From assembly GCF_000020025.1 (NCBI RefSeq), contig NC_010628.1, positions 8,010,001 to 8,042,000 on the forward strand: 32,000 bases of DNA, read 5' to 3'. The notes beneath the pieces are model-generated. The model was not told the DNA's origin, ran no database searches, and saw only the letters and a list, made by a program, of their open reading frames with translations. Both the position numbers and the translations under genes were made by a program. This document shows positions 1 through 32,000 of the stretch, piece by piece (within the stretch, counting starts at the first letter, position 1; the number at the start of each line of letters is the position of its first letter). This DNA is from Nostoc punctiforme PCC 73102. Its GTDB lineage: Bacteria; Cyanobacteriota; Cyanobacteriia; Cyanobacteriales; Nostocaceae.

Positions 1-1
1 C

Positions 2-262
2 ATCATGTTTCTGGTCAGTTTTTACATGGCTTGGCGCGTTAAGACGGACTATTCTAGAGCCGCAAGTGTAGCGTTTACATCGGCAGGAAATAATTTTGAA
101 CTTGCGATCGCAGTTGCGATCGCAGTGTTTGGGATTAATTCGGGTGTTGCTTTTGCCGCCGTTGTCGGACCTCTGGTGGAAGTGCCTGTATTGATTGGTC
201 TGGTCAATGTTGCTTTCTGGTTTGAAAAACGTTATTTCACAACACCAAAATCGAGAGCCTGA
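2..262 (+). CDS. acr3: ACR3-family arsenite efflux carrier, C-terminal fragment (5' end outside window)
   Basis: The frame is open from the window edge and stops at TGA 260-262. The translation [48 protein letters not shown] matches the hydrophobic terminal helices of ACR3-type carriers. arsC and arsH follow directly. Confidence 0.8.
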
Positions 263-298
263 TAAGTTTAGTCCACAATTATTCCGAGGAGTTGAACC

Positions 299-712
299 AT
301 GAAACGTGTAATGTTCGTCTGCAAAAAGAATTCTGCCCGTTCTCAAATGGCGGAAGGCTTTGCTAAAACCCTTGGTAAGGGAAAAATTGAAGTGATTAGC
401 TCTGGATTAGAAGCAAGTCAGGTCAGACCAGAAGCGATCGCCACCATGAAAGAAATTGGTATCGATATTACCGATCAACACTCCAAACCCCTCAGTGATT
501 TCCAAGCACAAGACTTTGATGTAGTGGTTTCTTTGTGTGGCTGTGGCGTGAATTTACCGCCAGAGTGGGTTATGCAGGAAGTATTTGAAGATTGGCAATT
601 AGACGATCCAGCAGAACAACCGGAAATTTTTCCTAGAGTCCGCGATGAGATTAAAGAACGGGTGACTCAATTGATTGAGTCTGTGAATAAAGAAATTACA
701 CCTGCTCAATAA
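299..712 (+). CDS. arsC: Arsenate reductase, low-molecular-weight phosphatase fold
   Basis: ATG 299 sits 7 nt after GAGGAG (286-291). There is an N-terminal C-X5-R-S P-loop (VCKKNSARS) and a downstream Cys pair (SLCGCG), as in LMW-PTP-type ArsC. Arsenic gene context supports the call. Confidence 0.9.
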   Translation: MKRVMFVCKKNSARSQMAEGFAKTLGKGKIEVISSGLEASQVRPEAIATMKEIGIDITDQHSKPLSDFQAQDFDVVVSLCGCGVNLPPEWVMQEVFEDWQLDDPAEQPEIFPRVRDEIKERVTQLIESVNKEITPAQ

Positions 713-731
713 AGATTGCAACTTCTTCATT

Positions 732-822
732 TCTCCGTGTCGCGCCAGTCGCCTCAAGTCGGGAAACCCGCCCACGGCGCTGTCTCCCCAACGCACTGGC
801 TTCTCTGCGCCTCTGTGGTTCC
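732..822. repeat. GC-rich structured dispersed-repeat insert between arsC and arsH
   Basis: About 90 nt of much higher GC than its flanks. It has nested complementary segments (gccagt 744-749 / actggc 795-800; cgcc...ggcg; ggg aaa ccc). The motifs resemble Nostoc intergenic repeat families. It accounts for the spurious TTG-started N-terminal extension in the 716..1513 track ORF. Confidence 0.6.
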
Positions 823-844
823 TTTTATTGGATACTTATTTTTT

Positions 845-1513
845 ATGACGACATTTGACCATCCGCCCAGAATTTTGTTTTTGTATGGCTCCCTGCGTGA
901 GCGTTCCTATAGCCGTCTCTTAGCAGAAGAAGCAGCACGCATCATTGAAGAATTTGGGGCAGAGGTGAAGTTTTTTAATCCACGCGAACTGCCAATCTAC
1001 GGTAGCGTACCTGACACCCATTCAAAGGTGCAGGAGTTGCGCGAACTAAGCTTGTGGTCGGAAGGGCAGGTATGGTCTAGCCCAGAACTGCACGGTCAGA
1101 TTTCTGGCATAATGAAAAACCAAATCGACTGGATTCCGCTTAGTATCGGAGCCGTTCGCCCGACTCAAGGCAGAACTTTAGCTGTCATGCAAGTAAGCGG
1201 TGGATCTCAGTCTTTTAATGCTGTCAACACATTAAGAATTCTTGGGCGCTGGATGCGGATGTTTACTATCCCCAATCAATCCTCAGTGGCTAAAGCATAT
1301 CAAGAGTTTAATGAAGACGGCACAATGAAAGATTCACCCTACCGCGATCGCGTTGTAGATGTGATGGAAGAACTTTACAAGTTTTCCTTGCTATTGCGTG
1401 ACAAGGTTGATTATCTCACAGACCGCTATAGTGAACGAAAAGAAAAAGCTGCTAAAAAGACAATTAAGATAGCTTCTCAATCTCTTGAAGTTAACTCTAA
1501 TAAAACAAATTAA
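845..1513 (+). CDS. arsH: ArsH, NADPH-dependent FMN reductase
   Basis: I place the start at ATG 845 ([26 protein letters not shown]...), not at TTG 716. It has the flavodoxin-like GSLRxxSYS motif and ArsH-like length, and it follows arsC. Confidence 0.9.
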
Positions 1514-1584
1514 CTATTGAGTACCCAAAAAAAGATAACCTCCTGGCAGATTGAACCAGGAGATTTAAAAAAATTGATTCATCT

Positions 1585-2295
1585 TTACAAGCGTTGTAGC
1601 AGACTCAAACCGTGGGTATCAGTACCACAGGTATTGAAAAGAAAGTATTCATCAGCCAACTTTTGCACTTGTTCGGATTCCACTATGCTGGGTTTCCAAG
1701 GATTAGGGTTATTGTAGGCGTAGAAAGTTTCCACACCATCGATCCCCTTTTGGGATGCAGCTGGAATTAAGTCAAAATGCGATCGCTTATAACGGGCTGG
1801 ATGAGCCAGAACTGCCAATCCCCCAGCTTGATGAATAGCGGCAATCACGTTACTTGCCTGATATTCTTGGCCTGTAGTCGGCCTTCTTTGCAGATAGGGT
1901 TTCATGCTAGGGTGTTCTGGAGCAAAAGCGTAAGCCAAAATGTGAACTTCTATATCCAGAAGGTTAGCATTAATTTCTACGCCACTCCACAGGTAAGGAG
2001 TTGTTGCACCAGGATTATTCCACTTCCAATCTTCTAGCCAAGCAAGGGCCGCTTGATAGCCGATAATACCATGATGGTCAGTGATCGCTAATCCTTTTAG
2101 TCCAATAGCGATCGCCTGCTCCATCAATCCACTCGGCTGCAACCTTCCATCCGAGTGGACAGTATGCATGTGAAAGTTGAATAACCTTGGACAAGTGTAT
2201 GCATCAATGTTCTGGAATACTTGCTTCAAAAGTTCTGCCGAAGCAGTAGTCCGGGCCAAATTTACAGCCATAACCCCCTCTGAATAAAAATACAT
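1585..2295 (-). CDS. PHP-domain metal-dependent phosphoesterase
   Basis: PHP His/Asp motifs are visible: FHMHTVHSDG, ITDHH, VLAHP, GTDTHG. The start could be ATG 2295 or ATG 2271 (MAVNLA...). Confidence 0.8.
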   Translation of the reverse strand: MYFYSEGVMAVNLARTTASAELLKQVFQNIDAYTCPRLFNFHMHTVHSDGRLQPSGLMEQAIAIGLKGLAITDHHGIIGYQAALAWLEDWKWNNPGATTPYLWSGVEINANLLDIEVHILAYAFAPEHPSMKPYLQRRPTTGQEYQASNVIAAIHQAGGLAVLAHPARYKRSHFDLIPAASQKGIDGVETFYAYNNPNPWKPSIVESEQVQKLADEYFLFNTCGTDTHGLSLLQRL

Positions 2296-2658
2296 ATTCT
2301 TAACACACTAAAACGCCCTATTTACAGATGAGAAATTTCCAACACTGTAAATTAGTGTATTGGTGGCTACTTTCTCAGCTTTTTCAGCAAATTTTTCAAT
2401 ATGTTAAGACTACGTTAGCAAATCTTAACCTCAGTAGTCATGGGTAGTTTGTACTACTTTGATTGTGGGTAGTAATAAATATTGCATATAAAACTTTATA
2501 AATTCGCCTATACTATTTGTGCTAAATGGCTTATTTTTAGAGGCTTAGGAGAATAATTTTCTCGAATCAGTCTGATATTTAAATATATATCATGTGTTAA
2601 AAAATATATATTTCCCAGTAATTATACTAATTTTTATTTAATCTAGTAATGAGTTCAG

Positions 2659-2800
2659 CGTAGGCGGAGCCCGCACTTCTCTACGAGACGCTCCGCGAAC
2701 GACAAAGCTCAGTGACCACCGCAGGCATCGCATAAGTGAGTTTATAATAGCTCTCCAAAAACTAGCGATGTCTACGACAGGCTATGCCTAGGCTTGCGGC
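2659..2800. repeat. Short dispersed repeat (SDR-type) block
   Basis: Contains cttctctacgagacgctccgcgaacg (2676-2701). Near-identical copies occur at 16472-16496 (+) and 12011-12031 (reverse complement). The block is GC-rich within an AT-rich spacer. Confidence 0.7.
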
Positions 2801-2803
2801 TTA

Positions 2804-3940
2804 TTATACCCCCCGCGCAATTCCAAAAGAATCTCCCTTCAATGTCACCCCAAGCGGTTCTACTACCACCTCGCGGCTAAGGGATGCTTCAACCCTACCG
2901 GCAATCACAGCCGTTAGCTGATGTTCTCTTGCTAGGATGACAATCCTTTCTGCATCCTGCTCAGATTCCGTATAAAATGCAAATCCGGCTCCGTAATTGA
3001 ACACGGAAAGCATCGTCTCTGCTCCGCCCTCAAGATGACCCTCGACAAAAGTAAATATCTCCGGCACTGGGAGCATTGTTTCGATGACGTACCGAAGTGG
3101 CTTCACCGACCGCATCAGCTTCTGCCAACCATGACCAGTGATATTTTCCATCGCGGTGGGGCGAATTCCTTCGTCTAGCACTGCCTGTACAAGTGGCGTG
3201 TAGAGATACGACGCAGCATTCATCGCTTCCCAAAACTCCTGCCCACTCGGAAGTTTTGTTCTATAGCCATCAGGAAGAGACTCAGCGAGTTTTCGCAGTG
3301 GGGTAAACCCGTTCTCATGGGGACCAGAACTCTCAATGAGAACAATAGTATTTCCAGCATCTAGACGCGAACTATCAATAGGAGCGACACCAGGCGGCAT
3401 AACCCCAAAAACCGAACCCGCAATGTCGAGCCGGCCTGGAATCATCTTAGTTTTCAGTTGAGGAGTTTCCCCTGAGAGATAGACACACCCTACTCGTTTA
3501 CACCCCTCAACGACTCCATCCAGAAACCCATCAAGGAAAGCGGGGGTAAAGATCGTTTCAGGAGTACTTGATGGCAGATAAAGACCAAGGAGTAGAGTCT
3601 GCATCCCTGATGTTGCCGCGTCATTTGTCAAACACGAGATGATCTTGATACCGATATTCCACCAAAATCGTCGAAGTTCTTCTTCGGAAAGGTCATCAGG
3701 GCGGGTATCGTCTGCCGTTCCTAGTCCTTCAGGGACGAGTGTTAGAGAAAGTTCTGGAGCGCCCGCTTGAATAAATGGAGCGAGATTGAAGCTGAAAGCG
3801 TTAGCACTTGCTCCAAGACCGGACGCGGGGACGGTACCATAGGCACTTGCAAAGGTAAGTGTGCGTTTTGCAGCATCGATGAAGCGTCTTTTTGCCGCAT
3901 CGAGAGTATCGTAATCGACTTGATCGAGAGCTTGAGCCAT
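2804..3940 (-). CDS. AIR-synthase-related (PurM-like) ATP-dependent enzyme, function unknown
   Basis: Size and motifs fit the PurM/ThiL/HypE superfamily: PEGLGTADD (compare the DGVGTK motif as I recall it from PurM), a two-domain length of about 380 aa, and ENITGHGWQKL. The start could be ATG 3940 (MAQALDQVDYD...) or GTG 3982. GC is clearly above the neighbours. Confidence 0.7.
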   Translation of the reverse strand: MAQALDQVDYDTLDAAKRRFIDAAKRTLTFASAYGTVPASGLGASANAFSFNLAPFIQAGAPELSLTLVPEGLGTADDTRPDDLSEEELRRFWWNIGIKIISCLTNDAATSGMQTLLLGLYLPSSTPETIFTPAFLDGFLDGVVEGCKRVGCVYLSGETPQLKTKMIPGRLDIAGSVFGVMPPGVAPIDSSRLDAGNTIVLIESSGPHENGFTPLRKLAESLPDGYRTKLPSGQEFWEAMNAASYLYTPLVQAVLDEGIRPTAMENITGHGWQKLMRSVKPLRYVIETMLPVPEIFTFVEGHLEGGAETMLSVFNYGAGFAFYTESEQDAERIVILAREHQLTAVIAGRVEASLSREVVVEPLGVTLKGDSFGIARGV

Positions 3941-4027
3941 CAGGTTGCGTTTTAAGTTAGGAGTAGAGACGCGATTAATCACGTTTGTGCAAGAGTTAAA
4001 AGTTAGGAAAAGTCATAACTCCTCACT

Positions 4028-4234
4028 TTAAAATACCTCATCTTCAATACCGCGCCACCATTCACCCAAATTCATCAAGTCTTGGTAAATATCTTCTAAT
4101 TCTTTGGTGTAGACATCGTTTGTAAGGGTGGCTCGACGCTCTTGTAATTTCTTGAGGCGCAGTTGTACCAATACCCAAGGTTTAGTGATGCTATTCGTTG
4201 CTTCGATGTATTGCGCTAGTTCTTTGCTATCCAT
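4028..4234 (-). CDS. Small hypothetical protein (68 aa, predicted helical)
   Basis: Clean ATG-to-stop ORF lying 45 nt upstream of the PurM-like gene on the same strand. I recognise no motif. Confidence 0.5.
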   Translation of the reverse strand: MDSKELAQYIEATNSITKPWVLVQLRLKKLQERRATLTNDVYTKELEDIYQDLMNLGEWWRGIEDEVF

Positions 4235-4513
4235 AATGTTTTATATTTTTAGGAATTACACACTGTACAAAAGAATCATGTTGTGTATAAGGTAAATGTT
4301 TGGTTTCAGGTTTTTATTAATTATTCTTTAATAGTAAATAGATCCGCGTTATAAAAGCAATTCATGTAGACGCAAAGCGGCTTCACACAGGGTATTGCCT
4401 CTACAAAAAATAGTTTTTAAACAATTCATATTTGGTATTTTCTGTCAATGCACAAACCGTAATTTTGATTTTCATGCCACTAATTTTCATTCAGATAATG
4501 CCCATCCGACTAC

Positions 4514-4560
4514 TGAAAAACAGAAAAAGGAGAAACCAAAAAGAATTTCTCCCTTTTCTG
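4514..4560 (-). terminator. Rho-independent terminator downstream of sodB
   Basis: On the minus strand there is a 15-bp stem with one mismatch (4546-4560 pairing 4521-4535) and a 10-nt loop. TTTTT (complement of 4516-4520) follows. It lies about 85 nt after the sodB stop. Confidence 0.7.
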
Positions 4561-4645
4561 GTGGACTTTCTGCTTCAACTTTTGCAAATTAACTTATGGA
4601 GCAGCTTATTAAGAGGCATCGCACTCAGTTCAAACCAGCAATTAA

Positions 4646-5248
4646 TTAAGCTTTAGCCAAATTTTCAGCAGCAAAATCCCAGTTAACCAAGTTATCTAGG
4701 AAATTCTTGATGAACGCTGGACGAGCGTTTCTGTAGTCAATGTAGTAGGCATGTTCCCAAACATCCAAGGTTAGGAGTGCCTTCTTACCATGAGCTAGAG
4801 GGTTTTCTGCATTTGGTGTTTTGATCACCTTCAGCGTACCACCATCATCAATCAGCCAAGACCACCCACTGCCAAATTGAGTTGCAGCTGCGTTAGAGAA
4901 CTCTTCCTTGAATTTGTCGAAGCTACCAAAATCTTTATCAATCCTGGCTGCAAGATCGCCAGTGGGTGCGCCGCCACCATTTGGTTTTAAGGAATTCCAG
5001 AAGAAGGTGTGGTTCCAAACTTGAGCAGCGTTGTTGAAGATTCCCGCCTTAGAGGAGTCTTGGAAGGAAATTTTGATCACCTCTTCCAGAGGCTTATCAG
5101 CAAGTTCTGTACCTTCAGTGAGCTTGTTGAGGTTGTCTACATAAGCTTTGTGATGCTTGCCATAGTGATACTCGAAAGTTTCAGCTTTCATGCCATTTGG
5201 CTCTAAAGCATTCTTGTCGAAGGGTAGCGGGGGCTGTACAAATACCAT
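4646..5248 (-). CDS. sodB: Iron superoxide dismutase
   Basis: Fe/Mn-SOD signatures are present: FEYHYGKHH and DVWEHAYYIDY. The Fe-type helix AAQVWNHTFFW is also present. Length is 200 aa. Confidence 0.95.
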   Translation of the reverse strand: MVFVQPPLPFDKNALEPNGMKAETFEYHYGKHHKAYVDNLNKLTEGTELADKPLEEVIKISFQDSSKAGIFNNAAQVWNHTFFWNSLKPNGGGAPTGDLAARIDKDFGSFDKFKEEFSNAAATQFGSGWSWLIDDGGTLKVIKTPNAENPLAHGKKALLTLDVWEHAYYIDYRNARPAFIKNFLDNLVNWDFAAENLAKA

Positions 5249-5737
5249 TGTGTGAAATCCTCTCTTTACCGGTTTCCAGTTTCAAGCTATTGCAGAAGCT
5301 TGGAAAATTAACAGCTTTTATTTTTAAGGTTTTATGTCTTTAATGATGGAACATAAAACTTAACATCGTCATTCTACTACCAAAGTGAAGATAAAGTGAA
5401 GATGAAAAGAAAGTACTTCGGTGATAAGTCAAATCGCTATGAATTCACAGTTATAAATAAAAATGGCTAATATCTCGTAGCAAAAGCCCAATCTGTAATT
5501 AGCATTTAGCAATTAAAGCTTTAATACTTCTATCTTTAGTAGGATTAATTACGATGTGGTAAATCAGTCGAAAGCTAGATGATTTAATACTTAGATAATA
5601 TAATTATTTTCAAATAAGGTTTAATAAATACAGTAACAAAATTATATTTTTTTTAAACACTCTTTAGAGGATGGTAAGTGAATAATCACTCACCCACCAC
5701 CCTTTGAAACTAAAAAGCTAACAGTCAATAGCGGTGA

Positions 5738-7345
5738 TTAGGATTGAGATAAACGCTGCTGGTAATAGTTAACAATTTGTGCCGTGACTTCAGACACATC
5801 CAAACCATCGGTTTGAACTTCAATAGCATCTGCTGCTTTTTGCAAAGGCGAAACTTTGCGTGTACTATCTTTCCAGTCACGTTCGGTAATATCCCGTTCT
5901 AGCTGCTCTAAATTGATTGCGGATTGACCTTGTTTGTGAAAGTCTTCCTGGCGGCGACGGGCGCGTTCACTCACAGAAGCAGTTAAGAAGATTTTGACTT
6001 CGGCATCGGGGAAAACGTGAGTACCAATATCTCGCCCTTCTGCGACTAAACCACCTTTTTTACCCCAACTTTGCTGTTGTTTAACCAGTGCTTGACGGAC
6101 AACGCTTTGGGCTGCGATCGCAGATACAAGAGAAGTTACCTCAATGGTGCGAATTGCATGGGTAACATCAGTACCGTTAATCCAAACCCGCACGGACGAT
6201 TGTAAATCCTGGGTAGGAGTAAGTTCAATTTTACACAGGTTAGTTAATTCAGCGATCGCACACTCATCATCAATAGCAATCCCCTTTTGCAGTACAAGCC
6301 AAGTGACAGCACGGTACATTGCTCCTGTATCTAAATAGACTAAACCCAGGTTTGCTGCCACTTGCCGCGCCACTGTGGATTTTCCAGCCCCGGCGGGGCC
6401 ATCAATGGCGATGATGGGTTGGCGATCGCGCAAGATGATATTGTCAATCAAACGTGTAGAACCAAGACGAGCTGCGATCGCCAACATTCCTTCCTCCTCA
6501 ACTTTTTCTAAAGACATCAACGTAGTCGGATCAACTAATTCAATATATTCCACTAAAATCGTGCTGACTATTGCCACTTCTTGCTGTACTACTGCTATCA
6601 ACTGGTTGCTATTGCGATCGCCTGCAATGAATGCAGCTTCAGCCCGTTGCAAGCCGCGATATAATGCCGCCGCTTGTTCTTTTGCCGTTGCAGTCAAATA
6701 TTGATTACGAGAACTGAAGGCAAGACCCGACGCTTCCCGCACTGTTGGACAAGCAACAATTTCTACTGGCAAATTTAAGTCAGCTACTAAGCGTTTAATA
6801 ATTGCCAGTTGCTGACAATCCTTTTGACCAAAGTAGGCATGGTCAGGCTGTACCAAGTTGAAAAGCTTGGTAACAATCGTAGCGACACCTTGAAAGTGAC
6901 CCAGCCGAGAACGACCACACAAGCCTGTCATCATAGCAGATGGGGGTATAACTTGTGTAACCTTTGATTCTTGTATACTCTTTTGCGGAACTGCCATCTC
7001 TTCAGGAGTCGGTGCAAAAATGGCATCTACTCCAGCTTGTTCGCAAAGTTTTTGGTCTTGCTCTAAAGTCCGGGGGTAGCGTTGGTAATCCTCGTTGGGA
7101 GCAAATTGCAGGGGATTGACGAAAATACTCACAATCACCGTAGAATTTTCTTGCCGCGCCCGTTGGATCAAGCTTAAATGACCTTGATGCAAATTCCCCA
7201 TCGTTGGTACTAGACCGACTGCCGTCTGATACCAGCCAGTTATCTCATCTAGTCTTAGATCCTCAGTAACCGCAATCAGCTTGTTTTCTGAGCAGCGTTT
7301 AGTTAAATAGCAGCGTAAAGCTGCGACTGTTGTCAGCAGGCGCAC
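5738..7345 (-). CDS. panC: Bifunctional pantoate--beta-alanine ligase / cytidylate kinase
   Basis: The PanC motif PTMGNLHQGHLSLI is followed by the Cmk P-loop IAIDGPAGAGKST. This fusion is typical of cyanobacteria. I place the start at GTG 7345 (VRLLTTVAALRCYL), because the 7346-7471 extension is translated heptamer repeat. Confidence 0.88.
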   Translation of the reverse strand: MRLLTTVAALRCYLTKRCSENKLIAVTEDLRLDEITGWYQTAVGLVPTMGNLHQGHLSLIQRARQENSTVIVSIFVNPLQFAPNEDYQRYPRTLEQDQKLCEQAGVDAIFAPTPEEMAVPQKSIQESKVTQVIPPSAMMTGLCGRSRLGHFQGVATIVTKLFNLVQPDHAYFGQKDCQQLAIIKRLVADLNLPVEIVACPTVREASGLAFSSRNQYLTATAKEQAAALYRGLQRAEAAFIAGDRNSNQLIAVVQQEVAIVSTILVEYIELVDPTTLMSLEKVEEEGMLAIAARLGSTRLIDNIILRDRQPIIAIDGPAGAGKSTVARQVAANLGLVYLDTGAMYRAVTWLVLQKGIAIDDECAIAELTNLCKIELTPTQDLQSSVRVWINGTDVTHAIRTIEVTSLVSAIAAQSVVRQALVKQQQSWGKKGGLVAEGRDIGTHVFPDAEVKIFLTASVSERARRRQEDFHKQGQSAINLEQLERDITERDWKDSTRKVSPLQKAADAIEVQTDGLDVSEVTAQIVNYYQQRLSQS

Positions 7346-7440
7346 AAAAATACCCCTAGTTCTTATCGATCCCTCCCCCGTTAGTTTATATCTGAAACAG
7401 AGGGAAGAGTTGATTGAACTAGGGGAATTAAGTGATACGG

Positions 7441-7489
7441 AACTGGGAATTGGGAATTGGGCATCGGGCATTTAGCATTGGGCATTGGG
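7441..7489. repeat. STRR-like heptamer tandem array
   Basis: Seven consecutive 7-mers are read directly: aactggg aattggg aattggg catcggg catttag cattggg cattggg. A second short array (cctcttg x2) follows near 7508-7525. Confidence 0.85.
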
Positions 7490-7531
7490 AAAACCTCTAT
7501 TGCCTATTTCCTCTTGCCTCTTGCCTAATAA

Positions 7532-8638
7532 TTATTTTCCCAAAACTTCAATATGTACTGGTGCTACGCCACTGCCCATCATTCCCAAAACTCGAGCCGC
7601 GCCAGCAGATACGTCAATGACTCGACCCCGAATGTATGGGCCTCGGTCATTAATTCGCAGCACTACAGAACGACCGTTGCGGGTGTTGGTTACACGCACT
7701 TGCGTACCAAAGGGTAAGCTGCGATGGGCGGCAGTCATTGCTTCTGGATTGAATCTCTGACCGCTTGCAGTCTGAGTACCAGAACCGTCATAGCCGTAAA
7801 AAGAAGCCATACCTCTCAAGGTGGCTTGCACTGCGCCGACGGCAATTTGTTGAGGCAGCTTTGGTATTGATATTTGACGGACTGGTAAATTCGCAATCTC
7901 TTTTAGGGGAGATGCATTGCCCAGTAGCCTCCGCAGGCGATTAGTTGCTTGCAATGCATCTTCTGCCAAATTTTTGGTGGGATTGGTCTGTGCTAGTCGT
8001 GTAGCTTCGTTGATTTCGACCAATTCTTCGCCATTAATTTTGATTACATAGCGATCGCCATCTTGCTGGGAGGGAGCGCTTTTGTTTTGTGCTTGATTGG
8101 CATTAGATTTTTCCCCTGCTTTCCAACTGACGGTAATTTTACTGCCGTCTACACTTTCCCGATTCAACTGGTTGATCTTAGCTGCTACTACACCAGCTAT
8201 CTGAACCGGGTCATTGTCAGAGGAGCTAATCTGGTTACTCACATCTGTTACGTCGTCAGCATTCAGTGCCTTTGGTGAATTGCTAGCAATAAGGGCGTAC
8301 CCTTGTACGCCCCCAGTATTTCCAATTGCACCAACTTTTTTAGTTTCAAGATTCGTATTTGATACAGAACTCAAAAAGGTGAGAACAGGTATATTTCGGA
8401 TAAAAAGGGTTGCCGCCTTACGTCCTCTAATGTTGTGAGGATGAATTTCTGTAATCACAGCATCCAAGGTTTGTCTCCCTGTTCTGGATTGGTACTCTCC
8501 CACCTTAACCACATCAGGGGCAGGTGATTTTTGGGATGCTAGAGCATTTCCCTTGGTGGTTTGAGTACAACCGACTGAAGGTATGCCCAAAACAGCCATA
8601 GACAGGGCAACAATAATCCACAAATGTCTTTGATTCAT
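7532..8638 (-). CDS. rlpA: RlpA-family septal lytic transglycosylase lipoprotein (DPBB domain)
   Basis: Signal peptide with lipobox-like PSVGC. The C-terminus carries the DPBB motif run ASFYGYDGSGTQTASGQRFNPEAMTAAHRSLPFGTQVRVTN...INDRGPY. Confidence 0.85.
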   Translation of the reverse strand: MNQRHLWIIVALSMAVLGIPSVGCTQTTKGNALASQKSPAPDVVKVGEYQSRTGRQTLDAVITEIHPHNIRGRKAATLFIRNIPVLTFLSSVSNTNLETKKVGAIGNTGGVQGYALIASNSPKALNADDVTDVSNQISSSDNDPVQIAGVVAAKINQLNRESVDGSKITVSWKAGEKSNANQAQNKSAPSQQDGDRYVIKINGEELVEINEATRLAQTNPTKNLAEDALQATNRLRRLLGNASPLKEIANLPVRQISIPKLPQQIAVGAVQATLRGMASFYGYDGSGTQTASGQRFNPEAMTAAHRSLPFGTQVRVTNTRNGRSVVLRINDRGPYIRGRVIDVSAGAARVLGMMGSGVAPVHIEVLGK

Positions 8639-9527
8639 GCGTCCGTTTTTGAAAGCGACTGTAGAACTTTAAGTTTTATAAATTGCGGGATTTTTCACTC
8701 GTAAAAGTGATTTCCCTTCTGAAAAACTCGAACTCGTTCCGTTTTCACTTTGTTATTTATAACTCGCAACAGACTAACACGAACCTTTTGGCTTGGGGAT
8801 CAGGGTTTTAGCGTAATTATCGACTGCTTAATCAAATTAAAGTTCCAAATTTAAGGGTGAAACCTTTCTCAAAGGCGGACTTTGGCTATGTAACGCTTTT
8901 TTCTGCAACTCAAAAATTTCTTAAAAAAACTTTACGCTTGTTGCACCCCAAAGTGACGACACCCTATTGACTTCTGTTCTAAAGGCTCACTACTACTCGT
9001 GTATTCTAGATAACATGTATTTTCACTATTTCCTATAAGAAGATAATATAACTCTAATTAAATGGCATCGGCATAAATACTTAAAATCGTTTATTTAATT
9101 AAATATTTAGATTTCCCTATGAATAAGTCGTGATATGAGTTACATCTACAATAATTATGCAAATTAGTTTGAGTTTAAGATGTTTTTTCTACTTAGATTA
9201 ATCATGACTTTTATTCCCCATAAGTCAACGTAGATGAGTGCTTAATATTACTTTTAATTACCGTGTTACTGAGTATAAAATAAAGAAGTATACTCAACTT
9301 AATATTTTTTGTGATTAGTGATGAAAAAATTAGGAAATCTTCGCGATCGCTTATAAATCAATTTTTGCTTGTATCAAAAAGAACAATAGCTATTTTTGGT
9401 ACTAAGTAATTGTTCAAAGATGATTTTTTAGAGCAAGCTATCTTTTTCAAAATCTTTGCGGCTGTAGGTATGTACGGCTGCACCCCTACTATATATAGTG
9501 AGTATTTTGGGGAGTGCTATCAGCGTG

Positions 9528-10511
9528 ATGACAAGCCAAGTAAATCAAAGAGATTTAGAAATAGATTCATCGCCATTATTAGCTGTTCTTCAGGAATTGC
9601 ATTCTCAGTACAAGTTACTGCAAGAGGGTGCAGTAGCGAAATATATTCCAGAATTGGCAAAGGTAAACCCGGATTTATTCAGCATTTGCATTGTCACAGT
9701 AGATGGTCAGATTTACAAAGTTGGCAATTACGACCAACTCTTTACCATTCAGTCGATTTCCAAAGTGTTTGCTTATGGACTTGCCTTAGAAGATCATGGA
9801 TTGGATTACGTTTTAACTAGAGTTGGCGTAGAACCGACGGGGGATGCATTCAACGCGATCGTTTTAGATGAGCAATCGAAGCGACCTTATAATCCAATGG
9901 TAAATGCAGGTGCGATCGCAACCACTAGCTTAATCAAAGGTTCCGGCCCAACAGAACGTCTTAACCGAATGCTGGATATGTACAAGCGATATATCGGCCG
10001 GGACGTATTCGTTGACATTTCAGTTTTTACCTCAGAACGCAGTACCGGACATCGCAACCGTGCAATGGCGCATCTGATGCTCAACTTTGGCATGATTGAC
10101 CGGAATATTGAAGAGTCGCTGGATCTTTATTTCCAGCAGTGTGCTGTGATAGTGAATTGCGAAGACTTAGCAGTGATGGCGGCTACTCTAGCTAACAAAG
10201 GTATGAACCCCATCACCAAAGAACAGGCGGTAGATAAGCGTTACATCAAAGATATTCTGAGTGTGATGTACACCTGCGGAATGTACAACTTTGCAGGTGA
10301 GTGGGCTTACAAAATTGGGATTCCGGCAAAAAGCGGAGTTTGTGGTGGGATTATCGCGGTTGTACCCAACAAGATGGGTATTGGGGTTTTTTCGCCCCTG
10401 CTAGATGTGCGTGGTAATAGTGTGCGAGGCGTGAAGGTGTGTGAAGAACTTTCCCAACGGTTAGGTTTACATCTATTTGATTGTTCAGGACAAGAGGCGA
10501 AATTTGATTGA
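9528..10511 (+). CDS. glsA: Glutaminase A
   Basis: Serine beta-lactamase-like glutaminase motifs are present: [27 protein letters not shown]. The likely start is ATG 9528; the track ORF begins at GTG 9498. Confidence 0.9.
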
Positions 10512-10773
10512 AGCACAGTTCGACAGGTCATATAGTTGCTGTCTAATCAGACTAATAAAAAGACCTCTCCCTGGTTTTACTACGCAAAACCTGTCCCTCT
10601 CCGAGGCGGAAAGGGGCAAATTGGAACACAAGGTTAAAGCAGGAAAGGTTTATTTAACTCTCGTTTATCTATATATAGTCACCAAACTCTAAATTATCTC
10701 TCTTCGCGTGTCCTCCAGTTACAGCTATTTTCAAGTAAGGGACTTGCGTGAAAATAAAGTACCAGTAAACCGA

Positions 10774-10818
10774 GTTTCGACACTTCGACTGCACTGAGCG
10801 CAGTCGAAGTGTCGAAAC
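10774..10818. repeat. Perfect 19-bp-stem hairpin element
   Basis: gtttcgacacttcgactgc (10774-10792) and gcagtcgaagtgtcgaaac (10800-10818) are exact reverse complements, separated by a 7-nt loop. Confidence 0.85.
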
Positions 10819-10869
10819 CCGTCTAGGTTGGGATACTATTAACCCGCAGCTCCTTAAATAGACCACGCT

Positions 10870-10897
10870 GTAGGGGCAATTCATGAATTGCCCTTAC
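10870..10897. repeat. Palindromic element gtaggggcaattca|tgaattgcccttac
   Basis: gggcaattca (10874-10883) and tgaattgccc (10884-10893) form a perfect 20-nt palindrome, with further pairing outside it. It lies 38 nt past the stop of the minus-strand gene at 10935. Confidence 0.8.
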
Positions 10898-10934
10898 GAC
10901 AGATGTGCTTCAAATACATGAAAACTGCTGTAAT

Positions 10935-11750
10935 TTACAATTCTTCTGCTTGGGGAAGCGGGAAGATTTCACCAGCCAAGTAAGCTGGAAAGTGCTTTTG
11001 AAAGTACAACCAGGAAGTCATATCTTCCCCATCTATCAATGCTTTTGGGGCTTGTTTATATAGAGGAATACGGTTATTAATTTCGTCTTGCAGCAGTGGG
11101 GGCAATTCTGTTAAACCATTGACTTTGCTGCCAACAGCACTGTAGATTAGTTGACCGGGGCGATCGCCCATTTTCATCCAGGGAAGCCATTGACCAATCC
11201 GATCCCAGCTTAGTTTGAGTTCAGAAACTGAGGGAAGCGCTGAGTTAAATAAATCTGCGGTTGGCACTGTTAACTTAAACAATTCTGCCGCCTGATAAAT
11301 TGGATTTGGGCTGTATTCGGCAAATTTGGGATCGTCTGCTAGGGGATTGGGGTAATAGGGAAATATGTCAAAAACGAAGGTTGTGCTGTCACCATCTACT
11401 TGTGCAGGGAAATTTCCCTCAAACTTACCCTGCACTGGATTATTGGCAACGTGAATTACCGGAACTGTCTCGCTTGTCCAAGGATTCTCCCATTTGCGTA
11501 AGATTTCATCTGTTTTTGGGTTGAGGTAGTAAGTTAGTTCCCTAGAAGTAAAATCCCAGCTACCTTCTGCTGTGGGAATACATCGGCTAACACTCAATCC
11601 CAGGATTTTAAATAGAAGTTGTCTTTTCTCGCCGGGGATAAAGGCATAAATCTTACCTTTCCAAATCAGGAAAGTGGATTCGTTAGGGTCGAGGGAAGAA
11701 CGAGTTTTAACCCAGTGCTGCGCTTCAAGTTCTTGGATTTGAGCAACCAT
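10935..11750 (-). CDS. Conserved hypothetical protein, DUF1838-like
   Basis: Clean 271-aa ORF with ATG start. The family assignment is from recollection of DUF1838-type sequences (WKGKIYAFIPGE..., ...YYLNPKTDEILRKWENPWT) and is not verified. Confidence 0.6.
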   Translation of the reverse strand: MVAQIQELEAQHWVKTRSSLDPNESTFLIWKGKIYAFIPGEKRQLLFKILGLSVSRCIPTAEGSWDFTSRELTYYLNPKTDEILRKWENPWTSETVPVIHVANNPVQGKFEGNFPAQVDGDSTTFVFDIFPYYPNPLADDPKFAEYSPNPIYQAAELFKLTVPTADLFNSALPSVSELKLSWDRIGQWLPWMKMGDRPGQLIYSAVGSKVNGLTELPPLLQDEINNRIPLYKQAPKALIDGEDMTSWLYFQKHFPAYLAGEIFPLPQAEEL

Positions 11751-11814
11751 CTAAAGCATCCTTAGTGTTTGGATAACAAAAGGATAAGCTAACCAGCATT
11801 CAAGTTGCATTTTT

Positions 11815-12060
11815 GTCATTGTCATTAGTCATTAGTCAAAAACTAATGCCCTATACTTCCCTACGGGACGCTATGCTTCTCCAAAGGAGTACGACTGTGC
11901 TCAGTACCAATTCCCAATACTTCTCTAACGAGAGGCTACGCCAACGGCTTCGCTCAGTACAAGTTCCCACTTGCCCTGAGCGTAAAGCCTACGGCATAGC
12001 TTCGCTTAACGCGTAGCGTCTCGTAGAGAAGCCGTTCGCGTAGCGTCCCGCAGGGAAGGG
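11815..12060. repeat. Composite repeat block: heptamer array plus four or more SDR units in both orientations
   Basis: Heptamers gtcattg/tcattag occupy 11815-11838. SDR variants sit at 11855-11875, 11920-11945, 12011-12031 (rc) and 12032-12060 (rc). The outer units are mutually inverted, so the block can fold into a long hairpin. Confidence 0.8.
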
Positions 12061-12080
12061 ATTCCCAATACCTTCATCAA

Positions 12081-13268
12081 TTAAACTGATTCAGAAAGTT
12101 GCTCATCTAAACGGCGAAACAAAAACACCCAAAGAGGTAAGGAACTGTTAATCGCAATTAGTCGCACTAAATGACCAGTTGTGACAATTTCAACATTATG
12201 ATTTAATGCCAGGGAAACCAAGATCATTTCTGCCGATCCTCCTGGTGCTGTGACTAGCAAACAGGTTAACCAATCCCAAGAGGTGAATTGCATCGCAAGT
12301 ATAGCAGCGATCGCTCCGGCGATGAGAGTCATCCCTACAGACATCAAGGCATAGCCGACAGTCCGCTTCTGAAAGTTTGGTTTATCTCCCCAATACTCAC
12401 CAATGGTAATTCCCAGGAGCATTTGACCCAATAAGTTAATTATTGGCGGGGGACTAAAACTAATATCACCCACAAAAGGCAGCCAATGTAGCAAAGGATT
12501 AAACCCGATACCAATCAACAATGCACCAAAGAAATCGCCGGCGGGAATTTTAAATAATATAGCTGGATAAACTACTAATGCAGTGATTAGGAGTATTAAC
12601 AAGAGTAATTCTAGTTGAGATGGATCGAGATTGAGCCAAGCAGCGTTGATTGGGAGTGTTTGCGGATAGTAATTACCGGCTGATGTCTTAGCGATGAAGG
12701 GGATCAAAACAACTACTGAGGTGACGCGAATCGCCTGAACTAGGGCAACTAAGCTGACATTTTTATTGTAATCGGCAGCGATCGCTGCCATAATTCCGAC
12801 ACCACCAGGAACAGTAGCCAGCATTGCTGTCAATAGGTTAGTTTTGCTGAGGCGGGCATACATATAACCAATACAACTTCCACTCAGCAGCAGAAACAAG
12901 GTCAGAAAAATAAATATGGGAATACCAGAAGCAACACTAGCTAGATTACCGTGGGTATTGGAAGCGCCGACAGTTAAGCCTACAAGTGCCATTCCCACTT
13001 TTCTAGCAGTGCGGTTAGGTTGGGGAGAATATTGATAAAAAATTCGACACCCTTGAAGAACTACCGTACCGGCAGCAATCCCGCCAAATATCCAGGCAAT
13101 CCTACCAATTTGGAACTTGGCGAGGAGTAAACCCAGAGGCAATGCCAGAAGCATTTCCAAGACAAGGACAATTAATTGCTTCGTAAATAGCTGTTGTTTG
13201 GTAACAACAGGATTTTCATGAGTGTGTTCATCTCGGCTGGGAGCAACACTTAGGCTTTGATTCATCAA
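12081..13268 (-). CDS. AbrB-family duplicated-domain integral membrane protein (often annotated putative ammonia monooxygenase)
   Basis: About 10 or more hydrophobic helices arranged as two homologous halves. Each half carries a PGG motif (ATVPGGVGIMA and VTAPGGSAEMI). Confidence 0.7.
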   Translation of the reverse strand: MMNQSLSVAPSRDEHTHENPVVTKQQLFTKQLIVLVLEMLLALPLGLLLAKFQIGRIAWIFGGIAAGTVVLQGCRIFYQYSPQPNRTARKVGMALVGLTVGASNTHGNLASVASGIPIFIFLTLFLLLSGSCIGYMYARLSKTNLLTAMLATVPGGVGIMAAIAADYNKNVSLVALVQAIRVTSVVVLIPFIAKTSAGNYYPQTLPINAAWLNLDPSQLELLLLILLITALVVYPAILFKIPAGDFFGALLIGIGFNPLLHWLPFVGDISFSPPPIINLLGQMLLGITIGEYWGDKPNFQKRTVGYALMSVGMTLIAGAIAAILAMQFTSWDWLTCLLVTAPGGSAEMILVSLALNHNVEIVTTGHLVRLIAINSSLPLWVFLFRRLDEQLSESV

Positions 13269-13888
13269 TACAAGCTTTTTTATTAATTTAACTTATGTAC
13301 TCAAGCTAATGCGATCGCACAAGATAAATAGAGTCTATCAAGCCAAGTTTAGTAGGATCGTAGTAAGCACTTTAGCGTTCAAATCAATAACTAAAGTCCT
13401 GGCTAGGAAGTTATTCATCTATCAAAGTTAGTCTAGTGGGCTACTAGATGTAAATTTACCGCGTGTTGCCTTCAAACAAAAATACCTATAGACAGAACAT
13501 AAGGGCATAAAGAGAGAGCGGAGTATATGTACGGCTGGACAAAAGCCGAGGCTTTAGGACATTCATTATTGCAATGATAAATAAATACGCCTGGGTTAAA
13601 AATAATCGTAGTTTGGCTTGATGAACGAAACCCAACAATTAACTCTTGATGTTGAGTTTTGTTCTTTAACCCAACCTACACATGTTAAGGTTTTTATGGC
13701 TAACTCAAGCTTATTGAATGATAAATAAATATAGTGATATAGGACTCATATTTATTTGGTTTTTGAACAAACTAGGTACAATTAAAAAAGCCTTTTTCCT
13801 ATTGCCTATTGCCTTTCCACCCAAGATAGTTATTCAAATCAAGTAAATCTGAGCATATACTTTATTCTAATATTTTAAAATAGCTTAA

Positions 13889-14539
13889 CTATACTTGTCC
13901 CTGAATAATTTGAGTCAATTCACTGCGGCTACGATTTGCTTCTGACCAAAAAGCTATCCAAAATATAAATAGCATCAACATAGGCATTCCTATAAAGAGG
14001 GCAGCCATGTAATTAGGCATTGCACCTGTCAATATTATAGGGACAACTGCACTATACCAGAATAAAAACCAGAATCCTAAAAATACCATAACAAAAAAAT
14101 GTATGCTCATCTGTACATGAATAACTGTTTGGTGGGATTCTACTTCAAAACTTCCTCGAATCACTGGCAAAAATGAGTTTCGGTAGTGAATTATCCGGCT
14201 GATTTGAAAGCCTTCTTCAGAAATTGTTCCTTGATAAGGGGCGTGTTTCTTAGAGAATCTAAATGCTTTAGGAGGTTCAACTTTTGCATTCAGTCGTTGC
14301 ATAACTACAGGCAGTGCATCAGGTGTCGAAATCGTAAAGCTATCGTGGGGTAATACTTTCATGTTGATTGAGGTTACTGACTGACAAAAAAACTCGATGA
14401 ATTGTAATATTGCTTTCAGTTTTCCCTCAGCAGCAGCTTTTCTAACAAAAGGAACTGATGGACTGAATCTTCGCGCCAGATTTCCCACCAACTCATCACT
14501 CCAATAGCCCATATCTGTCTTGGAAAAAAGCTTCTCCAA
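13889..14539 (-). CDS. Hypothetical protein with soluble N-domain and C-terminal transmembrane helices
   Basis: The ORF begins at TTG 14539, and ATG 14512 is a more plausible start. Hydrophobic helices are FFVMVFLGFWFLFWYSAVVPIIL and MAALFIGMPMLMLFIFWIAFW. I recognise no family. Confidence 0.5.
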   Translation of the reverse strand: MEKLFSKTDMGYWSDELVGNLARRFSPSVPFVRKAAAEGKLKAILQFIEFFCQSVTSINMKVLPHDSFTISTPDALPVVMQRLNAKVEPPKAFRFSKKHAPYQGTISEEGFQISRIIHYRNSFLPVIRGSFEVESHQTVIHVQMSIHFFVMVFLGFWFLFWYSAVVPIILTGAMPNYMAALFIGMPMLMLFIFWIAFWSEANRSRSELTQIIQGQV

Positions 14540-14982
14540 AAAAGCGTGCCGAGTTTCTTGAAACGTTGATGATGACTTCCAACACGTGTAGATGCTGATT
14601 TACATCGACGAGGCTAATAAATCAGCCTATAAATAGGCAGTTATTAATTTTGCATCTATGCGAAAGAAAATTATCGTAATTTTGCAATAATGTGGAAATG
14701 TTGCAACTCAATAAGCCTAGACGTGAAATAGCTTATAGTCAGCTATCGCCCTGATATTTGCAATCCTCTATCTAAAAAAAAGCCTATAGGGAAAAAATAA
14801 TAAACTAACGCATAGGTATGTACTTTAGTCAATAGTTTTTACCTCCTTTTAATCTCTTATCTGAGAGTATTGACAACTTAAAATTTTGTTTCAAACCGCT
14901 AAACTCCGATTGGGAAATCGGGGTTTTATGTCATGATGGCATACTAGAATATATATGCCTTTCTAACTACAGGGAATCTCAC

Positions 14983-15621
14983 ATGGCTCTCCGTCTAGGT
15001 GACACAGTACCCAACTTTACGCAAGCCTCAACACACGGCGACATCGATTTTTACCAATGGGCAGGTGACAGCTGGGTTGTGCTGTTCTCTCACCCTGCTG
15101 ATTTTACACCTGTTTGCACAACAGAACTCGGCACAGTTGCCAAGCTAAAACCAGAATTTGACAAGCGCAATGTCAAAGCGATCGCACTCAGCGTTGATGA
15201 CGTAGAATCTCACAAAGGCTGGGTGGGAGACATCGAAGAAACTCAAAGCACCACCCTTAACTACCCAATTTTGGCGGATGCGGATCGCAAGGTTGCTGAC
15301 CTGTACGACATGATCCACCCCAATGCTAATGCGGCTGTGACAGTGCGATCGGTTTTCGTGATTGATCCCAATAAGAAACTCCGTCTCTCTTTCACCTATC
15401 CTCCCAGCACGGGACGCAACTTTGATGAACTTTTACGAGTGATTGATTCTCTGCAATTGACTGATAACTACAGCGTGGCGACACCAGCTGACTGGAAAGA
15501 TGGAGAGGATGTTGTAATTGTCCCCTCACTGAAAGATCCAGAAGTACTCAAAGAGAAATTCCCCAAAGGTTACGAGGAAATTAAACCCTATCTGCGGATG
15601 ACTCCTCAGCCTAACAAGTAA
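14983..15621 (+). CDS. 1-Cys peroxiredoxin (Prx6-type)
   Basis: The peroxidatic motif PADFTPVCTTEL contains the only Cys in the protein. Length is 212 aa, as in Prx6-like enzymes. Confidence 0.93.
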   Translation: MALRLGDTVPNFTQASTHGDIDFYQWAGDSWVVLFSHPADFTPVCTTELGTVAKLKPEFDKRNVKAIALSVDDVESHKGWVGDIEETQSTTLNYPILADADRKVADLYDMIHPNANAAVTVRSVFVIDPNKKLRLSFTYPPSTGRNFDELLRVIDSLQLTDNYSVATPADWKDGEDVVIVPSLKDPEVLKEKFPKGYEEIKPYLRMTPQPNK

Positions 15622-15647
15622 ATCTGAAAATGATTTCGGATAAAAAG

Positions 15648-15687
15648 CAAAGACGCAAAGATATAACTTTGCGTCTTTGTTTCTTTG
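15648..15687 (+). terminator. Rho-independent terminator of the peroxiredoxin gene
   Basis: Perfect 13-bp stem caaagacgcaaag (15648-15660) / ctttgcgtctttg (15667-15679) with a 6-nt loop. A T-rich tail tttcttt follows. Confidence 0.8.
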
Positions 15688-15821
15688 CGTGAGAATATAG
15701 TTAGTCGGCTAGGCATCTGAATCTGGAGGAAAACTTATAGATAATGATGTCTTGCAAAATACAGCAATTTTTGTTTTTTTTACCGTAATGTGAGAAAAAA
15801 GTTTGACTGAAAAACTCCTAT

Positions 15822-16031
15822 ATGACAGACAAAATCATTGAACGCATTCTCGCTGCTGCCGATACTCCAAACCTTCTTGATATCTTGACAAATCGGTTGA
15901 GCTTGTCAGACTTACAATCTCTCTTACTTGAAGTTTATCGCCGACATGCAGCCTCCCTCACGCCTAGCGACATCTTAAAGCAGTCGATGCCGTTACGGAA
16001 GATTAGGTCTAAGGTTTCTAGCGATTTCTGA
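15822..16031 (+). CDS. Short ORF, possibly the N-terminal remnant of a longer conserved hypothetical gene
   Basis: ATG-started 69-aa ORF. Its first ~55 aa (…LSLSDLQSLLLEVYRRHAASLTPSDILKQ) read like a conserved N-terminus that I recall from longer proteins. The tail looks like out-of-context sequence. Confidence 0.3.
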   Translation: MTDKIIERILAAADTPNLLDILTNRLSLSDLQSLLLEVYRRHAASLTPSDILKQSMPLRKIRSKVSSDF

Positions 16032-16248
16032 AATAGCTGGGCAAACTCACCGTAGGCAAAGTTGCCACTGCTGGGACGGCACTCTTGCTGGCAGTGGCAA
16101 AGGTAAATTCTGAGTTTTATATTTGAATTACACTAATGTCTTTTTAAAGAACTTGTAAACATTGGACTTTATAACTTTTGGTTGATGAGTTGGTTGATAA
16201 ATTAGACGAAAATTTTGCTTGAACTTAGAAAATATTAAGGATAAAAAT

Positions 16249-16410
16249 ATGTCTAGAATCAAAATTACTGATTTGCAACCTCACAATCGAGTTGAAGAAC
16301 GCGAAATAACTGAGGCTGTTATGACGGCAGTCATTGGAGGAATTCAAATTAAGCTTCTAGGTAATAATATTCTGGATGCAACATTCAAGGGTTTTGCATT
16401 GACAGTTTAA
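16249..16410 (+). CDS. Candidate double-glycine-leader secreted peptide precursor (53 aa)
   Basis: ATG 16249 sits 7 nt after AAGGA (16237-16241). The leader MSRIKITDLQPHNRVEEREITEAVMTAVIGG ends in GG (codons at 16336-16341), with hydrophobic residues at -4, -7 and -12. A 22-aa Cys-free core follows: IQIKLLGNNILDATFKGFALTV. Confidence 0.4.
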   Translation: MSRIKITDLQPHNRVEEREITEAVMTAVIGGIQIKLLGNNILDATFKGFALTV

Positions 16411-16471
16411 ATTTGACAATATATTCCTTGTAGAAGGGGTAAATTCAACGAAAATCAGTGAATGGCTATCC

Positions 16472-16674
16472 CTTCTATACGAGACGCTACGCGAACAAGG
16501 GGTATCCGTAATAGCCGACCGTTCATTGGCCATTAGACTTCTTGCAGAGTGGGTAAAGGGGTAAAGGGTAAAGATATGGAATTTTCCCTTTCCCATCAAC
16601 ATACACTCCAACATCTTGCAAAAGTTACTTTTACAAGATGTCTATTAGTCATTGGCACTAATGACCAATGACTT
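16472..16674. repeat. Repeat cluster: SDR unit, GGGTAAA heptamers and a 9-bp-stem hairpin
   Basis: cttctatacgagacgctacgcgaac occupies 16472-16496. gggtaaa ggggtaaa gggtaaa occupies 16551-16573. agtcattgg (16647-16655) pairs with ccaatgact (16665-16673). Confidence 0.75.
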
Positions 16675-17394
16675 CGATTTCTCCGTTAACCTAAAGGTAT
16701 TACATTGAAATCTATAATAATAAATACATTGCTTTACTGCGTGATTACTGCCTTACACCAGACAATTAAATGTAGCTAGCCGCAAGCACGATCTCTTTCT
16801 ATTCATGCTCTCTTTTTGGCGGAGGGATTGATAATTACGATCGTTATTTTTTAAATTTGAACTCTTAATTTTTTTTGAGTAATTTATTCTTTGGTAGTCC
16901 TTTAGGGGAGAAGAAAGAGGTGACTATAGTACCTTACTCGACTACCTCCCATCGACTCAACCAAAATGCCCAGTCATGAACACCATTGTAGAGGTCAGCA
17001 ATGGGGATTGAGTAGAAATTTAAACAGACATAAAATCACGCATTCTGTCTAAATATTTAATCTGAAAGATTTGATTATTCTTGCTTAATCATGAAATCGA
17101 TCATAGCCTTTAACACTTTATTGGCTATTTAGCTAATAACCTAACTTCAATCAATATTTCTAGTTCCTGCCAGTAGATTTTATCTACATACTCAGTTTAT
17201 ATTATTGGCTACCTGAGTCTCGAAAGAAAAAATTTTCAAAGACTTATATTTCAATATAAGGTCTAAATCATTTAATTGTGAAACAGAAATTTGAAGGATA
17301 ATTAAAAGCAGTTAGGTTTGATATCTTCATCTTCAGTAAATTTCATTAATATCAGTTATTTATTGATTTGATGTGAAACTAAAATGGATGAACT

Positions 17395-17841
17395 TCAATT
17401 GAAACTTGATAAATAATTAGGGGTGAAGTATGGAATAAGCTCAACATCAACCTCATCTGTTAAAAGCCGTAGTTTTTCTGCATCTTCTTTAAGATAAGTA
17501 GTTATCCACAAGCGATCAGCCACAGTTTTGGGAGAGTCCTTAATTAGATATTCAAATGCAGAAACTTGCTCAATTAGGTCAGACTAACGTTTGTAGCAGG
17601 TGTGATAAATCACCTCAGAACACAACCATTGCTACAGTTTTTCAACAGACATAAAGTCTGGACTGTAACCTGATAATGGTTCCACCAAAATATTTAGTGT
17701 TGCAGCCGCATCTTTAAAAATTTGTGAGTAGTGATAAGAAGCACCGCCCTAAATCAATGTCATTAGGATATTTGGGAATTCGGTTTTGAAAGCAGTCCCA
17801 TGCATGACAAAACTCCAGCTTTCAAGATAGACAAGGTTTAA
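17395..17841 (-). pseudogene. IS630-like (DDE_3-type) transposase pseudogene, C-terminal part
   Basis: The minus-strand frame reads ...ILMTLI*GGASYHYSQIFKDAAATLNILVEPLSGYSPDFMSVEKL*QWLCSEVIYHTCYKR*SDLIEQVSAFEYLIKDSPKTVADRLW... There are three in-frame TAG stops (17749-17751, 17632-17634, 17584-17586). The GASYH...YSPDF...E layout matches the DDE catalytic region. Confidence 0.65.
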
Positions 17842-17843
17842 TT

Positions 17844-19175
17844 ATGCCAATGTTTAAACGTTCTCCTGCCTCCCAGCGCACTAAAAATGTTAATGGTCAG
17901 CATTCATCCATTCATGGGTTAAAAGTCTTGTATGAACCAAAGTCAGTACGCTCTCTAGCCTCCAATGCAGCAATGATTCTAATCAGTGCTGCATTGCTAA
18001 GTTGGTCTTTCCGCTTCATGAAAGCTCAACTAACAACTGTAAATAGCGTTGATGCAGTTATGAACGGTACGCTAACAGATATACGGGCACAACAAGAAGG
18101 TGTGATTTCAAAAGTTACAGTCAAAACTGGTCAGTCTATAAACTCTGAGGATTTGTTATTTGTTATAGAAAATCAACGCACAAGCCAACTTCAAGCTCAA
18201 GAAGTTTCTAGTCGCCTAAATCAACAAGAAGCAGAATTGAGACAGGCTCAAGAACGTTTAGCGCATAAACTGTCACTTCTGAATATAGTAAATCGAGATG
18301 CTGTAAACCAGGAGAGGTTGGCAGTCTTGGAGAATCAGCAAAACCAAAAGCAATTGCTGTCCGATCTTGAAGGTGCAAAGTCGCGTTATCAACTTGCAGA
18401 ATTAAACTATAAACGAGCAAAGCTTTTAAAGTCAGAAGGAGCGATCGCTGAAGCCAGCTTTGATGCAGCAGAGATTGAACTAAAACAGCGTGAAAGTGAA
18501 GTAGAAAGCCTGCAAGCTAAACTTGCAGCATTACAGGTTAACCAGGATGCTGTTCGTAATGGCTTATCATTATCCAGAACAAGGAGTAACTACGACCCAA
18601 GCATTCGTTTAGTAGAATTGCAATTGCAAATTGCTGAAGACCAGCAAGGAATTGAAACCTTGAAAAAAACGATTCAAGGAACTAAAGCAGAGTTCGATCA
18701 GGCAAAGAAAGATTTACAACACAAGCAGGTTGTAACAATCAAATCGCCGGAATCTGGAGTAATGTGGCGCCTGACTGCCCAACTTGGCAAGTTTGTGCAA
18801 CAAGGAGATTCGCTAGGGCAAATTGCGGCCTGTAATCAACGATGGGTAGATGCTTGGGTGGACGAGCAGAAGGTGCAATTACTTCAAGTTGGGACTCCAG
18901 CCGAGATTAAGCTGAATGGTACAGGGTCATCCGTTACCCTGACAGGAAAAATCTCGGTAATCCGTTCGGGGATCGGGCGATTATCTGCTGGAGAAGATAC
19001 TGTTGTAGCAATGATGCCAAATTTACCACGACATACGCAAGTGCATATTACGTTAGATACGGAACCTAGCTCTTCTTCATCCGAGAATATGCATAATGGC
19101 AATCTTTGTTACATCGGTTATACAGGGCGGGTGGTATTCAAGGTGCGATCTACCAGTTTTTTTGCGGGCTTCTAA
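17844..19175 (+). CDS. HlyD-family periplasmic adaptor (membrane fusion protein), XcsB-like
   Basis: One N-terminal TM helix (AAMILISAALLSWSF) is followed by a barrel-sandwich segment (GVISKVTVKTGQSINSEDLLFVIEN). Then come a ~200-aa Q/E/L-rich coiled coil and a C-terminal beta-domain. The synthase gene lies directly downstream. Confidence 0.8.
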   Translation: MPMFKRSPASQRTKNVNGQHSSIHGLKVLYEPKSVRSLASNAAMILISAALLSWSFRFMKAQLTTVNSVDAVMNGTLTDIRAQQEGVISKVTVKTGQSINSEDLLFVIENQRTSQLQAQEVSSRLNQQEAELRQAQERLAHKLSLLNIVNRDAVNQERLAVLENQQNQKQLLSDLEGAKSRYQLAELNYKRAKLLKSEGAIAEASFDAAEIELKQRESEVESLQAKLAALQVNQDAVRNGLSLSRTRSNYDPSIRLVELQLQIAEDQQGIETLKKTIQGTKAEFDQAKKDLQHKQVVTIKSPESGVMWRLTAQLGKFVQQGDSLGQIAACNQRWVDAWVDEQKVQLLQVGTPAEIKLNGTGSSVTLTGKISVIRSGIGRLSAGEDTVVAMMPNLPRHTQVHITLDTEPSSSSSENMHNGNLCYIGYTGRVVFKVRSTSFFAGF

Positions 19176-19284
19176 TTTGCACAAGTTACCAATAATTATA
19201 CTTATTTCCCCATCTAATACACTTCTTAAAGGTTTTTACCTCCGCATTCTCAAGGAATTTTGAGTTTTTACTACTGTTATAACA

Positions 19285-21465
19285 ATGACGAAAACTGATC
19301 CTCAAAAAGCCTCTTCTTCATGGGTCTGGACACTATTTATCATCAGTGCCTTTGTATTTGTATCAACAGTATTTATTAGTGGTTGGACAAGCACAGGGCC
19401 GACGTTTTTTCCAACCTATGAAGTCAACCCAACAATTACTCGATTATTGCCAACTGTATTACAGGTACCATCCATTGATTGGGAGCTATCATTTCCTATT
19501 GTTGCTGTTCTTCTAATTTGTGTTTGTCTCCGATTTATTCGATCTACAAATAGTAGCCGCTTTGTCATGAAATTAATCCTATTATTTCTGGCAACACGTT
19601 ACTTTACCTGGCGAACAGTTGTCACCTTAAATTTTTCCCATCCAGCTAGTATAGTTTTTTCTTTAACAATTTACATTTTAGAGGTAATTTCCTTTTTTTC
19701 TTGCTGCTTATATACACTGCAAACTATTTGGTCAACCTCAAAATTACGAAGTGCAGAGGCGAATCAATATTCTCAAGCTGTTCTTTCCACCCAATATCTT
19801 CCCTCGGTTGATGTGCTGGTTCCTACTTATAATGAGCCAGACTATATTGTTCGCCGAACTGTTATCGGCTGTCAGGCAATGGAGTATCTCAACAAAACTA
19901 TTTATATTTTGGATGATACTCGCCGCCCTCATATTAAAGAGCTGGCAGAGGAATTGGGATGTGAATACATCACTCGCCCAGATAATACCCATGCAAAGGC
20001 TGGTAACTTAAATAATGCGTTGAAGTATATTGGCGGTGAATTGATTGTACCTATCGATGCAGATTTTGTGCCATTCAAAAACTTTTTGACTCGAACAGTT
20101 GGCTTTTTTCAAAATCCAGAAACTTCTCTTGTTCAGACTCCACAATACTTTTACAATCCGGACTATCATGCTCGTAATTTAGGGTTAGAAAATTTTCTAC
20201 CCAATGATTTAGAGCATTTCTATGGGTTACAGCAATCAAACCGAGATGTGGGCAATAGTGTGATTTGCTGTGGTAGTTCCTATGTTGTTCGACGAAGTTG
20301 TCTCGATGCAATTGGAGGTTATTACACTCGATGCTGCGTTGAAGACTTTCAAACATCTTTACGAATGTTGACGCACGGTTTTCGACTGATTTTTCTCAAT
20401 GAAGTTCTTAGTACAGGAGAATCAACTCGAACCTATACAGATTATATCGATCAGCGACTTCGCTGGTTACAAGGAAATTTTCAGGTTTACTTTTGCGGTG
20501 ATGATATTCCGATTTGGTCGAAACTTAACTGGATTCAAAAAAGCTACAGCATATCGCAGCTTATTTATTGCTTTCAATCAGTGTTTCGAGCTGTTTTTAT
20601 ATTGGCACCTCTGTGCAGTGCCTACCTTGGAATTTCACCCTTTATTGCAACCCTGCCTGAAATTCTCTACTACTTCATGCCATTCTGGTTGTTGCATATT
20701 GCAATTTATGGTTGGGCATCAAATTACCGAGTTTCTTACTTTTGGAACGAAGTATACGAAACAATCTTTTGTTTTCCAGCACTCAAACGATTGAGTCTCA
20801 TTATCCGCAATCCTTTTGCAAAAGCAAGTCGGGCTACTCGTAAAGGGGTCAAGGCAGATCGAAAGAATTACAATTTCAATCATACATTGCCACTGATTAT
20901 TCTTTTAGCATTGTCGGGATTGATTATTGGATTGCATCTTTTTGGGGTACAACTTGGAGTTTGGTTAACTTTGGATGAAAGTTCAGGTGTATTAATATTC
21001 TGGCTTTTTTACAATGTTCTATTTATGGGAGTAGCTATTCTATCGGCTATCGACCAACCAATTCGGCGGACAATGGATCGTTTCCCTTTAAAAACAACTT
21101 GTAAGATTACAGCCAAAGATCAAGTTTTTTTGGGTTACACTCAAAACCTTTCTGAAAGTGGAGCCAGAGTTGTATTGATTACGTCAGATGTCGCCCTCAA
21201 TACATCGATTGTCGAGGTTACATTTGTGGAGTATGGCTTTTCCATACAGGCGGAGATTGTGCGTTTTTTCGTCAAGAAGGATAAGTTCGGGATTGCTTTG
21301 CAATTTATCCAGCTTGAAACTGAACAACAGCGTAAATTGGTTGAGGTGCTGTATACCGAAATGACTTGGTGGAAACAGCGCAAGAAGCCTGGAAATTTAG
21401 ACTCTTTCCTGGCAATGATAGCCTCCACCATTCAAGCAAGATCGCTTCTCAATTGGTATGACTGA
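19285..21465 (+). CDS. Processive family-2 glycosyltransferase (cellulose-synthase-like) with C-terminal PilZ domain, XcsA/BcsA-like
   Basis: GT2 synthase motifs occur in order: VLVPTYNEP, ILDDT, IDADF, QTPQ, CCGS, VEDF, QRLRW. There are multiple TM helices before and after the catalytic domain. PilZ signatures RRTMDR and NLSESG are present. Confidence 0.88.
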   Translation: MTKTDPQKASSSWVWTLFIISAFVFVSTVFISGWTSTGPTFFPTYEVNPTITRLLPTVLQVPSIDWELSFPIVAVLLICVCLRFIRSTNSSRFVMKLILLFLATRYFTWRTVVTLNFSHPASIVFSLTIYILEVISFFSCCLYTLQTIWSTSKLRSAEANQYSQAVLSTQYLPSVDVLVPTYNEPDYIVRRTVIGCQAMEYLNKTIYILDDTRRPHIKELAEELGCEYITRPDNTHAKAGNLNNALKYIGGELIVPIDADFVPFKNFLTRTVGFFQNPETSLVQTPQYFYNPDYHARNLGLENFLPNDLEHFYGLQQSNRDVGNSVICCGSSYVVRRSCLDAIGGYYTRCCVEDFQTSLRMLTHGFRLIFLNEVLSTGESTRTYTDYIDQRLRWLQGNFQVYFCGDDIPIWSKLNWIQKSYSISQLIYCFQSVFRAVFILAPLCSAYLGISPFIATLPEILYYFMPFWLLHIAIYGWASNYRVSYFWNEVYETIFCFPALKRLSLIIRNPFAKASRATRKGVKADRKNYNFNHTLPLIILLALSGLIIGLHLFGVQLGVWLTLDESSGVLIFWLFYNVLFMGVAILSAIDQPIRRTMDRFPLKTTCKITAKDQVFLGYTQNLSESGARVVLITSDVALNTSIVEVTFVEYGFSIQAEIVRFFVKKDKFGIALQFIQLETEQQRKLVEVLYTEMTWWKQRKKPGNLDSFLAMIASTIQARSLLNWYD

Positions 21466-21562
21466 ACGATTATCAGCCTATACTTTTGCAGTTTTTTCAT
21501 ATTCTGTTTAAGTAAATATACTTCGTTAGCTAGGGCTAGTTGAATAAAATAACTCTTTAGTA

Positions 21563-22846
21563 ATGCTTAAATTTGGACAATATTTACTATTAGCATTGTG
21601 CTTAAGCATACTTTTGGTGAACCAGAGTTCAATTTTCACAGAAAGACTCACTCCTTTATCCTTTATGCAAGCCAATCAACTCAGATTGTCAGAGCAAATT
21701 GATCGAACTCGTACAGGAAATATGGTTATCCAGGTTGTTAATTCTCAGCAGCAGCCAGTCTCCGGTGTCGAAGTTAAACTTGAGCAGGTTGCTCATGAAT
21801 TTGAGTTTGGTACAGCGCTCAGTACTCAAATGTTTGCTCAAGGCGCTAATCCTAACGATCAAGCTCAGTATTTTAATCTTTCTAGGCAACTTTTCAATGG
21901 CACTGTGCATGAAAATGCTCTCAAGTGGTATGCAACTGAAGAACAACAGGGACACGTCAATTATGTAGATGCGGATCGAATTTTAAGCTGGAGTGAAACC
22001 CATTCTCTACCATTACGCGGACATGCACTTTTTTGGGAGGTGGAGAAATGGAACCAGCCTTGGTTGAAATCTCTTTCCAAGCAAGAACTGCGACTTGCTG
22101 TTGAACGGCGAGCAACAGAAATTTGCGATCGCTATCGAGGGCGAATTCGTGAATATGATGTTTTAAATGAGATGCTACATGGTGATTTTTTTAGGCAGCG
22201 CTTAGGTGAAGATATTGTCAAAACAATGTTCGAGCGATGCCATGCTGCCGATCCGAATGCAGTACTATATGTTAATGATTACGACATCCTGAATGGTAGA
22301 AGATTGGATGACTATGTTCAACAGATTCGTTCATTACTGGCGCAAGGAGTCCCAATTGGAGGGATTGGGATTCAGGCACACATTTTAAGAGAAAAAATCA
22401 CACCAGCACAGATCCAACACAGTCTAGATACGTTAGCACAATTCAATTTACCAATTAAGATCACAGAATTTTCTACACTTGCAAATACTGAGCAGGAACA
22501 AGCAAAAATTCTGCTTAATCTGTATCAAATCGCTTTTGCCCACCCAATGGTTAAGGGAATTCTCATGTGGGGATTCTGCCAGAAGGCCCATTGGGTACCT
22601 CAAGCAGCTATTTTTGACAGAAACTTCCAACCAAAACTGGCTGCAAAAGTCTATGAAGAGCTAGTTTTCCAGCAATGGTGGACTCGAGCGAGTGGGATCA
22701 CCAATCAGAATGGTCAATTCTCAACCCGTGCTTTCTTTGGACAGTACCAGGTAACGGTAAAAGGGCAAAACTGGAGTCAAACTCGCTCATTCTCATTTCA
22801 ATCCCAAATAAATCAATCTAGAGTTTTGACATTAGTTGTCTCATGA
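21563..22846 (+). CDS. Secreted glycoside hydrolase, GH10-like (clan GH-A)
   Basis: Signal peptide MLKFGQYLLLALCLSILLV. GH10-type motifs are ENALKWYATEEQQG, LRGHALFWE, the acid/base YDVLNE and the nucleophile IKITEFS. Confidence 0.8.
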   Translation: MLKFGQYLLLALCLSILLVNQSSIFTERLTPLSFMQANQLRLSEQIDRTRTGNMVIQVVNSQQQPVSGVEVKLEQVAHEFEFGTALSTQMFAQGANPNDQAQYFNLSRQLFNGTVHENALKWYATEEQQGHVNYVDADRILSWSETHSLPLRGHALFWEVEKWNQPWLKSLSKQELRLAVERRATEICDRYRGRIREYDVLNEMLHGDFFRQRLGEDIVKTMFERCHAADPNAVLYVNDYDILNGRRLDDYVQQIRSLLAQGVPIGGIGIQAHILREKITPAQIQHSLDTLAQFNLPIKITEFSTLANTEQEQAKILLNLYQIAFAHPMVKGILMWGFCQKAHWVPQAAIFDRNFQPKLAAKVYEELVFQQWWTRASGITNQNGQFSTRAFFGQYQVTVKGQNWSQTRSFSFQSQINQSRVLTLVVS

Positions 22847-23049
22847 TATGGGTATTTCAAAATTGAATTAAACATAACTATTGTGGAGTGGGCATCTTGC
22901 CTGCCCAGGTTATGCAATTAAAATGTGGAACAGCTTAGTTAATTTTTTACTACCACATTCAACTTGTAGTTTTCGGAGATGTCTAAACAATCTGTCATTC
23001 TGGTCAAATAGTTGGTCATTTTACAAAAGGCGTTTTAAAACTCACATCA

Positions 23050-23091
23050 AAAGAGCGATCGCCTGCGGTACATTGTTGGCGATCGCTCTTT
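23050..23091. terminator. HIP1-based 14-bp-stem hairpin between convergent genes (possible bidirectional terminator)
   Basis: aaagagcgatcgcc (23050-23063) and ggcgatcgctcttt (23078-23091) are exact reverse complements with a 14-nt loop. There is no strong U-tract on either strand, so terminator function is uncertain. Confidence 0.35.
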
Positions 23092-23112
23092 ACTATATTG
23101 ATAAAGGATCGA

Positions 23113-25569
23113 TTACGGTTGAATCCGGAGTGTTAACAGCACAGTACTGGTGAGTATCTCTTCGGGTAGCCAAGCTAAAAGCGATCGCCTCATTAATTCA
23201 ATCACTGTCCGTTCCTTCAGGGATGAAGCCTGCTCATCCAGCAGCAACTGTCTCACCCGTCCCTGGCTAAGTTGGAATTCAAACACCAAATCACCACCAA
23301 AACCTCTAGGGAGTTGAATTGATTGCAAGTATTGAGTCAGCAGAGAAATTATCTCTTGATTCAATCCCGTTACGCTGACAACCTGTAAACGAGGTACAGA
23401 AGATTCTTCTTTCTGTAAAGCTTTTAAATTTTCAAATTGTGGCATCGCTCTTTCGGGAACTGATAACAGGCTATCAAGATTACTAAAGCCATCATCATCT
23501 GCAAATCCGATTTCTGGCTCTGATGCTGGAATATCGAATTCCATCGCTAATGACTCCATTTCTTCAAACCGTTGTATCGGTTTTGATGGCGCAAACACAG
23601 GGGATGGCAAGGGTGGTGCAGATTGTTTCTTCGCCTGCTGGCGACTGCTTACCATTCCACCCCCAGGAGCAGCACCAAAACTTAGGTTACTAAAAATACC
23701 TTCATGACTGATTGCTTCAGGGATTTCTACAGGTACTTGCACAGATATAAAATCTCGGTTGGGATTGACTCTGATATCATCGCTGACGGCAACAAAAGCG
23801 GTATATTGCGATAACAGTTGATAAGTCAGAGCCGTATCTGTCACTGCTTCCACACCTCCCTTTGTGTCTCCACTCACCATTTGATTCATTAAATCCTTGA
23901 TGCGGGAACGTCCCCAAAGTTGAGCAATAGCGGGATTACCTGTTTGGGGAAAATTCAGGTGAAAACTGTGCTGATAACGCCTACCACCCGCAGCAATTCC
24001 AGTAACGTGCAACTTTCCAGAATGCGCGTCTGGTTTGCGTCCAAATAGCACTAACGGTTGCTCTGCAAATAAATCTGGTGGTGTAGAGGGATACATGATT
24101 GGAGATTCCCCATCACCTTCCCATTGCAATTGAATATTGGCGAGGACTGGATTATTGATTTGGCGGAAGAATTTTTCTACCACCTCATCTACAGGTTCAT
24201 CGTGGCGAATAATCCGAGCAATACCCCGTCCTAATTCTGCAATCCGATTGAGTAAGAAACGATTCACCGAACTACCTGCACCAAAGCTATGGAGGCGTGT
24301 TCCTGGCTGGAGACGTTGTTTAACTTCTGCTAAAATTTGGTTTTCGTTGCCGATATAGCCATCAGTTAGTAAAACAATATTTCGCAAGCGTCCCGGATTT
24401 GTGGCTTTTAAGTTTAAGACGGTGCGAATACCGCCTAACATCTCTGTTCCACCGCCAGCGTTTAAGCGATTGATATAGTTGATTGCTAATAAGCGATTTG
24501 CAGAAGTATTGGGGAGAGGAACGGGTGAAAGTTGCTGTGTGGTATCGGAAAAATCAATAATGTTGAAGGTGTCGTCGGGATTGAGTCCATTGATAAAACG
24601 ACGCATCAATTCCTGACATTGCATCAGTGGTTCGCCACTTTGAGAACCGGAGGAGTCGATGAGAAACACCATATCTTTGGCGACAATCTCATCAGGACGG
24701 TACTCAAAGGCGGGAATCAGGTATAGTGCGAAGTGTCCGCCCCGTTCATCAGCTTGAGTCAGCGTGGTTGTTTGGATGTTATTACTGGCAACTTGATAGC
24801 GTAAAATTAGGTCTTTGTTGGGTATGGTGTCTCCACCTCCTAATTTGACATTTACCAACTGTCCTTCACGGATAATTTGGATTTGGTGAGAGGGTGAGTT
24901 AATATCCTGAATCTCAATGCCAGCATTAATTTCTATGGTGACATTAATATCATGACGCGATCGCATTCCTGCTGGCAAAATGGGAGCGTTTAAGCGAGAA
25001 GCATCTGGAACTAAATCGGTATCTTGATTTTGAGTCATCGGTGCAATAGCTGAACCACCCCCAACTGCATCTTCTTCGATGGTGATTCCGGGAATGTAAC
25101 GGGGGCCAACAACCATTGGGAAGACAAACTCGTAATTTCCCCCCTCAAATTTTAGGCTGTCGCTGTAACGAATAATCACATCGATTTGTTCGCCTGGTTT
25201 GATGTTTGCCAGGGATTGGGTAAAGATATTGTCTCGTTCTTGTTCGAGGAGTCCGGCTGTCTGTCCTTGTTTTCTGGCTTGTTCGTAGATGGCTACAGCT
25301 TCTTGGCGTTTTTTGATGCTGCCTTGAATTGTGCGATCGCCTATGTGAATCAGCATATCATCAACGGCAGCTTCATCGGGTAAGGGGAAGATATAAACGG
25401 CTTCTAGGGTTGTGGTAAATGGATTTTCAAAGCTTTGGGTAACTTCCACCCGTGAGATGTTACCAGCGATTTTGGCTTTTACTTCGGTGTGTTTGAGGGG
25501 AAAAGCAATCTGTTGGCTGGAGTTTTGCAGATATAAGCCACTGGTTTGTTGTTCTAGGGTTTGAGTCAT
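23113..25569 (-). CDS. VIT + von Willebrand factor A domain protein with a long C-terminal extension
   Basis: The N-terminal VIT-like region runs FPLKHTEVKAKIAGNISRVEVTQSFENP...IKPGEQIDVIIRY. The vWA domain has a MIDAS motif, DMVFLIDSSGSQSG. A ~230-aa tail starts low-complexity and acidic, and ends in a small domain (GGDLVFEFQLSQGRVRQLLLDE...) that resembles TonB-C-like folds. Confidence 0.85.
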   Translation of the reverse strand: MTQTLEQQTSGLYLQNSSQQIAFPLKHTEVKAKIAGNISRVEVTQSFENPFTTTLEAVYIFPLPDEAAVDDMLIHIGDRTIQGSIKKRQEAVAIYEQARKQGQTAGLLEQERDNIFTQSLANIKPGEQIDVIIRYSDSLKFEGGNYEFVFPMVVGPRYIPGITIEEDAVGGGSAIAPMTQNQDTDLVPDASRLNAPILPAGMRSRHDINVTIEINAGIEIQDINSPSHQIQIIREGQLVNVKLGGGDTIPNKDLILRYQVASNNIQTTTLTQADERGGHFALYLIPAFEYRPDEIVAKDMVFLIDSSGSQSGEPLMQCQELMRRFINGLNPDDTFNIIDFSDTTQQLSPVPLPNTSANRLLAINYINRLNAGGGTEMLGGIRTVLNLKATNPGRLRNIVLLTDGYIGNENQILAEVKQRLQPGTRLHSFGAGSSVNRFLLNRIAELGRGIARIIRHDEPVDEVVEKFFRQINNPVLANIQLQWEGDGESPIMYPSTPPDLFAEQPLVLFGRKPDAHSGKLHVTGIAAGGRRYQHSFHLNFPQTGNPAIAQLWGRSRIKDLMNQMVSGDTKGGVEAVTDTALTYQLLSQYTAFVAVSDDIRVNPNRDFISVQVPVEIPEAISHEGIFSNLSFGAAPGGGMVSSRQQAKKQSAPPLPSPVFAPSKPIQRFEEMESLAMEFDIPASEPEIGFADDDGFSNLDSLLSVPERAMPQFENLKALQKEESSVPRLQVVSVTGLNQEIISLLTQYLQSIQLPRGFGGDLVFEFQLSQGRVRQLLLDEQASSLKERTVIELMRRSLLAWLPEEILTSTVLLTLRIQP

Positions 25570-25629
25570 AATTTTTACCTGACGCTTTTGTTTGCTGTCT
25601 CTAGCGTAGGCGGGTTTTTCTGGGAGATA

Positions 25630-25660
25630 TGCTCAGTTTTGTGCTCAGTTGATGCTCAGT
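25630..25660. promoter_or_regulatory. Three direct repeats of TGCTCAGT upstream of the vWA gene
   Basis: TGCTCAGT occurs at 25630-25637, 25642-25649 and 25653-25660, a spacing of 12 and 11 nt. The array lies 61-91 nt upstream of the ATG at 25569 (minus strand). Confidence 0.35.
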
Positions 25661-25700
25661 GATGGGTTTAGTGGTAAATAGGAGAATTTCTAGACCGAGC

Positions 25701-25784
25701 GCACCAACATCTTGGTTAGACAAAAACTAGCAGTACTCATTTCTAAAGCTACTTTACACTGATTTTGGCAAGGCGATCGCATCA
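25701..25784 (+). pseudogene. Relic of a STAND-NTPase N-terminal module, paralogous to 31341-31444
   Basis: About 85 nt align with the intact gene. This includes a 23-nt identical run, gattttggcaaggcgatcgcatc. TGG (31357-31359) is replaced by TAG (25717-25719), and about 20 nt are deleted. No ORF remains. Confidence 0.7.
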
Positions 25785-25978
25785 TTTCAAGGCAAACTTA
25801 TATCCTTGTCTTTTCATAAAAATGTGAAGATTTAAAACAAAATATTGGAAACTAACATGAATTTAAAATATGTCAAAGAAAAAGTATTCCCTGTTATAAA
25901 AGTAATATCAATAGTAGCGATCGCAACTGCAATAGGCTTAGAACTATGGAATGGGAGCATCTCACTTTTTAAAGTGGC

Positions 25979-26272
25979 TCAAACCGACAATAATCCATTA
26001 AGGTAAGCACATCAATGGGCAAGGACTTGAGGCAAATTTTCTTGTTTCCATTGTGCCCCGGAAATTTTTGTTCGACAGTCAACCTGTTTAACGGCAGATT
26101 CAACCGAACCAGAACCACTTGAACAAATTTGTTCGTGGAAATGGTAATTGGAAATTTGCTGCGGAATGCGGTGAATGCTCAAAAGGTGATTCAAGAAACT
26201 GTGCGGCGGTTGAGTGAAAATCCACCAACCAGTGAGGCGCATTCGGCTTTGAAGTATGGAATTTTGACTCAA
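25979..26272 (-). mobile_element. Transposase C-terminal relic (ISKra4-like by recollection)
   Basis: The minus-strand frame reads ...[55 protein letters not shown]. The in-frame TGA at 26012-26014 falls where I recall homologs reading HRCAYLNG. Only about 95 codons remain, abutting the 3' end of the kinase gene. Confidence 0.6.
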
Positions 26273-26391
26273 TTGGATAAAGCACCAGCGGCGACAAAAG
26301 AAAAATTGGAGTTATTGCTGCGGAAGCATTTGTAGTATTGAATATCACTCCAGTCATTGGTTTAACAATTGCAATAAATGATGCGATTGCT

Positions 26392-28614
26392 CTATACTTT
26401 GAGGACGTGTTCAGGAGCTTGTTGTCGGATAGGCACTTGAATTATGAAATTAGTGCCTTGCCCAAGGCTAGAAAAACATAGCAATTTCCCACCATGTTTT
26501 TCCGTAATGATTTGGTAGCTGATTGCCATACCCATGCCTGTTCCTTTGCCTACAGGTTTGGTAGTAAAAAATGGATCGAAGATCCGGTTTTGAACCGATT
26601 CTGGCATTCCTTGTGCGTTATCAGCGATCGCAATTTCTATTGATTGTGAATCAACTACTGAAGTACGAATAGTAATTTGACTGGGATTTTTCTCTATCTG
26701 TTGAGAGGTACGCTTGATATCCAACTCATCAAGGGCATCCATTGCATTTACCAGAACATTCATTAATACTTGGTTGAGTTGACCAGGATAGCATTCCACT
26801 TGCGGCAAGTTGCCATAATTTTTAACAACTTCAATTGCTGGACGGTCTGGTTTATCTTTGAGGCGATGTTGCAGAATTAAAAGCGTACTTTCGATGCCTT
26901 CATGAATATCAACGGCTTTAAATTCTGCTTCATCCATACGCGAAAAATTCCGCAGCGATCGCACAATATTACGAATCCTCTCAGTCCCCATTTTCATTGA
27001 AGGCAGTATCTTTTGCAAATCTTCAATGAGAAATTCTAGATCGATTTCCTCTGCTAATGCTTGAATTTCTGGGTCATGACTAGAATAGCGTTCTTGGTAG
27101 AGATAAATCATCTGTAACAAGTTTTGAGTATATTCATCCAAGTGAGTAATATTGCCGTGAATAAAGTTGACTGGGTTATTGATTTCATGGGCAATACCTG
27201 CTACTAGTTGGCCCAGGCTAGACATTTTTTCACTTTGGAGTACTTGTGCTTGGGTACGCTGCAATTCGCTCATGGCTGTTTTGAGTTCAACAGTTCGTTC
27301 TTCGACTCGCGCTTCTAGTTCGGCATTACTGTTTTCTAAAGCAATAAAGGATTCGCGTAATTGCCCTCCCATGTGATTAAAAGAGTGGGCAAGAGTGTTG
27401 AGTTCATGGATATTGCCCTCTGGGAGTGTCTGCTCTAAATCACCAAATGCTATTGCTTGGGTGGTCTGATTCAAACGCAAGATCGGATCTGCAATCCGAC
27501 GCGAGGTAAATATGCCAATCATCGTTGCTACTATCAGTGCCCCAAAACACAGCAGGATGCTAATTTGGGTGTTGGCATAGATTTGCGCCATGTAAGTTTT
27601 TTCCGGAGTACCAACTACCACTAACCAGTCCAAACCATGTTGGTCACGCCAAGGTACAACATGCACGTAGAAATTTTCTCCTTGAACATTAATTTTCAGT
27701 TTTTGGGTATTGGCAACGGACTGGAAATTTGGAATGCGCTGCTGAAGCTGCTTGGCAATGCTTTGTAGCACCGGATTGGGGCTGTCGATCGCTTTAAGGC
27801 GTTTAATTTCGTTATTGACTACGGTAAAAGGCTTTTCTTGAGCAGAATTGGCAACTAACATACCATCACGCTCCATAATAAAAACTTGTCCGAAGCGGCT
27901 GACATCTAATTTTTGTAAAAATTCACTGAGTTTCAACAGGTGAATTTCAGCCCCCACAACACCAATCAGTTTTTTGCTGGCATCATAAATCGGACGACCT
28001 GCGGATGCCACAATATAAGGGGGATAAGCAGGATCGTAATAAGTATAAATGCGAACCCAGATAGGTTTCCCGGCTTTGACAGGTTCAGTGTAGGCAAGTT
28101 CATTGAGGGTATCCCAAGTACTGGTCGTCATCACTTTGGTTGGGTTGCCATCATTATCTGTTAAGTAAGTTTTCGTATTTTTCGGCAGACTTGGCGTTTT
28201 GATCGCATTATCATCGATTGTCACCGTTTTGCCATCGTAACGGCCGGCTCCAGTTCCTTCCCCAGTTGCTAGGTTCAAGCTGATAAAGGTTAGGTCATAG
28301 GCTTGCATTTCGTGCCAGAAGTACTTGCCAACCTTGAGGCGATCGCGCACATTCAGCAATCCCATGCGAATTGCATCCGCATTTAACTGGATAACTTTAT
28401 GAGGAATCGACAGGTAAGCATCTAAATGTTGATTTACCTCACCACTGGTTCGCTCCATCAACTGATCCGCTAGATCGTTCACTGCTTTCTCGCCATTTTT
28501 AAACGACAGATACCCGACCAGCCCCACGATGCTAAAAAGTTGCAATACGAAAGGAACGACCAGAACAAGCTGTAATGAAAATGCACGGACTTTGCTAGAT
28601 GGATGTATCTTCAT
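26392..28614 (-). CDS. Sensor histidine kinase: TM, periplasmic Cache-like domain, TM, HAMP, coiled coil, HisKA, HATPase
   Basis: Two TM helices bracket a ~300-aa extracytoplasmic domain. The HAMP region reads RRIADPILRLNQTTQAIAFGDL. The H-box is GIAHEINNP, the N-box NVLVNAMDA, and the G-boxes DNAQGM and GKGTGMGM. No response regulator is adjacent. Confidence 0.9.
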   Translation of the reverse strand: MKIHPSSKVRAFSLQLVLVVPFVLQLFSIVGLVGYLSFKNGEKAVNDLADQLMERTSGEVNQHLDAYLSIPHKVIQLNADAIRMGLLNVRDRLKVGKYFWHEMQAYDLTFISLNLATGEGTGAGRYDGKTVTIDDNAIKTPSLPKNTKTYLTDNDGNPTKVMTTSTWDTLNELAYTEPVKAGKPIWVRIYTYYDPAYPPYIVASAGRPIYDASKKLIGVVGAEIHLLKLSEFLQKLDVSRFGQVFIMERDGMLVANSAQEKPFTVVNNEIKRLKAIDSPNPVLQSIAKQLQQRIPNFQSVANTQKLKINVQGENFYVHVVPWRDQHGLDWLVVVGTPEKTYMAQIYANTQISILLCFGALIVATMIGIFTSRRIADPILRLNQTTQAIAFGDLEQTLPEGNIHELNTLAHSFNHMGGQLRESFIALENSNAELEARVEERTVELKTAMSELQRTQAQVLQSEKMSSLGQLVAGIAHEINNPVNFIHGNITHLDEYTQNLLQMIYLYQERYSSHDPEIQALAEEIDLEFLIEDLQKILPSMKMGTERIRNIVRSLRNFSRMDEAEFKAVDIHEGIESTLLILQHRLKDKPDRPAIEVVKNYGNLPQVECYPGQLNQVLMNVLVNAMDALDELDIKRTSQQIEKNPSQITIRTSVVDSQSIEIAIADNAQGMPESVQNRIFDPFFTTKPVGKGTGMGMAISYQIITEKHGGKLLCFSSLGQGTNFIIQVPIRQQAPEHVLKV

Positions 28615-29016
28615 GAGTGGTAAATCTTGGTTCGCGCAGGTCTTTGTCTAACCTAGATTACCCATGAGCAACTTCGGACTATCAAAATAATGTTGTGTTT
28701 AATTAAGAAAAGAATAATTAATAGGCAATATCTCTATTTACAATTCGTCAAATGATTGCTATTGGACTTAATTTTACAAAATAGTCTTTTTGCAAAAATT
28801 AAATTACTAAAATAGTTATAATTTAGGCTATTTTCTAGTATAAATACTAATTTAAATCAACTTAATTATTTAGTTACTTTCAGTGCCTTTACTCAAGATT
28901 TATAAAGTTATAAAAGTTATTTTGGTTATATAAAATGTCAGTTTTACGTTAATTTATAGCAAATTTTAAAGCTAGATTGGCATTTAGAAAATCTATAACA
29001 AAGGACTAAAATTTTA

Positions 29017-29748
29017 ATGGAATTTAATCACTTAACAAAGCAGCTTAATCAACTGCTCGCTCAGGATTATGTGGCATTTAGCATTACAGAAAATCCTGTT
29101 GTACAAATGCTGAGTCAAGCAAGCTTTGCTCAGATTGCTTATGTCATGCAGCAATATTCGATTTTTCCAAAGGAGTTGGTGGGTTTCACAGAGTTAGCAA
29201 GACGGAAAGCCCTAGGTGCAGGATGGAACGGTGTAGCTCAGGAACTTCAAGAAAACATAGATGAAGAAATGGGTAGCACAACTGGAGGAATCTCTCATTA
29301 CACGCTTTTAGCTGACGGGCTGGAAGAAGGGCTGGGTGTTGCTGTGAAAAATACAATGCCGTCAGTTGCTACATCCAAACTGCTAAGAACTGTGCTATCG
29401 CTATTCGATCGCCAAGTAGACTATGTGCTTGGGGCAACCTATGCGATCGAGGCAACCTCAATTCCTGAGTTAACTCTGATTGTGAAACTTGTAGAGTGGT
29501 TGCACGAAGGAGCAATCCCCAAAGATTTGCAATATTTCTTTAGCAAACATTTAGATGAGTGGGAAATTGAACATGAAGCGGGCTTAAGAACATCTGTGGC
29601 AGCCTACATACAACCCGAAGAATTTGGAGAGTTTGCAGCAGGGTTCCGAGCAATGATTGATGCAATGCAGGTCTGGTGGCAGGAATTAGCGCAAGAGGCA
29701 ATCTCATCTGAAGTTGTTCTGAGTACAGCGATCGCTCAACACCACTGA
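29017..29748 (+). CDS. Heme-oxygenase-like fold iron-containing redox enzyme family protein (HDO/PqqC/TenA-like; possibly DUF3865)
   Basis: AAGGAC lies upstream of ATG 29017. The protein is all-helical. Carboxylate/His-rich segments are spaced as in HO-like di-iron enzymes: ENIDEEMG...ISHYTLLADGLEEGLG, YAIEATS, HLDEWEIEHEAG. Confidence 0.6.
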   Translation: MEFNHLTKQLNQLLAQDYVAFSITENPVVQMLSQASFAQIAYVMQQYSIFPKELVGFTELARRKALGAGWNGVAQELQENIDEEMGSTTGGISHYTLLADGLEEGLGVAVKNTMPSVATSKLLRTVLSLFDRQVDYVLGATYAIEATSIPELTLIVKLVEWLHEGAIPKDLQYFFSKHLDEWEIEHEAGLRTSVAAYIQPEEFGEFAAGFRAMIDAMQVWWQELAQEAISSEVVLSTAIAQHH

Positions 29749-29767
29749 TTAAATAGAACTTAATACT

Positions 29768-30871
29768 ATGAATATCTTTACCTATCCATCATTCGTGGAT
29801 GAAACTCCTAATACTAATAAACCAAAATTTGGACTACCTGGTGGTTACTACTTTAGCGAGCAAATTTTTGCTTATGAGCAGCAAACTATCTGGCGTAACA
29901 CCTGGCAGTTTGTAGGACGTGAATCCGATCTACCTAATCCTGGGGACTATTTAACTTGCCAAGTTGGCGATCAGCCCATGTTCGTGATTCGAGATAATAA
30001 TGGCATATTGCGAGGGATGCACAATGTTTGTCCGCATCGCGGAGCGCAGATGTTGCAAGGGCAGGGTCATTGTCAACGGGTGCGTTGTCCGTATCATGGT
30101 TGGAACTTCAATTATGAAGGCAATCTTAAAGGTTTACCTCGCGCTGAGTGTTTTCCCAATTTAGATAAGTCGGCTGTCTATCTAGCTAAGGGAAGAGTAG
30201 AGACATGGGGTGGTTTTATCTTTGTTCATTCAGAAGCAGAAGGGGAATCTTTAGTAAGTTATTTGGCTGGATTTTCAGCTTACTTAGAGCAATATCAGCA
30301 CCGTTGGCAGGAACTTCAGCAGGTTGACCACTGGTTTTATGAAGAGCCAGCCAATTGGAAATTTCCCATTGAGAATTATCTAGAGTGTTATCACTTGTCA
30401 GTTGTTCATGCCCAAAGTTTAAAGTGTTTCGATCCGAAGAATATTATTTACACTCCAACTGGGCGACATTATCAGATATTTGTTCCTTTTACAGATGATG
30501 AATTTGTCAAAGATCACCCCGCTTTTTCAGGAGAACCAAGGGGACAATCTTACCAGGGGTTCATCTTTCCCAATATGATGATTAATACTGCAAGAGACAA
30601 AGTTTCAGTTTTTCGGCTGACCCCTTTATCTCCCACAAAAACTAAGTTTGAGGTTTTTATTTATCAAACAAAAGCCCAGATTGAAGCATTTCCTTATAAG
30701 CAAGATGAATTTCGACCTGAATTTGAGCGGGTGTTAAATGAAGACTTTGGGGTGGTGCGATCGCTACAAGCAAGTGTTCATTCCAAAGCTTATGGTGTAC
30801 TTCAGCTTGCAGACATTGAATATGGGATTTCTCACTTCCATCAAGTTCTGTCGAAGTACTACCAACCCTAA
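29768..30871 (+). CDS. Rieske [2Fe-2S] non-heme iron oxygenase, alpha-subunit type
   Basis: The Rieske motif is CPHRGAQM...(17 aa)...CPYHGWNF. The mononuclear iron motif is ENYLECYHLSVVH (D/E-x2-H-x4-H). It starts 19 nt after the preceding gene. Confidence 0.88.
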   Translation: MNIFTYPSFVDETPNTNKPKFGLPGGYYFSEQIFAYEQQTIWRNTWQFVGRESDLPNPGDYLTCQVGDQPMFVIRDNNGILRGMHNVCPHRGAQMLQGQGHCQRVRCPYHGWNFNYEGNLKGLPRAECFPNLDKSAVYLAKGRVETWGGFIFVHSEAEGESLVSYLAGFSAYLEQYQHRWQELQQVDHWFYEEPANWKFPIENYLECYHLSVVHAQSLKCFDPKNIIYTPTGRHYQIFVPFTDDEFVKDHPAFSGEPRGQSYQGFIFPNMMINTARDKVSVFRLTPLSPTKTKFEVFIYQTKAQIEAFPYKQDEFRPEFERVLNEDFGVVRSLQASVHSKAYGVLQLADIEYGISHFHQVLSKYYQP

Positions 30872-30909
30872 TATACTTTCCTCAGTATCAAGTCTAGAAG
30901 ATTGATGAC

Positions 30910-31026
30910 AATGGGAGCATCTCACTGAGCTTGCTTTTGTTCTGGGGTCATTTGTAAGTAAATATACTCTTTTTATTTATCATGACTGATTTTCGCCCTC
31001 TTTGCAAAAAACTGGGATGCTCCCCT
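30910..31026. repeat. MITE-like element with imperfect terminal inverted repeats
   Basis: atgggagcatctcactg (30911-30927) matches the reverse complement of 31010-31026 at 13 of 17 positions, with the core gggagcatc / gatgctccc. The left end shares a 17-nt identity with 25950-25966, next to the transposase relic. Confidence 0.4.
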
Positions 31027-31099
31027 ATGGAATATTCAAGCATTAACAACTAACAATCATCTACCTATTATCTTAAATCCAGTTTTAATAATAGCTCAC

Positions 31100-31282
31100 T
31101 TGGTATTATCGGCTCATTTCATTGAAGCAATAATTGCCGCTTTTTATGCACCCGCGAAAAATCAAAAGCCAATTCAATATGGAATTTATACTTTTTTTGT
31201 GGGTACAATTGGTTTATTAGAATTTTTTGAAAATCCTTCCCAGATCCCCGAATTATCTAATAAATTGGAATCTGAGCCATAG
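31100..31282 (+). CDS. Small hypothetical membrane protein (start uncertain)
   Basis: TTG-started 60-aa track ORF. The frame stays open upstream to 30986, with a further hydrophobic stretch (LPIILNPVLIIAHLVLSAHFIEAIIAAF) but no ATG. It overlaps the MITE-like element, so it may not be a real gene. Confidence 0.25.
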   Translation: MVLSAHFIEAIIAAFYAPAKNQKPIQYGIYTFFVGTIGLLEFFENPSQIPELSNKLESEP

Positions 31283-31287
31283 ATGTT

Positions 31288-32000
31288 ATGTCAAACTCGC
31301 TGAAAGCATCAACAGCAGGATTAGCAATTGTAGACAAATCACGTCAACGTCTAGGTTGGACAAAAACTAGCACCGCACGCTGGTGGCAAGATGCTCATAC
31401 CTCTAGAGCTACTTTACGCCGATTTTGGCAAGGCGATCGCATCCAGCGAGAAATTTTCATCGCTATCTGTCAAGCTGTTGGTATTGGAAACTGGGAAGCG
31501 ATCGCAGAATTATCCAATGCAGACTTAGAATCTACTGTAGTTATCCCCACACCTTATTTAGATTGCAATGAAGCACCCGATCTCGAAAGCTTCTATGGAC
31601 GAAATCAGGAATTGGCACAATTAGAAGAATGGCTTACCAGCCAAAACTGTAAATTAGTCACTATTAACGGTATTGCTGGTATTGGCAAAACCGCCCTAGC
31701 ACTGGCTTTAGTAGACCGCATTCAGTTAAAATTTGATTGTTTAATTTGGAAGTCTCTGCAAACTTCCCCATCTCTCATTTCCCTACTGAATAGCCTACTA
31801 AACTCCTTTGAGCAAGGCGTTGTTGTGCAGAATATTCAACAAGGTACGGCACAGCTTATACAGCAGTTACAAAAACATCATTGTCTGTTGATATTAGATG
31901 GATTAGAAGCTATTTTCTCGCAGCCAGAAGACCTCAGCTATGGTCAATTTATCCAACAATTAAGTCGAGAACGGCATCAAAGTTGTATTCTGATTAGCAG
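31288..32000 (+). CDS. STAND-class P-loop NTPase (NB-ARC/NACHT-like) with N-terminal HTH-like module; 3' end outside window
   Basis: Hand translation from ATG 31288 gives 237 codons with no stop to the window edge. It reads MSNSLKASTAGLAIVDKSRQRLGWTKTS...RRFWQGDRIQREIFIAICQAVGIGNWEAI...FYGRNQELAQLEEWL...TINGIAGIGKTALALAL (Walker A)...HHCLLILDGLE (Walker B). It is absent from the ORF track because it lacks a stop in the window. Confidence 0.85.
   Translation, partial: MSNSLKASTAGLAIVDKSRQRLGWTKTSTARWWQDAHTSRATLRRFWQGDRIQREIFIAICQAVGIGNWEAIAELSNADLESTVVIPTPYLDCNEAPDLESFYGRNQELAQLEEWLTSQNCKLVTINGIAGIGKTALALALVDRIQLKFDCLIWKSLQTSPSLISLLNSLLNSFEQGVVVQNIQQGTAQLIQQLQKHHCLLILDGLEAIFSQPEDLSYGQFIQQLSRERHQSCILIS

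Follow-up and report, generated by a model that had tools for sequence, protein, structure and literature searches.

The closest described counterpart of the genes considered here is the Xcs system of Thermosynechococcus vulcanus, which, after Maeda et al. (2018, Mol Microbiol 109:121), comprises XcsA (Tll0007), XcsB (Tlr0903), XcsC (Tlr1902) and TolC (Tlr1605). Cellulose-dependent aggregation of Thermosynechococcus genetically requires xcsA, xcsB, xcsC and tolC (PMC7582838); the PilZ domain of XcsA binds c-di-GMP (PMC10124867), and reviews describe the product as cellulose whose synthesis responds to c-di-GMP. A 2025 review (PMC12430437) relies on Maeda et al. 2018 in naming Npun_F6499 (HlyD-like), Npun_F6500 (a PilZ synthase) and Npun_F6501 (an endoglucanase) of Nostoc punctiforme as a conserved syntenic Xcs operon, and, likewise after Maeda 2018, it names Synpcc7942_1399/1398/1400 as a conserved xcs operon. 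It further lists, citing Romling & Galperin 2015, a “type IV” class of cyanobacterial bcs operons in which HlyD-like genes lie beside bcsA, and the review credits N. punctiforme with a single PilZ-type synthase. A literature search found no experiments on the Npun_F6499-F6501 locus. An earlier, sequence-only reading of the DNA treated here had described Xcs as a matter of dispersed genes that lacked a structural description; the second part stands, as a search of the accessible literature turned up no structure of any Xcs complex and no interaction data for one, while the first does not, clustered operons having been named in PMC12430437 already.

The window, that is, the whole 32-kb stretch of DNA analysed, encodes three proteins which by exact-sequence lookup are ACC84762.1, ACC84763.1 and ACC84764.1 of N. 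punctiforme PCC 73102 / ATCC 29133, consecutive accessions on the chromosome (8,234,322 bp) of strain PCC 73102. Their genes, all on the + strand, are assigned as xcsB-type membrane-fusion adaptor (17844..19175, 443 aa, ACC84762.1, Npun_F6499), xcsA-type processive GT2 synthase bearing a PilZ domain at its C-terminus (19285..21465, 726 aa, ACC84763.1, Npun_F6500) and xcsC-type GH10 hydrolase with an N-terminal signal/anchor sequence (21563..22846, 427 aa, ACC84764.1, Npun_F6501). The locus tags Npun_F6499-F6501 presumably correspond to ACC84762-ACC84764, judging from strain, gene order, domain content and the statement about a single PilZ-type synthase. The module is very probably xcsB-xcsA-xcsC (Npun_F6499-F6501), the clustered form of the cyanobacterial Xcs extracellular cellulose synthesis system and the “type IV” bcs operon of the reviews, and it is a textbook case of such an operon. 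The idea of tripartite export has been published before, as have the locus and the order of its genes, and the observation is thus correct, but not new; the novelty which the sequence-only reading had implied for the operon form fails because the window proteins are those of the N. punctiforme locus already named in PMC12430437, in the same adaptor-synthase-hydrolase order, the proteins being identical and differences at the sequence level being none.

In Pfam searches the synthase matches Glycos_transf_2 (2e-21) and, over residues 594-690, PilZ (7.5e-11); its PDB matches are BcsA structures (7lby, 1.8e-74; 4hg6, 1.4e-61). All of the motifs claimed beforehand could be located, namely D210-D-T, D258-A-D-F, Q284-T-P-Q, V352-E-D and Q390-R-L-R-W in the catalytic part and R595-x-x-x-R599 (RxxxR) and N621-L-S-E-S-G626 (NxSxxG) in the PilZ part; in an alignment these motifs, RxxxR and NxSxxG included, are invariant across 14 family members, and the T-x-K residues of the gating loop are present as well. 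Against the CelA model TIGR03030 the protein scores 407.8 bits (residues 67-714) with a curated cutoff of 699.1; since the score falls below the cutoff, the synthase is filed as BcsA-like (XcsA-type), a clear homologue and not a canonical BcsA. Its homologues number more than 5,000 at E<=1e-30, and many of them are labelled cellulose synthase (UDP-forming) by JGI. Npun_F6500 is, then, a PilZ-bearing BcsA-like synthase as in Xcs and “type IV” bcs operons, and as in these a HlyD-like gene adjoins it and BcsB and BcsC are absent from the window; among all window ORFs of at least 120 aa no BcsB-, BcsC-, GH8- (BcsZ) or TolC-like protein is encoded, in agreement with the sequence-only reading as far as BcsB, BcsC and BcsZ are concerned.

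The adaptor matches HlyD_3 (9e-20) and HlyD_D23 (6e-15) in Pfam and lies below the cutoff of every NCBIfam adaptor model, the bacteriocin and type I secretion models scoring weakest (TIGR01843, 28.9 bits with a cutoff of 208.65; TIGR03794, 40.3 bits with a cutoff of 156.2). With these scores, and no ABC transporter in the window, it does not group with the HlyD families of type I secretion or bacteriocin ABC exporters. An AF2 model (mean pLDDT 80.4) predicts an N-terminal transmembrane anchor (helix 38-64), a lipoyl-type domain, strands at 65-109 and 296-340, a long α-helical hairpin (116-295, running outward over 116-197 and returning over 203-295) and a β-barrel extending to residue 433, with no membrane-proximal domain. 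Foldseek places EmrA of EmrAB-TolC (8zar/8zal, 3e-19) and EmrA 4tko at the top of its PDB matches, then MacA and HlyD, and EmrA, MacA, HlyD, AcrA and MexA are all matched with a probability of 1.00. As modelled, the protein belongs to the superfamily of periplasmic adaptors (MFPs) of tripartite pumps, and the EmrA-like model is consistent with docking to TolC; its orthology to Tlr0903 (XcsB) is taken from the literature. Within the adaptor family an invariant LSLSRTRSNYDP insertion interrupts the returning hairpin helix.

The hydrolase is a member of glycoside hydrolase family 10, the only glycoside-hydrolase family matched (Glyco_hydro_10, PF00331, 1.6e-58, 198.9 bits). It has a hydrophobic N-terminus (residues 1-19), in keeping with the signal peptide proposed before, and the two catalytic glutamates anticipated in DVLNE and ITEF are E203 (in DVLNEM) and E302 (in KITEF); both align with the positions at which PDB 7D89 carries alanine in place of the two glutamates of 7D88. 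These two entries represent XynA of Bacillus sp. KW1, the closest solved relative (E=1e-82, residues 43-402), which differs in that its main activity is on xylan, its source is a Gram-positive biomass degrader and its gene is not linked to a synthase. Likeness to BcsZ is confined to the role, the fold being other than GH8. With GT2, PilZ, HlyD and GH10 families all matched, the profile searches that the sequence-only reading had proposed as a check came out in favour of its three domain assignments.

The survey of gene neighbourhoods suggested in the same place was likewise affirmative. The adaptor gene lies immediately upstream of the synthase gene in nine of 11 orthologous genome loci, both exceptions being Thermosynechococcus, and the synthase gene directly precedes the hydrolase gene in nine of the ten metagenome loci in which the GH10 shares 53% identity or more with the window enzyme. 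Full triplets occur in a Nostoc (93% synthase identity), in Pantanalinema (55%) and in two further loci (L001 and L003); order and orientation are kept down to about 50–55% protein identity in Nostoc, Pantanalinema, Pseudanabaena and other lineages. An adaptor that goes with ABC-bacteriocin exporters and accompanies the synthase in this genome only, which had been named as an outcome fatal to the proposal, was not what was found: the bacteriocin models score weakest and the linkage recurs in other genomes. In several orthologous synthase loci the GH10 gene is non-adjacent; no substitute hydrolase was found in orthologous loci without it, the downstream genes there being unrelated housekeeping genes. 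Two Thermosynechococcus loci (L010 and L011) encode synthases with 47% identity to that of the window, and the window hydrolase is 50% identical, over 96% of its length, to the single GH10 match in Thermosynechococcus BP-1; the earlier choice of Xcs as the nearest system is correct. This BP-1 gene, located at 1.9885 Mb (76.7% of the chromosome, + strand), is probably tlr1902 (XcsC), the tag being assigned by expected position and not by annotation; the Nostoc hydrolase would accordingly be of the XcsC type by homology to Tlr1902 so placed. Because the BP-1 GH10 sits at the tlr1902 position, and because synthase and GH10 are linked in the surveys, a GH10 enzyme appears to be the normal Xcs hydrolase.

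Co-transcription of the three genes is suggested by their spacing and conserved order. The gaps of 109 nt (19176..19284, + strand, between adaptor and synthase) and 97 nt (21466..21562, + strand, between synthase and hydrolase), like the shared direction of the genes, are exactly as previously given, down to coordinates and lengths; neither spacer holds a + strand terminator-like site in a scan that was at chance level overall, and a weak promoter-like match lies in the second (21494-21522), again in a scan at chance level. As promoter-like and terminator-like matches in the window are at shuffle level, they speak neither for nor against co-transcription. Searched against Rfam at gathering threshold, the entire window gave no RNA element, including any c-di-GMP riboswitch and any match in the adaptor-synthase spacer, and the AT-rich 2.2 kb that precede the adaptor gene have repeats and small ORFs at chance level only.

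From the gene content, motifs, locus identity, conserved linkage and adaptor fold class established here a working scheme may be drawn. Autoinhibition of the synthase would be lifted, as in BcsA, once c-di-GMP binds its PilZ tail (RxxxR, N/DxSxxG); the GT2 domain would then convert UDP-glucose to β-1,4-glucan and thread it through the transmembrane channel of the synthase itself. The membrane-anchored EmrA-like adaptor, replacing BcsB plus BcsC, would oligomerise over the periplasmic exit, and its long hairpin would dock an outer-membrane channel of the TolC type, whose gene lies in another part of the genome, to form a continuous conduit, while the secreted GH10 would act like BcsZ in trimming or releasing glucan chains. 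The scheme supposes, by analogy, that the Nostoc proteins behave like the Thermosynechococcus Xcs proteins, that adaptor and synthase probably touch directly and that the hydrolase presumably acts on the nascent glucan. Placing the synthase in the inner-membrane position beside an MFP was the central thought of the sequence-only reading, and as an idea we judge it correct.

It is scarcely credible that the genes are neighbours by accident, the HlyD-like gene belonging to an ABC/bacteriocin exporter and the GH10 being a scavenging xylanase that has nothing to do with the synthase. The NCBI names are generic (“HlyD family secretion protein” for the adaptor, “endo-1,4-beta-xylanase” for the hydrolase), the GH10 subfamily also occurs in 70 metagenome loci with no synthase nearby, and a small ORF upstream (16219-16410) might carry a double-glycine leader; but order and orientation conserved across lineages to the identities given above already contradict an accidental arrangement, the genetics of Thermosynechococcus shows a need for xcsB as well as xcsC, the adaptor stays below the cutoff of each pump-specific NCBIfam model, no ABC, C39 or RND gene lies within the window, and the small ORF was dropped as a sign of a bacteriocin exporter, finding no support in Pfam or NCBIfam. 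Rather unlikely, too, is an adaptor that serves as a BcsB-like periplasmic partner, stabilising or activating the synthase with no TolC-docked duct, such that the glucan exits otherwise or stays in the sheath or periplasm. None of the loci examined has a TolC gene within or close to the cluster, which would suit such a partner, but in tripartite pumps TolC genes are commonly unlinked to those of their adaptors. The XcsAB-TolC model is said to be without experimental validation (PMC12430437), and, TolC mutants being pleiotropic, the genetic requirement for TolC could be indirect; against this, the adaptor model has the full EmrA/HlyD-type architecture with a hairpin helix of ~80 residues, the part that meets TolC in pumps of known structure; in Thermosynechococcus, genetics shows TolC to be needed, and the rhizobial BgsBA system independently needs TolC, its tolC mutant having accumulated no intracellular polymer (PMC13438883).

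A further question concerns the polymer, for the sequence-only reading had taken GH10 as a hint that it need not be plain cellulose. That the same three-gene machine makes something else, be it a mixed-linkage β-glucan or a xylose-containing or modified β-1,4-glycan to which the GH10 is matched, we hold to be quite unlikely. XynA, the closest characterised relative, is mainly a xylanase (50–551 U/mg on xylans vs 2–5 U/mg on cellulosic substrates) and BsXyn10, an 89%-identical enzyme, has no activity on CMC or Avicel; the canonical GH10 subsite residues are fully conserved in the synthase-linked clade and are the same in relatives without a synthase link, so that a specificity for glucan is not evident from the sequence, and clade-specific changes in the active site are absent from the synthase-linked enzymes, where the only discriminating columns (144 and 188) are neither of them canonical subsites. 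The synthase, moreover, is below the CelA equivalog cutoff, and a rhizobial MFP with a BcsA-like synthase produces a mixed-linkage glucan (PMC13438883). On the other side, the orthologous Thermosynechococcus system is described as cellulose-making and depends on a GH10-type XcsC, the Nostoc synthase finds its best matches, in structure and in sequence, among bona fide BcsA proteins and retains every BcsA motif, QxxRW and the gating-loop T-x-K included, and the XynA subfamily cleaves cello-oligosaccharides, CMC and Avicel; the hint from GH10 is thereby weakened, as a GH10 50% identical to that of the window is found at the tlr1902 position in a cellulose-described system. As the GH10 keeps a canonical xylanase-type site, and as a preference of two orders of magnitude for xylan is seen in its nearest characterised relatives, a non-plain-cellulose polymer can be entertained, though a joint reading along these lines is very unlikely: the Nostoc Xcs would make or co-process a xylose-containing or mixed-linkage β-glycan, or the GH10 would do other than trim, for example clear a path through sheath polysaccharide, and, separately, the LSLSRTRSNYDP insertion could be a contact site for polymer or hydrolase that is peculiar to MFPs exporting polysaccharides. 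Counted against the best explanation, a clustered cellulose-synthesising Xcs system, are the CelA score below cutoff, the mainly-xylanase GH10 relatives, the want of a TolC gene in the window, a GH10 gene that is not always adjacent, and the unchanged subsite residues.

As a discovery Npun_F6499-F6501 is of little weight, the locus being in print already; what the Xcs locus marks is a real problem, the presumed pairing of a membrane-fusion adaptor and a glycosyltransferase instead of a pump, and the Nostoc operon, clustered as it is, offers a handy construct on one fragment for structural and functional work on it. Compared with the T. vulcanus Xcs system there are the same three protein types and the same proposed tripartite logic with TolC encoded elsewhere, but in T. 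vulcanus the genes are dispersed whereas those of Nostoc are clustered. The canonical BcsA-BcsB-BcsC-BcsZ systems of E. coli, Komagataeibacter and Rhodobacter share with the Nostoc module the fold class and motifs of the catalytic subunit, the PilZ switch for c-di-GMP and a periplasmic glycanase beside the synthase; unlike them, the module is devoid of BcsB and of the TPR/β-barrel porin BcsC, and its hydrolase is GH10, not GH8. The MFS-type pump EmrAB-TolC has an adaptor with the same N-terminal transmembrane anchor, lipoyl and β-barrel domains and long hairpin, and equally no membrane-proximal domain, although identity to EmrA is just 14–18% with TM-scores of 0.35–0.46; the Nostoc adaptor would instead pair with a glycosyltransferase and carry a polymer, and EmrAB-TolC illustrates that such adaptors can pair with inner-membrane partners which are neither ABC nor RND proteins. 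A likeness drawn from its description exists, finally, to BgsB-BgsA-TolC of Sinorhizobium meliloti (PMC13438883), in which a gene for a HlyD-type MFP lies directly upstream of that for a c-di-GMP-activated BcsA-like synthase and TolC is unlinked and genetically required; there, in contrast to the window synthase, BgsA binds c-di-GMP via a non-PilZ C-terminal region and makes a β-1,3/1,4 glucan, and the operon has no hydrolase gene, yet this parallel result suggests that export of polysaccharides by way of MFP and TolC is a wider theme.

Three co-directional genes encode an HlyD-type adaptor (17844-19175, + strand; 443 aa; Pfam HlyD_3 and HlyD_D23), a synthase (19285-21465, +; 726 aa; Pfam GT2 families, with PilZ at residues 594-690) and a GH10 hydrolase (21563-22846, +; 427 aa; Pfam Glyco_hydro_10, 1.6e-58); 109 nt separate adaptor and synthase genes and 97 nt synthase and hydrolase genes, and the three are presumably co-transcribed. 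Order, spacing and domain content thus agree with the sequence-only reading, as established from the ORF list and the Pfam search it had called for, and so does the absence of BcsB, BcsC and a GH8 BcsZ: no BcsB-, BcsC-, GH8- or TolC-like product is found among the window ORFs of at least 120 aa. Scans of the window for promoter- and terminator-type signals gave matches at chance level, and no Rfam element was found in it.

By exact-sequence lookup, adaptor, synthase and hydrolase match ACC84762.1, ACC84763.1 and ACC84764.1 at 100%, which are consecutive accessions of the 8,234,322-bp chromosome of N. punctiforme PCC 73102 / ATCC 29133. The part of a 2025 review (PMC12430437) that follows Maeda et al. 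names Npun_F6499/F6500/F6501 as a conserved xcs operon and gives Synpcc7942_1399/1398/1400 the same status; Npun_F6500 is named as the sole PilZ-type synthase of strain ATCC 29133. Protein identity and this naming together make the window the published example of the clustered Xcs form; the functional interpretation offered from sequence stands, but the premise that only dispersed Xcs genes had been described was mistaken, and the xcs-type locus is already known, not new. As relayed in the same review, Römling and Galperin (2015) recognised a "type IV" class of cyanobacterial bcs operons whose HlyD-like genes, next to bcsA, replace bcsB. In the account of Abidi et al. (2021, PMC8892547), too, BcsB and BcsC give way to a subunit of HlyD type and an exporter resembling TolC. 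The Nostoc synthase orthologue is 632 aa long in several RefSeq records, instead of 726-749 aa, and the hydrolase 387-433 aa, so start sites are annotated inconsistently among strains.

Linkage of the three genes was followed from both ends. On the synthase side, the synthase alignment was searched against one genome per GTDB species, and the flanks were queried with the proteins encoded in the window. Of the 11 orthologous loci (L001-L011; 47-57% identity), 9 have the adaptor gene immediately before the synthase; the two exceptions are both from Thermosynechococcus, in agreement with the dispersed genes reported there. GH10 directly follows the synthase in L001 and L003, while L002 and L005 end too early to judge. 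Precomputed gene calls add complete triplets in a Nostoc MAG (L081; synthase 93% identical) and a Pantanalinema-type contig (L082; 55%), and the adaptor-synthase pair only in L083 and L086. The neighbourhood survey proposed at the outset therefore yields full triplets in L001, L003, L081 and L082. Loci without GH10 carry no substitute hydrolase, their downstream genes being unrelated housekeeping genes. On the hydrolase side, a search of metagenomes with the GH10 alignment gave 80 loci, and the synthase lies directly upstream in 9 of the 10 with at least 53% identity versus none of the remaining 70, which marks the XcsC-type enzyme as a synthase-linked branch of a wider GH10 subfamily.

This XcsC/Bacillus XynA subfamily is abundant in sediment and freshwater metagenome contigs (L097-L166; 39-56% identity), with the synthase nowhere nearby and, in L130, two tandem GH10 copies. 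A second, large cyanobacterial clade of PilZ-type BcsA-like synthases (L012-L068; 35-41% identical to the window synthase) includes members from Nostoc, Microcoleus, Calothrix and one Thermosynechococcus MAG; no HlyD-like or GH10 gene lies within 7 kb of these synthases save in L063 and in L015 (Synechococcus sp. CCY 9618), the latter with the order GH10-HlyD-synthase. In the alphaproteobacterial Thalassospira sp. MCCC 1A01148 (L078, 5679-8911), an HlyD-like gene and the beginning of a BcsA-like synthase gene (32% identity to the window synthase) overlap, a layout resembling rhizobial bgsBA.

Synteny ends immediately upstream of the operon, as L081 has different genes there (an alpha-L-fucosidase fragment, Cas6, DevT and transposase). 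In the window, an unusually long 2.2-kb stretch of 34-37% GC without any ORF above 85 aa (15622-17843) separates a 1-Cys peroxiredoxin gene from the adaptor gene. A small ORF within it (16219-16410, +), read from an internal start as MSRIKITDLQPHNRVEEREITEAVMTAVIGG|IQIKLLGNNILDATFKGFALTV, superficially resembles a double-glycine leader peptide; it matches no Pfam or NCBIfam family, the window holds no C39/ABC exporter, and the ORF is probably not a gene. Farther upstream, a 216-aa ORF (13889-14539, -) with hydrophobic C-terminal segments matched nothing in Pfam and NCBIfam. Downstream, an 818-aa VIT and von Willebrand A protein (23113-25569, -) is convergent with the hydrolase gene and is followed by a dCache-HAMP histidine kinase (26392-28614, -); related loci showed no link of either to the operon.

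All synthase and hydrolase motifs quoted from sequence were located in the proteins. Those of the synthase (D210DT, D258ADF, Q284TPQ, V352ED, Q390RLRW, R595xxxR599 and N621LSESG626) are unvarying in an alignment of 14 family members, and its nearest solved structures are true BcsA (7lby, 1.8e-74; 4hg6, 1.4e-61). The hydrolase glutamates E203 (LNEM) and E302 (ITEF) align with the positions mutated to alanine in PDB 7D89 versus 7D88.

The polymer had been questioned because GH10 is classically a xylanase family. The difference from canonical bcs operons, which carry a GH8 hydrolase, is real; as a sign of a non-cellulose polymer GH10 is weakened, since Xcs itself has it. The hydrolase search returned P0211 of Thermosynechococcus vestitus BP-1 (50% identity, 96% coverage), encoded at about 1,988,548-1,989,786 on the + strand of BA000039.2, 76.7% along the chromosome. 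With roughly 2,475 genes in all, gene 1902 is expected at about 76.8%, and the tag prefix "tlr" denotes the rightward strand; from this agreement in position and strand, rather than from annotation, we take P0211 to be Tlr1902 (XcsC). GH10 is thus the usual Xcs hydrolase, and reviews call the Xcs product cellulose (PMC7582838, PMC10124867). The nearest characterised relative of the window enzyme, Bacillus sp. KW1 XynA (PDB 7D88; E=1e-82), is primarily active on xylans, at 50-551 U/mg, compared with 5 U/mg for CMC and about 2 U/mg for Avicel, and also cuts cello-oligosaccharides; an 89%-identical enzyme, BsXyn10, lacks CMC and Avicel activity. When 14 synthase-linked or Xcs GH10 sequences were compared with 70 unlinked ones, all canonical GH10 catalytic and subsite residues were equally conserved and only columns 144 and 188 told the groups apart, so that the substrate is not decidable from sequence alone, which leaves a small opening for a polymer other than cellulose.

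The adaptor stays under the cutoff of all pump-specific NCBIfam adaptor models, those for type I secretion and bacteriocin export scoring lowest. Its AlphaFold2 model (22 homologues in the alignment; mean pLDDT 80.4) has an N-terminal TM helix (38-64), a lipoyl-type domain, a hairpin with an outgoing helix of 82 residues (116-197) and a returning limb in two pieces (203-238 and 252-295), and a beta-barrel; a membrane-proximal domain is absent. Within the family of synthase-linked adaptors, conservation is highest in the motif LSLSRTRSNYDP (residues 239-252, window about 18558-18599), where L241, L243, S248, D251 and P252 do not vary among 22 sequences; in this model it lies at the low-confidence break of the returning helix, about half-way along the hairpin. 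Foldseek ranked EmrA highest, from EmrAB-TolC cryo-EM (8zar and 8zal, about 3e-19) and then a crystal structure (4tko, 1.1e-18), followed by MacA and, lower down, HlyD; TM-scores are modest (0.35-0.46), as expected of elongated proteins with unequal hairpin lengths.

The best-supported reading is that c-di-GMP binding by the PilZ tail would activate the synthase, which would polymerise beta-1,4-glucan and pass it through its own channel; the EmrA-like adaptor would form the bridge to a TolC-type channel encoded elsewhere, and the GH10 enzyme would take a BcsZ-like role. In Thermosynechococcus, the XcsA PilZ domain binds c-di-GMP (PMC10124867), and xcsA, xcsB, xcsC and tolC are genetically required (PMC7582838). 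The modelled adaptor architecture is of the kind that docks TolC in solved pumps, and the inner-membrane partner in EmrAB is neither ABC nor RND, so neither is obligatory. The same export logic as that proposed for Xcs is found in rhizobial BgsBA-TolC, where a tolC mutant made no mixed-linkage glucan and accumulated none intracellularly (2026, PMC13438883).
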